Origin: an uncultured SAR86 cluster bacterium
GTDB lineage: Bacteria > Pseudomonadota > Gammaproteobacteria > Magnimaribacterales > AG-339-G14
Reading direction: 5' to 3'
NCBI GenBank assembly: GCA_902596665.1
Contig: CACJUN010000003.1
Location: 143,536 to 207,535 of the forward strand
Length of the DNA stretch: 64,000 nt
Shown here piece by piece: positions 1 to 64,000 of this stretch. The first letter of the stretch is position 1. Each line of letters starts with the position of its first letter. A program made the position numbers and the translations under genes. Below the pieces are notes generated by a model, which made no database searches, had not been told where the DNA came from, and saw only the letters and a list, made by a program, of their open reading frames with translations.

Positions 1-2
1 AA

Positions 3-767
3 ATTATAGAACTTTCAACTCGTCCAATGGTTCATGATTGTGCAATCACAGAAAACTATATTTTGGTTTTTGATCTGCCAGTAACATTCAGTTTAGGCAG
101 AAGAGAAGATCAAAACAAAGTAACCTCTGGCGACTATCCGGTGATTTGGGATGAGGATCATAATTCAAGAGTCGGTTTACAATCCAGACATTCAGATGAG
201 ATAACTTGGATAGATGTTCCAAAAGGTTTTTTATTTCACATTGTTAATTCTTATGAAAATGATGTTGGCGAAGTGATTCTTGATTTTTGCCGTTACGATA
301 GACTTTTTGATTTTGAAAATCCTTTACCAATGGGCCATAAGCCTTTTCTTACTAGATGGGTTATAGATATAGAGCAGAAAACATGCACAGAAACATTGCT
401 AGATGATAGATCCATGGAATTCTCGAGGGTACATCCAGATCTTGATGGTCAAGAGCATCAGTTTGGATACATGCTTAATGATGGTAATTTAAATAGATTT
501 TTTAAAAGAGACTTTTTTAAAGATGAGACTAAGGAGCATTTTTTAGGAGAAAACAAGCAAGCTGCTGAGCCTGTATTTATTCCAAAGAAAAATGCTGTCA
601 GTGAAGATGATGGTTTTGTTGTGGGTTTCGTTTACGATAAAACTTCTGATGCGAGTGAATTCGTAATCATTGATGCAAACAATTTTTCAGATAAGCCTTT
701 AGCTACTGTCTCCCTTCCACAGAGAGTGCCTTTTGGCTTTCACGGAAGTTGGATAAATTTAGACTAA
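3..767 (+). CDS. Carotenoid cleavage oxygenase (RPE65 family), 5'-truncated by window edge
   Basis: Frame is open to the window start (IIELSTRPMVHD...); motifs MVHDCAITENY, FHIVNSYE, EPVFIP, EDDGFVV and C-terminal RVPFGFHGSW. Confidence 0.9.
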   Translation: MIELSTRPMVHDCAITENYILVFDLPVTFSLGRREDQNKVTSGDYPVIWDEDHNSRVGLQSRHSDEITWIDVPKGFLFHIVNSYENDVGEVILDFCRYDRLFDFENPLPMGHKPFLTRWVIDIEQKTCTETLLDDRSMEFSRVHPDLDGQEHQFGYMLNDGNLNRFFKRDFFKDETKEHFLGENKQAAEPVFIPKKNAVSEDDGFVVGFVYDKTSDASEFVIIDANNFSDKPLATVSLPQRVPFGFHGSWINLD

Positions 768-2095
768 ATTAATTTAATTAATTTTTGATGAACCTCATCA
801 AAAGAACCATTTGAGAAACAGACGTAATGTCCTGGCATTTTCTCCCACTTGCTCAAAAAACTTTCTACGCTTTCTTCTGCAACCATATTTTTAGCCTTTT
901 TAGCTATGCCCAACGCTTGAGATTTATTCTTAGAAAAAATATGCACAAAGTCAGCTTTCTCCACCGCGCTGGGTATTTCTTTATCATGAAAACCTGCCAA
1001 CATTGTGTTCGATCTCATTTCTAACAAACAATGAATAGGATCTGAGCCAACTCTATTCCTCAAGCCTTCTATGGTCTTTTTTATTGCCGTTGGATGATGA
1101 GCGAAATCATCGTATATATGAATTTCATCATTGGAAAATAAAAGCTCCATTCTTCTTGAAACTCCTTTGAAAGATGAAAGAGATTTCACTGCTTTCGATA
1201 GATCAAGGCTCAATTCATCGGCTATGGTTAAAGATGCTAAAGCATTGCTTAAGTTATGCTCTCCTATTAGCTCCCAATTTACCTCTCCGAAAGACTCATC
1301 TGAACTAAAGACCTCAAATTTTGAACCATCATCATTTAACTGAGAAAGCTTTATGTAATCCTGTCCAAAAGAAAAGGTTCTAGATTTACTGAAAAAATCC
1401 TTCTTAAAAAGTGCCTCTATATTTAAGTCAGAATTGGGACAGATCACGCAAGCATCTGATGCCAAGGTTCTCAATAATTGTGAATATTGTTTTTGAATAT
1501 CAGAAAGGTCATTAAAAATGTCAGCATGATCAAACTCCAGATTATTGATGAGTAAGGTTTTTGGTCTGTAATGAATAAATTTGGATCTTTTATCAAAAAA
1601 TGCCGAATCATATTCATCTGCTTCTAGAACAAAAAAATCTCCAGAGCCCAATCTTGAAGGGCTCGGAAAATCTTTAGTTTCGCCAGCAATCAAGTATCCA
1701 GTCTCTGGCTTTTGATCTAAAAATATTTTTGAGGTCATCGCAGAAACTGATGTTTTGCCATGCGTGCCACTTATCGCAATCACATGTTTATTCCTTAAAA
1801 TGTGTTCATAAAGGAAATCAGGTCCCGAACAATATCTGAAGCCTTTGGTCAAAATATACTCCATTAAAGGATTACCTCTGGAGATGACGTTACCGATGAC
1901 AAAAATATCAATATTTGAAGGAAGATTTTTTTCGTCGTATCCCTCGTCTACTTTTATTGATGCTCTTTGCAACACTTTATCCATGGGATGATAAAGTTTT
2001 TGGTCGCATCCACGGACTTCATAACCTTTCTCTTTGGCTAATTGAGCTATGCCAGACATGAAAGTGCCGCCTATACCGAGGATATAAATCTTCAT
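764..2095 (-). CDS. mpl: UDP-MurNAc:L-Ala-gamma-D-Glu-mDAP ligase (murein peptide ligase)
   Basis: MKIYILGIGGTFM, GTHGKTS P-loop, EADEYDSAFFDKRSKFIHY, DDFAHHPTAI. Confidence 0.95.
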   Translation of the reverse strand: MKIYILGIGGTFMSGIAQLAKEKGYEVRGCDQKLYHPMDKVLQRASIKVDEGYDEKNLPSNIDIFVIGNVISRGNPLMEYILTKGFRYCSGPDFLYEHILRNKHVIAISGTHGKTSVSAMTSKIFLDQKPETGYLIAGETKDFPSPSRLGSGDFFVLEADEYDSAFFDKRSKFIHYRPKTLLINNLEFDHADIFNDLSDIQKQYSQLLRTLASDACVICPNSDLNIEALFKKDFFSKSRTFSFGQDYIKLSQLNDDGSKFEVFSSDESFGEVNWELIGEHNLSNALASLTIADELSLDLSKAVKSLSSFKGVSRRMELLFSNDEIHIYDDFAHHPTAIKKTIEGLRNRVGSDPIHCLLEMRSNTMLAGFHDKEIPSAVEKADFVHIFSKNKSQALGIAKKAKNMVAEESVESFLSKWEKMPGHYVCFSNGSFDEVHQKLIKLI

Positions 2096-2146
2096 TGAGA
2101 AATTATACCCTTTCCCAAATCAATAGTTTTTCAGTAACATATTTCT

Positions 2147-3397
2147 ATGAATAAGCCCGCAAATGCCTTTTATGCTCAATCAGGCGGAGTAACCTCAGTT
2201 ATTAATGCCTCGGCTTGCGGCGTAATTGAAACTGTAAATAAATCTTCCAAAATAAATAAAGTTCTTTGCGGAAAAAATGGGATCTTAGGAGCCTTGAACG
2301 AAGAATTATTCGATACATCTAAAGAAAAGAAGTCTGAAATTGCCAAACTCAGGCAAACCCCAGGAGGAGCTTTCGGTTCTTGTCGCTTCAAACTTCAAGA
2401 TCCAATAAAGCAAAAGAAAGAATACCTCAGGTTATTTGAGGTTTTTAAAGCCCACAACATTGAGTACTTTTTTTATAACGGTGGCGGAGACAGTCAGGAC
2501 ACAACGTTTAAGATTTCAAAGATGGCCAAGGAACTTAAACTGCCTTTAACTTGTATTGGCATTCCTAAAACTGTCGATAACGACCTACCTATAACTGATT
2601 GTTCTCCTGGTTTTGGTTCTGTTGCAAAATACGTTGCCACATCAACGCTTGAGGCAGGCTTAGATGTTAAAAGTATGTCAGAAACTTCTACAAAGGTATT
2701 TATCCTAGAGGTCATGGGAAGGCATGCGGGTTGGATTGCTGCAGCGTCAGCTTTAGCTTCAAGAAATGAAACCGATCCTCCTCACATCATCCTTATGCCA
2801 GAAGTTCCTTTTGTGAAGAAGAAATTTATAGATAAAGTTAAACAAACAGTTGCTAATGAAGGCTTCTGTGTTGTGGTGGCTTCTGAAGGAACAAGATACA
2901 AGAACGGAATGTTTTTAGCCGACTCAGGCCTTACCGATGCATTTGGTCACAAACAATTAGGTGGTGTTGCTCCGATTTTAGCGCAAATGATTTCTTCAAT
3001 TGGTTTAAAAAATCATTGGGCTGTTTCAGACTACCTTCAAAGATCAGCTAGACATATATCATCAAAAACAGACCTTGATCAAGCTTATGCTGTTGGTAAA
3101 AAGGCAGTTGAATTTGCTTTATCTGGAAAAAGTGCTGTTATGCCCGTCATCAAAAGATTAAGTGATAAACCTTATAAGTGGAAAATTGAATCAGCTTCAC
3201 TTAGTAAAGTGGCAAATGTAGAGAAAACGCTTCCCAAAAGTTATATCTCTAATGATGGTTTTAGAGTCACAAACAAAGGTTTGAATTATTTGAGACCTCT
3301 CATTCAAGGAGAACCCACCATAACCTTCAAAGATGGGATTCCTATTATTGCAAAGCTAAAAAATATTTTAGTCAAAAAGAAATTATCCAATTACTGA
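2147..3397 (+). CDS. pfp: 6-phosphofructokinase, probably PPi-dependent
   Basis: AQSGGVTSVIN, GGGDS, PKTVDND, EVMGRHAGW motifs. Confidence 0.9.
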   Translation: MNKPANAFYAQSGGVTSVINASACGVIETVNKSSKINKVLCGKNGILGALNEELFDTSKEKKSEIAKLRQTPGGAFGSCRFKLQDPIKQKKEYLRLFEVFKAHNIEYFFYNGGGDSQDTTFKISKMAKELKLPLTCIGIPKTVDNDLPITDCSPGFGSVAKYVATSTLEAGLDVKSMSETSTKVFILEVMGRHAGWIAAASALASRNETDPPHIILMPEVPFVKKKFIDKVKQTVANEGFCVVVASEGTRYKNGMFLADSGLTDAFGHKQLGGVAPILAQMISSIGLKNHWAVSDYLQRSARHISSKTDLDQAYAVGKKAVEFALSGKSAVMPVIKRLSDKPYKWKIESASLSKVANVEKTLPKSYISNDGFRVTNKGLNYLRPLIQGEPTITFKDGIPIIAKLKNILVKKKLSNY

Positions 3398-4626
3398 TCA
3401 GTAAAAGAAAAGGTGTAATCTTCGGCCATCTGATTTCCATTAAGGTCAAAGATGTAATCCTTGCTTATTGTTACATCATAATTAGGATTGGCACCATCAA
3501 CAAAAGGATTTGCTGTGATGATAATTCCCTTTTCTCCTACTTGACCCATATAATAAGTATTTCCGCTTCCTCCTGTTCCCACTAACTTGATTGCTGGATC
3601 ACCAATGCATTGACCAGGTGGAATAATATTTTCGGAGGGACATACTATTTCAATAACCTCACTAAAAGTTATTGATACGGTTGTACCAGAAGAGTTAGTT
3701 CCATCAGCTGGATTTGTAACAATAACTGTCGGCAAAATACTATCAAGAGTCGCAGAGACAACTTTTGATTTAGCCGATTCACCTTTGTCATTATATGAGA
3801 CAACGTAGTATGAATATCTTACTCCTTCAGCTGTATCTGTATCTGAATAGGAAGAAGTAGTTAAAGTTGCTAACAAAGTAAATTCTCCTGATCCATCAGG
3901 TTTTCTGTATATCTTAAATCCTGTTTCATTGTCGCTGGCATCCGTCCAGGCAAGATCTATGCTAGTTTTTGCATTCACAGCTGTTGGTCCTGTCGGAGAT
4001 GCAGGAACAGCTTCTGAAATATCACAAATTAAATATTTTGGGATTCCTGTAGTAGTTGAATATCTGTTTGTTAAAGACAATCTATCACTGCTTATTAAGT
4101 CGATTTCATAAACATCAACCCAATTTTCATCAACTATTCCTGGATTACTGCCTGAAACTCCTTTTATAAAAAGCATTCCATTGTATACAGAATATGTTCC
4201 GCTCGAAGAGTCATTTATCACAAAAAAAGGGCTAGGAGATGAAGTGGAGACATTTGCAGGATATTTAACTGTATTCTCAGCCGATTGAGACTGTGTTGTT
4301 CCATCCATGCCAATGGGAGCCTTAAAATTTACCTGTGAAGAACTTAATTCCCATAGGAACCCTTTTTTTAACCAACCATCTACTTCACTAGTAGGAGGAT
4401 TAAGACCAGATGCAATTGAGGAGCAATTCCAAGTTCCAAAAATATCATCTTCCTTAACTGTCCTGTTAATTTCTTCTAATGTATCGAATATTTGATTAAA
4501 AGTTTCAGCTGAAAGAATATCGCCTTCCTTGAAATCATCGGCAACTTTTAAATCATCTGCGAAAGCAGAAAAAGAGATCACCAATGCAATTAGAGTTGGA
4601 AAAAGTTTATTTCTAAATTTTTTCAT
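3391..4626 (-). CDS. Secreted protein with fibronectin type III and C-terminal bacterial Ig-like domain
   Basis: Signal peptide (SAFA-DD); FN3 signature LAWTDASDNETGFKIYR...YSYYVVSYN; Ig-like PTVIVTNPADG...ITFSE...DLNGNQM...YTFSFT. Confidence 0.8.
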   Translation of the reverse strand: MKKFRNKLFPTLIALVISFSAFADDLKVADDFKEGDILSAETFNQIFDTLEEINRTVKEDDIFGTWNCSSIASGLNPPTSEVDGWLKKGFLWELSSSQVNFKAPIGMDGTTQSQSAENTVKYPANVSTSSPSPFFVINDSSSGTYSVYNGMLFIKGVSGSNPGIVDENWVDVYEIDLISSDRLSLTNRYSTTTGIPKYLICDISEAVPASPTGPTAVNAKTSIDLAWTDASDNETGFKIYRKPDGSGEFTLLATLTTSSYSDTDTAEGVRYSYYVVSYNDKGESAKSKVVSATLDSILPTVIVTNPADGTNSSGTTVSITFSEVIEIVCPSENIIPPGQCIGDPAIKLVGTGGSGNTYYMGQVGEKGIIITANPFVDGANPNYDVTISKDYIFDLNGNQMAEDYTFSFTDQ

Positions 4627-4842
4627 TCATTCAAATCTACACTCACCAAAAGTGCATTCACCAAATCTATTTTCAATAAGTTTAGATGATGAGATGGCCT
4701 GAGTTAGATCATCTGAGGTATTGTTATTAGTCGGTGTATTTACTGGCTGATTGTTATTTTGCTGAACGACGATGTCATTCGATGAGCCTCCGCCGCCACA
4801 GGATATTAAAAATAAAGCAAAAAAAATAACAATAATCTTCAT
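4627..4842 (-). CDS. Small lipoprotein with low-complexity linker and C-terminal FGEC repeats
   Basis: ATG at 4842 gives MKIIVIFFALFLISC-GGGGSS (lipobox LISC), N/Q/T-rich linker, end ENRFGECTFGECRFE; stop abuts the next ATG. The track start 4872 is a TTG and less likely. Confidence 0.7.
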   Translation of the reverse strand: MKIIVIFFALFLISCGGGGSSNDIVVQQNNNQPVNTPTNNNTSDDLTQAISSSKLIENRFGECTFGECRFE

Positions 4843-4888
4843 CAAAGAAGATTCTATTATATTCTCTAACAAATGATTAATTTAAAAG

Positions 4889-5308
4889 TTATATTTTTTT
4901 TACAACCCCAGTAAAGTTCATTATTTTTTTTCCTTCAGAAATAATTATCCCTCCTCCGAATACCATTGATTTAGTATGTTTAGAAATTTTGGTATGAACT
5001 TCTAATAGAGATCCTATTTTTGCACCTGACATAAATTCTGATTTAAAACTTATTGTAGCTACATATTTTTCTCTTGATTCCATAGCAGCAGAGCATAAAG
5101 AATAATCAGCAATACTCATTAACATTCCTCCATGAGCAACTCCACCAGAATTACCATTCTCTGGCTTCACATAGAAAGCCATGATTAGATTTCCTTCATT
5201 ATCTTTTTTATGGAACCCCTTACCGATGTGGTCAATATGATGTTCTGTTTGAAACTCAATTTCTTTATATCCTTCGGGAATAGGATAGGAATTTTTATTT
5301 GAACTCAT
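4889..5308 (-). CDS. PaaI-family (hotdog) thioesterase
   Basis: NSGGVAHGGMLMSIAD motif. Confidence 0.85.
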   Translation of the reverse strand: MSSNKNSYPIPEGYKEIEFQTEHHIDHIGKGFHKKDNEGNLIMAFYVKPENGNSGGVAHGGMLMSIADYSLCSAAMESREKYVATISFKSEFMSGAKIGSLLEVHTKISKHTKSMVFGGGIIISEGKKIMNFTGVVKKI

Positions 5309-5346
5309 ATAAACTATTTTAACCTTAAAAATTAGAGGAAATTTAA

Positions 5347-6510
5347 ATGAATTTTAATCTAACTGATGAACAAATTGAGCTTAAAGAAGCAGCGAGAAAT
5401 TTTGCTCAAAATGAATTAACTGACCTCGCCACTGAATTAGAAGAATCAGGAAGCCCTGTACCAAAAGAAGTATTAGCTAGAATTGGTGAAATGGGATTTC
5501 TTGGCATCAATACACCTGAAGAGTATGGTGGACAAGGACTTGGCAATCTTGAAGCTTTAATTATTTTAGAGGAATTTGGAAAGATCTCTTCTGCTATTGG
5601 ATGGCCTGTTTTTGAAGCTAATGCAGGTCCAATAAAATCAATTCAACACTTTGGAACTCCTGAACTAAAAGAGAAAATTCTTCCTGCAGTATGTAAAGGT
5701 GAAAAAGTTGTTGCTGTAAGCATGTCAGAACCGGGAGCTGGCACAGCATTGTCAGATTTAAAAACGAAAGCAGAAATAAAAGGTGACAAAATTGTTATAA
5801 ATGGAACCAAAAGATGGTGTTCTGGCGCTGGTCACTCGGATGGGTATGTTGTTTACGCCAGAATGTCGGATGCTCCTGCTGCAAAAGGAATCGGTGCGGT
5901 CTATGTCGAGCTTGAGAGAGATGGACTAACCTTCGGGAATAGCGAGTCACTGATGGGCTTCAGAGGCATTCCTTCTGCGGATATATATTTTGATAATGTT
6001 GAAGTGCCTATTGAAAATCTTTTAGTTGAACCTGAGGATGGATTTAAAAAGCTCATGGAAACTTTTGACCTCGAGAGATGCGGAAATGCCACAATGGCTC
6101 TTGCTCAGGCATCTGCAGCTCTAGAATACGTAACAAATTACGTTCAAGAAAGAGAACAATTTGGGAAACCTTTAGTTGATTTTCAAGCAGTGCAAATTAA
6201 GCTTGCTGACATGTTAATGAAAGTCGAAGCTGCAAGGCTTCTTATCCATAAAGCAGCTTTTAATGCTCAAAATGGTCTTCCTGATATTCTAGAATCAAGC
6301 ACTGCAAAATGTTTCTCGAATGAAATTTCTAGAGAGGTTACAACAACAGCTATGCAATTAATGGGTGGTTACGGTTATAACAAAGAATATGGAATGGAAA
6401 GAAGAGTACGAGATGCTTTTGGCTGGGGGATCGCTGGAGGAACAATCGATATCCAAAAGATAAACATTGCATCAGCAATGATCGGAAGAAGATTCAATCA
6501 AAGGAATTAA
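5347..6510 (+). CDS. Acyl-CoA dehydrogenase
   Basis: PEEYGG, SEPGAGT, NGTKRW, REQFGKPL, MGGYGY; SD AGAGGA upstream. Confidence 0.95.
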   Translation: MNFNLTDEQIELKEAARNFAQNELTDLATELEESGSPVPKEVLARIGEMGFLGINTPEEYGGQGLGNLEALIILEEFGKISSAIGWPVFEANAGPIKSIQHFGTPELKEKILPAVCKGEKVVAVSMSEPGAGTALSDLKTKAEIKGDKIVINGTKRWCSGAGHSDGYVVYARMSDAPAAKGIGAVYVELERDGLTFGNSESLMGFRGIPSADIYFDNVEVPIENLLVEPEDGFKKLMETFDLERCGNATMALAQASAALEYVTNYVQEREQFGKPLVDFQAVQIKLADMLMKVEAARLLIHKAAFNAQNGLPDILESSTAKCFSNEISREVTTTAMQLMGGYGYNKEYGMERRVRDAFGWGIAGGTIDIQKINIASAMIGRRFNQRN

Positions 6511-7007
6511 TTCTTAAATTCGTGAACTCGAAGATCTTCTATATGTGACTGAAGCATTTCGATTAATTCTTCCTTTTCTTCCTCTGTCAGAAATTCGCCA
6601 ATTGGAATCTTTTCTCCTTTTGAGGAGATAACAATTTGTAAAGGATACCAACGATGTGAAGGTCTTTCGATAAACACATAAGACCACTGTCGTATCAACT
6701 CTTTAAATACTTCTGGTTTTTTAATACCTTTTTCAATTATTAATTTATCAAAAGAAAGTTTTATGACTTCTTGTCTGTTATTTCTTTTAGATATGTACCA
6801 AATTGCTATTGTAACCACTAGAATTTCTAGCCCAGCGAAGGGCAAGATAATCGGCGCGCCCGCAACGGCAAAAGTTATGGCTATGACTAAAATTGGAAAG
6901 GAAACAAAAAACAAAAATAATAAATTACCTCCCCAAGACAAAGAATTATTTGGGGAAAGCGTTATTTGAAAACTGTTATTAGCATCAATCTTTTCAGAAA
7001 CAATCAT
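6507..7007 (-). CDS. DUF2244-family membrane protein
   Basis: LSPNNSLS, two TM helices with ILPFAGLE, IGEFLTEEEK. Confidence 0.8.
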   Translation of the reverse strand: MIVSEKIDANNSFQITLSPNNSLSWGGNLLFLFFVSFPILVIAITFAVAGAPIILPFAGLEILVVTIAIWYISKRNNRQEVIKLSFDKLIIEKGIKKPEVFKELIRQWSYVFIERPSHRWYPLQIVISSKGEKIPIGEFLTEEEKEELIEMLQSHIEDLRVHEFKN

Positions 7008-7077
7008 AAGAGTTAAATTGAATAATACTTATTAAGGCTTACAATTATGCCAATTTTAATAAAAATTAAATTTATAA

Positions 7078-8268
7078 ATGGATATTAGTTCTAATGATAG
7101 ATCGGCATTGATGCCGAATTATTCCTTTCCAGACTTGATTCCAGAAAAAGCTTTGGGTTCAAGACTTTGGGATGAAAATGGAAAAGAATATATAGATTTT
7201 GGTGGAGGTATTGCAGTTACTTCTTTGGGCCACTGTCATCCCGTTCTCATGAAATCCATGGAAGAACAGTCCAAAAAACTTTGGCATGTAAGTAATTATC
7301 TTCTAAGCAAACCTGCAAAAGAACTAGGCCAAAAAATAGCTTCAAAAAGTTTTGCCGATAAAGTTCTTTTTAGCAACTCAGGTAATGAAGCAAATGAAGC
7401 TGCAATCAAATTAGCTAGAAAATATTTCTTTGAAAAAGGTGATGAAGAAAAATATGAGATCTTATCGTTTACGAATTCATTTCATGGAAGATCTCTCGCA
7501 AATATAACTTTAGGAGATTCAGAATTCCATCAAACTGGCTTTGGTCCGTTACCAAAAGGGTTTATAAAAGCTGAATTCAATAATATTGAAGATGTTAAGA
7601 AGAAAGTGTCTAACAAAACTGCAGCAATAATAGTTGAATTAATTCAAGGTGAAGCGGGAGTAATAAGTGCACAAAATGACTTCGTTGAGGCTCTCAGAAA
7701 TATCTGTAATGAAAATGATATTCTTCTTATTTTTGATGAAGTTCAAAGTGGAATTGGTAGAACAGGAACTTTATTTGCTTATCAAGGTTATGGAGTGATG
7801 CCAGACATTCTTACATTAGCAAAGGGGCTTGGAGGTGGTTTGCCTATTGCCGCAACAATTACCACAACTGATATAGCTAATTGTATGCAACCTGGAACTC
7901 ACGGAAGCACATTTGGAGGTAATCCAGTCTCTTGTGCAGTTGCCTCAAAATTAATAGATATTGTAGATGACAAAAAATTATTATCTGGAGTAATGGAGAA
8001 AACAATTAAGTTTATTGATCATTTACAAAATTTATCTAAAAAGTACGATTTTTTTTCAGACATAAGATCAGCTGGTTTGTGGATTGCTGCTGATATGAAG
8101 CAAACAGCCTCAAAAGAATTTTTATCTAGAAGTTATGAGGAAGGTCTTCTTTTGGTATCAGCAAATGGTGAAAGCACTTTAAGATTCGCGCCTTCTCTGA
8201 TTATCAGCGACCAGGAGATAGAAGAAGGATTTTCAAAACTAGAAAAAGTTATAAAATCTTTTTGCTAG
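7078..8268 (+). CDS. argD: Acetylornithine/succinylornithine aminotransferase
   Basis: [54 protein letters not shown]. Confidence 0.9.
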
Positions 8269-10493
8269 TCCTTTGGAATAATTTCGGTCCTATTGATTTT
8301 TCTGAAGCCTTTTGGAAGAAAATTTCCCTTTCTCCCTCTTGCACCAACGAAGTTATTTAAGTCTTTTGATTTTATTTCAAAGTGTTGCTTGCCACTAAAT
8401 ATTTTTAATGAGTCATTTTGGCCAAGAGCATTAGCAAAAATAACTTTATCTTCTTCTGACGCATAAAGTTTTTTATCAATCCCAATTAATTTATTCCCTT
8501 TTCCTCTAGCTAGAACAGGAATATCTCCTATATCAATTACTAATAATTTTCCTGCCGACGTAACAAGAGCTATTTTCTCATCAGTTTCACTTACCTCTAT
8601 AGGTTTAATGGGGTTTGAATCTTTAACATTTAAAGCTGATTTACCAGATCTATTTTTTGTGAAGATATCTTCAATTTTAGTCAAGAAGCCATATCCAAGA
8701 TCGGACATCAAAAGCAGCTTCTGATCAGCTGGACCTGCAATAACGCCTTTAAAACTTGAGCCTGAAGGTGCATTAATTTTTCCTGAAACCGGTTCTCCTT
8801 GTCCTCTGGCGGATGGTAATTTATGGATAGGTAAAGAATAGGATTTTCCTGAGTTATCAATGATCACTACAGATTCACTGTTTCTGCCTTTACTTGCTGA
8901 AAGAAAACTATCGCCTTCTCTGTATTGCAAGCTTTCAGGATCAATGTCGTGTCCCTTAGCTGCTCTGATCCATCCTTTTTCTGATAACACGACCGTCATA
9001 GGATCATTAGAAATAAGATCTAACTCATCAAATGCTTTTGCAGAAACTCCTTCTCCATAAAAACTTTTTCGTTCATCGCCATATTCTTCTGAGTCAGCTT
9101 TAAGTTCTTTTTTGATGAGAGTTTTCAGTCTAGACGAAGATTTTAGGTATGCCTCTAACTCTTTTTTTTCTGAGGCTAGATCCTCTTGTTCAGTTTTTAT
9201 AGATATCTCTTCAAGTTTTGCTAGTTGTCTGAGACGTATATCCAGAATTGCATTAGCTTGTAGATCTGAAAGCTTAAATTTTTTCATTAAAGTCTTTTTT
9301 GGATCGTCTTCGTTTCTGATGATATTTATTATTTCATCAAGGTTTAAATACGCTATAAGAAGGCCTTTTAAGATGTGCAGTCTGTCATCAACCCAGTCAA
9401 GCCTATGTTGTATCCTCCTCTTTACAGTCTCTGTCCTGAACTTAATCCATTCCTTCAGAATTCCTTTGAGGTCAAATACTTTGGGCTTACCATCAAGGCC
9501 GATAGCATTTATGTTTACACGTGTATTTTTTTGTAGCTCAGTTGTTGCGAATAAATGAGACATTAACGCATCTTTATCAACACGATTTGATCTTGGAACA
9601 ATTACGATTCGTACTGGATTATGTTCGTCTCCTTCATCTCTTATATCTTCGATCATTGAAAGCTTTTTAGAATCAATCTGTGCAGCAATTTGTTCAACTG
9701 CTTTCATGGAAGAGACTTGATACGGAAGAGAATTTATGACGATATTTCCATCCTCTACATCAAACGTTGATCTTAAAGTAATGGATCCTCTTCCAGTTTC
9801 ATATATTTCTAAAACCTCTTCTTCGGAATTCATAATCTGAGCCGAAGTAGGATAGTCTGGCGCTGAAATATCTTTCATCAATTCTTTATTTGAAAGTTTT
9901 GGACTATCAATTAAAGAAATCACACCATTAACAATCTCTTTTAGATTATGCGGCGGTATATCTGTTGCCATCCCAACTGCAATTCCAGAAGCACCATTTA
10001 ATAAAACATTTGGAAGTCTATCCGGAAGAAATTTTGGCTCAATCAGAGTTCCATCAAAGTTTGGTATCCAGTCAACTGTTCCTTGTGACGCCTCATCAAG
10101 AAGTGATTGGGCGTATGCAGACAACCTACATTCCGTATACCTCATAGCAGCAAAACTTTTTGGATCATCTAACGATCCCCAATTTCCCTGTCCTTCTAAC
10201 AAAGGATATCTGGTTGAAAAGTTTTGAGCTAACAGGACCATTGCTTCATAGGCTGCAGAGTCACCATGCGGATGGAACTTTCCTATTACATCTCCTACAG
10301 TTCTAGCACTTTTTTTAAATTTAGAGCTGGATTTAAGCCCCAATTCAGACATTGCATAAATAATCCTTCTTTGTACTGGCTTTAACCCATCCCCTATAAA
10401 AGGTAATGCCCTATCAAGAATGACGTACATCGAATATTCCAAGTACGCTTTTTCAGCATAATTGAAAAATGGCAGATCACTTTCTTTACTCAT
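8265..10493 (-). CDS. parC: DNA topoisomerase IV subunit A
   Basis: [37 protein letters not shown]; follows parE. Confidence 0.97.
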
Positions 10494-12376
10494 TCTCCTT
10501 TGCTTAAAGTAGCTAGATTTCCTTTATCCTCTAACCAAGTTTTTCTATCCGCTGCTCTTTTTTTAGAGAGCAACATATCCATCATAGATATTGATTTTGT
10601 AGGCTGATCTAGTGTTAATTTTACTAGTTTTCTTGAGTCTTTAATCATTGTAGTTTCTCTTAGCTGACCTGGATTCATTTCTCCTAAACCTTTAAATCTT
10701 TGCACTTCAATTTTCTTTGATTTATTTTTTTTGCCTAACTGTTTCACCAAATCATCTTTTTCTTCGTCATCAAGGGCATAAAAAACTTCTTTCCCTTGGT
10801 CAACTCGATACAGAGGAGGTTGCGCGACAAAAACTTTTCCAGCCTCAACAAGAGGTCTGAAATGTCTCAAAAATAAAGCACACAATAGTGTTGCTATATG
10901 CGCACCGTCAGAATCAGCATCGGCAAGAATACAAACTTTCCCATAACGAAGACCGTCTAAATCGCTGCATCCCGGCTCTAAACCAAGAGCAAGAGAGATA
11001 TCTTTTACCTCTTGAGACTGAGTAATGGAGCCTGTATCAACTTCCCAAGTATTTAATATCTTTCCTTTTAAAGACATTACAGCTTGAAAGTTCCTATCTC
11101 TAGCTTGCTTGGCTGATCCTCCTGCTGACTCTCCCTCAACTAAGAAAAGCTCAGTTTCATCATCATCTGTGGAAACACAATCTGTAAGTTTTCCAGGCAA
11201 AGTTGGTCCTTTTGTAATTTTCTTTCTTTCAACTTTTTTTACTTGCTTTGACCTTTCTTGAGCATTATCGATGCTTAGTAGAGCAATTTTTTCTGCCGCC
11301 TCTGTTTCTTGATTCAACCATAATGAAAAAGCATCTTTAATTATTGAAGTAGCAGTGGCTTGAAAATCTTTAGAAGATAACTTTTCTTTCGTTTGCCCAG
11401 TAAACTGAGGATCCTTTATCTTTGCGGATAAAATAAAAGAGCAATCTTTCATAACATCTTCCTGAGTCAATTTGATTCCTTTCGGAATTAAGTTTCTTAG
11501 TGAACAAAACTCTCTTATGGATTCTGTAACACCAGACCTCAATCCTGCTTCATGAGTTCCTCCTTCGATGGTAGGAATTAAATTGACATAACTTTCCGTA
11601 AGAATTTTATTTGACCAGGCTACAGCCCAACTAAGGCCTTGCTCTCCGTCAGAGAATTCTCCTTCTACTGGATCGTTAGGTAATAATTCTGAATCAAGAG
11701 ATTTTTTTAAATAATCTCCCAAGCCATCGACGAAACACCACGTTTCTTTTTCATTAGCAATCTTATCTGTGAAATTTATGGTCAAACCTGAACAAAGAAC
11801 AGCTTTTGCCTTCAGGGAATACTTTAAATTTTTTACTGATATTTTTGTGGTATCGAGAAATGCTTCATCAGGGTAAAAGGTAATCTTAGTACCGGTGTTC
11901 CTTTGGCCAACAGAATCAATTACTTTGAGTGGTTTAGAGATTTCACCGCCTTTGAATTGAATTTCATGTTTTTTTCCATCCCTTTTGATTTCAGCATTTA
12001 ATTTTTTAGACAATGCGTTAACAACTGAAACTCCAACACCATGAAGCCCTCCCGAGAAGGTGTAATCCTTATTGGTAAATTTTGCACCTGCATGCAACCT
12101 AGTGAAAATTAACTCAACGCCTGGAACCTTCTCTTCTGGATGTATATCTACTGGCATGCCCCTGCCATCATCTTCAACTGTAATAGATCCATCCTTCGAA
12201 AGAAGAACTGATATTTGTTTAGCATGTCCTGCAAGTGCCTCATCAACGCTGTTATCTACAACTTCTGCGATAAGGTGATTTGGATTGGAAGTATCTGTGT
12301 ACATTCCTGGTCTTTTTCTAACGGGCTCAAGACCAGAGAGTACCTCAATTGATTCGGATGTATACTCCTTTGCCAC
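10490..12376 (-). CDS. parE: DNA topoisomerase IV subunit B
   Basis: [46 protein letters not shown]; lacks the GyrB insert. Confidence 0.97.
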
Positions 12377-12388
12377 TATTTCTTGTCT

Positions 12389-14155
<1,767 letters not shown>

Positions 14156-14232
14156 CTATATTTTATAGCATAATGCCTCTCAAAAAATTATTATGAAGAT
14201 AACTTTTAAAAAAATATCAAGATATTCTTAAA

Positions 14233-15546
14233 ATGAAAATTTTTATCTTTTCTTTTTTCTTACTATTTTTAACAGCACCAGCTTTTAGTAAAACTTTATC
14301 TGAAATATATGAAATTGCCTTGGAAGAAGATCCTCAATTAAAAATAGCAGAGGCAACATTTAGAGCTAACAAAGAAATTAAAGAACAAACATTAGCTGGC
14401 CTTCTACCATCAATTACTACAAGTGCATCAACTACCTGGAACAATAGCTTCATTGATAATAATAAAACAGATGAATATAACTCATTTGGCTATTCCTTGA
14501 GATTGAGTCAACCGATTATTAGAGTTGATAGATGGTTTCAGTTTGCCAGCGGTAAGGCCTTAACAGAAAGTGCCGCTGCTCAATTTCTTTTGTCTCAACA
14601 GCAAATGATTTTTAGAGTTGCGCAAGCTTATTTTGGTTTGTTAAAAGCTCAAAATAACTTGGAGACAGCGGTATCAGAAGAAAGAGCTCTAAAAAAACAA
14701 TTAGATAGAGCGAAAAGATTGTTTGAAGAAAACATATCCCCAATTACAGATTTTCAAGAAACCCAAGCTTTCTATGATTTATCAAGAGTTTCAAGGATTG
14801 CGTCCGAAGGTCAGTTAGAAGTTGCAAGAGAAATATTAATAGCCTTAGTCAACGAGGCGCCTGAGATATCTGATTTATTGGATTATCCATTCGGTAAAGT
14901 ATTAGTTGATGATCAAGATGAATGGGTAAGAATTGGTCTCGTAAATAGTAATGTTTTAAAAACTGCTAAGCTATCTGAAAGGGCTGCTCAAAACAACGCA
15001 AAGGCGAGCATTGGTGGTCATATCCCAAATATTGATCTAGTTGGAACTCTCAATAGTAGTACCTCTTATCAAGGAAGATTCGGCGGCTTTATTGAAAATC
15101 CTCTCTTGGGTTTAGAAACAGAATCAAATAATTATTCAATACAATTTAGCTGGCCGCTCGTTGCAGGAGGCATTGCTCATTCAAAAAGAAGAGAAGCATA
15201 TGCCAATTATGATAAGGCAAAAGAGCAGACCAAATTCACTACAAGAAGTGTTATTCAGGACATAAAATCAAAACACTCATCTCTCTTAACTGCGAAAGCT
15301 AATGTCCAAGCGCGAGAACAAGCTTTCAAATCAGCTGAATCAGCTTTAATTGCTACTGAGTACGGTTTTGAGGCAAATACGAGAAATATAATTGACCTTT
15401 TGAATGCTCAAAGAAATGTTTTTGCTGCTGAAAGAGATTACGCTTCTGCGAAATACGACTTTATCCTCTCTGATTTTGGTTTAAAACTTTCTGCAGGTAC
15501 TCTTTCACCACAGGATCTTTATAACCTAGATGAGTTTATGAATTAA
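14233..15546 (+). CDS. tolC: TolC-family outer membrane channel
   Basis: Signal peptide, repeated OEP halves, RNIIDLLNAQ; divergent from thiC as in pseudomonads. Confidence 0.85.
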   Translation: MKIFIFSFFLLFLTAPAFSKTLSEIYEIALEEDPQLKIAEATFRANKEIKEQTLAGLLPSITTSASTTWNNSFIDNNKTDEYNSFGYSLRLSQPIIRVDRWFQFASGKALTESAAAQFLLSQQQMIFRVAQAYFGLLKAQNNLETAVSEERALKKQLDRAKRLFEENISPITDFQETQAFYDLSRVSRIASEGQLEVAREILIALVNEAPEISDLLDYPFGKVLVDDQDEWVRIGLVNSNVLKTAKLSERAAQNNAKASIGGHIPNIDLVGTLNSSTSYQGRFGGFIENPLLGLETESNNYSIQFSWPLVAGGIAHSKRREAYANYDKAKEQTKFTTRSVIQDIKSKHSSLLTAKANVQAREQAFKSAESALIATEYGFEANTRNIIDLLNAQRNVFAAERDYASAKYDFILSDFGLKLSAGTLSPQDLYNLDEFMN

Positions 15547-15549
15547 TTC

Positions 15550-16362
15550 ATGCCTGAATTACCAGAAGTTGAAACTACTGTCAGAGCTCTCCAACCTAAA
15601 CTTGAAAAAAGTCGGATAAAGTCTTTTGAATTAAGAAATAAAAATCTTCGTTGGCCGGTTCCATTGAACTTATCAAAGATACTAATTTCTAAAAACGTTT
15701 CTTCTCTTTCAAGAAGAGCGAAATATTTGATTGTTGATTTAGGATCAGAGTATCTTTTAATTCATTTAGGCATGTCAGGAAGTCTAAGATACTTGTCCAA
15801 TAATATATCTCCAGAAAAACACGACCACTGGGATTTATGTTTTGAAAATGGAATGATACTCAGATACACAGATCCAAGACGATTTGGATCAATTCATTAC
15901 ACTAAAGATTTTAAAAATCATTTTCTTATCAGATCACTTGGACCAGAACCATTATCTGATTCTTTCAATGAAGCCTTCCTTTATGAAATATCTAGAGGAA
16001 GAAAAGTTCCAATAAAGGCTTTGATAATGAATTCAAGGATTGTAGTTGGTATCGGAAATATTTATGCATGCGAAGCCTTATTTGATTCGAATATAAGACC
16101 GACAAAAAAAGCCAATAGGATTACAAAAAATGAAGCCAAAGCTTTAGTTGCCTCAGTAAAGAAAGTTTTAAAAAAAGCAATTAAGGCTGGAGGTACAACT
16201 TTGAGAGATTATTTGAATCCTGACAGTGCTCCGGGATACTTTAAGATTGAATTAAAGGTATACGGGAGAGGAAACGAAGATTGTCTTAGGTGCGGAAAAA
16301 CTCTCAAAGAAATTAGAATGAGCAACAGAAGTACAGTCTTCTGCTCAAATTGTCAGCACTAA
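15550..16362 (+). CDS. mutM: Formamidopyrimidine-DNA glycosylase
   Basis: [25 protein letters not shown]-terminal C4 zinc finger. Confidence 0.97.
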
Positions 16363-16838
16363 TTTTTGATCTTCTGATTAAGAGCATCTAAGGTCACTGG
16401 ATCGACAAACCTTGTTACATCTCCGCCCATCGTAGCAATTTCTTTTACTAAACTTGATGAGATATAAGAGTATTCTTCTTTAGGAGTAAGGAATACGCTC
16501 TCAATATCAGGACTCATTGCCCTATTCATGTTGGCTAATTGAAATTCGTATTCAAAGTCTGCCACTACCCTTAAACCTCTGATCAAAATATTTGCATCGT
16601 TATCTTTAGCAAAGTTGACTAATAATCCAGAAAAACCAACCACTTCAACCTTAGGATCGTCAGCAAATATTTTATTTCCTATCTCGATCCTTTCTTCAAG
16701 AGAAAACATAGGTTTCTTGGAATCGCTAGAAGCAATTGCGATTATTACTGAATCAAATAACTTGCTTGCCCTTCTAACTAAATCAACGTGGCCCATTGTC
16801 ATAGGATCAAAAGTACCTGGATAAACTGCTCTCTGCAT
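16359..16838 (-). CDS. coaD: Pantetheine-phosphate adenylyltransferase
   Basis: [29 protein letters not shown]. Confidence 0.97.
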
Positions 16839-16883
16839 TTATGTATTATAAACGAAGAAAAAAATGAAAGATTAGGAAAATAA

Positions 16884-17300
16884 TTAAAAGGGCTTAAAAA
16901 TTACCAATATAAGAATTCCTATCAGAAGTACTGCCGGTGCTTCATTAATTATCCTAAAGAACAGCTCACTTCTTTTGTTTCGATTCATTTTGAAATTTTG
17001 TGCTGAAAGAATAAAAAATCCATACAAAAAGGTCATAAGTAACACCAAGAATATTTTAATTATGAGCCACTCTCCCATTCCTGAATAAGAAATCAGGAGA
17101 CCCCCTGATAGCCAGGTTGCGATAAAGGCAACGTGACCTATTCTTATCAAATTTGTTTCCATGACTTTAAAAACTGTTCCGACTTCTTCTTTATCAATAT
17201 GTTTTTGGTGATAGACAAACAATCTTGGCAGATAAAGTAGCACTACCATCCATGAAATTACTGAAAAGATATGAATAACTTTCAAAGTGAGATAAAACAT
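16884..17300 (-). CDS. hemJ: Protoporphyrinogen IX oxidase HemJ
   Basis: KVIHIFSVISW, YLPRLFVYH, RIINEAP, VIFKPF; start at 17300 gives a TGATG overlap with hemF. Confidence 0.9.
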   Translation of the reverse strand: MFYLTLKVIHIFSVISWMVVLLYLPRLFVYHQKHIDKEEVGTVFKVMETNLIRIGHVAFIATWLSGGLLISYSGMGEWLIIKIFLVLLMTFLYGFFILSAQNFKMNRNKRSELFFRIINEAPAVLLIGILILVIFKPF

Positions 17301-18118
17301 CAATCCCACTTTGCTGTTGGAGGCATAGACATCAGAATTGCTTCAGTCGAGCCACCAGTTTTTAATCCAAATAAAGTTCCCCTGTCCCAGATCAAATTAA
17401 ATTCAACGTATCTTCCTCTTTTTATAAGTTGTAAATTTTTCTCTTCTTCAGTCCAAGAAAGGTCTTTTTTATTTTCGACAATTTGTGTAATAACTTGATG
17501 AGTAGATTTGCCAACTTTTTTTATAAAATCAAAGTCTCTTTCCCAGTCATTTGAATTAATGTGATCAAAGAAAATCCCTCCAGCTCCTCTAGGTTCTGCT
17601 CTATGGCCCAAGTAAAAATATTCATCACAATTTTTTTTGTATTCCTCATAGGCATCCTTTTTATAGTCGCTACAAGCATCTTTCATATGATTATGGAATA
17701 GATCAACTGCCTCTTTATCGGACAGGGTTGGAGTTAAGTCTGCCCCACCTCCAAACCAAGATTCCCCTGTAACAAGAAATCTTGTATTAAAATGAAATGC
17801 AGGAATTTTTGGTGAATTCATGTGCGCAACTAGGCTTATTCCAGTTGCAAAATATTCTGGAGATTGTTCTGTGCCCTTTATTTGCCCTCTAAAATCTTCT
17901 TGAAACTTACCTGAGACAGTTGAAATGTTTACTCCAACTTTTTCAAATACCTCGCCTTTCATGATACTCATTTCGCCACCGCCTGAGTGTCTATGCGGCC
18001 ATGATTTTCTTTCAAAGCTATATTTATTACTCTCAATTAATTCAAAGGAAGAGCAAAAGGTATCTCTTAAGTCTCGAAACCAATTTGAAGCCAATTCTTT
18101 TTTGTCTTTGATTTCCAA
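17300..18118 (-). CDS. hemF: Oxygen-dependent coproporphyrinogen III oxidase
   Basis: FEKVGVN, WFGGGADLTP, CDEYF, RGAGGIFFD, RGRYVEFNL..DRGTLFGL; TTG start. Confidence 0.95.
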   Translation of the reverse strand: MEIKDKKELASNWFRDLRDTFCSSFELIESNKYSFERKSWPHRHSGGGEMSIMKGEVFEKVGVNISTVSGKFQEDFRGQIKGTEQSPEYFATGISLVAHMNSPKIPAFHFNTRFLVTGESWFGGGADLTPTLSDKEAVDLFHNHMKDACSDYKKDAYEEYKKNCDEYFYLGHRAEPRGAGGIFFDHINSNDWERDFDFIKKVGKSTHQVITQIVENKKDLSWTEEEKNLQLIKRGRYVEFNLIWDRGTLFGLKTGGSTEAILMSMPPTAKWD

Positions 18119-18120
18119 TT

Positions 18121-19113
18121 TTATTTACCAATTAAACTGATAAGGAATTCAATGTGATCATCATCGTCATTGAGGCAAGGGATGTAATGAAAATTTTCTC
18201 CACCAGCATCCTCAAAATATTCTTTATTCTCTATATCAATTTCCTGCAAAGTTTCTAAGTTGTCGACACCAAAACCTGGAGATACTACCTGAACTGATTT
18301 TATGCCTTCTTTGGGAAGAGATTTCATTGTTTCGCTCGTATAAGGTTTCAACCATTCAGATGGACCAAATCTAGACTGAAAAGCTGTGATGTAATCTTTC
18401 TCATCCAAAGAAAGTTTTTCTGCAATCAATCTAGATGTTTTTTGGCATAGGCAATGATAGGGATCTCCTGAATCAAAATATTTCTTCGGTATAGAGTGAT
18501 AAGAAAATACTAATTTGTCTGGTTTGCCTTGAGAGTCAAAACTTTTTTGGATTCTTTCAGACAAGATTTCAATCAACAATGGATTATCGTGATAGCTATT
18601 TAGAAATTTTACGCTTGGCACCCATCTCCATGATTTAATTTCTGTCGATACTGCATCAAAAATACTCCCAACAGTTGTAGCTGAGTAATGAGGGAAAAGA
18701 GTGATTACCTCAATATCTCTACAGTTTGCTTCTTTTAATTCATTGAGAGCGGTTTTAATGCTCGGGTTTCCATACCTCATCCCAAGCGCTACTTGATAAT
18801 TTGATGGTAGAGATTTTTGAACCTTTTCTTTTATCTTGATGCAATTGACTAATAAAGGCGATCCTCCCTCAGTCCAGATTGACTTGTATAACCTAGCTGA
18901 GTTGAACGATCTAAAATTTAAGATAAAAATGTTTAAAACAAACCACCAAATTATTTTTGGCACTTCTATTATTCTAGGATCAGATAGAAACTCTTTAAGG
19001 TACCTTCTTACGCTTAAAACATCTGGAGAGTCAGGTGTTCCTAAGTAAGCAATAAGCACTCCTTTTTTTTGCTCATTTTCATGCTGAAAATTTTGTTCTC
19101 CTTTAAATTTCAT
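18121..19113 (-). CDS. hemH: Ferrochelatase
   Basis: LGTP, YLKEFLSDPR, MRYGNP, FQSRFG..WLKP, DNLETLQEI, CLND. Confidence 0.95.
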   Translation of the reverse strand: MKFKGEQNFQHENEQKKGVLIAYLGTPDSPDVLSVRRYLKEFLSDPRIIEVPKIIWWFVLNIFILNFRSFNSARLYKSIWTEGGSPLLVNCIKIKEKVQKSLPSNYQVALGMRYGNPSIKTALNELKEANCRDIEVITLFPHYSATTVGSIFDAVSTEIKSWRWVPSVKFLNSYHDNPLLIEILSERIQKSFDSQGKPDKLVFSYHSIPKKYFDSGDPYHCLCQKTSRLIAEKLSLDEKDYITAFQSRFGPSEWLKPYTSETMKSLPKEGIKSVQVVSPGFGVDNLETLQEIDIENKEYFEDAGGENFHYIPCLNDDDDHIEFLISLIGK

Positions 19114-20132
19114 TTAAAAGCCTGCCTTATTTGACTGACAAAATGTTTTACATGTTTTTCAGGTGTGTCTTTATTTATTCCATGTCCTAAACCACAAACC
19201 CAACCGACCCTCTCGTCTTGGCTTAATGCAAGCATGTCTTCAATGAAATGATCTAACGCTTGATGAAACTCATTAGAATCAGCAAGAATTTTTAATTCAT
19301 CAAAGTTTCCTTGCACAAATCCATGATCAACCTTTTTTAATGTTTCATGCAATGAAGTTTGTGAATCTATGCCAATTCCTGCAAAAGAGTTTTGGTTATT
19401 ATTAGCATGGGAAATAATGCAATTGTAATCAACTTCTTCTTTCGCATAGTAGCCAACTTTTTGTTCGAAAGGTTTAATCATATTTTCTACTACCTTTTCT
19501 AAATATGATGAAAAATCATCATCAACTAATTGATGCGCTGAAGAATCAAAAATCATCACAGTTTCGGCCCCTGCTTCAATTTGCATTGAAATATTTTTTT
19601 GTAGAAAAGGAATAATAAACTCCTCCAGCATGAAATTTTTTTCTTTTGTAAGACTTATAGAATTGCTCCCTAATTTATTAGTCCCCATGCCAAAGGAGAG
19701 GACTGTCCAAGGGCCTCCCACAAAACCAATTAGTGATTTATCGTGACCTAGTTTTTCCTTGGTTAAGTGTAGGGCTTCCGATTGAAACTCCATAAATCTG
19801 AGATCTTTTTTATGTAGTAGCTTTTTAAAATTTTGCTCAGTGAGGATATCCTCAAATTTTGGCCCTGGATCAAATACTAAATTCATCCCCATTGCTTGTA
19901 ACGGCCACAGAATGTCGCTAAAAAGAATGGCAACATCAAAGTCAAAATCCTCAATTGGTCCTAAAGCAGTTTCTGCAGCTAACTCAGGCTTTTTACATAG
20001 CTCTTCAAAAGAATGTTTTTTGCGCAGAGACTGATAATGTTTATGGTATCTCCCTGCCTGTCGCATGAACCATATTGGAGGACAAGATTGAGGTTTCCTC
20101 GCTAAAGCATTTTCAAATTTATAATTGGGCAT
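19110..20132 (-). CDS. hemE: Uroporphyrinogen decarboxylase
   Basis: PIWFMRQAGRY, ILFSDIL, IGFVGGPWT, LGHGI. Confidence 0.95.
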   Translation of the reverse strand: MPNYKFENALARKPQSCPPIWFMRQAGRYHKHYQSLRKKHSFEELCKKPELAAETALGPIEDFDFDVAILFSDILWPLQAMGMNLVFDPGPKFEDILTEQNFKKLLHKKDLRFMEFQSEALHLTKEKLGHDKSLIGFVGGPWTVLSFGMGTNKLGSNSISLTKEKNFMLEEFIIPFLQKNISMQIEAGAETVMIFDSSAHQLVDDDFSSYLEKVVENMIKPFEQKVGYYAKEEVDYNCIISHANNNQNSFAGIGIDSQTSLHETLKKVDHGFVQGNFDELKILADSNEFHQALDHFIEDMLALSQDERVGWVCGLGHGINKDTPEKHVKHFVSQIRQAFK

Positions 20133-20135
20133 AAT

Positions 20136-21125
20136 TCAGCTCAATTTCTGTGCAACTTCTTCTGCAGCATAAGTCAGTATGCAGTCAGAACCTGCTCTTT
20201 TGAAAGAATGTAAAACTTCCATCAAAACTTCTTCCTGCAACCACCCTTTTTCAATTGCACCTTTCAACATTGAGTATTCACCTGATACTTGATAAGCAAA
20301 TGTTGGTACTTTGAATTTTTCTTTTACTGCACGTATTACATCCAAGTAAGGCATGCCAGGTTTTACCATTACGGCATCTGCTCCTTCATTAAGATCCATC
20401 TCAACTTCGTGTAGAGCTTCATTAATATTATGGGGCGACATTTGATAAGAATCTTTATTTCCTTTGCCTAAATTAGACGATGATTGAACAGCTTCTCTGA
20501 AAGGACCATAAAATTTTGAACTGTATTTTGCAGCGTAAGAAAGTATTACTGTGTTAAAAAAATTATTTAGCTCAAGCTCTTTTCTAATAGCACCAATTCT
20601 CCCATCCATCATGTCTGAAGGCGCTATTACATCTGCTCCCGCATCTGCTAGAACTAAGGCTTGCTTTTTTAATACTTCGACTGTTTTGTCATTATCTACG
20701 TAATCTTTTTTGTCCAATATCCCATCGTGGCCATGCACGGTATAGGGATCAAGGGCAACGTCTACAATAAGAACTAATTCTGGAATCTTTTTTTTAATCG
20801 ACTCGACAGTCCCGCATATTAGGTTTTTTCGATTAAATGCTTCGATGCCCTCTAAATCCTTTTTTTTAGAATCTATCACAGGGAAAAGAGCGACAGCTTT
20901 TATTCCCAGATCCATTAAGCTTTTGCAGTAATCAATCACACCTTCCTTTGAATATCTGTTTACGTTTGGCATCGATTCAATTGCTTCAGCTTTTTTAATC
21001 CCTTCCTTGACAAAAATAGGTTGTATTAAATCGTCGACTGTTAGGTTGGTTTCTGCAGTTATTTTTAGCAGTGACGGATTACTGCGCAACCTTCGCAATC
21101 TAGTATCTGGAAATTTTCTATTCAT
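20136..21125 (-). CDS. hemB: Porphobilinogen synthase
   Basis: RLRRLR, APSDMMDGR, FYGPFREA, MVKPGMPYLD, YQVSGEY. Confidence 0.97.
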   Translation of the reverse strand: MNRKFPDTRLRRLRSNPSLLKITAETNLTVDDLIQPIFVKEGIKKAEAIESMPNVNRYSKEGVIDYCKSLMDLGIKAVALFPVIDSKKKDLEGIEAFNRKNLICGTVESIKKKIPELVLIVDVALDPYTVHGHDGILDKKDYVDNDKTVEVLKKQALVLADAGADVIAPSDMMDGRIGAIRKELELNNFFNTVILSYAAKYSSKFYGPFREAVQSSSNLGKGNKDSYQMSPHNINEALHEVEMDLNEGADAVMVKPGMPYLDVIRAVKEKFKVPTFAYQVSGEYSMLKGAIEKGWLQEEVLMEVLHSFKRAGSDCILTYAAEEVAQKLS

Positions 21126-22614
21126 CTGTATTAGCAGTTATTTGATGTTTCCAATCTTCGTAATTTAGAAAAGGTACAACTTTTCCCGAAATTTGGCGGT
21201 CAATTATGTCATAGCTTGCCCCTAAACCGCATGCATGATTAGCTTCGATAATATTAGGATATAATTCAAGCGCATATTCAAAAGCACTTCCGCTCATCCA
21301 ATAAAAATATTCTTTATCCCTTATTTTTATTTCATCTGCTTTTGGTATCAGTTCGTATGAGATGAATTTTTCCATTGAACTTTTTTCTTGGTTTCTATCA
21401 TGCGTAAAATTCAACCAATCTAAATCATCAAATAAAGTACAAGGCGGTTCATTATTTTTTCCTAAACTGTCTGATGTGCCATTTATCCAGTAGCCTTTCG
21501 CTGCAAGTTTTTTCCAAGTTTCAACTCCACCTGTCCACAAAATATTTGATGCGTTAATTCTAATTCCATCCAACAAAGCATCTTGTCTGGAAATAAAAAT
21601 TCCTTTGTTCTCCATTGCTTCTATTTTTTTTATTGAGGTTTTAATAAATTTGCGCTTAAAAAAAACACTCTCTGCTTTATCTTCAGGAAAAATTGCATTT
21701 TTATTTACCTTTTGTTCAATATTTAGCTTTGGTATCCGATTAAATGTGCTTTCTTTTAATTCAACGCCTTCTTCTGTTAGACCGATGATGTTGATTATCT
21801 CGCCTACATTAATCTTTCTTATTGATACGCCTATTTTTTGATGACATCCTCCTCCATGCTGAGAAAGAACTTTTCTCTCTCTAGATACTGCTTCAAAAGT
21901 ACTTTCATCGTTGATAGAAGCTGCAATAGAATTTGCAAAATCATTGTTTTCTGCAACTTCAATAGCAAGAGCACCCTGACCTGGAGCACAAGGATTAATT
22001 GAATTTGGTAGTATCATCCAAGAAAATGAATCAGAATTCTTTTTATAAAGCTCGACAAAATCCTCATCCCTAGCAAGCCTGTCAATAGCTGCTTTGGCAA
22101 TAACTACTCCGTCCAATGAATCGTTCAAAAATTTAGAAAGTCTAGTTTGAATATTTCCTCTGATTGGATGAAATTCAATCTTAGAGGTTTTCCACGGCAA
22201 TAAATCAGGCAATGATATTGAAAGGTTTCTCTCTCTTCTTGGAGAGGAAGAATAGATCTTTAAAGATTTTTTTTTAATTGAGTCCTTTTTAAAAAAAAGA
22301 ATATCCCTACTGTCAGATCTAGCAAGTGTTGAGACAATATCAGTGCCTTTTGGCATTTCGATTGGCAAGTCTTTCCATGAGTGAACGACCATGTCGGCCT
22401 CATCATTTAAAAGAGCATCTCTTAAATCTGATGTAAAGACTCCTTGTTCAGGCATTTTGCTTAAAGGAGTTGATAAATCTATGTCGCCCTTGGTTTCTCT
22501 ATATGAATGAGTGACATTGATGTTAGGAAATTTTTTTTTGATCTCATCTGCAACCAGATGAGCTTGTATTTTAGCCAGACTGCTATTTCTTGAAAGTATT
22601 CTAATAGTATTCAA
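21118..22614 (-). CDS. hemC: Hydroxymethylbilane synthase with ~200-aa C-terminal extension (putative HemC-HemD bifunctional)
   Basis: SR.S.LA.IQ, HSWKDLP, SSPRR, IRGNIQTRL, APGQGALAIE, cofactor Cys in GGGCHQ; TTG start. Confidence 0.9.
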   Translation of the reverse strand: MNTIRILSRNSSLAKIQAHLVADEIKKKFPNINVTHSYRETKGDIDLSTPLSKMPEQGVFTSDLRDALLNDEADMVVHSWKDLPIEMPKGTDIVSTLARSDSRDILFFKKDSIKKKSLKIYSSSPRRERNLSISLPDLLPWKTSKIEFHPIRGNIQTRLSKFLNDSLDGVVIAKAAIDRLARDEDFVELYKKNSDSFSWMILPNSINPCAPGQGALAIEVAENNDFANSIAASINDESTFEAVSRERKVLSQHGGGCHQKIGVSIRKINVGEIINIIGLTEEGVELKESTFNRIPKLNIEQKVNKNAIFPEDKAESVFFKRKFIKTSIKKIEAMENKGIFISRQDALLDGIRINASNILWTGGVETWKKLAAKGYWINGTSDSLGKNNEPPCTLFDDLDWLNFTHDRNQEKSSMEKFISYELIPKADEIKIRDKEYFYWMSGSAFEYALELYPNIIEANHACGLGASYDIIDRQISGKVVPFLNYEDWKHQITANTDE

Positions 22615-22675
22615 TATAACTGTTTGTTCTTAACAAAAACACAATGATACCCGAATGTTGGAAGAAGTTCTGATG

Positions 22676-22730
22676 TGTTATAGTTCTCACCAATTCGTCT
22701 TATAAAGCAAGCTGAATTAAATGGTAGGTA
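22676..22730 (+). promoter_or_regulatory. Putative extended -10 promoter (TGtTATAGT, 22676-22684) and SD region (ATGGTAGGTA, 22721-22730) of the ALAS gene
   Basis: Direct motif match; predicts a ~45-nt leader. Confidence 0.55.
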
Positions 22731-22734
22731 GTAA

Positions 22735-23976
22735 ATGAATTATGAAAAATTTTTTAGCGACGAGCTTAAATCTCTCAAGTCGCAAGGTTTGTATAGAAAA
22801 TTTCGCGAAATAAATAGAACTCGTTCGACTTTTCCAAAAGCAACTGAACGCGATGGAGATTCTAAGAGACAAGTAGAAGTTTGGTGCAGCAATGATTATC
22901 TAAACTTGAGCCAACATCCTGCTATCGTCAATGAAACCATAAAAGTTACCCAAGAATTAGGAACTGGTTCCGGTGGAACAAGAAACATTTCTGGCACTTC
23001 TTCTTATCATGCGGATCTCGAAAGAACGCTGGCTGAATTGCATAAAAAAGATTCTGCCTTAATCTTTCCATCTGCTTACACAGCCAATCAATCTACCCTG
23101 TGGACTTTATGTAAAAAATTAGAAGGAATTGAAATATATTCTGATGAACTCAATCATGCATCGATGATCCAAGGCATAAAAAATGCCAACGTTAAAGTTC
23201 ATATTTTTAGGCACAACGATACCGAACATCTTGAAGAATTATTAAAAACGTCAAATGCAAATACCCCGAAGATGATAGTTTTCGAATCCCTTTATTCTAT
23301 GGAGGGTTTAAGATCTCCAATTGAAAAGATTATTTGGCTAGCCGAAAAATATAACGCCCTTACATACTTAGACGAAGTTCATTCTGTTGGTTTATACGGT
23401 CCAGAAGGAAGAGGTATTGCTGCCGAAGCTGGAGTCTCAGATAAAATAGATATTATTAACGGAACTCTCTCAAAATCTTTTGGTCAATTAGGTGGCTATG
23501 TAGCTGCTAACGCAGATATCATAGATTTCATTAGAAGTTTTGCGCCTGGCTTTATATTTACCTCTTCAGTCAATCCTTCCATTGTAGCTAGCTCCATCAA
23601 AGCTATTAAACTTGCAAAAAAAGCAGATCACCTAAGAAGAGAAATAAAATTTAATTCTGATCAAATAAGATCTGGCTTAAGAAATCTGAATATTCCATTT
23701 ATCGAAAATGATAGTCATATAATTCCAATACTTATTAAAGATCCTGTCCTGTGTAAAGACGCAGCAAATCTTTTAGTTGATAAGCACGGTATCTATATTC
23801 AGCCTGTCTTTTTCCCAACGGTTCCAAAAGGTGATGAAAGGTTTAGGGTCACTATCACACCAAAACATAATGCAACAGATATACAAAACTTTTTAAATGC
23901 TATTGACGATGTTTGGACTGAAATGTCTCTAGATAGAGTCGAAACAGATAGCAAAATAGTAAGTTTGAATTCGTAA
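22735..23976 (+). CDS. hemA: 5-aminolevulinate synthase (C4/Shemin pathway)
   Basis: ALAS signatures [50 protein letters not shown] (PLP Lys), GFIFTSS. Confidence 0.93.
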
Positions 23977-23977
23977 C

Positions 23978-24886
23978 TTATTTTGTCGGGCGGTAGAAAG
24001 ATCTCCAAAGAGCTATTCCACCGATCAAGGAGATAATCCAGAAAAATAATTCAATGTAATTTGGATTGCTGTTGTAACCGAAAAAACCTTTAAGAAATAC
24101 GCCTACTCTTCCGCTGTCATGCATGATGTGCGTGTACTGTTGTTTGCCCTTTAAGTTGAACGAATAAAAGAAAGAGTTATCAGTTTCTTCGAGACTATCC
24201 TTAGGTTTTAAGATGTCCCAAGGACGAGAAATATCTGACTTGTTTTCTAAGCCTATGAGTTGTAGGTTATCTGACTTGACTAAATAGCTTTCAGCTTCAT
24301 GCGTGCCGTAAGCTATCATGCCTGATGCTAAGAAAACTAATAATAATGTCGTGGCTTGAAAAAAAGATCTTAAGTTAATCTTTCTCCCCTGAACAACGAC
24401 AAGATAGCCAATTAAAATTGCCAATGCTGCACCTACTGTGAACCCTAGGTAGCTGAAAGATCCTGTCATTGAAAAACTTCCCAAAAGGAAAATGGCTGTC
24501 TCAAATCCCTCTCTGAGAATAGAAAAGAAAATTACGAAGAAAATTCCCCAAGTTGATGCTTGAACAGCCGTATTAGTTTCGGCTTCAATTTGTTTTCTAT
24601 CACTGACGTGTTTTGATAGCCAAAAAATGACATACCAAATTAATCCAGCCGTGATAAACATGAATACTGATTCAAAAAGAGCTCTAGCAGATTCGTTGCT
24701 GAAGCTTTCTTTGAGAACGTAGACCACATAGCCTACAAGAATACTAAATACAAGTGCGGCAGCTACACCTATCCAAAGTTTTTTAATCGATTCGTAAAGT
24801 TCGTTTTTTATAAGGATCGTATAAATAATCCCAACAATTAAAGAAGCCTCGAGAGTTTCCCTAAAAACAATGATGAATTCATTCAT
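23978..24886 (-). CDS. FTR1/EfeU-family iron permease
   Basis: Two RExxE motifs (FRETLE, LREGFE) and multiple TM segments. Confidence 0.9.
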   Translation of the reverse strand: MNEFIIVFRETLEASLIVGIIYTILIKNELYESIKKLWIGVAAALVFSILVGYVVYVLKESFSNESARALFESVFMFITAGLIWYVIFWLSKHVSDRKQIEAETNTAVQASTWGIFFVIFFSILREGFETAIFLLGSFSMTGSFSYLGFTVGAALAILIGYLVVVQGRKINLRSFFQATTLLLVFLASGMIAYGTHEAESYLVKSDNLQLIGLENKSDISRPWDILKPKDSLEETDNSFFYSFNLKGKQQYTHIMHDSGRVGVFLKGFFGYNSNPNYIELFFWIISLIGGIALWRSFYRPTK

Positions 24887-24900
24887 TACAATAATTTATC

Positions 24901-25171
24901 AAATAAAGAGAGGAAGAGCTTAATTTTTCATCAGGGGTGTTTATAAGGAACGAACAAAAAAACTCTTCCAAAATTTTTTTAAAGCGTAGGGAAAATCAAT
25001 CTTGATGGTAGGTACAGATGGTAAGATTGATTTTCCCTTCAGTTCTTTCTCCTAATTAAGAACTGAGCTTTTGAAAATGACCTGCTCCGAAATCATGACC
25101 AGGGTATTGATCTTCATCGCCGCTCCGCCAACGGTTTTTGAATTCTTAGATTTGAGAGCAAGAAAGTTCAT
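24901..25171 (-). ncRNA. Candidate structured sRNA / long 3'UTR of the Fur-boxed TonB receptor
   Basis: Series of stems, including a perfect 16-bp inverted repeat (24988-25003/25023-25038), a 9-bp stem (25039-25066) and a terminal stem (24912-24969) followed by UCUCUUUAUUU; G-U pairs favour the minus strand. Confidence 0.55.
25052..25171 (-). CDS. Possible 39-aa small ORF (MNFLALKSKNSKTVGGAAMKINTLVMISEQVIFKSSVLN)
   Basis: ATG preceded by GAGGG just after the receptor stop; no recognisable homology; overlaps the predicted RNA stems. Confidence 0.2.
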   Translation of the reverse strand: MNFLALKSKNSKTVGGAAMKINTLVMISEQVIFKSSVLN

Positions 25172-25189
25172 AATTTTAATATTCCCTCT

Positions 25190-27286
25190 TTAAAATCTTC
25201 TAGAGTATGAAATCCTTGCACTCAGGGACTCACCAACAGAAGCTTGGTGGGTGCTATGTGAATGAGGGAAATATAATTCATCCGTCAAATTTTCTATATG
25301 CACTCTAATTACATCGTTATCAGATGCATTAACATAAAAAGCAAAATCAACTCTGGTGTAGTCAGGCAGAACAGGTCCTGTGCTTCCATTTGACGTATCT
25401 TTGATGAAAGACTCGGCCTGATGAGTTACTCCTAAACCAAAACCATAAGTTTCGTTAGCTTGATATGAGTACCATAACGAGAGCATCTGATTTGGCAGTT
25501 CTCTTGGTTGTTTAGTTCCTTTGCTTGTTTCACCATCAAGCGAGGTGTATCCAAAAGTTAAATTATTCTGATCATTAATATCACCAGATAATTCAAGCTC
25601 AACGCCTTCAACTTCAAGACCTCTAACTTCATTCATTTCTCCAGTAGCGTTATCTTTTTCAGCGCGAGTTGATTCGGAATCAAAGATTGCTGCTGTAAAT
25701 GTCAGAGCATCATTAATATCGTATTTGTAACCAAATTCAGTGTTCTTATAGACGTCTGGATCAAGAGCAGCTCCGCTAGCATCTAGCTTTTTATATTGCT
25801 CTCCCGATCTTGGAAGAAAACTTTCGCTGTAGCTAACATATAAGGACATGTTGTCTACCGGTTTGTAAATAACACCAAATCTTGGTGAAAACATATCGTC
25901 TTTTCTAGATTGATCCTGAGATTTTTTAACATCAGTAACAGTAATATCAAAGTTGTCTAGACGACCACCAATGATCATTTTCCAATTATCAGAGAAATCA
26001 ATATCACCTTGTAAATAGAAAGAGGTAACTGTGACATCAGACTCTGAGCTGCTTTTTAAATCTGTTGTGTAATCTACAGTAGAGTCTAACCCTGTTGACG
26101 TTTTTGCAATATTCAAAGGTCTCGTAATATTAAATATCTGCTGATCTGTAGGCTCACCTGCATCGCTGCCTGCTCTGTTGTTAAAGAAAGTGTTGTATCG
26201 GTAATTTTTATTGTCAGTATCAACAAACTCTAGACCAACCAAGACAGTACCTGAAGTGGAGCCATTATTAAATTCATTTACGACATTTGCAGAAACAATA
26301 AGATTTTGTCTTTCTGTAGGATCTAAATAACCATCAAGCTTTACGGTATTTGCCGCCGCATCATAACCAGCAGCATAAAGATTCTTATACATTTTTTTGA
26401 AGTCGCTTGAAGTGATACTCATATTGAATTTACCTGTGTCCGAGTAATCATGAGCAAGACTTCCTCTAAATATACTCGCTTCTAAAGTTTGTAAATTTAG
26501 GCCCTCCACACCGAATACGACATCTTTAAGACTCTCCACTGGCCTGTTGTTTGCAGTAGGAATACCTCTATCGATAAACCTTTCATGATCTGCGTATTCA
26601 TAAGATAAATCTATCGTAGTGGCATCATCTGCTTGAATTTTTAGGGTTGGGTTTATTCCGTATCTTTCCCCTTCGTAGAAATCTCTATGATTCGCTAAAG
26701 AATCTGCATGAAGGTTTAATCTAACAGCCGTTGAATCGGAAGTTGCAAAGTTAGCATCAACTGCTATATCAGAGGCGCCAAAAAGATCTGCACCAACATC
26801 AAATGAGCCAAAAGCTTCGCCGATTTCCGCTTTCTTTGAAACTCTATTGATTAGGCCTCCGGTTCCGCCTCTTCCAAAGAGTAGAGCATTCGGACCTCTT
26901 AAAATTTCTAATTGTTCTACGTTGTATAAGGATCTGTAATATTGAACATCATCTCTCACACCGTCTTGGTAAAAATCAGCTGTTGATCTAACTCCTCTAA
27001 AGACAACTGCGTCTCTGTGTCCTTCCCCTTGTGATGTGTTTACGCCGGGAGTATAGCGAATGATATCTCCTATCTCTCTAAAGCCCTGATTCTTTATTTC
27101 CTCATCGGTAATAACTGAAACAGATTGAGGAACGTCCAGAATTGGCAACGGAGGCTTAAGAGAATTAACTTGATCTACGTATAAAACTTTTCCTTTTACC
27201 TCAACTTCCTCCACATCATCGCTGTTTTGAGCAAATATGCTTAAAGCTCCCAATAAAAAAAATGCGGTATATATAAATTTTTTCAT
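25190..27286 (-). CDS. TonB-dependent iron/siderophore receptor (Fiu-like)
   Basis: Signal peptide, EEVEVKG TonB box, DVPQSVSVI, YTPGV..QGEGHRD..FRG, EILRGPNALLFGRGGTGGLINRV, C-terminal Phe; Fur boxes upstream. Confidence 0.9.
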   Translation of the reverse strand: MKKFIYTAFFLLGALSIFAQNSDDVEEVEVKGKVLYVDQVNSLKPPLPILDVPQSVSVITDEEIKNQGFREIGDIIRYTPGVNTSQGEGHRDAVVFRGVRSTADFYQDGVRDDVQYYRSLYNVEQLEILRGPNALLFGRGGTGGLINRVSKKAEIGEAFGSFDVGADLFGASDIAVDANFATSDSTAVRLNLHADSLANHRDFYEGERYGINPTLKIQADDATTIDLSYEYADHERFIDRGIPTANNRPVESLKDVVFGVEGLNLQTLEASIFRGSLAHDYSDTGKFNMSITSSDFKKMYKNLYAAGYDAAANTVKLDGYLDPTERQNLIVSANVVNEFNNGSTSGTVLVGLEFVDTDNKNYRYNTFFNNRAGSDAGEPTDQQIFNITRPLNIAKTSTGLDSTVDYTTDLKSSSESDVTVTSFYLQGDIDFSDNWKMIIGGRLDNFDITVTDVKKSQDQSRKDDMFSPRFGVIYKPVDNMSLYVSYSESFLPRSGEQYKKLDASGAALDPDVYKNTEFGYKYDINDALTFTAAIFDSESTRAEKDNATGEMNEVRGLEVEGVELELSGDINDQNNLTFGYTSLDGETSKGTKQPRELPNQMLSLWYSYQANETYGFGLGVTHQAESFIKDTSNGSTGPVLPDYTRVDFAFYVNASDNDVIRVHIENLTDELYFPHSHSTHQASVGESLSARISYSRRF

Positions 27287-27315
27287 AATTTTTTCCAATA
27301 TTTTTGGTCATATCT

Positions 27316-27369
27316 CATAATGATAATGAGAATCGTTCTCAATTATATACAAATGAGAATGATTATCAA
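27316..27369 (-). promoter_or_regulatory. Tandem Fur boxes overlapping a sigma70 promoter of the TonB receptor
   Basis: GATAATGAGAATCGTTCTC (27322-27340, 16/19 to GATAATGATAATCATTATC) and ACAAATGAGAATGATTATC (27349-27367, 14/19); minus-strand TTGATA-16bp-TATAAT (27369-27342). Confidence 0.85.
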
Positions 27370-27539
27370 TTGCTTTTAGAAATATCTTTATAACTTTCAT
27401 TAAAAAAAATAAGAAAATTAAAGATTAAAAGCCTTGACCTTTTTCTTTTTTCTTGTTTATAGCTAAAAAATAAGAGTTTGACGCTTTATGCAGAGTTGAA
27501 TACTCTGCAAAATATAGATTATTTTCTAGGGGGAAAATT

Positions 27540-30278
27540 ATGAATAAATTCTATTTATTAAGGTTATTTTTAATCTCCCTCCTTTGCATTCCTTTTGTAA
27601 ATTCGCAGGATGATGATACTGAAGAAGTCGTAGTTACAGGTTCACTGATTGCTACCGATAGAGAAGTTTTATCTGTTCCTGTTGATTCCTTCGATCGGGA
27701 TGATTTCGAGTCTGCTGGACAACCAGAAATATCTGATTTAGTCAGGAACCTTCCTGCTGTATCGGGTACTGTGAATACGTCTGAGCAATTCGTTGAAGGG
27801 GGAACAATAACCGGTATTAAAAACGTGAACATTAGAGGTCTGGGTGTTGCTAGAACTCTTGTTCTTATTAATGGTAAGAGAATGGTTGAAACTGCGGTTG
27901 CAACTAACTCTGCTGAGTCGCCAGTTGATATTGGTAACTTTCCATCAATTGCTCTAAAACGTATTGAATTACTTAAAAACGGTGGTTCAACAGTATACGG
28001 TTCTGATGCGGTTGCTGGTGTGTTCAATATGATCACAAGAAATGATTTTGAAGGTTTTGAAATGAATCTTTCAACTACCAATATTAATAACGCTGATCCT
28101 GGTTACAACTTTGGATTCATTTATGGAAATCAAAACGGTGATAACAGATTCACTATTTCTTATGAATACGAAGAAATTGGCCGTTTGATGAACATTGATC
28201 TTGGACTAGTAGATTGGTCTACGCCTGCAACTTGGTCTTTAGGATTTTCTTCTTTCGGTATGCCTGGAACTTGGCATCCTCTTGCTGGTGGTAGTGCCCA
28301 AGGTGAAGCTGCCATTATGGATCCGACCTGTGGCATGAGTGTTCCTGTTGCTGCATCTAAGTCAAAAGGTAAATCAGTTTCAGTTCCTATAACAGGCAAT
28401 CCTCATTCAAAATGTGGATATAACTATGTGCCATTTTCAAACGCAATTGATCCAACGACAAGGAACAAACTTTATGTAACTGCAGAATCAGATATTAATG
28501 AAGATACAATGTTATATTTTGAGTATCTCCATGCTGGATTGGACACTACATACACTGGTTCGCCTTCTTATCCGCCAACTGCTGCTGGTTACTACTTATT
28601 AGTTCCTAGTCACAACCCAGGTTTTCAAGAAATTGAAAGAGCTGCAGGGGTAGACATGGGAGATGCTGCTTTAACTTGGTTAAGAGCTAGAGCGGTTGAA
28701 GGTCCTGGAATGGAAAGACCTAACTATCACGATTCAGACAGAATCGTCACTGGTATTAAAACCGACATAACTGATTCAGTTCAGTTTGATGCGAGCATAA
28801 CTTACGGTGCTACCGAATGGAGTAATGCTTGGGGTGATGTTCTCACTGATAGATTTGCTATGGCTTTAAACGGTATCGGTGGTGAGGATTGTAGAGATCC
28901 TGCTACTGGTAATTTTTATGAAATTGGAACCGATGCTGCTTTAGCTGCTGCTGGAACTGGTAATTGTCATTACTACAACCCTGTTGGAGCTTCTATTGGT
29001 GCAAGTCCATCTGATCCTTATTACAACCATCCAGATGCTTGGGACTTCTTCTGGGGAGGACCTGAGGCTGAAGAGAAAAAATCTCTTACAGTTGGTGAAT
29101 TCGTTTTCTCTGGTTTTGGAGCAAATGATATTGGTTGGGCAGTTGGAGCTCAATTTAGAAAGTTTTATGGTTTCTATAGAGCTGCCGGTGATAACAGATG
29201 TCCAGACAATGGAAAATGTAACACTGTCTTCCATTTCTTGACTATGGATAAAACTGAAAGAATTGATAACGAAGTTACATCTCTATTTGGTGAGGTAAAT
29301 ATCCCAGCTGGAGACAACTTTGAAATTCAACTTGGTGCGAGATACATTGATTATGAACTTGATCAGGTAACAAAACCAAGAATGTCTTTCATCTGGGACG
29401 CTACAGACATCTTTAGTCTAAGATTCTCTTATGAGCAAACTTATAGAACTCCAGTTCTTGCCAGCCAGCCTACAGAATCTTTAGAAAGATATGCGCCTCT
29501 AGGTGAGTATGTAACAGTTGTGACTCCTGTTCCATCTACTCTTGAACCAGAGCAGTCTGACAACATGAACATTGGTTTTATAATCAGACCAACTGATCGA
29601 AGCCAATTAACCTTTGATTACTTCAACCTTGCATTTACAAATGGTTTCGCAAGAACAGCTTCAACAGCTCCTTCTGCAAGAATTATTTACAACACACCTG
29701 GTGATGACACTAGTGGTGTAGCAAGAATTGAAACTGACTTTATTAACGGAGATGACGTTGATATTTCAGGATTAGATTTTGAAGGTTCTGTTGGATTTGA
29801 TTCTGGAAATGCTGTAATGCAATTCTCTTATGGTGGTACCTATATGACTCAATACGACGTTGCTGGTGGTATTGGTGCCTTAGCGGGGGGAACTTACGAT
29901 GCATTGGGTAAATTCAACACTAGATCATCTGTATCGCCTATCGTCTTAAGATCATTGCCAGAACTGCAATTATTCTTAGGATTAGGAATAGATATCGACA
30001 TTCATAGAATGAATATATATCTAAGACACATAAGTGAATACGATGTTCCTGATACCATAACTGCTGCCTACAGCTTTATCGATAAAATTGATTCTATGAA
30101 TACTATAGATTTCAATTACTCAGTTAACTTAGCTGATGACAGAGTTACTTTAAACATAAGTGCTCACAACTTACTTGATGAGAAGCCACCTTTAGCTCCA
30201 TCTGAGTTAGGTTATGATGCTTATACACATTCTCCTGTGGGAAGAGTTCTGAAAGCTGGTATCCAGTACAGATTCTAA
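27540..30278 (+). CDS. TonB-dependent receptor, 912 aa, substrate unknown
   Basis: EEVVVTGS, VNIRGLGVARTLVLINGKR, RIELLKNGGSTVYGSDAVAGVFN, C-terminal YRF. Confidence 0.93.
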   Translation: MNKFYLLRLFLISLLCIPFVNSQDDDTEEVVVTGSLIATDREVLSVPVDSFDRDDFESAGQPEISDLVRNLPAVSGTVNTSEQFVEGGTITGIKNVNIRGLGVARTLVLINGKRMVETAVATNSAESPVDIGNFPSIALKRIELLKNGGSTVYGSDAVAGVFNMITRNDFEGFEMNLSTTNINNADPGYNFGFIYGNQNGDNRFTISYEYEEIGRLMNIDLGLVDWSTPATWSLGFSSFGMPGTWHPLAGGSAQGEAAIMDPTCGMSVPVAASKSKGKSVSVPITGNPHSKCGYNYVPFSNAIDPTTRNKLYVTAESDINEDTMLYFEYLHAGLDTTYTGSPSYPPTAAGYYLLVPSHNPGFQEIERAAGVDMGDAALTWLRARAVEGPGMERPNYHDSDRIVTGIKTDITDSVQFDASITYGATEWSNAWGDVLTDRFAMALNGIGGEDCRDPATGNFYEIGTDAALAAAGTGNCHYYNPVGASIGASPSDPYYNHPDAWDFFWGGPEAEEKKSLTVGEFVFSGFGANDIGWAVGAQFRKFYGFYRAAGDNRCPDNGKCNTVFHFLTMDKTERIDNEVTSLFGEVNIPAGDNFEIQLGARYIDYELDQVTKPRMSFIWDATDIFSLRFSYEQTYRTPVLASQPTESLERYAPLGEYVTVVTPVPSTLEPEQSDNMNIGFIIRPTDRSQLTFDYFNLAFTNGFARTASTAPSARIIYNTPGDDTSGVARIETDFINGDDVDISGLDFEGSVGFDSGNAVMQFSYGGTYMTQYDVAGGIGALAGGTYDALGKFNTRSSVSPIVLRSLPELQLFLGLGIDIDIHRMNIYLRHISEYDVPDTITAAYSFIDKIDSMNTIDFNYSVNLADDRVTLNISAHNLLDEKPPLAPSELGYDAYTHSPVGRVLKAGIQYRF

Positions 30279-30292
30279 ACTTAGGGTTTGCA

Positions 30293-30324
30293 AAAAAAAG
30301 GCGGTGGAAACACCGCCTTTTTTT
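30293..30324. terminator. Bidirectional intrinsic terminator
   Basis: AAAAAAAGGCGGTG-GAAA-CACCGCCTTTTTTT between convergent genes. Confidence 0.93.
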
Positions 30325-30331
30325 ATGATTC

Positions 30332-31120
30332 TCAATCTCTCGTAAAACTACTATCGGTATTCCACCAAGCCATATCCGAAAAAGATCTTATGTCTATTTC
30401 ATGAGTCCAAGTGGATCTATGCTGATTGGCAAGATGAAAATATGTTTCTGCTACTTTCTCGGGAAGAATTAATCCATCGTGCTCCATACCTCGAGTTTCT
30501 CTCATCTTCTGATACATATCCGGTCCAAGCATTTTTCCAAGGGTATCAGGAGCATCTACGGCACCATCAATAACGATATGGGCAACATGGATGCCTTGTG
30601 GACCGAATTCATCGTTTAAGGATTGGCATAACATTCTTCTGCCTCCCATTGCGGCAGCGTGAGAGTGTTGGGTCTTATTACCTCTGACAGCTGCTGTAGC
30701 CGAAGTGACAAGGAGACAGCCCTCTCCTCTGCTGGCCATAATAGGACAGATCTCTTTGGCCACTCTAAAAAGTCCTTGAGTAGCCATCTTCCAACCCCAT
30801 TCGAATTCTTTTAGGCTTGTTTGATCCAAAAGTTTCATCCCAGTTTGAGCTCCTAGGTTATAAACTAAAGTATCAATTGGCCCTATACCTTCCTCAATAT
30901 CCTTGATCAGCTTTTCTATTGCACCTTCTTCAATTGCGTTAATTAAGAATCCTGAGGCTTCTCCTCCCTCAGCTTCAATATTTTTAATCCATTTATCCAG
31001 ACCATCCTGATCTGTTCTCCTTGCTAGACAGGAGTGATAACCCTCAATTGCAAATTTTCTGGCTATGTTTGCTCCAATTCCACCGCCGGCACCTATAACT
31101 AGACAAACTTTTTTAGTCAT
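30332..31120 (-). CDS. Short-chain dehydrogenase/reductase (atypical catalytic motif)
   Basis: IGAGGGIG, SATAAVRG, HVAHIVIDG; HAAAMG in place of YxxxK. Confidence 0.85.
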   Translation of the reverse strand: MTKKVCLVIGAGGGIGANIARKFAIEGYHSCLARRTDQDGLDKWIKNIEAEGGEASGFLINAIEEGAIEKLIKDIEEGIGPIDTLVYNLGAQTGMKLLDQTSLKEFEWGWKMATQGLFRVAKEICPIMASRGEGCLLVTSATAAVRGNKTQHSHAAAMGGRRMLCQSLNDEFGPQGIHVAHIVIDGAVDAPDTLGKMLGPDMYQKMRETRGMEHDGLILPEKVAETYFHLANQHRSTWTHEIDIRSFSDMAWWNTDSSFTRD

Positions 31121-31195
31121 TTTTAAACTCCTTTTCTACTATTTTTAACATATTCTATCGTTTCCTTATACTTCGATAGGTCATAAGATAGTTTT

Positions 31196-32167
31196 ATGAA
31201 ATCTTTTGAAAATAAAATTGCTGTTGTCACCGGAGGTGGCACAGGTATGGGAAGAGAATTAGTTTTGCAATTGGCAAGAGCAAACTGCAATGTCTCTATG
31301 TGCGATGTTATCGAGGAAAATATGGATCAGACAATGGATTTGGCAGCCTCGATAAATCCAAATGTGAAAATAACAAAGCACGTATGCGATGTTTCCATCA
31401 AAGACCAAGTTGAAAAATTTAGAGACGATGTTTTATCCGAACAGCAATCTGATTCAATAAATTTACTTTTTAATAATGCAGGTATCGGAGGCGGTCAAAG
31501 CTTTATAAAAAGCGATATTGAAGAATGGGAAAAAGTTTTTGCTGTCTGTTGGTACGGCGTTTACTTTTGTTCTAGAGCTTTTATGGAAGCGCTAATTAAA
31601 AGTGACGAAGGTCATTTAATTAATACAAGCAGCGTAAATGGATTTTGGGCATCGTTGGGGGATGGTGTTCCACATACTTCATATTCGGCGGCTAAATTTG
31701 CTGTGAAAGGCTTCTCGGAGGCCTTATTAAATGATTTCAAAGTAAATGCTCCGCATTTAAATGTCTCAGTGGTAATGCCGGGTCATATAGGAACGGATAT
31801 CAGTCAGAACACCGGCATAATATTAGGAAAAAGACCTGAGGAAATGCAAGATGAAGAGCTTCAGGAAATGAAGGAGAACTGGATCAAAGCAGGAGCTCCT
31901 GTTCATAATCTTTCCCTAGAAGTATTCAAAGATGCATTAATTCAAAGGCAGGACGATTTTAAAAATAATGCGATAACGTCAGCTGAAGATGCAGCAACAG
32001 TTATTCTTGACGGCGTAAAAGAAAATAAATGGAGAATTCTTATTGGTCCTGATGCTGCAGCATTAGATAGAAGAGTAAGAGATAACCCAGAGAAAGCTTA
32101 CGACGGAGATTTTTTGCCAAAGAGAGATGACAATCATTTCACCAACCCCTTTTCCGAAAAAAAGTAA
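31196..32167 (+). CDS. Short-chain dehydrogenase/reductase
   Basis: TGGGTGMG, NNAG, NTSS, YSAAK. Confidence 0.9.
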   Translation: MKSFENKIAVVTGGGTGMGRELVLQLARANCNVSMCDVIEENMDQTMDLAASINPNVKITKHVCDVSIKDQVEKFRDDVLSEQQSDSINLLFNNAGIGGGQSFIKSDIEEWEKVFAVCWYGVYFCSRAFMEALIKSDEGHLINTSSVNGFWASLGDGVPHTSYSAAKFAVKGFSEALLNDFKVNAPHLNVSVVMPGHIGTDISQNTGIILGKRPEEMQDEELQEMKENWIKAGAPVHNLSLEVFKDALIQRQDDFKNNAITSAEDAATVILDGVKENKWRILIGPDAAALDRRVRDNPEKAYDGDFLPKRDDNHFTNPFSEKK

Positions 32168-32210
32168 TTTCGATAGCAATAAGATCAAAAAAAATAGACA
32201 ATAATAATGT

Positions 32211-32366
32211 ATGGAAAGAGGAGAAAGAATTTCTCGCTCAGACCACGCTAGAAATAAAAGAGCTCAAATAAAAAAAATAAAATTTCAAAGGAGTGAAAAC
32301 TTATACGCTCATCTAGATAGACTGAGAGAGAAAAAGAAAAAGTTTCACCTAAAACATCCTTATTGA
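32211..32366 (+). CDS. 51-aa highly basic small protein (below the ORF-track cutoff)
   Basis: MERGERISRSDHARNKRAQIKKIKFQRSENLYAHLDRLREKKKKFHLKHPY; fills an otherwise unexplained ~220-bp gap. Confidence 0.55.
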   Translation: MERGERISRSDHARNKRAQIKKIKFQRSENLYAHLDRLREKKKKFHLKHPY

Positions 32367-32384
32367 GGAAAAATATAGAGAAGT

Positions 32385-32461
<77 letters not shown>

Positions 32462-32491
32462 CCAAGAATTGAGAATTATATAGGTTTTAGT

Positions 32492-33118
32492 TTGAGTTAC
32501 GATAAATTAATTGAAAGTTTTATTCTTTTGTTTGTAGCAGTGGATCCCATTGCGCTCATCCCTATTTTTGCAAGCCTAACTTTTGGCTTATCTAAAATAG
32601 AAATAAGAAAAATTTATCTAAATGCAACTTTATTATCTTTAATAATCCTAAGCTTTTTCTGGTTTTTTGGTTCTGCTCTCTTAACTTTGTTAGGAATAAG
32701 CATGAGTTCTTTTAAGATTATTGGTGGTCTATTTTTAATTGCCATTGCTTTTGAGATGGTTCTTGAAAATAGACAAACTAGAAGAAAGACAAACGCTCAA
32801 AATGCTTATGAAGATTTTTCAAGTAGTTCTATTGCTATATTCCCATTAGCTATTCCCTTGATAGCAGGTCCGGGGGCTATTACCGTTGTGACTTTATTGG
32901 GAGAGGAAAATAAAGCAAATCTTCTGGATAATTTAATAAGTTTCACACCGATCTTATTGATCTGTCTTTTGGCCGGCATGGCTATGTGGCTATCCTCAAG
33001 AATTGCTAATAAGCTTCCTGAGTCAGCAATAATTGTTCTTGAAAAACTATTTGGAATATTGCTAGGAGCTCTAGCGATTGAGTTTGTAGCTTCTGGTGTA
33101 AGGTCTTTCTTGGTCTAA
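32492..33118 (+). CDS. MarC-family membrane protein
   Basis: VDPIALIP.F, FPLAIPLIAGPGAI, FGILLGALAIEF. Confidence 0.92.
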   Translation: MSYDKLIESFILLFVAVDPIALIPIFASLTFGLSKIEIRKIYLNATLLSLIILSFFWFFGSALLTLLGISMSSFKIIGGLFLIAIAFEMVLENRQTRRKTNAQNAYEDFSSSSIAIFPLAIPLIAGPGAITVVTLLGEENKANLLDNLISFTPILLICLLAGMAMWLSSRIANKLPESAIIVLEKLFGILLGALAIEFVASGVRSFLV

Positions 33119-33120
33119 TA

Positions 33121-34914
33121 TTACTCGTCGAGAAAACCTTTAAGGTGCGCGGACCTTGATGGATGTCTAAGTTTTCTCAAAGCTTTCGCTTCAATTTGTC
33201 TGATTCTTTCTCTTGTAACATCAAACTGTTTTCCCACTTCTTCAAGAGTATGATCGGTGTTCATACCAATACCAAATCGCATTCTTAAAACTTTAGCTTC
33301 TCTTGCAGTTAAACTTCCTAAAACATCACCAGTTGCTTCAGTTAAATTATTTTCAGTAGCGGCATCAATAGGCGAACTTTGAAGAGGATCTTCAATAAAA
33401 TCTCCCAGAGTCGTATCGTCTTCATCTCCTATAGGTGTTTCCATTGAGATTGGCTCTTTTGCTATTTTTAGAACTTTTCTAACTTTATCTTCAGGCATTT
33501 CCATTCTTTCGCTTAACTCTTCTGGAGTTGGCTCTCTTCCCATTTCCTGGAGCATTTGTCTAGAAATTCTGTTTAATTTGTTGATTGTTTCAATCATATG
33601 TACAGGGATTCTAATAGTTCTGGCTTGGTCAGCTATAGATCTAGTTATTGCCTGTCGTATCCACCAAGTTGCATAAGTAGAGAACTTGTAACCTCTTCTG
33701 TATTCAAACTTATCTACTGCCTTCATGAGACCGATGTTTCCCTCTTGGATAAGATCTAAAAATTGGAGACCCCTGTTGGTATATTTTTTTGCTATTGATA
33801 TAACTAGCCTTAAATTGGCTTCAATCATATCTTTTTTAGCTCTTCTAATTTTTGATTCGCCTTTTGTAATTCTCATGTTCACTTCTTTTAATTGAGGAAC
33901 AGACAGCCCAGATACCTTTTCTAAAGCATTTATTCTTTTTTGAATTAAATTAATCTCTGGCTTTCTAGTTTTAAGTACTTTCACAAAAGGTTTTTTTGAC
34001 CTTAAAGTTGAATCTAGGAAGTTAGCTTTAGTTTCACTGCCCACAAAAATTTCAATAAATTCTTTACGTGGCATTTTTGACTCTCTGACACAGATATCAT
34101 AAATGAGCCTTTCCAGTTCTTTAACTTGTTGGAAATTTAATCTTGCAGGAAGAGCGATTGTTTCGAATTTTTTTGGGGATAATTTAAGGTACTTAAAAAT
34201 TTCTCCTAACTTTTCCAAGTCAGTTTGGGCTTTTGTGCTGCTTCTTCCGCTAGCAGCAATGGTTTTTTCAGTTTTGTTGAATTGTCTTCTGAGGGAAGCA
34301 AATCTTTTTTCTAGTTCTTCTTCATTTATTCCAGAATCTTCTTCTTCTTCAACATCTTCGTCTGCTTCTTTTATATCTTTATTAGCAGCAGCTTCCGAAG
34401 GAGCTTCATCCTCATCCATAAAACCAACGATCAAATCTGAAATTCTTTTTTCTCCTTTTTTAGTTAACTTATAATCCTCTATTATTCCCTCAACCACTCC
34501 AGGATAATGAACGCATGCGCTAAGAAGATCTCTGGCGCCATCCTCAATTCGTTTTGCTATTGATATTTCACCTTCTCTGGTTAACAAATCAACGGATCCC
34601 ATTTCTCTCATGTACAACCTTACTGGATCTGTTGTTCTGCCTACTTCTGACTCAATTGCTATTTCACCCTCTGGGTCTGGTTGTTCTTGTGGATCTTCAG
34701 CAGCAGGCATGAAATCTGAGCCCTCAGCAGGAGGATTCTCTAAAACTTCAAGTCCTAATTCATTTATAAGAGAAATAACTTCTTCAAGTTGATCAGGATC
34801 TGATACATCTTCTGGTAAGAAATCATTGATATCAGCATAAGAGATATATCCTTGCTCTCTCCCTTTTTCAATGAGTTCTCTTAAACCGCTATTCTCTAAA
34901 TCGTCGTCGTACAT
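33121..34914 (-). CDS. rpoD: RNA polymerase sigma-70
   Basis: [50 protein letters not shown]. Confidence 0.98.
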
Positions 34915-34981
34915 GTGTTTCTAAAAAAGGTCGTTGATTATATCTTCTAAGAGCTAAAGTTTGAATAAATATGTAAAAAAG

Positions 34982-36742
34982 TTACAAAGACTTAAGAAGC
35001 TCCTTTTCTTGTTCATCTAATGCTTCAAATTTTTCAAGTAAACTTTTTTTCAATTCGATCTTTTCTTTTTCCGTAATATCTCCATCCATGAGTTTTTTTT
35101 GTAGGTATGCATGATTCGAAATATTCTCTTTTTTTAAATAAAAATTAATTGATTCTTCGATGTATTCATTAGCTTTGGCTTCAGAAATTATATTCTCACT
35201 AGCAGCGATAGATGTAATATCTCCCTTCAACTCAGGATATTCCTCAATTAATTGACCTGCATTATAGTTGGGGGCTGATTTACAGAATTCAATTATCTTA
35301 GCTATTGTTTCTTCTTCCTTTATTTGCGACTTGACGTCGAAATACGAGAACAAATCTAAATTAATCCTTCCAGGAAAATCTAATACAACCGCTAGAATCT
35401 TTTTTAAAATTGTACTTTCTATAAAGGTTTCGTTTTCTTTCATCGTGAAAGATTTTTTCTTTATTGATGGTTGGATTTCTTCGTCAACTTTGAAACCTAA
35501 TTTCGATGAAAAGTCTTCAACCAGCAAAGTTTTGAAATTTGAAGGTGGGATAGACTTTATAAAATTTTGAAAACTTCTCATGGCGTTTGCTTTTGTTTCA
35601 ATTGAATCGTCAGTCCCATCAAGAAAAGAATCTTGAATATATTTGGAAAGCACTACTGATTTACTCAAATATTCCTCAAATTTATTCGTACCATGCTCTT
35701 CAATAATGCTTGCAGGATCTTGTCCTTCAGGAAGAAACAAAATATTGAACTTTCTATTATCGTTAATGAAAGGCAGTGTGACTTCTACTGCTCTTCTAGC
35801 TGCATCTGATCCTGCTTGATCACCATCAAAACAAAAAACTACTTCATTAGTAATTTTTAGAATATTTTCAAGATGATATTTTGATGTCGCTATCCCAAGT
35901 GTAGCCATTGCATAAGGAAAACCACCTGCAAACAGAGCAATGACGTCTGTATAACCTTCAACCACTAAAATTTTGTTTATGTTTCTATTTTGCTCAATGG
36001 ATTCATAAAGGCCATACAGCTCCCTATTTTTTTTGAATACCAGAGATTCAGCAGAATTGAGGTATTTTGGTTCTTCATTCTCAATTACTCTGCCACCGAA
36101 ACCTATAACTTGCCCTCTTCTGTTTCGTATCGGAAACATTAATCTATTCCTAAAGAAGTCATAATCTTTACCTTTATCAGAGGTTTTGATTAAACCTGTT
36201 TTCAAAATATCTTCTCTAGAAATACCCTCTTTAAGAAGATATCTGCATAAATCATCCCAGCTTTTAGTTGCGTATCCTAAAGAGAAATTTTGGGAAGATT
36301 TCCCTTCAATATTTCTACTTTTAAGATATTTGTAAACAGAACTAGATTCACTTTGCTCAGAAAGATTATTTTGAAAAAACTTCACGGTAAGATCATTGAT
36401 TTTGTCAAAAATTTTAAAATCTTCATTATTTAAGCTGTTTGAGTTTTTAGGAATTTCAATGCCAGCATTAGTTGCTAAAAATTCCAAGGCATCCATAAAA
36501 GTTTGCCCTTGGTGATCTGTGAGAAACGAAATTGCATTTCCACTCGCTCTGCATTTGAAACAATAATAAAACTGCTTATGTTGACTTACGCTAAAAGAAG
36601 GCTTACTTCCATCATCGCAGAAAGGACAAAGCGCCCAGTGATCTTTTCCTCTTTTTTGAAGAGAAACATGGCTATCGATCAAAGAAACAATATCTGTTGA
36701 ATCTAAAACTCTTTGAATAAAATCTCTGGGTAATTGAGCCAT
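34982..36742 (-). CDS. dnaG: DNA primase
   Basis: Zinc-binding domain, FRNRLMFPI, PKYLNS, VEGYTD, FDGD.AG; upstream of rpoD. Confidence 0.96.
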   Translation of the reverse strand: MAQLPRDFIQRVLDSTDIVSLIDSHVSLQKRGKDHWALCPFCDDGSKPSFSVSQHKQFYYCFKCRASGNAISFLTDHQGQTFMDALEFLATNAGIEIPKNSNSLNNEDFKIFDKINDLTVKFFQNNLSEQSESSSVYKYLKSRNIEGKSSQNFSLGYATKSWDDLCRYLLKEGISREDILKTGLIKTSDKGKDYDFFRNRLMFPIRNRRGQVIGFGGRVIENEEPKYLNSAESLVFKKNRELYGLYESIEQNRNINKILVVEGYTDVIALFAGGFPYAMATLGIATSKYHLENILKITNEVVFCFDGDQAGSDAARRAVEVTLPFINDNRKFNILFLPEGQDPASIIEEHGTNKFEEYLSKSVVLSKYIQDSFLDGTDDSIETKANAMRSFQNFIKSIPPSNFKTLLVEDFSSKLGFKVDEEIQPSIKKKSFTMKENETFIESTILKKILAVVLDFPGRINLDLFSYFDVKSQIKEEETIAKIIEFCKSAPNYNAGQLIEEYPELKGDITSIAASENIISEAKANEYIEESINFYLKKENISNHAYLQKKLMDGDITEKEKIELKKSLLEKFEALDEQEKELLKSL

Positions 36743-36744
36743 TA

Positions 36745-37149
36745 TTATTTTTTGTTAAGCCAAGTATCAAGTATTATCTTAGCTGCAAGGGCATGAGATG
36801 TTGTTTTTTTATCAGTAAGATTATTTTTATCAGACATTATTTCCTTGGCTTCCCATGTAGTAAGTCTTTCATCTTCTAATTCAACATCAATATCAAACAG
36901 CTGCTCACAAGCTAATTTAAATTTGCTTACTTTCAATGAAAGTTTTGAATCAGTATCATCCATATTAAGTGGATATCCTAGAATAATTCCTTTTAAATCC
37001 CACTCTTTTATTAAATTTTCAATAAATTTTAAAGCTTCTTGTTCAGATGCAATTTTTTCAGAAAAATATGTTGTTGAATTTTTGGTAATTGAATTGCCAA
37101 TCGCAAATCCATAATTAACTTCTCCGTAATCAATGCCCAAATAGTTCAT
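36745..37149 (-). CDS. ruvX: YqgF/RuvX pre-16S rRNA nuclease
   Basis: LGIDYG, LGYPLNMD, DERLTT; follows gshB. Confidence 0.88.
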   Translation of the reverse strand: MNYLGIDYGEVNYGFAIGNSITKNSTTYFSEKIASEQEALKFIENLIKEWDLKGIILGYPLNMDDTDSKLSLKVSKFKLACEQLFDIDVELEDERLTTWEAKEIMSDKNNLTDKKTTSHALAAKIILDTWLNKK

Positions 37150-38062
37150 CTACAAAAAGTTTTGCTAAGTTTTCATCTGCTTGATCATTGAGTTCTCTAA
37201 AGCAAGTGGGACTTGTTAAATTGATTTCTGTTAGAAAATTTCCAATCATGTCTAATCCAACTATATACAAACCAAAATCCAACATTTTGTCCGCTACCGT
37301 CTGAGCAATAATTTTATCTTGTTCATTAAGCTCAATAGTTGAGGCTGATCCTCCTGCAGCCAAATTACCTATAAACTCTCCTTCAGGAGGTGTTCTTAAC
37401 ACGGCGTGTTTAGGAACTTTACCGTTGATAATTAATATTCTTTTATCTCCAATGGAAATTTCTGGAAGGAATTTTTGCGCAATAAATTTTACTTCACCTT
37501 CCTTAGATATTTTTGAATAAACTTCAGATAAATGTTCATCATCCTTCTTTAGTTTAAAGATAGAATCTCCACCCATGGAGTTAAGAGGCTTAACTACAAT
37601 ATGCTCATTCTCTTTAAGAAAATTATTAAATATTTCAAAATCAGATGTGATCAAAGTAGGCGGACAAAATTTTGGAAAATTTAATGCAAATATTTTTTCA
37701 TTTAAGTTTCTTAGGTTTGAAGGATTATTAATAACGTTGACGCCTAAATCGGCAGCTTTTTCTAAAATCATTGTGTTTACTATAAAAGAGTAATCAACAG
37801 GTGGGTCTTGACGCATCATGATCACTTCAAAAAAATTCATTGTATTCTCGGAAGAGGACAAAACGTTGAAGTTCGTATCATCTAGTGAAACTTCTACCTT
37901 TTGATATTTACAGTGGGGTTGATTGTCCTTCATAAATAAATTTTTTGAATCGATAAAATATATATCGTGTCCATTATTTTGGGCTTCGAACATTAGTAAT
38001 AAAGTTGAATCCTTTTTTAGATTCTTTGCAGGAATTGGCTCCATTACAAAACCGATTTTCAT
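37130..38062 (-). CDS. gshB: Glutathione synthetase
   Basis: KDST, MRQDPP, NEK, KPLNSMGG, GDKRI, EINLTSPT. Confidence 0.95.
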   Translation of the reverse strand: MKIGFVMEPIPAKNLKKDSTLLLMFEAQNNGHDIYFIDSKNLFMKDNQPHCKYQKVEVSLDDTNFNVLSSSENTMNFFEVIMMRQDPPVDYSFIVNTMILEKAADLGVNVINNPSNLRNLNEKIFALNFPKFCPPTLITSDFEIFNNFLKENEHIVVKPLNSMGGDSIFKLKKDDEHLSEVYSKISKEGEVKFIAQKFLPEISIGDKRILIINGKVPKHAVLRTPPEGEFIGNLAAGGSASTIELNEQDKIIAQTVADKMLDFGLYIVGLDMIGNFLTEINLTSPTCFRELNDQADENLAKLFVDELFGH

Positions 38063-38769
38063 GATATATCCCTCATAGAAAAATTTAACATTGATAATAT
38101 TACGATCGGCATTGTATCTGTTCTAAAAATCATATCTCCACAATTAATGCTAATAAATCCTTCTTCTTCTAATTTTTCTATTTCATTATCTGTAAATCCG
38201 CCCTCTGGGCCGATTGCTATAGAGAGGCTTTCAGCTTTTTTTAAGTCTTTAATAGATTTAGTTGCTCTGGGATTTAACACAATTTTTAAAGAGTCGTTGG
38301 AATTATATGCCCAAGACATTAATTCATTTGAATGTATTTGAGGGACCCAATCCATTCCGCATTGTTCGCAACTGCTTGCAGCGATTTTCTTCCATCTTTC
38401 TATTTTTGATTGAGAAGGTTTTTTTCTTATTTTTGATCTTTCGCTTGATAAGCAATTTATCGAATTTATCCCAAGAGGGATGCTCTGTTTTATAACATTA
38501 TCAAAATTTTTTATCTCACTGATGCCTAAATTAAATATTGGTTTAAGTTTTTTAGAAAAGTTTAAATTCTTGTTTGTTTTGATTAAAAAGGTTTTTTTCT
38601 TTTTTTCAATGATATTTCCAAAAGTTGAATTACCTCGCCCATCAAACAGATGAAGCTGCTGACCAATTTTTTTGTTCGTAACTTTTAAATGATCTGAAAT
38701 GTTTTGATCAAGCTCTATAATTGAATTTGCTTTTAATTCAGTTTTTAAAAATACCCTTGGAGTTCTCAT
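38059..38769 (-). CDS. rsmE: 16S rRNA m3U1498 methyltransferase
   Basis: CEQCG, IGPEGGFT, FRTDT; upstream of gshB. Confidence 0.9.
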   Translation of the reverse strand: MRTPRVFLKTELKANSIIELDQNISDHLKVTNKKIGQQLHLFDGRGNSTFGNIIEKKKKTFLIKTNKNLNFSKKLKPIFNLGISEIKNFDNVIKQSIPLGINSINCLSSERSKIRKKPSQSKIERWKKIAASSCEQCGMDWVPQIHSNELMSWAYNSNDSLKIVLNPRATKSIKDLKKAESLSIAIGPEGGFTDNEIEKLEEEGFISINCGDMIFRTDTMPIVILSMLNFSMRDIS

Positions 38770-38815
38770 GAATTTCTTTGTATGCTAAACATTCAATTTT
38801 ATCAGAGTTTGAAAG

Positions 38816-39367
38816 ATGAAAATCTACATCATAAGACATGGAGAAGCTGCCAAATCTTGGGAAGTTGATAGAGATCCGGAATTGAGTCTGAGAGGCAGAG
38901 AGCAGGCCCAAAATATTTCAGATATTCTTGCTCAAGAAAATTTGAATGATTTCCAAATCATTTCAAGTCCACTTAGAAGAGCAATAGAAACCGCCGAACC
39001 AATATCTAAGAAATTAAATAAGGAAGTAGAAATTAATGAAAGCTTTATTGAAATTCCTTCTCCTGGGATAGACATGTCTGAAAGACCTTCTTGGTTGAGG
39101 GAAATGTTTTCAAAGGATGTAGATCAGTTTGAAAAGCCTCAAGCAGATTGGAGAGATAAAATAATAAATGTCACTCATTCTTTTAAATCACCGACTTTAA
39201 TTTTTTCACACTTCATGGTGATAAACGTTTTGGTAGGTTATTTACAAAAATCAAAAAAAATTGTTACTTTTTATCCAGATAATTGTTCAGTAACAAAGAT
39301 GTCTCTAAATCAAGGAATGCTTTCTTTAGAGGAAATAGGAAGCAATCAAGAAAGTGTGGTTAACTGA
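38816..39367 (+). CDS. Histidine phosphatase family protein
   Basis: IIRHGE, SSPLRRAIETA, FSH. Confidence 0.88.
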   Translation: MKIYIIRHGEAAKSWEVDRDPELSLRGREQAQNISDILAQENLNDFQIISSPLRRAIETAEPISKKLNKEVEINESFIEIPSPGIDMSERPSWLREMFSKDVDQFEKPQADWRDKIINVTHSFKSPTLIFSHFMVINVLVGYLQKSKKIVTFYPDNCSVTKMSLNQGMLSLEEIGSNQESVVN

Positions 39368-39639
39368 TGGTCTCAAAAAAAAATAATTCAAGCGATAAAA
39401 ATTCTTTGAAATATCAAGTCGGAAAATCAATCAGAAGATATCTTAGAGAGTTAGACGGCAACAAATCATCTGATGTTTATCCAATGGTCCTAAAAGAAGT
39501 AGAAGCGCCTCTTCTATTTGAGATAATGAAGTATTGCAATGGAAATCAAAGTGAGGCTAGTAAAATGCTTGGCCTTAATAGGGGCACCTTAAGAACAAAA
39601 CTCAAAGAATACGACCTTCTCAAAATTAATAAAAAATAA
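39367..39639 (+). CDS. fis: Nucleoid protein Fis
   Basis: VLKEVEAPL, GNQSEASKMLGLNRGTLRTKLK; upstream of purH. Confidence 0.9.
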   Translation: MVSKKNNSSDKNSLKYQVGKSIRRYLRELDGNKSSDVYPMVLKEVEAPLLFEIMKYCNGNQSEASKMLGLNRGTLRTKLKEYDLLKINKK

Positions 39640-39640
39640 G

Positions 39641-41167
39641 ATGTCTAAAATTGCCCTTATTAGTGTCTCAAACAAGGAAGGAATAATTGATTTTGCTAAA
39701 AATCTTATATCGCTGGACTACAAAATCATTTCAACAGGCGGAACTTACCAGCTGCTAAAAGAAAATAATATTGATGCTATTGAAGTTTCAGAGCATACAG
39801 GCTTTCCAGAAATAATGGATGGCAGAATAAAAACCTTACATCCCAAAATTCATGCAGGAATTCTCTCTCGAAGAAAAATTGATAAAAAAATCATAAAGGA
39901 ACACAGCATCGATGAAATCGATATTGTGATAGTAAATCTTTATCCTTTTTATTCAACTGCAAAAGATCCAAATAGTACTGAAGCAGAAATAATTGAGAAA
40001 ATTGATATAGGTGGTCCAACGATGTTGAGAGCGGCTGCAAAAAATCATGGGCACGTTACCACAATTGTTGATCCTAATGATTATGATCTGGTCACAAAGG
40101 AACTCAAAAAAAGCAAAACTATTTCAAAATCTATAAAAAAACAATTGGCAATCAAAGTTTTTTCACATACTGCTAATTATGATTTAGAGATTTCAAACTA
40201 TTTTAATGGCGACCAATTTGAAGAGAATCTTCTCTTGAGTTATGAAAAAACTGAAAATTTAAGGTACGGAGAAAATCCTCATCAGACGGCTTCTTTTTTT
40301 AAACATAAATTTTCAAAGCCCTTTGGGATATCTTCATCCATTCTGCATCAAGGCAAAGAAATGTCTTATAACAACATAGCAGATACAGATACTGCGATCG
40401 ATTGCGTATGTAATTTTTCTGAACCTACTTGTGTCATTGTAAAACATGCTAATCCTTGTGGAGTATCATCAAGAAAAAATTTATTAGATGCTTATCAAAG
40501 TGCTTTTGAGAGCGATCCAACCTCAGCTTTTGGAGGGATAATTGCCTTCAATGAAAAGGTTTCAGGCGAAGTTGCGCAGAGATTGATTGATAATCAATTT
40601 CTTGAGGTAGTTGCTGCTCCAGCATACTCAGACGAATCTCTGAAAATTTTCAATGCAAAACCTAATGTAAGGGTTCTCTCATTCAAACCAAAAATAAATG
40701 ACAAAAATAAAATTTTATCTGTATCTGGAGGACTCCTTATTCAGTCAGCTGATAATAAAATTATTACCGAAGATAATTTAGAAGTTGTAACCCAAAAAGT
40801 ACCCAATAAAGATGAAATACAAAATGCTTTGTTTGCGTGGAAGGTTTGTAAATATGTTAAATCTAATGCAATTGTGTTTGCTGCAAGTGAGCAAACATTA
40901 GGAATTGGTGCAGGTCAAATGAGCAGAATAGATAGCGGTAAAATTGCTGCCTCTAAAGCTAAGGAATTTGGATTCTCATTGAATGGAGCATCAATGGCTT
41001 CTGATGCATTTTTCCCTTTTAGGGACAACGTCGATAATGCTCATGAACTGGGCATAAAATGCATCATTCAGCCTGGAGGTTCAATCAAAGACGAAGAAGT
41101 AATTCAAGCTGCGAATGAGGCAGATATGAGTATGTTATTCACTAAAGTAAGGCATTTCAGGCATTAA
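39641..41167 (+). CDS. purH: AICAR transformylase/IMP cyclohydrolase
   Basis: ALISVS.K, KTLHP, IDIGGP, RYGENPHQ, SDAFFPF, RHFRH. Confidence 0.97.
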   Translation: MSKIALISVSNKEGIIDFAKNLISLDYKIISTGGTYQLLKENNIDAIEVSEHTGFPEIMDGRIKTLHPKIHAGILSRRKIDKKIIKEHSIDEIDIVIVNLYPFYSTAKDPNSTEAEIIEKIDIGGPTMLRAAAKNHGHVTTIVDPNDYDLVTKELKKSKTISKSIKKQLAIKVFSHTANYDLEISNYFNGDQFEENLLLSYEKTENLRYGENPHQTASFFKHKFSKPFGISSSILHQGKEMSYNNIADTDTAIDCVCNFSEPTCVIVKHANPCGVSSRKNLLDAYQSAFESDPTSAFGGIIAFNEKVSGEVAQRLIDNQFLEVVAAPAYSDESLKIFNAKPNVRVLSFKPKINDKNKILSVSGGLLIQSADNKIITEDNLEVVTQKVPNKDEIQNALFAWKVCKYVKSNAIVFAASEQTLGIGAGQMSRIDSGKIAASKAKEFGFSLNGASMASDAFFPFRDNVDNAHELGIKCIIQPGGSIKDEEVIQAANEADMSMLFTKVRHFRH

Positions 41168-42439
41168 GTGAATTTCTTAATTATTGGTAATGGTGGAAGG
41201 GAGCACGCCTTTGCATGGAAAATCTCCCAAAGCTCTCTTGTTCAAAAAGTTTTCATTGCTCCTGGAAATGCGGGAACTGAAAAAGAAAATAAGTGTGAAA
41301 ATATAAATATTGATTCCGAAGATATATCTGCACTGAGAGATTTTGCCATTGAAAAATCTATAGACCTTACTATTGTCGGCCCTGAAGCCCCCCTAGTGAA
41401 AGGAATCGTTGATGAGTTTGAAAAACATAAATTACTTATTTTAGGTCCTTCTAAAAAAGCTTCGCAAATTGAAGGATCAAAAAAATTTATGAAAGATTTT
41501 TTAAAGAAAAATCATATCCGTACTGCTGAGTATGAAGTCTTTGAAGACTATGAAAAGTCAAAGGAATATATATCAAAGTCTAAGTTTCCTATTGTTATTA
41601 AGGCGGACGGTCTTGCCGCTGGAAAAGGTGTAACCATTGCGCACTCAGCTGAAGAAGCACACAAAGCACTAGATGATGCTATGCAAAAAAAGATATTTGG
41701 TTCTGCAGGTACAAAAGTTGTTATAGAAGATTTTCTACAAGGAGAAGAAGCGAGTTTCATTGTTTTATGCGATGGTAAAAAAACCATTCCTTTTGCTTCT
41801 TCTCAAGATCATAAAGCCAGAGATAATAATGATTTAGGCCCGAATACGGGAGGTATGGGAGCATATTCTCCAGCCCCTATTGTGACGGAGGAAATTCATA
41901 AGCAAGTAATGGAAAAAATCATAAAGCCAACAATTGATGGCCTTAAATCAGAAGGAATAACTTACAAAGGCTTTCTCTATGCTGGGTTAATGATAAAAAA
42001 TTCAGAAATTAGTGTATTGGAGTTTAACTGTCGGTTTGGAGATCCAGAGACACAACCAATTCTCATGAGAATGGAATCTGATTTAGCTGAGATTTGTCTT
42101 TTAGCTGCGCAAGGTAATTTAAACGAAAGAGAAATTTCTTGGACTAAAGATTCAGCTCTTGGTGTAGTAATAGCATCCAAAGGCTACCCTTTTGAATATG
42201 AGAAAAACAAAGAAATTAATAATTTAGAAAATGAAAATTCACGCCAAAAAGTCTTTCATGCGGGAACAAAAACTCAAGAAGGAAAAGTTCTTAGCAATGG
42301 AGGAAGGGTTCTATGCGTTACTGCATTAGGCATTACTTTGCTAGATTCAAAAAATTTAGCTTATCAAAAAGTCAAAAATATAGACTGGAAGGATGGATTT
42401 TATCGAGATGATATTGGTGATAAAGCTATTAAATCCTGA
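41168..42439 (+). CDS. purD: Phosphoribosylamine-glycine ligase
   Basis: GGREHA, KADGLAAGKGV, NTGGMGAYSP, EFNCRFGDPE. Confidence 0.97.
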   Translation: MNFLIIGNGGREHAFAWKISQSSLVQKVFIAPGNAGTEKENKCENINIDSEDISALRDFAIEKSIDLTIVGPEAPLVKGIVDEFEKHKLLILGPSKKASQIEGSKKFMKDFLKKNHIRTAEYEVFEDYEKSKEYISKSKFPIVIKADGLAAGKGVTIAHSAEEAHKALDDAMQKKIFGSAGTKVVIEDFLQGEEASFIVLCDGKKTIPFASSQDHKARDNNDLGPNTGGMGAYSPAPIVTEEIHKQVMEKIIKPTIDGLKSEGITYKGFLYAGLMIKNSEISVLEFNCRFGDPETQPILMRMESDLAEICLLAAQGNLNEREISWTKDSALGVVIASKGYPFEYEKNKEINNLENENSRQKVFHAGTKTQEGKVLSNGGRVLCVTALGITLLDSKNLAYQKVKNIDWKDGFYRDDIGDKAIKS

Positions 42440-43203
42440 ACTGCCTTATAAGGTTCTTTTTTTCTCATAAAAAATTCTCCAACCAAAAAGTTGTAAATAT
42501 TGGCTTCGTTGAGATCATTTATGTCATCTTTGGAATAGATGCCGCTTTCGGAGATAATTAATTGACCTTTAGGTAGCATTTTTTTGATTTTGATCGAATT
42601 ATTAATATCTACATCAAAAGTCTTCAAATCTCGATTATTTATTCCTAAAAGTTCAGGTGAAACTGCCATTGCTATTTCTGCTTCCTTCTCATCATGAACT
42701 TCTATAAGAACATCTAATTCATTTTCTTTTGCGATTTGATAAAAATCTTTAATTTTATTTTTATCTAAAATTGAAGCAATCAGAAGAATGCAATCCGCCC
42801 CAAAAGCTTTGGATTCCAAAATTTGTATTTCATCAATTATGAAGTCCTTTCGCAAAATAGGTAAATGACAGATTTTTCTTACCTCTAATAAATAATCAAG
42901 ACTACCTAGAAAAAAATCAGGTTCTGTTAGTATGCTGAGACAGGCAGCTCCTCCCTTCTCATATTGCTTAGCAGTCCAGATGGGATCGAAATCTTCTCTA
43001 ATAATACCCTTGCTTGGTGAGGCTTTTTTTATTTCTGCAACTACAGAATTTCTTTGCTCTTCTGAGGATTTGTGTAGAGTTTCAACAAATTTTCTTTTTT
43101 TATATTCCTTTCCGTTACTTTGAAGATTTTCTCTAGAAAAGGTAGATTTCAAAGTTTCAACCCTTTGTTCGGTTCTTTGAATAATTTTTTCAAGATGATT
43201 CAT
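42400..43203 (-). CDS. trpC: Indole-3-glycerol phosphate synthase
   Basis: AEIKKASPSKG, LRKDF, GINNRDL, SESGI. Confidence 0.96.
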   Translation of the reverse strand: MNHLEKIIQRTEQRVETLKSTFSRENLQSNGKEYKKRKFVETLHKSSEEQRNSVVAEIKKASPSKGIIREDFDPIWTAKQYEKGGAACLSILTEPDFFLGSLDYLLEVRKICHLPILRKDFIIDEIQILESKAFGADCILLIASILDKNKIKDFYQIAKENELDVLIEVHDEKEAEIAMAVSPELLGINNRDLKTFDVDINNSIKIKKMLPKGQLIISESGIYSKDDINDLNEANIYNFLVGEFFMRKKEPYKAVQDLIALSPISSR

Positions 43204-43210
43204 AAATTAC

Positions 43211-44218
43211 CTAAGACTTAAAATTTATAAACTCATCAAATTTCTCAAGTGCTTTGCCTGAAGAAATGAGTTCGTAAGCAAGATCGTATCCGTCTTCAAA
43301 ATTATCTACTACAGAAGATATTTTCAAAGCTGGAGCTGCATTTAAAGAAATTATCTCCTTGCCTGGTAAGAATTTATTTTCAAAAGAATCTATAACTTTC
43401 CTTACACTATCTTGAGGAGAATCTATTTCTAAATCAGAAAGATTTTTAGATTTTAAGTTAAAAGCTTTTGGATCTATTTCATGAGTAATAAGTTCACTCT
43501 TAGATAATTCTATTAATTGGGTTTTACTGGAGAAAGAAATTTCATCTAAGCCATCATCTGAATGAAAAATTGCTGCAGCTTTGCAATTCAAATTTCTCAA
43601 AGCCTCGCCAACTGGTTTTATCCATTTACCGTGAAAAACACCAATAGACTGAATGTTTGCGCCTGCGGGATTTGATAGAGGACCCAAAAGGTTAAAAATA
43701 GTTTTTTTACCCAGGATTTTTCTTGCTTCCATGACATATTTCATACCTGGATGATGATTTTGGGCAAATAGAAATCCTAATCCTACTTTATCTAAAGAGT
43801 CAGAAAAATATTCAGATGACTTATTTAAATTGATACCTGCTGCTTCTAAGAAATCAGCGCTACCGCTTTTTCCAGTTGCGGTTCTATTTCCATGCTTTGC
43901 AACTTTTAAGCCTGCCGCAGCTAGAACAAAACTGACAGAAGTAGAAATATTTATCATTTTTTTTCCTAGCCCTCCTGTACCGCAACAATCAATAACTTGA
44001 TTATGATTAACATCAATGGATTTAGAATTTTTTCGCATTGAAGTAGTAGCTCCAGCCAATTCATCAGGGGTTTCTCCTTTTTTGTCAAGAGCATCCAAGA
44101 GACTAGTAAGGGAATTTGTATCTACCTCTCCGTTAAAAATTTTATCAAAAAGTTGTTCCGTCTCATCCAAAGTAAGGTTGATCTTTTTTTTAATGTTTTC
44201 TATTAAAGTATCAATCAT
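43211..44218 (-). CDS. trpD: Anthranilate phosphoribosyltransferase
   Basis: DCCGTGG, NISTS, KHGNR, GSAD, NLLGPL.NP, DGLDE. Confidence 0.95.
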   Translation of the reverse strand: MIDTLIENIKKKINLTLDETEQLFDKIFNGEVDTNSLTSLLDALDKKGETPDELAGATTSMRKNSKSIDVNHNQVIDCCGTGGLGKKMINISTSVSFVLAAAGLKVAKHGNRTATGKSGSADFLEAAGINLNKSSEYFSDSLDKVGLGFLFAQNHHPGMKYVMEARKILGKKTIFNLLGPLSNPAGANIQSIGVFHGKWIKPVGEALRNLNCKAAAIFHSDDGLDEISFSSKTQLIELSKSELITHEIDPKAFNLKSKNLSDLEIDSPQDSVRKVIDSFENKFLPGKEIISLNAAPALKISSVVDNFEDGYDLAYELISSGKALEKFDEFINFKS

Positions 44219-44780
44219 TTACTTTTAGGAAATTATTCAACATGGTCATCCCATCCATAGTTTTTAGCGATTCAGGATGAAATTGAAGGCCGTAAATTTC
44301 TTGGGAATTGTGTTTTATACCCATTATTGTCCCGTCTTCTGTCCAAGCGTTAACAAAAAAATCCTTGCTCAAAGTTTCTGGATCTATAACCAATGAATGG
44401 TACCTAGTTGCCTGAAAAGGACTTTCAATATTTTTAAAAATTTCTGAGCCGTCATGAATCACATTAGAAATCTTTCCATGCATAATTTGATTAGCTTTAA
44501 CTATTTTTGCACCAAAAGCTGCTCCAATTGCCTGATGTCCAAGACATACGCCTAAAATAGGAATCTTTCCAGAAAATTTTTTGATTGTATCTATTGAAAT
44601 GCCCGCCTCATAAGGAGTACAGGGACCAGGAGAAATTACTATAAATTCTGGATTGAGATCCTCAATTTGATCAAGACTGGCCTCATCATTACGCAGAACT
44701 TTAACTTTCTGTCCTAATTCACCAAAATATTGAACTAAATTGAAAGTGAAAGAGTCATAGTTATCTATCATTAGAAGCAT
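44211..44780 (-). CDS. trpG: Anthranilate synthase component II
   Basis: IDNYDSFT, SPGP, GVCLGHQ, RYHSL, QFHPES. Confidence 0.95.
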   Translation of the reverse strand: MLLMIDNYDSFTFNLVQYFGELGQKVKVLRNDEASLDQIEDLNPEFIVISPGPCTPYEAGISIDTIKKFSGKIPILGVCLGHQAIGAAFGAKIVKANQIMHGKISNVIHDGSEIFKNIESPFQATRYHSLVIDPETLSKDFFVNAWTEDGTIMGIKHNSQEIYGLQFHPESLKTMDGMTMLNNFLKVND

Positions 44781-46135
44781 TAGTCCATCTCCTCAACAGC
44801 TTTCATAATGGACATAGCTTTATTCAATGATTCTTGATACTCACTCTCTGGATCAGAATCATAAACAATGCCTCCACCAGCTCTTACACTAAGATTTTTC
44901 CCTTGAATAACTGCTGTTCTTATTGCAATTGCGACATCCATATTTCCAGTCCAAGATAAATAACCTACAGCTCCTCCATAGACTCCCCTTCTATCGGGTT
45001 CAAGCTCATCAATTATTTCCATTGCCCTTATTTTTGGAGCACCAGATAAAGTACCCGCTGGAAAAGTCGCTTTTAAAACATCAATAGAAGTAAGTCCTTT
45101 TTTTATTTTTCCTACAACATTTGATACAAGATGCATGACGTGTGAATATTTCTCAATTTTCATCTCCTCTGTAGTCTTAACGCTGCCGACCTCAGCTATC
45201 CTTCCAACGTCGTTTCTTCCTAAATCAATAAGCATAAGATGCTCAGCTATTTCTTTTGGATCACTTTTTAACTTATCAGCCAATTCTTTATCTTCTTTGT
45301 TATCTTTTCCTCTTTTTACGGTTCCAGCGATTGGTCTCACTGTAACCTCTTCATTTTGAAGCCTCACTAAAATTTCTGGAGAGGCTCCTACAATGTGTAA
45401 GTCATCAATTTTCATGAGGTACATATACGGAGAAGGATTTAGTTTTCGCAAAGATCTATATAAATCAATTGGCGATCCTTCAAATTTTGTGGAGAATTCT
45501 TGTCCATAGACAACCTGCATCACATCTCCTTCAACGATATAATTTTTTATCTTTTTAATAGCTTCAAGATAATCTTCTTTTTTTACAGATGATTCAAAAT
45601 TAATAACTCCTTTTTTGGATGATTTTTGAGAAGGTAGGGGTTCTAAAATTTTTTTATGAATAAGTTCAATTCTTTGATGGCATTCTTTTTTTGTATCTTC
45701 AGTGCCGTGAACAACTATAAAAAGAGATTTTTTTAGATTATCGTAAATTACAACTTCATTGGAAACCATCAGGGATATATCAGGATAAGGGAGTTTTTCT
45801 TTAGATGAATTTTGAAGCTTTTTTTCTATGTGTCTTATTGTTTCATAGCTAAAGTATCCTACTAATCCCCCATGGAAATCAGGCAAATTAGGAATTGATT
45901 GAGCTTTATTTTGTTTGAGAAAATTCTCTATGTCCTTCAAAGGATTCTTAGAGAGGTCTATTTTCTTATCGGTAGGTAGGCCAATTATTGAATATCTGGC
46001 CCATTTTTCTCCGCCTTCAACTGACTCAAAAAGGTAGGAATTTCTATCATCCATGAATTTAAGATAGATGCTGAGAGGAGTTTCTAGATCTCCTGAAATT
46101 TCTTTGAAAAAAGGAATTTTAGTAACGCTTTCCAT
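44780..46135 (-). CDS. trpE: Anthranilate synthase component I
   Basis: LFESVEGGEKWARYS, NPSPY, EHLMLIDLGRND, PAGTLSGAPK; start 46135 preferred over 46159. Confidence 0.95.
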   Translation of the reverse strand: MESVTKIPFFKEISGDLETPLSIYLKFMDDRNSYLFESVEGGEKWARYSIIGLPTDKKIDLSKNPLKDIENFLKQNKAQSIPNLPDFHGGLVGYFSYETIRHIEKKLQNSSKEKLPYPDISLMVSNEVVIYDNLKKSLFIVVHGTEDTKKECHQRIELIHKKILEPLPSQKSSKKGVINFESSVKKEDYLEAIKKIKNYIVEGDVMQVVYGQEFSTKFEGSPIDLYRSLRKLNPSPYMYLMKIDDLHIVGASPEILVRLQNEEVTVRPIAGTVKRGKDNKEDKELADKLKSDPKEIAEHLMLIDLGRNDVGRIAEVGSVKTTEEMKIEKYSHVMHLVSNVVGKIKKGLTSIDVLKATFPAGTLSGAPKIRAMEIIDELEPDRRGVYGGAVGYLSWTGNMDVAIAIRTAVIQGKNLSVRAGGGIVYDSDPESEYQESLNKAMSIMKAVEEMD

Positions 46136-46529
46136 ATTGTCTACTTCCGATGAGTTCACCTCTATTTGCCTCGACTACAAGCTTAGCCCTGTGACAAATA
46201 CTTTTTTCTGAAAATGGAATACCTTTTTCAATTATTTCTGAATTCGATCCAATAAATTTAATATCAAGAGGGATAGAAGTGTTTCTCATCCAAAAACATT
46301 TGGTTGATAAATTTTGAAAATGAAATTTTATAATGTGATTAGGAGGCAGGTAATCAACATACATTAGACCCTTCCTTCTATCAGCAGGCTTATACAAGTT
46401 TTTAACACAGTATTCTCCTTCTTCTTCAATGTATCCTTCTGCACATAAATTAGAGGAATTTTCTTCTCCAGCTAAAGGGAAGCAAATAAAGCTAACTAAA
46501 ATTATTCTTAAGATTTTTGATTGCATCAA
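46119..46529 (-). CDS. DUF192-family exported protein
   Basis: Signal peptide; [27 protein letters not shown]. Confidence 0.8.
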
Positions 46530-47166
46530 AATAATTGGGTTTGTTAAAAATTGCTGATCCAGCTACAAAAGTATCAGCACCGGATTTCGAAATCTCTCCT
46601 ATATTGTCTTCCTTAACGCCACCATCAACCTCCAATCTAATTTTAAGATTTGAGGTATCAATTATTTTTCTCATTTCTTTAATTTTATTCATGACTTCAG
46701 GTATAAATTCTTGCCCGCCAAAACCGGGAAAAACACTCATTAATAAAACCATATATAAATCATCCATGTATGGCTTGATAACATCCAGAGAAATATCAGG
46801 ATTTAAAACTAAACCAGGGCTGCACCCTAGATCAGAAATTAATTTAAGTGATTTTTCCGGATCTTCTGATGCTTCAGGATGAAAAGTGATCGAAGTGGCT
46901 CCTGCGTCTGCGAACATTTTAATCAATTCATCTACGGGATTGACCATTAAGTGAACATCTAAAGGACAATCTATTCCATTGTCCCTGAGAGATTTGCAGA
47001 CCATAGGGCCTACAGTTAAATTTGGCACGAAATGGTTATCCATCACATCGAAATGAATCCATTCAGCTCCTGCTTCTAATACAGATTCAACTTCACTTCC
47101 TAAGTTTGCAAAGTCAGCAGACAGAATTGAAGGAGCAATTATATTTTTCTGTTTAGCCACAGACAA
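46492..47166 (-). CDS. rpe: Ribulose-phosphate 3-epimerase
   Basis: [36 protein letters not shown]. Confidence 0.97.
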
Positions 47167-47169
47167 ATT

Positions 47170-47799
47170 CTACACAAAATCTAGATCTTCTTTTGTATTA
47201 ATATTCTTTAAAACGCCCTCGTAAATTTCAGCGGATACTTTATTTTTCTTCACGGCAGGTAAAATAATGTCCTTCCAAAATTCTTTATGTTGTTTGTTTC
47301 TGTCTGCCAATAAAGTTGGGTTAATTAAGGCAATTCCTCCGTAGTTAAAGCCAGTTCCCTCTTCAACTATTCCTTCGTTTATTGAAAAATCTCCAGTTGA
47401 TTTATTGTTTTTTACGGCAATCAAATGCGCTCCGTCCACTTTATTTCTCAGCCTTTCTAAAGGATATTCGGTGTATAAGTCTCCTGAAACTAAAACAAAA
47501 GTCTCTGTTCCAATCTCTTCTTTTGCTTTTATCAGTGCACCGCCTGTTCCCATCAATGTATCTTCTTCAGAAAAAGTTATATTGATTTCAAAGTTTTTTT
47601 TACGATTTAAAAATTCTTTAATGGCCTCGGGTTTATGATGTAAGTTGATAATGATTTCGGAAACATTGATTTCCTTCAACTTTCTAATATGCCTTTCTAA
47701 GAGACTCGTACCCTTAATTTCAACAAGACATTTTGGGATTTGGTTTGATATTGGTCTCAACCTAGTCCCTAAACCAGCACATAAAATAAAAGCCTTCAT
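47170..47799 (-). CDS. murU: MurNAc-alpha-1-P uridylyltransferase
   Basis: AGLGTRLRP..PK nucleotidyltransferase motif; paired with amgK, divergent from lptD. Confidence 0.8.
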   Translation of the reverse strand: MKAFILCAGLGTRLRPISNQIPKCLVEIKGTSLLERHIRKLKEINVSEIIINLHHKPEAIKEFLNRKKNFEINITFSEEDTLMGTGGALIKAKEEIGTETFVLVSGDLYTEYPLERLRNKVDGAHLIAVKNNKSTGDFSINEGIVEEGTGFNYGGIALINPTLLADRNKQHKEFWKDIILPAVKKNKVSAEIYEGVLKNINTKEDLDFV

Positions 47800-48764
47800 T
47801 TGAAAATCTGTAAAAACCTCGAAAAATCTTTTAGTTCTTTATATCGTGACATTGAATCAATTAGATAATTTATTAAAACCGGAAAGTCATTAAGTCTATC
47901 GTCCCTGTTAAGTGTTATGGATACTTGGGAAAGTTTTCCTAAAATTCTAATCTGTCTTTGCATGGCACAAAATTCAATATCTTCTTTAAAATCTTCTAAT
48001 GATTTTATCTCTTCATTTTGCGTATTTTTTTTATAGTAATCTAACCAATCATCCACTTGCTTTTTATCCCAGACCATATAAAGATCTTTGAAAATCGAGG
48101 CTAAATCAAGAGCGTAAGGGGCAATCATGGCATCCTGAAAGTCTAAAACGCCTGTCTCTTTTGAATCAAGATAAATTAGGTTTCTTGTTTCAAAATCATA
48201 ATGAGAAATACAGAGCGGTAGTTCATAGAACCTTTTGAGGATAAAGTTGTATCCTTCATTAATAGCATCAAAAGGGATACTTGAATCTGATAAATTAAGA
48301 TACCCCCTGCAAAAAAAATCAATAAATAAGTCCTTATTTGCAATAGATTTTTCTAAATCAAAATGATCAAAAATCTCGGTATCACAATCTATATTTTGTA
48401 TTCGAATGAGCTGGTCTAATGCCGATTTTATAAAAATGTCACTGTTTTCCTGAGTAATGTTCAATTGATAGAGATTATCTGAGAAATCTTCAATAATTAA
48501 ATGGCATAGATCGTCATTACGAAAATAGATTTCTGGGACTTTTACTTGAAAGGATTTAAAGACGTCAGCTTTTTTACAGAAAGATTCAATACTCTCATCT
48601 ATGCCTTTGGGAGCATACATGAGAATAAAAGTTTTTCCTTGAAAATTAAATCTGAAATAGTCTCTCTGGCTGGACTCTGTTCTTAACTTTGAAAAGGAAA
48701 AGGTTTCCTCTGTTTTAAAACAAGAACTTATCCAGCTAGAGGAGTCATCAGAAATGGAATCCAC
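47796..48764 (-). CDS. amgK: Anomeric MurNAc/GlcNAc kinase (APH-fold phosphotransferase)
   Basis: ESSQRDYFR, HYDFETRNL, LDFQDA..P.ALDLAS; synteny. Confidence 0.8.
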   Translation of the reverse strand: MDSISDDSSSWISSCFKTEETFSFSKLRTESSQRDYFRFNFQGKTFILMYAPKGIDESIESFCKKADVFKSFQVKVPEIYFRNDDLCHLIIEDFSDNLYQLNITQENSDIFIKSALDQLIRIQNIDCDTEIFDHFDLEKSIANKDLFIDFFCRGYLNLSDSSIPFDAINEGYNFILKRFYELPLCISHYDFETRNLIYLDSKETGVLDFQDAMIAPYALDLASIFKDLYMVWDKKQVDDWLDYYKKNTQNEEIKSLEDFKEDIEFCAMQRQIRILGKLSQVSITLNRDDRLNDFPVLINYLIDSMSRYKELKDFSRFLQIFK

Positions 48765-48766
48765 TT

Positions 48767-49624
48767 TTAACTTTTCTTTGCAGCCTCAGGAGGCGGCATA
48801 TCTTCAGGGACGAAAAAGTCTGGAGCCAATTGATCGAAAGGAACATCTGCGTATACAGAAAAGTCACTTACACCATTTTCTGCAAGAAGAGTGTCATCTA
48901 TGCAAAAGTTTCCTGAAAATTCTTTGGATGGCTTGGTAAGAATTACATAAGCTGCATCTGCCATTATTTCTGGCCCCCTCGAAATATTAACTAATTGCTC
49001 CCCGCCTAAGACATTCTTAACAGCGGCGGTAGCTATGGCAGTTCTAGGCCAAAGTGCATTTACTGCAACTCCATCATCTTTAAATTCTGCAGCCATACCC
49101 AGAACACAAAGACTCATTCCAAATTTCGCCATTGAATAAGCAACGTGCCCTGAAAACCAATCTGGATTCATATCTAGTGGAGGTGAAATATTTAAAATAT
49201 GAGGATTCTCTGACTTCAATAAATGAGGAAGGCAACTTTTTGAAGTAACAAATGTCCCTCTTGCATTAATTTGATTCATCAAATCGTACCTTTTCATATC
49301 TGTTTGAAGGGTATTAGTTAATTGAATTGCACTTGCGTTGTTAACACAGATATCAATTCCACCAAATTTTTTCACTCCTTCTTCAACAGCATTCAAAACC
49401 TGCCCTTCTTCTCGAACATCTACAATTACTGGTAATGCCATCCCACCAGCTTTTTCAATCTCATCAGCAGCGGTATAAATAGTTCCTGGTAATTTAGGAT
49501 GAGGTTCAGCTGTTTTTGCCGCCAATATTATATTTGCTCCATCTTTTGCTGCCTTTAAAGCAATAGCTAATCCAATTCCTCTGCTAGCTCCTGTAATGAA
49601 TAGTGTTTTTCCTTCTAAACTCAT
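48767..49624 (-). CDS. HSDL2-like short-chain dehydrogenase
   Basis: TGASRGIG, KTAEPHPKLPGTI, NNASAI, YSMAK, NALWP. Confidence 0.9.
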   Translation of the reverse strand: MSLEGKTLFITGASRGIGLAIALKAAKDGANIILAAKTAEPHPKLPGTIYTAADEIEKAGGMALPVIVDVREEGQVLNAVEEGVKKFGGIDICVNNASAIQLTNTLQTDMKRYDLMNQINARGTFVTSKSCLPHLLKSENPHILNISPPLDMNPDWFSGHVAYSMAKFGMSLCVLGMAAEFKDDGVAVNALWPRTAIATAAVKNVLGGEQLVNISRGPEIMADAAYVILTKPSKEFSGNFCIDDTLLAENGVSDFSVYADVPFDQLAPDFFVPEDMPPPEAAKKS

Positions 49625-49727
49625 GCTTACCTCAAATATTATTAATTTTCTATTTTAACCTTCAAAAGATAAAATTATCACCAATATAGAACGAATCTCT
49701 AATGGTTATCTCCAAGTAATTAATAAA

Positions 49728-51803
49728 GTGAAGTCATACAAATCGATTCTCCTATTATTTTTCATTTCAAACCTTATTTATCCTCAACTTGAAGAAATTG
49801 ATTTTAATGCTGGGAAAGCCAAATTAGACGGCGAAAATAAAGTTTTAAAATTGAGTGAATCTGTTGAAATTTATTTCAATGACTTCTTCTTACAAGCGGA
49901 TGAGATTAATTTAGATTCTTCTAAAGAGATTCTTTCAGGGAAGAACATTAGTTTTGATTTAATCGATAGGAATGCTTACGGAAAAGCAGATGAAATTCTA
50001 ATCCAAAAAGACAAAGCTCAATTTAAAGGGGTAGAGATGTCTCTATGTCCTTGCAAGAAGAGAATTTGGTGGGTGGAAACCGATGAATTAAGTTTTTCTT
50101 CTCAAGAAGATTTTGGAAACTTTCAGGGAGGGAGATTCTATATTTACGGTACGCCAATATTTATTTTACCTGCAGGAAAGTTTCCTCTTACAACTGAAAA
50201 AAGATCAGGTATCTTGTTACCAGAGTTGTCCTACTCAAATAAAAATGGTTTTGATCTAGAAATTCCATACTACCTAAATCTTGCCAGCAATTACGATATG
50301 ACAATCTCTCCTAGATACATTGAGGAGAGGGGCTTGGCATTTTCATCTAATTTGAGATATTTAACCAAGAGCTCTTCTGGGTCTTTTAACTTCTCTTCTT
50401 TATTCAACGATGTTAATTACGAGAGACTTTTTAATACGGATAGCAACCGTTGGGGTATAAGTTTTAAGCACACAGGCGAAATCACCGATAGCTTATACAT
50501 CGATATTGATTACTCAAATGTGAGTGATTTTCTTTACATAAGAGACCTTGGAAGCGATTTATATGGAGACGAGAAGACGGTAGCTCTTCCACAAAACCTT
50601 AATCTGAGCTGGATAGGTGAATCTGCATCAATACAGGTAAGAGCTTTTTCATTTAAATTGATTGATCCATTCTCCCAGAATCAATTCCGTTCCATCCCAG
50701 AAGTATCGTTTGATTATATTCTGCCTCATGAAAATATTATTTTTAGTTTGAACGGCGAAGTAGCTAATTATGAGAAAGGCGGATCATTCGTTTTCAAGGA
50801 AACCAAAAAGGTTCAAGCTGGAAAATTAAATTTAAGGTTGGGATATAAGTTCTCTAGTTCAGCTTTTGATGCAAGGATTTTCCTAACTAACAACACTCAT
50901 TATGTTTCTAGTAGTGCAGATAGTTCCTTTAACACAAAAGGAATGGAATCAAGATTTATACTGAACTTGGCTAAATCAAATGAGTACTTAAAACCTTTTT
51001 TTAATTTTTCTTTTAAGAAAACTGATGATGGTAAATACGTAAATCCAATTTATCTTGTTTCAAGAATACCTTTCACCAGCATTTATGCTTCAAACCTTGA
51101 GCATGGCTATGCAAATTTGAATAAAAATCAGTTACAGCTTGGCCTCCTTTGGGAAAGATCTCAGCAATCGTCTTTTGCTTTGTTAACTTTTGGACTGACA
51201 AGGTCTTTAGGCAAAAGCGAAATAGGATTTTTAGATTCTATATACGAAAACAAATTCATTCTTCATGATCTTCCTGAACCTATTTTTATTAATTGGCGAT
51301 GGGATAAGAAAAATATTGATTTAAATGGAAACTTTCAATTTGATGAGGATAAGGATTTTTCTTCTTTTGACCTGAGGGCTAGATTTGCGTTTCAAGATAA
51401 TAAGTACTTCTCTTTTGAATACTTAGAGATGGAAAATAGAAATTCTTTTTTATTTAATCAACTTCCTGAAGAAAAATTATCTTTTTTAACTTCAGGATTT
51501 GATCTCCGATTAGAAAAAAATTGGTCTTTAGTAACCAAGCTCTATTATGATTTTGAATTAAAGAAAGTAACAGATAATCTTATTGGACTAGAATACGAAG
51601 ATGAAGGTTTACTTATTGGTTTTGCATTTAGGCAAAGCAAAGAACCAGATTGGCGAAAAATGTTCTTAGAACAAAATAGATTTCAAGATCAACTTTATCC
51701 CGAATATAGCCAAGAAGGCATTAGAATATATCTTGAATTGAAAGGCCTGGGATCTATTGGACAAAAGATTAATCAATATATCAAACCTTTGAAGTTACAA
51801 TAA
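49728..51803 (+). CDS. lptD: LPS assembly protein LptD (divergent)
   Basis: RSGILLP, PYYLNLASNYD.T..P, VSD..Y.RD, ELKGLG; upstream of surA. Confidence 0.88.
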   Translation: MKSYKSILLLFFISNLIYPQLEEIDFNAGKAKLDGENKVLKLSESVEIYFNDFFLQADEINLDSSKEILSGKNISFDLIDRNAYGKADEILIQKDKAQFKGVEMSLCPCKKRIWWVETDELSFSSQEDFGNFQGGRFYIYGTPIFILPAGKFPLTTEKRSGILLPELSYSNKNGFDLEIPYYLNLASNYDMTISPRYIEERGLAFSSNLRYLTKSSSGSFNFSSLFNDVNYERLFNTDSNRWGISFKHTGEITDSLYIDIDYSNVSDFLYIRDLGSDLYGDEKTVALPQNLNLSWIGESASIQVRAFSFKLIDPFSQNQFRSIPEVSFDYILPHENIIFSLNGEVANYEKGGSFVFKETKKVQAGKLNLRLGYKFSSSAFDARIFLTNNTHYVSSSADSSFNTKGMESRFILNLAKSNEYLKPFFNFSFKKTDDGKYVNPIYLVSRIPFTSIYASNLEHGYANLNKNQLQLGLLWERSQQSSFALLTFGLTRSLGKSEIGFLDSIYENKFILHDLPEPIFINWRWDKKNIDLNGNFQFDEDKDFSSFDLRARFAFQDNKYFSFEYLEMENRNSFLFNQLPEEKLSFLTSGFDLRLEKNWSLVTKLYYDFELKKVTDNLIGLEYEDEGLLIGFAFRQSKEPDWRKMFLEQNRFQDQLYPEYSQEGIRIYLELKGLGSIGQKINQYIKPLKLQ

Positions 51804-51805
51804 AT

Positions 51806-53080
51806 ATGATGAATAAACTTAAATTATTTCTGTTAATTTTTTTAGTTAGCCCCATGACAAACGCAGCTATCGAATTATTAGACAAAGTGGCAGTTGTTGT
51901 TGAGGATGGAATAATTTTAGAGTCAGAGGTTAACAAAAGAATTGAGCAAATTGTAGAATCTTTAAAACAAAGTGAAACTCCCCTTCCCCCTAAAGAAGTC
52001 TTATTTGAGCAGATCATTGAGAGAATGATTATCGAGGAAATACAACTTCAAAAGGCCCAAAGAGCGGGAGTAAGAATATCAGACCAAGAACTAAATGAAT
52101 CCATGGCTCAAATTGCTCAAGGGAATGGTCTCTCTCTTCAAGACTTTAGGTTATTTTTAGAAGAACAAGGAGAATCCTATGAATTTGTTCGCGAACAAGT
52201 AAGGAAAGAAATGATACTTTCTAGAATCCAAAGGGGTTTGGTGCAATCAAAGGTGTACATATCGGAACAAGAACTGGACAACTTTATTAAATCTCAAGAA
52301 GGACAAGTAAATATGTCTGCAGAATTTTTAATCCAACAGATTTTGATTCCAATCAATAGAGATCAGGATGAGGAAACTGCTTTATCAATCATTGATTCAC
52401 TGAAAGAAAAACTATCTGCCAAGATGGCTTTTGGAGACCTTGCAAAAGAATACTCTTCTGGAGAAGAAGCTAATAATGAAGGTTCCTTGGGGTGGAGGAA
52501 AATCAATGAAATTCCAACGCTTTTTGCTAATGAAATTTCTTCCTTGAGAAAAGGTGAGATTGCTGGACCTTTCAGGAGCGGCGCAGGATTGCACTTGATT
52601 AAATTAAAAGACAAAAAAGGAAGGGATATTAAAATTGAAAAACAAACTTTAGCCAGACATATCTTGATACAAACTTCCGAAATAAGAAGTGATAAGCAAG
52701 CCAAGGATCTTATCGAAGATCTTTACAATAGAAGCCAAGACGAGGATAAATTTTCTGACTTAGCTCGGTTATATTCCGATGATCCAGGCAGCAAGATGGA
52801 AGGTGGAGAATTAAGCTGGACTGGTCCTGGCAGATTTGATCCTAAGTTTGAAGAAGTTATGGATTCCCTTGAAATAAATCAAGTTAGCAAACCTTTCAAG
52901 TCAAATTTTGGATGGCACATTGTTGAAGTTTTAGATAGACGAGAAGAAGACATTTCCTTGAACATTCAAAAAAATAGAGCTTATCAAATTCTATTTGATA
53001 GAAAGTATGAAGAACAATTAGAAAAAACTCTTAGCGAAATGAGAGCAGAATCATATGTGAACATAAAAATAAAATCATGA
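51806..53080 (+). CDS. surA: Periplasmic chaperone/PPIase SurA
   Basis: DKVAVVV..GIIL.SE, two parvulin domains (ARHILI, SDDPGS..GG.L.W, FGWHI). Confidence 0.93.
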   Translation: MMNKLKLFLLIFLVSPMTNAAIELLDKVAVVVEDGIILESEVNKRIEQIVESLKQSETPLPPKEVLFEQIIERMIIEEIQLQKAQRAGVRISDQELNESMAQIAQGNGLSLQDFRLFLEEQGESYEFVREQVRKEMILSRIQRGLVQSKVYISEQELDNFIKSQEGQVNMSAEFLIQQILIPINRDQDEETALSIIDSLKEKLSAKMAFGDLAKEYSSGEEANNEGSLGWRKINEIPTLFANEISSLRKGEIAGPFRSGAGLHLIKLKDKKGRDIKIEKQTLARHILIQTSEIRSDKQAKDLIEDLYNRSQDEDKFSDLARLYSDDPGSKMEGGELSWTGPGRFDPKFEEVMDSLEINQVSKPFKSNFGWHIVEVLDRREEDISLNIQKNRAYQILFDRKYEEQLEKTLSEMRAESYVNIKIKS

Positions 53081-54057
53081 GCTCTCATGTTTTTATAAGT
53101 CCTGGTGATCCTGCAGGCATTGGTCCAGAAATAACTCTTAAATCTCTTAAAAATTTAAACGAAATACATAAATTTGTTATTGCTGGAGATATTCAATATT
53201 TTGAAAATTTATCAGCATCTTTGAAATTAGGATTTGAGTTCATTCCGTATGGAGGCTCAAAAACGACATCAAGCTCAAAACTAATTGAAGTAATTAATAT
53301 TCCACTACAAGAAAAGCCGATTCTTGGATCTTCCTCTGTAAATAATGCTAAATATATTTTAGAAGTATTAACTGCCTGTGCAGGACATTGCATGGACAAT
53401 ACTAATAATATATTAGTTACTGGTCCTATTAATAAAGAAACAATATCTGCTTCCGGGACTGATTTTTCTGGTCACACTGAATTTTTGGCTGAACATGCAA
53501 AAATTGATTCGCCTTTAATGTTGATGGCGAATGAAACAATAAAAATAGGTTTAGCTACCACTCACGTACCGATTAAAAAAGTTAGCGAGAGTATTACTGA
53601 AGACTTAATTTACAAAAAATTAAAAGTTTTATGTCTGGGTCTGAAGAGACTTCTAAAAAAGGAAAACTTAAAAATATGCGTGTTGGGATTGAATCCCCAT
53701 GCAGGAGAAGGTGGCTATATAGGAACCGAAGAATCAACAACGATATTAAGGGGAATAAAAAAATTTGATCAAAGGGAGGTAACTGTTGATGGGCCAATAT
53801 CTGCTGATACAGCATTTTCAGAAAGAAACCTATATCATTATGATGCCTTTCTAGCCATGTTTCATGATCAAGGAATGATACCTGCAAAAATTCTTGGGTT
53901 TGGGCAAACATTAAACATAACTTTTGGATTACCCTATCTCAGAATTTCTGTTGATCACGGTACAGCTCTTGATATCGCAGATGATATGAATGCAGATTTT
54001 TCAAGCATGAAACTTGCTCTTGAAACAGCTTTAGCTTCATTGGATGAAAAAAAATAA
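53077..54057 (+). CDS. pdxA: 4-hydroxythreonine-4-phosphate dehydrogenase
   Basis: GDPAGIGPE, GHTEFLA, NPHAGE, MFHDQG, SVDHGTA. Confidence 0.95.
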   Translation: MSSHVFISPGDPAGIGPEITLKSLKNLNEIHKFVIAGDIQYFENLSASLKLGFEFIPYGGSKTTSSSKLIEVINIPLQEKPILGSSSVNNAKYILEVLTACAGHCMDNTNNILVTGPINKETISASGTDFSGHTEFLAEHAKIDSPLMLMANETIKIGLATTHVPIKKVSESITEDLIYKKLKVLCLGLKRLLKKENLKICVLGLNPHAGEGGYIGTEESTTILRGIKKFDQREVTVDGPISADTAFSERNLYHYDAFLAMFHDQGMIPAKILGFGQTLNITFGLPYLRISVDHGTALDIADDMNADFSSMKLALETALASLDEKK

Positions 54058-54829
54058 CCTAAAACCAAAAAAATATTTCGGTCAAAATTTTCTTTCTGAT
54101 TTTCAATTAATTGAAGAGTTAATAGAAGAAATAAACATTCAGGAAATTGATCATCTTTTAGAGATAGGGCCTGGAAAAGGCGCAATGACAAGTCTCCTGC
54201 TTGAAAAATGTGAGTCTCTAACTGCAATTGAAATTGATAAGGATTTAATAAAATTCTTAAAAAAAGCTTATGGGGATAGAAAAAATTTTAATCTGATCGA
54301 AAAAGATATTCTTCTTTATGATCCAAAAGAGCTTGTTAGAGTAAATAAGCTCATAGGTAATATACCTTACAATATCTCTACACCAATAATTGAGTGGATT
54401 ATTGATAACAAATCATCATTTGATGAAATTTTTTTAATGTTACAAAAAGAATTTGGTGAAAGGTGTGTTGCTCAACCTAATTCAAAATCTTATGGAAGAT
54501 TATCAATATTTGTTCAATGTTTTTTCGATGTAACCGTAATTAGAGAGGTGGATAAATCATCTTTTACTCCTTCTCCAAAGGTGCAAAGCATATTTTTAAA
54601 ACTCATTCCTAAAGTTTCAGAAATGATACCTAATTCTAGTGAGATGAAGAACTTATCAACCTTAACAAGGGAAGCTTTCTCAAAAAGAAGAAAATTAATT
54701 ACTAACAGCCTGAAGTCCTTCTTCACCGAAGAAGATCTTGTTAATCTTGGTATTGAGAGAAAATCTCGTCCTGAAAACCTATCAGTAGAAACCTATATAA
54801 AATTAGCTAAAAGTATTCAAAGTGGCTAA
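54044..54829 (+). CDS. rsmA: 16S rRNA dimethyladenosine transferase
   Basis: FGQNFL, EIGPGKG, EID, NIPYNIS, MLQKE, YGRLS. Confidence 0.95.
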   Translation: MKKNNLKPKKYFGQNFLSDFQLIEELIEEINIQEIDHLLEIGPGKGAMTSLLLEKCESLTAIEIDKDLIKFLKKAYGDRKNFNLIEKDILLYDPKELVRVNKLIGNIPYNISTPIIEWIIDNKSSFDEIFLMLQKEFGERCVAQPNSKSYGRLSIFVQCFFDVTVIREVDKSSFTPSPKVQSIFLKLIPKVSEMIPNSSEMKNLSTLTREAFSKRRKLITNSLKSFFTEEDLVNLGIERKSRPENLSVETYIKLAKSIQSG

Positions 54830-55637
54830 TTATGTTATTGGTGATATCCAAGGATGCTTTGACGAGTATTCACTGCTTTTGAATAAAATCAAATTCGATT
54901 CAAAAAAAGATTTTATTTGGCTTACAGGTGATTTGATCAATAGAGGACCAGCTTCATTATCTGTTCTAAAGCATGTATATGATAATCGCAAAGCAATAAA
55001 GACTGTTTTAGGAAATCACGATCTACATTTTCTAGCTATTTATTATGGTGTAAGAAAACCAAATAAATTTGATACTCTAAGTGATTTATTCAATTCCCAA
55101 GATGTTGACGATTTAGCTAAATGGCTTATAAAACAGCCGCTTGTAAGAGAGATTAAAATTGGAAAAAGAGAATTTATTATGGTTCATGCCGGTTTTCCCA
55201 AATCAGCCACAAAAAAATCATTAACGGAAGTTAACGGAAAAATTAAGAAAGCTCTTAAGAATAATCCAAAAAAGGCTCTAAAAATGATTTTTGATCATAA
55301 AAGAAAAATGCCTAAGTTATTAAAAGATAAAAAAAGCCTTAAAGATTGGGTTGATTGGCTCACAAGAGTCAGGGCAGTAGATGAAAATGAAGTAATGGAC
55401 TTGAGGTTCAAAGGCAAAAAAAGTGAACTTAAGGATAATTTCAAAGCTTGGTTTTCTTATGATTTAAAAATTATGAAGAAACACAGATCAATAGTTTTTG
55501 GTCATTGGGCTGCTCTAGAAGGGAAAACAAATATAGAAAGAATCCATGCTCTTGATACTGGTTGCGTATGGAACAAGAAATTAACTGCAATGAGACTAGA
55601 GGATGGAAGAAAATTTTCGGTAAATAAAATAAACTGA
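54822..55637 (+). CDS. apaH: Symmetrical bis(5'-nucleosyl)-tetraphosphatase
   Basis: GDIQGC, GDLINRGP, LGNHD, FGHWAAL, LDTGCVW. Confidence 0.95.
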   Translation: MANYVIGDIQGCFDEYSLLLNKIKFDSKKDFIWLTGDLINRGPASLSVLKHVYDNRKAIKTVLGNHDLHFLAIYYGVRKPNKFDTLSDLFNSQDVDDLAKWLIKQPLVREIKIGKREFIMVHAGFPKSATKKSLTEVNGKIKKALKNNPKKALKMIFDHKRKMPKLLKDKKSLKDWVDWLTRVRAVDENEVMDLRFKGKKSELKDNFKAWFSYDLKIMKKHRSIVFGHWAALEGKTNIERIHALDTGCVWNKKLTAMRLEDGRKFSVNKIN

Positions 55638-55641
55638 CCCA

Positions 55642-56739
55642 ATGAATGTTTACTTAGTTGGCGGAGCTGTCAGAGATGAACTTATTGGCCGTGAAATAAA
55701 CGAAAAAGATTGGGTTGTTGTTGGCTCAACTGAGGAGGATCTTTTAGCTAAAAAATTTAAAAAGATAAATAGTCAATTTCCGGTTTTTCTCCATCCAGAA
55801 ACTAGGGAGGAATATGCTTTAGCTAGAAAAGAAAAAAAAGTATCTCCCGGTCATCAAGGATTTAAATTTATTTTTGATCCCTCGGTTACAATCGAAGAAG
55901 ATCTTAAGAGAAGAGATTTCACAATGAATGCTATCGCTAAAAAAGACAACGGTGAGCTTATTGATCCATTCGCTGGCGTAGCAGACATAAATAATAAATT
56001 GATTAAACATGTCTCAGAATTTTTTACAGAAGACCCCCTTCGAGTGTTTAGGTGTGCAAGATTTGCCGCAACTCTGAAATCTTTTGGATTTAAAGTATCA
56101 GACGAAACAATCAACTTGATGCAAACAAAGTTCAGCAAGGATGAATTTTTATCTTTATCTGCTGAGAGAGTTTGGGTCGAAACTCAAAAAGCGTTGATTT
56201 CTGAACATCCAGAAGAATACTTCAGCGTGTTAAATAAGGCGGATTGCTTGCATTATTTTTTCAATTTAGGTGACATAAAAGAGGTTATTGATTTAATAGA
56301 GCATATAAAAAAGAAGTATGTTGGAGATGTTGAAAGATGGGCCGCTGTTAATTCACTTTCAATAGATCAAAAGAAAACCAATGAACTTCTAAAAATACCA
56401 AAAAAGTTTTCAAAGTTATCTGACAAGATTCAAGAATGTATTCGATTATTTACTCAGAAAAATTCTGATTTAGAAATTCTAGATAGCCTTCACAAAATGT
56501 CTTTTTTTAGAGAGTCATCTTCTGCAAGAAAAGCAATGGAGCTATGCGGCGATTTACTAAAATTAAGAGGTTCAAGTTTATCTTTAGAGCCTTCATTAAT
56601 GTTAAATATTGCAGATAAGCTTGAGGAATCAAAGATTGAAATTAACCACTCATTAAAAGACATGAAAGATGAAGATAAAAAATCTAAACTTTTAGAGTTG
56701 AGACTTAACATTATTAGAAAAACTAGAATCAATTTATGA
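55642..56739 (+). CDS. cca: tRNA nucleotidyltransferase (CCA-adding), short form
   Basis: YLVGGAVRD, EYALAR, DL.RRDFT.NA, EDPLRV.R.ARF, ERVW.E. Confidence 0.92.
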   Translation: MNVYLVGGAVRDELIGREINEKDWVVVGSTEEDLLAKKFKKINSQFPVFLHPETREEYALARKEKKVSPGHQGFKFIFDPSVTIEEDLKRRDFTMNAIAKKDNGELIDPFAGVADINNKLIKHVSEFFTEDPLRVFRCARFAATLKSFGFKVSDETINLMQTKFSKDEFLSLSAERVWVETQKALISEHPEEYFSVLNKADCLHYFFNLGDIKEVIDLIEHIKKKYVGDVERWAAVNSLSIDQKKTNELLKIPKKFSKLSDKIQECIRLFTQKNSDLEILDSLHKMSFFRESSSARKAMELCGDLLKLRGSSLSLEPSLMLNIADKLEESKIEINHSLKDMKDEDKKSKLLELRLNIIRKTRINL

Positions 56740-57455
56740 AAAAAACTATTTTTGTTTCAGGAGGATCAAAAAGAATTGGTAAATCCATATGTGAATATTT
56801 TCATAAAAATGATTTCAATATTATTTGTCATTTCAATAATTCTGAAAAAGAAGCAGAAAATCTTAAAGATCAACTAAATACAAAGAGAGAAAACAGTTGT
56901 GAAATAATTCAATATGACCTTAACGATATTGAAGGAATAAACAACTTCTGTAACGAAGTTAAAGATATCTTTGGTCGATTAGATGTACTTGTAAATAATG
57001 CTTCTACTTTTTATAGCGATGACCTAGAAATTAATGAAGGGTCTAATTGGAATGACTTAATAAATTCTAATGTTAAAGCCCCTTATTACTTAGTCTCAAA
57101 TTTTAAAGATGAATTGAAAAAAAATTATGGGTCGATAGTGAATATCACTGATGCAATGGTAATTAGAGGAATGGAAAAGTTTCCAATTTATTCAATTGCT
57201 AAGGGGGGATTAGAAACCATAACTAAATCATTAGCTAGGAAACTTGCACCAGAGATTAGGGTAAACGGAGTTGCCCCAGGAGCTATCCTTTGGCCAGAGC
57301 AAAATCCTGATCCAGATGAAAAAATTCTTATGAACATTCCTTTAGGAAGGATTGGAAGCGCAGAGGATATATCTTCTGCAGTATTTCATTTAGTTGAAAA
57401 TAAATATATAACTGGTCAAATTATTAGGGTTGACGGCGGAAGATCTTTAAATTAA
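56736..57455 (+). CDS. Pteridine reductase / FolM-like SDR
   Basis: GGSKRIG, NNASTF, NITD, YSIAK, VNGVAPGAIL. Confidence 0.85.
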   Translation: MKKTIFVSGGSKRIGKSICEYFHKNDFNIICHFNNSEKEAENLKDQLNTKRENSCEIIQYDLNDIEGINNFCNEVKDIFGRLDVLVNNASTFYSDDLEINEGSNWNDLINSNVKAPYYLVSNFKDELKKNYGSIVNITDAMVIRGMEKFPIYSIAKGGLETITKSLARKLAPEIRVNGVAPGAILWPEQNPDPDEKILMNIPLGRIGSAEDISSAVFHLVENKYITGQIIRVDGGRSLN

Positions 57456-57480
57456 AAAATACATCAGTAGGGAGAATTAA

Positions 57481-58542
57481 TTGACTGATCAAAATACTAG
57501 TGAGCTATTTGCTGGCACCATGCCAGTTTCAGAAAAGCATGGGTTTGATGCCAAAAAATTGAATGATTATTTGGCTGAGCATTTGGAAAATTTCAGTGGG
57601 CCAATTACCGTAGAAGAATTCAAAGGCGGTCAATCAAATCCTACATACCTTATAAAAACTTCGACTGATTCATACGTTCTCCGAAGAAAGCCTCCCGGTC
57701 TACTTTTGAAATCAGCTCATGCTGTCGATAGAGAGTACAAAGTTATTAAAGCTCTAAATATGACAGACGTGCCAGTGCCTATTGCATATCTTCACTGTGA
57801 GGATGAAAGCGTAATAGGAACAGAATTTTTCTTAATGAGTTTTGTAGAAGGAACTGTGTTTTGGGAGCCTCATATTCCTGAGGCTAAAGATAACAAACAA
57901 AGAAGTGATATCTATAAATCTTTAAGTGAAACCATCTATAAATTACATAATGTAAAACCTAGTGATATTGGCCTTGAAGATTATGGAAGGCCTGGAAATT
58001 ATGTGGCCAGACAAGTTTCTAGATGGTCTAAGCAATATGTTGCATCTGAGACTGAAACTATTGAAGCAATGAATAATTTAATGGAATGGTTGCCTGAGAA
58101 TTTACCTACCGAAAAACCTCTGTGTCTAGTGCACGGTGATTTTAGTCTCACAAATGTCATTATTGATAATGAATCTGATCAGGTGGCTTCAATATTGGAT
58201 TGGGAACTCTCAACTCTCGGAGATCCAATGGCAGATTTCAGTTATCACTGTTTGCAATATAAACTTAACCCTATTCTCTCGGATGCAGCTCAATGTAAGA
58301 ATTTAGGAATTCCAACTGAAAAAGAATACCTAAAGCTCTATGCCGACAAGGTTGATTATTACATTGACTCAGAATGGGATCTTTATATGTCTTTTAATTT
58401 ATTCAAATTAGCCGGAATATCTCAAGGCATTATGGGGAGAGTAAGAGACGGTACTGCTGCTGGAGTCAATGCTGAAGAGACAGGAATGAGGGCAAGATTA
58501 CTTGCAGAATCTGCTTGGGATCTTGTAAAAGACAGAACTTAG
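57481..58542 (+). CDS. APH-fold phosphotransferase (ACAD10/11 kinase-like)
   Basis: GGQSNPTY, LRRKPPG.LL.SAHAVDRE, HGDF, LDWELSTLGDP. Confidence 0.88.
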   Translation: MTDQNTSELFAGTMPVSEKHGFDAKKLNDYLAEHLENFSGPITVEEFKGGQSNPTYLIKTSTDSYVLRRKPPGLLLKSAHAVDREYKVIKALNMTDVPVPIAYLHCEDESVIGTEFFLMSFVEGTVFWEPHIPEAKDNKQRSDIYKSLSETIYKLHNVKPSDIGLEDYGRPGNYVARQVSRWSKQYVASETETIEAMNNLMEWLPENLPTEKPLCLVHGDFSLTNVIIDNESDQVASILDWELSTLGDPMADFSYHCLQYKLNPILSDAAQCKNLGIPTEKEYLKLYADKVDYYIDSEWDLYMSFNLFKLAGISQGIMGRVRDGTAAGVNAEETGMRARLLAESAWDLVKDRT

Positions 58543-58558
58543 TTAAAAGGAGAAAATT

Positions 58559-59065
58559 ATGCCAAAAAAAGATATGCCGATTGAGAAAAGTCACATCATG
58601 ATGTTTGCGAGATCAATAGGAGACCCTAACCCAATTTACTATGACGAAGATCATGCAAATGATTCAGATGTAGGTTCAATAATCGCTCCTCCAACTTTTA
58701 CACAAGCAAGCGCACAGTTTGATCCTGATTACTTTTTAAGGCCAAAGATAGATGGTAAGGGTTGGTTTGGTTCAGGAAAAGAACCAACTGGCGCCAAAAA
58801 AGAAGGATCTTCTTCAGGCGGTGATGGCGGCGGTGCAGCAATGGGGCTCCATGCAGAACAACATTTTGAATATCATAGACCTGTAAGACCTGGAGATATT
58901 CTCACGCCAGAAACAAAACCAGGTAAGACTTGGGAAAAAGATAGTAAAAGAGCCGGTAAACTGAAGTTTAGTGAATCAGTTACAGAATTCAGAGATCAAA
59001 ATGGAGAACTAGTTGTAACGGCTATTGGAGTCGGCGTTCAAACAGAAAAACCAGTAGAAAATTAG
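58559..59065 (+). CDS. MaoC-family dehydratase N-terminal-type subunit
   Basis: FARSIGDPNP, APPTF, LHAEQHFEYHRP..PGD. Confidence 0.85.
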   Translation: MPKKDMPIEKSHIMMFARSIGDPNPIYYDEDHANDSDVGSIIAPPTFTQASAQFDPDYFLRPKIDGKGWFGSGKEPTGAKKEGSSSGGDGGGAAMGLHAEQHFEYHRPVRPGDILTPETKPGKTWEKDSKRAGKLKFSESVTEFRDQNGELVVTAIGVGVQTEKPVEN

Positions 59066-59074
59066 GAGAATCAA

Positions 59075-59491
59075 ATGTTAGATAAATCAAAAATTAATGT
59101 TGGAGATACCCACTCTGAGGTGGTTGTTGAAGACCTTAAAAGAACTCAAATAGTTCAATACGCTGGTGCCTCTGGTGATTACAACCCTCTACATAGCGAT
59201 GAAATATTTACTACTAAGGTAGTTGGTTATCCATCTGTTTTTGCACACGGAATGCTTTCAATGGGGTTAACAGGAAAAATGCTTACTAATTATGTTGGGG
59301 ATGCTTCATTAAAAAAATTCGGAGTTAGATTCACAAATCAGGTCTGGCCTGGAGACACCCTCACAAGCAAAGCTACTGTAATGTCAATCAGAGAAGAAAA
59401 TGGAGAGACTCTCGTAGATTTGAACATTGAAACAACTAATCAAGATGATGTCACTGTCATAACTGGATCAGCTGTTGCATTGGCTAAATAA
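59075..59491 (+). CDS. MaoC-family (R)-hydratase/dehydratase catalytic subunit
   Basis: Hydratase motif YAGASGDYNPLH, FAHGM, RF...V.PGD. Confidence 0.9.
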   Translation: MLDKSKINVGDTHSEVVVEDLKRTQIVQYAGASGDYNPLHSDEIFTTKVVGYPSVFAHGMLSMGLTGKMLTNYVGDASLKKFGVRFTNQVWPGDTLTSKATVMSIREENGETLVDLNIETTNQDDVTVITGSAVALAK

Positions 59492-61063
59492 TTGAATAAA
59501 GGAATTCCAGAAGTCGGCGGAAGGAGCGCGAAGTTTGCTCTCGCATTGCTTGTGCTTGTCTATGTTTTCAATTTTATTGATAGACAAATACTTACTATTC
59601 TTGCTGAAGATATCAAAGCTGATCTGGGTATATCGGATAGCGATATAGGCTTCTTATACGGAACAGCTTTTGCTGTTTTTTATTCAGTTGTCGGAATTCC
59701 CATGGGAAAACTGGCTGATACATGGAATCGTAAAAACTTAATTAGTATCGGCTTAGCTTTTTGGAGTTTCATGACTTTTTTATCCGGAACTGCCAAATCT
59801 TTTTTGGCTTTATCTGTGTATAGATTTGGTGTCGGTATAGGAGAATCCAGTGCAAGCCCATCAGCATATTCTCTTTTAGCTGACTATTTCTCTCCTAAGG
59901 TCAGAGCAACCGTTATCTCAATATACGCTAGCGGACTTTACATAGGTTCCGGTATAGGTATTTTCATAGGAGGTCTGATCGTTGATAACTGGAATAATGC
60001 ATACCCAATTATTTCAGAAGCTCCATTTGGTTTAAAAGGATGGCAAGTAGCTTTTATGGCAGTTGGCATACCGGGTATGCTTTTAGCTCTTTTGACTTGG
60101 CAAATTAAAGAACCACCAAGAGGATTGAGTGAAGGTTTAATTAGCTCAGAATCAAAAAATCCTTTAAAGGAAACTTTTAAAGAGTTAGTCGGCCTGACTC
60201 CTTTTGGCTTGCTGGGATCAGATAACTTCAAAAAAGAGCTTTCTATAAATATTATCTTTACTGTTTTAATTTTTCTCGCTTCTTATTATCTTTACGTTCT
60301 AACTGGAGACTTTCTTCAATGGACTGCTTTTGGAATCGGTGTTTACGTAATTTGTAATTGGATACACGGCTTAAAAAATAGAGATCCGGTTGCATTTTTA
60401 TTGATATTCAAAAGTAAAGCTCTCTTGCTGGGTCTTCTCTCTTTTCCTTTCATAACGTTTGTAACCTATGCCTTGGGTGCTTTTGGACCATCTTTTTACA
60501 TAAGAAATTTTTCAATGACTGCTACTGAAGTTGGAATTATTTATGGCTTGATTACTGTATTCGGTTCAATGATTGGCGTTATTTGTGGAGGTATCCTTGG
60601 CGATAAACTCAGGGAGACCTATGTTAATGGCAAGCTTTATTTAATAATGGCCTCTGCTGTATTAACTGGTGTTACTGCTATAGGTTTTATTCATTCAGAA
60701 AATTTAGTTGCTTCATTTACTTGGAAATTCGTTTATCACATTGCCTCTACTGCATGGTTAGGTTGTGCAGCTTCAACTGTTACAGAATTAGTTCTTCCTA
60801 GGTTGAGAGCGGTTGCAAGTGCATTTTTTATATTAATGTTGAGCATGATTGGATTGGCTCTTGGGCCTTATTTAACTGGAATGGTTAGTGATATTTATAT
60901 TAATTCAGGACTTCTTCCTGGCCCTGCACTGAAAAATGCTATGACCTTAACGCTTGTGGTTCTTGTTTTACCTCTTGGGTTGCTTGCTGTTGCTTGTAAA
61001 TATCTTAAAAATGATGAGGCTGAGATCTATGAAAAAGCCAGATCTCTGGGAGAAGAAATTTAA
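59492..61063 (+). CDS. Spinster-like MFS transporter
   Basis: FNFIDRQIL..L, GKLADTWNRK, GIGES..P, WQVAF..VG.PG; 523 aa with extra central helices. Confidence 0.88.
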   Translation: MNKGIPEVGGRSAKFALALLVLVYVFNFIDRQILTILAEDIKADLGISDSDIGFLYGTAFAVFYSVVGIPMGKLADTWNRKNLISIGLAFWSFMTFLSGTAKSFLALSVYRFGVGIGESSASPSAYSLLADYFSPKVRATVISIYASGLYIGSGIGIFIGGLIVDNWNNAYPIISEAPFGLKGWQVAFMAVGIPGMLLALLTWQIKEPPRGLSEGLISSESKNPLKETFKELVGLTPFGLLGSDNFKKELSINIIFTVLIFLASYYLYVLTGDFLQWTAFGIGVYVICNWIHGLKNRDPVAFLLIFKSKALLLGLLSFPFITFVTYALGAFGPSFYIRNFSMTATEVGIIYGLITVFGSMIGVICGGILGDKLRETYVNGKLYLIMASAVLTGVTAIGFIHSENLVASFTWKFVYHIASTAWLGCAASTVTELVLPRLRAVASAFFILMLSMIGLALGPYLTGMVSDIYINSGLLPGPALKNAMTLTLVVLVLPLGLLAVACKYLKNDEAEIYEKARSLGEEI

Positions 61064-61536
61064 TCAAGCTTCAATAATTTATTGGTAAATTTTTTTTGTT
61101 CAGCCAAATCCTTCATAGAAATTCCTAAAGATGGATGAATCATTTCACCGGCAATTTCTTTTAACGGAATAAGAACGAAGTTGTAATTCTCAATATCTGA
61201 GTGAGGTAGTTTTGTAGATTCAACCTCTCCAACAAAAGAATCATAGAGGATCAAATCAATATCTATGTTTCGATCAGAGTATTTCTTTGATGTTTTTTCT
61301 CTACCCAAGTTCTTTTCTATATTTTTGGTTATTTTTAGAACTTCGCTTACGTCTAGATCAGTCTCAAAACAAAGAACTTCGTTTAAAAAATCTGCTCCAT
61401 TAAATCCTGCTGATGGAGACTGATAAGTACTAGAGAATTTTTTTAAGGAAAAATATTTACTTAGTTCAATTCTTGCATCAGATAAATTTTTTGATGGCTC
61501 GATATTGCTGCCAAGACTGAAGAACACGAGAGACAT
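61060..61536 (-). CDS. folK: 6-hydroxymethyl-7,8-dihydropterin pyrophosphokinase
   Basis: SLGSNI, FLN, R.IDIDLILY, LPH, FVLIPL.EI. Confidence 0.93.
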   Translation of the reverse strand: MSLVFFSLGSNIEPSKNLSDARIELSKYFSLKKFSSTYQSPSAGFNGADFLNEVLCFETDLDVSEVLKITKNIEKNLGREKTSKKYSDRNIDIDLILYDSFVGEVESTKLPHSDIENYNFVLIPLKEIAGEMIHPSLGISMKDLAEQKKFTNKLLKLD

Positions 61537-61889
61537 TAATTTTTTCTAACTATTTTTATGCCGACTGACTTTGATCCTCGCAACGCGCCGGGTTTTTCCA
61601 CTTTAACCTCAACCTTTTCAATAGATTTGTTTTTAAGAACCCTTTTTGCAATTTTATCAGCCATTGTTTCTACCAACTGAAAGCTTGATTTTCCAACAAA
61701 GCTCGAGATGTCTTTTCCTATGGACTTGTAGTCGAGAGCTTGATCAATATTATCTGTTTTCGCTGCATCACTGATATTAAAATCCATTTCCAGAGATATT
61801 TTAACTATCTGTTTGACCTTTCTTTCCCAGCCAAAAATTCCAATGATTGTTTCAACTTCCAGGTCTTCTATGAATACTTTATCTTGCAT
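61536..61889 (-). CDS. folB: Dihydroneopterin aldolase
   Basis: IIGIFGWER..KQ, ALDY, LVE, KPGA. Confidence 0.93.
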   Translation of the reverse strand: MQDKVFIEDLEVETIIGIFGWERKVKQIVKISLEMDFNISDAAKTDNIDQALDYKSIGKDISSFVGKSSFQLVETMADKIAKRVLKNKSIEKVEVKVEKPGALRGSKSVGIKIVRKN

Positions 61890-62895
61890 CGTTATTTTCT
61901 TCTAAAGACCATCTTGCTCTTGCTTCAATGTTATAGTTTTTTTCAGAATTTTCTATCTTCATTAGGCCGGCATGAGCGACCATTAAACCGTTATCGGTGC
62001 AGTGCTTAAGATCAGGAAAATGTAACTTCACATTTGATGGCATTGCATCTGCTAACGACGACCTTAAAAATTCATTAGCTGCCACACCTCCAGAAACTAC
62101 TAAGTCAGAAATATTTTCTTGGATAGAGGCTTTTAATACCTTGCTTACGATGCAGTCTACCGCTGCATTTTGGAAACTATTTGATATATCAATTTTGTCT
62201 TCATCTGAAAGATTATCTAATTTTTGGACGGCGTATAAAACTGCAGTTTTTAGTCCGCTGAAGCTTAAATTTAGACAATCAGAGTTAATCATGGGTCGAG
62301 GAAATCTAAATCTATCAATTTGAGAAAGCTTAGCTAGCTTTTCAATTTCAGGTCCGCCAGGGTAGCCCAAATTAAGTAATTTTGCTGTTTTATCAAAGGC
62401 TTCTCCCAAGGCATCATCTTTAGTCTCCCCCATAATTGTATATCTCCCACCTTCATCCACCTTAACAATTAATGTATGGCCTCCAGAAACTAGAAGAGAA
62501 ACAAATGGCAGACTTGGTGGGTTGGCATCAAGCAAAGGCATCAAAAGATGTGCTTCCATATGATGGACGTTTATCACTGGAATTTTCAGCGCATAAGCAA
62601 TGGAATTTGCAATGGTATTTCCAACTAACAGTGGTCCTCTTAACCCCGGTCCTTTAGATACTGCAATCGCATCAAGGATCTCAAAAGATAAGTCGTTTTT
62701 TTCAAACTCATTCTTAATCAGTGGAACTAACCTTGAAATATGATCCCTAGCAGCTAATTCAGGCACAACTCCACCGTATAGATTATGCAGATCTACTTGA
62801 CTAAATAATGCTTCGCAAAGAACTTTCTTATTGGGGCTATTAATGACTGCTATAGCCGTTTCATCGCATGATGTTTCAATTCCTAAAATTGCCAT
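61879..62895 (-). CDS. tsaD: t6A37 threonylcarbamoyltransferase
   Basis: GIETSCDE, GGVVPE.AAR.H, HHMEAH, VSGGHT, GEAFDK, TDNG.M. Confidence 0.96.
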   Translation of the reverse strand: MAILGIETSCDETAIAVINSPNKKVLCEALFSQVDLHNLYGGVVPELAARDHISRLVPLIKNEFEKNDLSFEILDAIAVSKGPGLRGPLLVGNTIANSIAYALKIPVINVHHMEAHLLMPLLDANPPSLPFVSLLVSGGHTLIVKVDEGGRYTIMGETKDDALGEAFDKTAKLLNLGYPGGPEIEKLAKLSQIDRFRFPRPMINSDCLNLSFSGLKTAVLYAVQKLDNLSDEDKIDISNSFQNAAVDCIVSKVLKASIQENISDLVVSGGVAANEFLRSSLADAMPSNVKLHFPDLKHCTDNGLMVAHAGLMKIENSEKNYNIEARARWSLEENNDAR

Positions 62896-62926
62896 AGGTA
62901 AAGCTTATCAGGAAATATATTTAATT

Positions 62927-62954
62927 TTGCAAATAAGCATTTTATCTATAGAAT
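62927..62954 (+). promoter_or_regulatory. Putative sigma70 promoter of rpsU
   Basis: TTGCAA-16bp-TAGAAT, followed by SD TAAGGA. Confidence 0.5.
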
Positions 62955-62973
62955 TGCCCACCTAAGGATATAT

Positions 62974-63192
62974 ATGCCAATAATTAAGTTAAAAGAAAAT
63001 GAATCATTTGATTCAGGTTTAAGAAGATTCAAAAGATCTTGTGATCGTGCGGGTGTCATTTCTGAAGTCAGAAAAAGAGAATTCTATGAAAAACCAACTT
63101 CTGTAAGAAAAAGAAAAGCTGCTGCTGCTGTGAAACGTCAAGCTAAAAGAAGCAGAGCCGGTATGTTACCTAGAAATAGAGTCGGCGTTTAA
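62974..63192 (+). CDS. rpsU: 30S ribosomal protein S21
   Basis: [22 protein letters not shown]. Confidence 0.97.
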
Positions 63193-63196
63193 TTCC

Positions 63197-63646
63197 ATGT
63201 CAGATTTACTTAAACCTTTAATAAAGGAGGCTAGCGTTAGGTCTCTCAAAGAAGGCAATAAAGAGATAACTATGGTCCTCAGACTAATCCTGGCTGAGTT
63301 TCAAAAAGAAGAAATATCTCAAGGTTCAGATTTAAATAATAATGATGAGCTTAGTCTCTTGCAAAAGATGATTAAGCAACGTAATGATTCAATCAAACAA
63401 TATAATGATGCTGGACGAAATGAACTTGCCGAAAAAGAACAAAAAGAAATAGAGGTTATTCAAGATTTTCTTCCTGAGCAGATTAACGAAGAAGACCTTA
63501 TAAAATTAGCTAATGAGACTATTAATGATTTATCTGCTAATTCCATGAAGGACATGGGTAATGTTATGAAGGTCCTTAAGGATAAAACTTCCGGTCAAGC
63601 CGATCCTGCTACAATCAGCAAAATTGTTAAAGGATTACTTTCCTAA
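63197..63646 (+). CDS. GatB/YqeY domain protein
   Basis: KMIKQRNDSI.QY..AGR.ELAEKE, FLPEQ, KDMG.VM; follows rpsU. Confidence 0.92.
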   Translation: MSDLLKPLIKEASVRSLKEGNKEITMVLRLILAEFQKEEISQGSDLNNNDELSLLQKMIKQRNDSIKQYNDAGRNELAEKEQKEIEVIQDFLPEQINEEDLIKLANETINDLSANSMKDMGNVMKVLKDKTSGQADPATISKIVKGLLS

Positions 63647-63649
63647 TTT

Positions 63650-64000
63650 TTAGTTACTCGCGGAATCAACAGTTGCAACAATTTGTTGATCGGCTTCTAG
63701 ATTAACTTTATCGCCTTTAATCAGATTATTTAGATTAGTTGCCTGTAAAGTTTCAGGAATCAAGGCAACAGTTAAATGGTTCTCTTCTTTGTCCTTGATA
63801 GTCAGGCTGGCACCATTGATAGCAACATATCCTTTTTTAAATAAGTATTTACTTAAGTTGTTTGAAAAAGATATCTTAAGTATGTATTCATCTCCTATAG
63901 TAACCTCCTCTACTGTGCCGGTTTCGTGCACATGCCCAGAAACTAGATGCCCCCCAACTTCATCACCGAACTTTAAGGAACGTTCAAGATTGAAAATCCT
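63650..64000 (-). CDS. Riboflavin synthase alpha chain, 5'-truncated by window edge
   Basis: Open frame from 64000: NLERSLKFGDEVGGHLVSGHV...KGYVAINGASLT...LIPETL..TNL...VNLEAD. Confidence 0.93.
   Translation of the reverse strand, partial: RIFNLERSLKFGDEVGGHLVSGHVHETGTVEEVTIGDEYILKISFSNNLSKYLFKKGYVAINGASLTIKDKEENHLTVALIPETLQATNLNNLIKGDKVNLEADQQIVATVDSASN

Follow-up and report, generated by a model that had tools for sequence, protein, structure and literature searches.

The locus considered here raises the question of whether a hairpin lying behind an iron-uptake receptor gene in an uncultured SAR86 cluster bacterium is part of a Fur-controlled RNA that silences heme synthesis. Iron limits heterotrophic bacteria across large ocean areas and, to our knowledge, almost nothing is known of how uncultured lineages with streamlined genomes and no Hfq regulate iron at the post-transcriptional level. 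An initial annotation of the 64,000-nucleotide stretch analysed (hereafter the window) had read the hairpin as a Fur-controlled RNA antisense to the ribosome-binding site of the 5-aminolevulinate synthase (ALAS, hemA) gene, with which heme synthesis begins. Comparative data support this overall reading with three amendments. Judged by its sequence and by those of its relatives, the hairpin can be taken as a probable, and new, iron-sparing regulatory RNA.

The stem-loop and its genomic setting

The hairpin occupies positions 24988..25038 and is read on the minus strand as a proposed regulatory module. Its arms, 24988-25003 (AGGGAAAATCAATCTT) and 25023-25038, are exact reverse complements over 16 bp with zero mismatches, and they enclose a 19-nt loop with the proposed seed (25004..25022; ACCAUCUGUACCUACCAUC in minus-strand reading). 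In the minimum free energy fold of the 291-nt intergenic RNA of the minus strand the 16-bp stem is retained and the loop is unpaired, and the stability of this RNA (z = -4.88) was equalled by none of 200 shuffles. The perfect stem and 19-nt loop described at the outset are therefore borne out by both sequence and fold. A second, 9-bp hairpin adjoins the first on the same strand (25039..25066; arms UCAGUUCUU and AAGAACUGA, loop AAUUAGGAGA). It was recognized from the fold and the genus alignment, where it is kept with 9 of 30 columns variable.

Both hairpins lie in a 303-nt minus-strand region (24887..25189) which extends from the stop codon of the receptor gene to the start codon of an iron permease gene. 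The receptor gene (25190..27286, minus strand), whose mRNA would be the parent of the module, encodes a TonB-dependent siderophore-type receptor (TIGR01783; score 255 bits, cut-off 223). The ATG at 27286 is its likely start, while the open reading frame listing has a TTG at 27298. Upstream, the minus-strand interval 27322..27373 holds a promoter with a -35 element TTGATA (27369-27364) and a -10 element TATAAT (27347-27342). Two Fur-box-like sites, one at 27373-27355 and the other at 27340-27322, overlap this promoter, and each agrees with the Fur-box consensus at 15 of 19 positions. Tandem Fur boxes precede the receptor in the window's genus (g1) and in the sister genera g2, g3 and g4, with up to 18/19 matches, and a fur gene is encoded. 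The position of the hairpin downstream of a Fur-boxed receptor thus stands, confirmed by the profile match and the promoter sites. This promoter belongs to the receptor mRNA and not to a separate sRNA gene; a scan of the minus strand from 25400 to 25040 found no promoter-like site.

The permease gene (23978..24886, minus strand) is of the EfeU/FTR1 family (NF041756, 170 bits, and TIGR00145, 152 bits, both below cut-off). Its placement 3' of the hairpin was seen only in g1 among the genera compared; in g2-g4 the gene is missing between ALAS and receptor, and in g2 and g4 it lies upstream of the receptor. The earlier description of the hairpin as the 3' tail of the receptor mRNA therefore has to be amended, as in g1 the module is intercistronic (receptor, hairpin, EfeU/FTR1). 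In the sister genera it forms part of a genuine 3'UTR, closed by an intrinsic terminator. The position expected of a 3'UTR-derived sRNA, after the stop codon, on the same strand and before the terminator, was found in g3, and in g1 the module follows the receptor stop codon but another cistron comes next.

Several other classes of element were considered for this region. A canonical intrinsic terminator at 24988-25038 is absent from the listing of a terminator consensus scan; the stem is AU-rich, the loop has 19 nt and the tail is ACGCUUUAAAAAAA, with no G+C-rich stem and U tract. The scan and the genus alignment revealed no terminator-like site behind the hairpin in g1 either. A REP- or MITE-like repeat was rejected, as a 121-nt query matches only itself in the 1.28-Mb assembly, besides short chance matches. 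A 39-aa open reading frame (25052-25171) is preceded by an SD-like sequence, but its ATG or frame is lost in congeners L013 and L018 and the stretch is unconserved (79/120 alignment columns variable). Rfam 15 returned nothing but noise far below gathering scores for positions 22000-28000 (E <= 10) and only sub-threshold noise for the 3'UTRs of four sister loci (E <= 1), and thus no homology in sequence or structure to RyhB, PrrF or NrrF-type families. This agrees with the earlier remark that the element has no obvious likeness to known sRNAs.

Within the genus, the hairpin was found in all ten congeneric loci that reach the region. About 4 of its 51 columns are variable in the g1 alignment, and one compensatory stem change (T>C / A>G) occurs in L019, the most divergent congener. 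In the loop, 2 of 19 columns vary across the ten genomes, both in a single genome, and the flanks vary in 79/120 columns on the 5' side and 41/104 on the 3' side (39-66%). By this measure the loop sequence is under selection in g1.

Such a structure might act purely in cis, protecting the upstream receptor mRNA from 3' exonucleases, as a processing or attenuation site setting the receptor-to-permease ratio, or as a leaky terminator, with any complementarity to leaders being incidental. Two same-strand cistrons around a very stable 16-bp stem would suit this role, as would an encoded RNase III and a metatranscriptome contig (24740-25072) that spans both the hairpin and the start of EfeU/FTR1. 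However, a stabiliser or terminator could work with any loop sequence, and yet no part of the spacer is as conserved as the loop; nor did the scan give a G+C-rich stem followed by a U tract at the hairpin. Moreover, the g3 equivalent is followed by a separate terminator of its own and by no further cistron. A cis-acting structure alone is regarded as unlikely, and it also leaves unexplained the three to five iron-related leaders that track the loop in two genera.

Complementarity to the ALAS leader

The ALAS gene lies on the plus strand (22735..23976, 413 aa; TIGR01821, score 559 bits, cut-off 338). Its proposed target site, AUGGUAGGUA (22721..22730, plus strand), covers positions -14..-5 of the leader, in the SD region, and is complementary to 10 nt of the loop (25014-25005). 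The window has exactly two copies of the 10-mer ATGGTAGGTA, one in the ALAS leader (22721-22730), 4 nt ahead of the start codon, and one in the loop at 25005-25014, so that the exact match to the hemA SD claimed by the initial annotation is confirmed. The further pairing it had proposed with the AUG (22735-22737) is also feasible, as 3 additional bp could form across a 3x4 internal loop. The predicted energy of the loop-leader duplex is -16.6 kcal/mol.

The rarity of the match within a single genome, which the annotation had offered as support alongside the exact 10-mer, holds up less well, being marginal by shuffles. With up to one mismatch, the 10-mer has 3 matches in the window against 1.79 expected, and at least 3 were obtained in 23 of 100 shuffles. 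The longest antisense match between the 306-nt intergenic RNA and the ALAS region -20..+5 is 10 nt (P ~0.005-0.01, dinucleotide shuffles). Among the 1592 candidate translation-initiation regions (TIRs) of the window's genome, two have a complement to the loop of at least 10 nt, compared with 0.35 for shuffled loops (P = 0.057), and three have one of at least 9 nt, compared with a shuffled-loop mean of 1.7 (P = 0.24). Ranked by simple duplex energy over the same TIRs, ALAS is 5th, a flavoprotein gene 6th and iscS 7th; ZigA, a GPH symporter, a PuuD-like protein and an MBL-fold hydrolase stand above ALAS, and three further top energy matches (SecD, TrmD, LptD) are internal false starts. This order does not decide for or against ALAS as a target. 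Applied to whole UTRs, RNA.duplexfold produced long-loop artefacts, and longest-match counts were used instead. The ALAS match in this one genome is just marginally beyond chance, and it is taken as real because of the comparative data rather than the single-genome arithmetic.

In g1, a 10-nt match between loop and ALAS leader was found in six of ten genomes. These include L019, whose ALAS leader is different and yet has a shifted 10-nt match, TAGGTACAGA (P ~0.005). L014 and L017 reach 11 bp once G.U pairs are counted. In one of the ten congeners, L018, the pairing is degenerate (6 nt Watson-Crick, 8 with G.U).

Further analysis of g3 revealed an unrelated stem-loop in the receptor 3'UTR, whose invariant 17-nt loop complements the SD and AUG of g3's own, different ALAS leader. 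The match spans 10-13 nt Watson-Crick over -8..+4 in all 14 genomes that carry the element, or 12-13 with G.U, and both changes in the g3 ALAS leader are A>G opposite U. This level was reached by none of 2000 UTR shuffles (P < 0.001) and by 2-3 of 2000 leader shuffles. The block GCC-UUUUCAUUUCAUCUCAU-GGC is invariant in the 14 genomes except in U-run length, and a terminator comes next. The order receptor stop codon, stem-loop, intrinsic terminator, with no downstream cistron, was found in 14 of 16 g3 genomes; the other two are without the element, and one of them retains a matching leader. Since it comes after the stop codon of the receptor and before the terminator that both share, the g3 element is part of the receptor transcript.

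Averaged by genus, the longest cognate ALAS match is 8.8 nt in g1, 8.2 in g2 and 12.6 in g3, compared with 5.4-7.0 for non-cognate pairs. The matches in g2 are AT-rich (6-10 nt; GUAAGU / ACUUAC plus extensions; P ~0.05) and those in g4 comprise merely a 6-7 nt motif (CUCUAC / GUAGAG); both were counted as weak. In the neighbouring family f2, Fur boxes accompany the orthologous receptor (62-64% identity), and its structured 3'UTR of ~220 nt shows no complementarity to the f2 ALAS leader beyond AT-rich matches of 6-8 nt. As genomes within one genus are kin, the number of independent events is ~4-6 and not dozens. The loop is near-invariant within g1 and the leaders of L019 and g3 covary with their loops, which is the outcome on which the initial annotation had staked its proposal in advance.

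These complementarities could also have been picked post hoc, by chance, from an AT-rich genome in which the hairpin is conserved for an unrelated reason. Counts within the window's genome are compatible with chance, ALAS is not the top TIR by duplex energy, and g2, g4 and f2 yield little or nothing. Against this, the tests on ALAS in g3 and on the shifted match of L019, set out before the sequences were compared, were positive, as were those on g3 iscS and flavoprotein leaders described below, where non-cognate loop-leader pairs reach only 4-7 nt and the background is just 2/1592 and 17/1592. Coincidence is accordingly given the lowest probability of the readings weighed here and appears highly improbable.

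Further iron-related leaders and a proposed mechanism

In the window's genome, the only three TIRs with a complement to the loop of at least 9 nt are those of ALAS, iscS (TIGR02006, 672 bits) and a DUF6538-type flavoprotein gene. Besides DUF6538, the flavoprotein has Fer4_20, Pyr_redox_2 and two 4Fe-4S domains, making it a multi-[4Fe-4S], GltD-like protein. Part of its match (GGTACA) falls within a conserved palindrome that resembles a protein operator. On contig C1, the leaders of iscS, the Fe-S flavoprotein, ETF-QO and the PuuD-like protein are complementary to stretches of the loop that overlap one another.

The g3 loop was compared with the corresponding g3 leaders. Matches of 11-15 nt were found for iscS in all four short-form genes (P <= 0.004), of 9 nt for the flavoprotein in 4/4, and of 6-9 nt for ETF-QO in six genomes, with an extra 18-nt site in the ETF-QO 5'UTR of G065. 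Cross-genus, non-cognate controls gave 4-7 nt. When the g3 loop was set against 1592 TIRs as a background, matches of 11 nt were reached by 2 of them and matches of 9 nt by 17. At true gene starts in five g3 genomes, the g3 11-mer was found only at ALAS (5/5) and iscS (the four with short-form iscS); its remaining matches are to internal codons, the UTR itself and short ORFs. The PuuD-like protein leader matches its own-genus loop over 7-10 nt in 14/14 g1 genomes and over 11 nt in 4 of 12 from g3. As far as complementarity can tell, the leaders of iscS, the flavoprotein, ETF-QO and the PuuD-like protein also track the genus-specific loop. The self-contained iron-heme switch of the initial annotation is therefore too narrow, as these leaders match the same loops.

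A motif shared by loop and leaders could instead be the site of a DNA-binding regulator or an RNA-binding protein, such as a factor for the TGTACC...GGTACA palindrome. The g1 loop includes GGTACA / TGTACC, and the hexamer is part of a palindrome that all four genera keep upstream of both iscS and the gene for the DUF6538 flavoprotein. However, the g3 loop is without the hexamer and still matches g3 leaders over 9-15 nt, and a protein-binding motif would be expected to stay constant between sister genera, whereas here it is replaced. Moreover, the transcribed-strand hairpin holds the complement and not a copy of the leader sequence, and the loop of a 16-bp palindrome would be an odd location for an operator. 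A protein-binding site is therefore considered very unlikely.

The likely explanation is instead a Fur-driven, Hfq-independent, mRNA-embedded iron-sparing riboregulator with the hairpin as its base-pairing module. When iron is scarce, Fur repression would be lifted and the receptor mRNA made, as the conserved Fur boxes suggest. According to folding and conservation, the 16-bp stem would then display the 19-nt loop as a single strand, and the loop would pair with the SD/start regions of the mRNAs for ALAS, IscS, the GltD-like flavoprotein, ETF-QO and the PuuD-like membrane protein. At this step the complementarity and its genus-specific covariation are observed, and they point to pairing in cells. 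By covering the ribosome-binding site, such pairing may lower the synthesis of heme and of Fe-S machinery and clients while uptake rises. The transcribed strand, the RNA ends and the repression are what we infer.

The initial annotation had also suggested a check for hfq. The Pfam Hfq domain was found in 0/50 genomes of the family, including 14 with a completeness of 90% or more, and therefore the proposed regulator would act independently of Hfq. The window's genome yielded no ProQ either, and the loop-to-linear interaction would proceed with neither protein. Genes for RNase E/G and for RNase III are present, and the active species may be either the full mRNA or a processed fragment.

Known regulatory RNAs and occurrence in RNA libraries

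A conserved single-stranded seed that is complementary to target TIRs and covaries with them, as found here, invites comparison with known base-pairing RNAs. RsaC of Staphylococcus aureus is a 3'UTR-derived sRNA of 584-1116 nt from the mntABC manganese-uptake operon under MntR; RNase III releases it, and its main target is sodA (PMC6765141, PMC9438474). RsaC and the window element are alike in sharing a transcript with a gene for metal uptake that a metal-sensing repressor controls, in needing no Hfq and in a metal-sparing logic, predicted for the element, that blocks translation of mRNAs for metal-consuming proteins. They differ in that RsaC belongs to manganese and MntR, whereas the element belongs to iron and Fur and has an outer-membrane receptor as its parent. 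Unlike RsaC, the element would present its seed in a 17-19 nt hairpin loop and target ALAS, IscS and Fe-S flavoproteins, and the two have no sequence similarity.

RyhB represses iscSUA, and RyhB and PrrF share with the element, within the available text, Fur-box control and predicted pairing at mRNA 5' ends that represses Fe-S assembly or iron-using proteins (PMC13501541). A Fur box is present at the driving promoter; family homology, Hfq dependence and a free-standing gene with its own terminator were not found. RyhB and PrrF are described, in the portions available, as free-standing Hfq-dependent genes with their own promoter and terminator; the window element, unlike them, is embedded in an mRNA, belongs to a family with Hfq in 0/50 genomes and has no Rfam match.

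IsrR of S. aureus and IsaR1 of cyanobacteria are base-pairing RNAs induced by iron starvation that act against Fe-S assembly and Fe-S enzymes in an Hfq-independent setting, as is predicted here for the element. IsrR has C-rich loops and a glutamate-synthase gene among its targets, and tetrapyrrole synthesis is also targeted by IsaR1. Both are independent genes, whereas the window element lies within a receptor mRNA, and we know of neither being found in a receptor mRNA or targeting ALAS. Repression of sufBCD by IsaR1 is stated in the available text of PMC7247011. Processed 3'UTR sRNAs of enterobacteria such as CpxQ, SroC and NarS resemble the g3 element in having the seed after the stop codon of a related gene and a shared terminator; unlike the window element they depend on Hfq or ProQ and RNase E (PMC9438474, available text).

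The available text of this review has no mention of 'TonB' or 'heme', and non-coding RNA is mentioned in that of PMC3358033. A small genome and many TonB receptors would liken the lineage to SAR86 (PMC3358033). Supplementary sRNA lists aside, no published description of the element was found in the literature on SAR86, UTR-derived or iron-sparing sRNAs, RsaC and IsaR1, and the papers found on ALAS, small RNA and iron limitation do not name '5-aminolevulinate synthase'.

A broader scenario is put forward tentatively, as a possibility somewhat short of even: an abundant, Hfq-less, streamlined marine gammaproteobacterial lineage may run iron sparing from a Fur-regulated receptor mRNA, with the seed replaced or born twice between sister genera and the regulon (ALAS, IscS, Fe-S flavoproteins, PuuD-like) having tracked it. 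If so, this would be a natural case of regulon-wide co-evolution of seed and targets and, as far as found, the first bacterial example of ALAS-type heme synthesis controlled by an RNA. A single mRNA would tie iron uptake to the shut-down of heme and Fe-S synthesis, porphyrin build-up and iron waste would be avoided, and an mRNA-embedded, loop-presented, Hfq-independent analogue would join the series of RyhB, PrrF, IsrR and IsaR1. The genus-specific seeds bear on the birth of sRNA regulons in 3'UTRs. Together with their matching leaders they are natural compensatory mutants, and the proposal is therefore directly testable in a heterologous reporter.

The element would also serve as an iron-stress transcript marker in metatranscriptomes. 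Of the mapping to such data suggested by the initial annotation, presence was obtained and strand-specific transcription is not given by contigs: Logan contigs, which for RNA libraries show presence and not ends, strand or level, cover the hairpin region in 4/4 marine runs from four studies, strandless and with DNA carry-over possible. On the hairpin side of ~25258-25284, the contigs of three runs had 5-7 times the k-mer depth of receptor-body contigs, with strain mixing possible; contig depth cannot rank gene parts, and neither the difference nor the uncovered parts were counted as evidence. The deeper hairpin-side contigs are ~92% identical to the window, and the others 99.5%.

The receptor-permease spacer and its hairpin

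The window lies on contig C3 of a 1.28 Mb assembly (14 contigs, 94% complete). Its heme genes comprise hemH, hemE, hemB and hemC (18121-22614, minus) and the ALAS gene (22735-23976, plus), followed by an EfeU/FTR1-type permease (23978-24886, minus) and a TonB-dependent siderophore-type receptor (25190-27286, minus), beyond which lies a second, divergent receptor gene. The spacer between receptor and permease is 303 nt long and contains, as initially annotated, a hairpin with a perfect 16-bp stem (24988-25003 / 25023-25038) and a 19-nt loop. Folding of the spacer as a 291-nt minus-strand RNA kept the 16-bp stem with its loop open (z = -4.88) and predicted an adjoining second hairpin of 9 bp. 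The hairpin is present in a single copy in the genome, and an Rfam search assigned it to no family, in agreement with the earlier remark that it resembles no known sRNA. It had also been described as the 3' tail of the receptor mRNA; in the window's genome it is instead intercistronic, with the receptor on one side and the permease on the other. A 39-aa ORF between receptor and hairpin (25052-25171, minus), preceded by a good SD-like sequence, was rejected as a candidate gene, its start codon being lost and indels being found in congeners. Within the heme cluster, the hemC ORF (21118-22614, minus) encodes 498 aa, of which the hydroxymethylbilane synthase model accounts for residues 4-283 alone; the unassigned ~200 aa at the C-terminus may represent hemD, fused to it.

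ALAS loci were compared across 30 relatives and 15 more. Within g1, the genus of the window, all ten loci that extend to the hairpin keep it, an eleventh contig stopping short. In the most divergent member, L019 (ALAS 94% identical), T>C on one side of the stem is compensated by A>G on the partner side. When the ten spacers were aligned, the flanks proved variable (79/120 columns upstream, 41/104 downstream), compared with about 4 of 51 columns for the hairpin as a whole. Conservation of the loop, which the initial annotation had predicted, was confirmed, as only 2 of its 19 columns vary, both in L017. A pure stabiliser or terminator needs no fixed loop. Judged by these alignments, the hairpin is under selection, and so is its loop.

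The highest-scoring promoter-like site of the region (TTGATA, 16 nt spacer, TATAAT; 11/12) lies upstream of the receptor and is overlapped by two Fur-box-like sites, each matching 15/19 positions of the 19-bp consensus. Orthologous receptors of g1 and of the sister genera g2 and g4 (one genome each), and of sister genus g3 (two genomes), are preceded by the same tandem sites, with matches reaching 18/19. The arrangement also occurs in another family, f2, and a fur gene is present in the genome. The receptor is thus very probably under Fur control. In g1 the permease follows the Fur-boxed receptor, but in g2 and g4 (loci L182, L183) it directly precedes it, a difference in position which indicates that the iron-uptake pair was rearranged around the RNA element. 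As for ALAS, that of the window's gammaproteobacterial MAG family is 62-63% identical to ALAS of Pelagibacter-type alphaproteobacterial single-cell genomes (L111-L177). No such ALAS was found in eight genomes of sister family f3, and among eight genomes of f4, another sister family in the order, one gave a hit of only 32% identity. This distribution suggests that the ALAS route was laterally acquired by this MAG family.

Complementarity between loop and ALAS leader

The 10-mer ATGGTAGGTA was indeed found just twice in the window, once in the hairpin loop and once upstream of the ALAS ATG, at a distance of 4 nt. The initial annotation had supported this match by chance arithmetic; the match is real, yet the arithmetic is insufficient alone to carry the claim. 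With one mismatch allowed, the 10-mer was seen 3 times in the window against 1.79 expected, an ordinary count. The longest antisense match between the whole spacer and positions -20 to +5 of ALAS is 10 nt, a length reached by ~0.5-1% of dinucleotide shuffles. The window's genome alone was then scanned for candidate translation-initiation regions (TIRs), of which there are 1592. Three are complementary to the loop by at least 9 nt (shuffled-loop mean 1.7, P = 0.24) and two by at least 10 nt (mean 0.35, P = 0.057), and ALAS ranks fifth by duplex energy. In a single genome, the match between loop and ALAS exceeds chance only marginally.

Covariation of loop and leader, the test proposed in the initial annotation itself, gave a clearer outcome: the complementarity is kept or shifted in most g1 genomes and replaced jointly in g3. 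The ALAS leader is variable within g1, and a 10-nt Watson-Crick match is kept in 6/10 genomes, L019 included. The leader of L019 is different (…TAGGTACAGAATG), and its 10-nt match is to a shifted part of the unchanged loop (P about 0.005). In L014, where the leader carries A>G, and in L017, whose loop is altered, 11 contiguous pairs form with G.U allowed. In L018 the pairing is degenerate (6 Watson-Crick, 8 with G.U).

In g2, g3 and g4, ALAS and receptor are convergent neighbours with no permease between them. The receptor 3'UTR of g3 contains a stem-loop unrelated to that of g1 (14/16 genomes), in which an outer stem and GCC/GGC enclose the 17-nt loop UUUUCAUUUCAUCUCAU. A C-rich stretch, also conserved, and an intrinsic terminator come after it. 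Its loop complements the g3 ALAS leader GGAGATGAAATGAA, which covers SD and AUG (-8 to +4), by 10-13 nt Watson-Crick and 12-13 with G.U, a match reached by 0/2000 UTR shuffles and 2-3/2000 leader shuffles. Both leader variants in this genus (L045, L053) are A>G changes opposite U. Two g3 genomes are without the element; G066 is also without the GGAGATG leader, and G064 retains it. The longest match of each UTR to the leader of its own genome averaged 8.8 in g1, 8.2 in g2, 12.6 in g3 and 6.75 in g4, against 5.4-7.0 when the leaders came from other genera. The g2 match is weak (GUAAGU / ACUUAC with AT-rich extensions, P about 0.05), as is the g4 motif (CUCUAC / GUAGAG). The receptor ortholog of f2 is followed by a long, structured 3'UTR, none of which matches the ALAS leader of that family. 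In f2 genus g10 (L185-L188) the ~220 nt after the stop of the Fur-boxed receptor contain four to five hairpins, with a C-rich conserved loop ACCCCUCCCC and a terminator. The f2 3'UTR may be a riboregulator of related kind whose targets are different.

Further candidate targets of the loops

The element had been proposed as a self-contained iron-heme switch. This narrow reading was not upheld, as leaders of further iron genes complement the same loops. In the window's genome the only TIRs with at least 9 nt of loop complement belong to ALAS, iscS and a DUF6538 flavoprotein. The iscS site, TGGTAGGTA, lies 3 nt before a TTG (gene identified by TIGR02006, 672 bits). The flavoprotein, a divergent protein of 688 aa with DUF6538, Fer4_20, Pyr_redox_2 and two 4Fe-4S domains, has the site TAGGTACAGA 3 nt before its ATG. 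Within g1 the sites are kept in 11/12 (iscS) and 12/12 (flavoprotein) genomes, although genomes of one genus are kin and such counts are non-independent.

Orthologous leaders in g3 bear the g3 motif in place of that of g1. For iscS the complement is 11-15 nt in 4/4 short-form genes (P <= 0.004), and for the flavoprotein 9 nt in 4/4. Since the g1 scan had set ALAS, iscS and the flavoprotein as targets ahead of any look at g3, their joint recurrence is the strongest statistical argument. ETF-QO (a FixC-like protein), unlike these pre-set targets, was first noticed in g3, where its leader matches by 6-9 nt in 6 genomes; in g1 it matches by 7 nt in 11/11. Moreover, the ETF-QO 5'UTR of one g3 genome, G065, contains an 18-nt perfect complement of the g3 loop at -57 to -40, between etfB and ETF-QO (L207, C1 ~455213-455240), outside the leader window scored for match lengths. 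The leader of a PuuD-like membrane protein matches by 7-10 nt in 14/14 g1 genomes and by 11 nt in 4/12 of g3. When loops were swapped between genera as a control, only 4-7 nt were obtained for every gene. As background, matches of the g3 loop to the 1592 TIRs in the window's genome reach at least 9 nt in 17 cases and at least 11 nt in 2. The 11-mer GATGAAATGAA occurs 4-8 times in each of five g3 genomes, against 0-1 for the reversed control. Only for ALAS (5/5) and iscS (the 4 with the short form) does it stand at real gene starts, the other occurrences being in-frame D-E-M-N/K codons, the UTR itself and short ORFs. Taken together, these comparisons support the interpretation of the initial annotation and widen the putative role beyond heme to a whole iron-sparing regulon.

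The GGTACA of the flavoprotein site is also part of a palindrome resembling a protein operator. This palindrome, TGTACC-N17-20-GGTACA, is conserved upstream of DUF6538 flavoprotein and long-form iscS genes and is probably a regulator's operator. DUF6538 itself (~60 aa) forms the N-terminus of the GltD-like multi-[4Fe-4S] flavoprotein (window's genome, C1:92338-94404; L075:338-2404, minus) and also that of long-form IscS in 7 family genomes (L090, L091, L093-L095, L097, L106).

Proposed mechanism and comparison with known systems

In the most likely mechanism, Fur repression would be lifted under low iron and the receptor mRNA made. The stem-loop embedded in it would pair with the ALAS, IscS and Fe-S flavoprotein mRNAs around their SD and AUG and presumably block translation initiation, so that uptake would rise while heme and Fe-S synthesis and their clients would fall. 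That the hairpin is a trans-acting base-pairing element is, in our judgement, quite likely. The hairpin structure, the conservation of its stem and loop, the Fur boxes, the genus-specific complementarity and the absence of Hfq are shown, whereas the response to Fur, transcription of the loop strand, pairing in vivo, repression as the direction of the effect and the active RNA species are inferred. A check for hfq, as the initial annotation had advised, found no Hfq in 50 family genomes, 14 of them at least 90% complete, and no ProQ was found in the window's genome, which encodes RNase E/G and RNase III. A long stem displaying a large loop fits chaperone-independent pairing.

The closest known systems in logic are RsaC and RyhB. 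RsaC is a metal-sparing sRNA that derives from the 3'UTR of an uptake operon for the same metal (PMC6765141, PMC9438474), and RyhB is Fur-controlled and represses iscSUA (PMC13501541). Among iron sRNAs that act independently of Hfq, IsrR and IsaR1 are further analogues (PMC7247011). Compared with all four, the hairpin element has no sequence or structure match, no free-standing gene and no Hfq, and it is outside all these sRNA families. No published description of the element was found in the main-text literature on SAR86, UTR-derived and iron-sparing sRNAs and ALAS.

The hairpin region is covered by contigs in 4/4 marine metatranscriptome runs from 4 studies (for example 24740-25072, 24901-25046, 25017-25284 and 25008-25258), which give no strand, ends or level and may include DNA carry-over. 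RNA-library contigs from three runs of three studies break at ~25258-25284, near the 3' end of the receptor gene but still within its coding region, and on the hairpin side the k-mer depth is 5-7 times higher. The hairpin-side contigs share only ~92% identity with the window, and a more abundant relative could explain the depth step.
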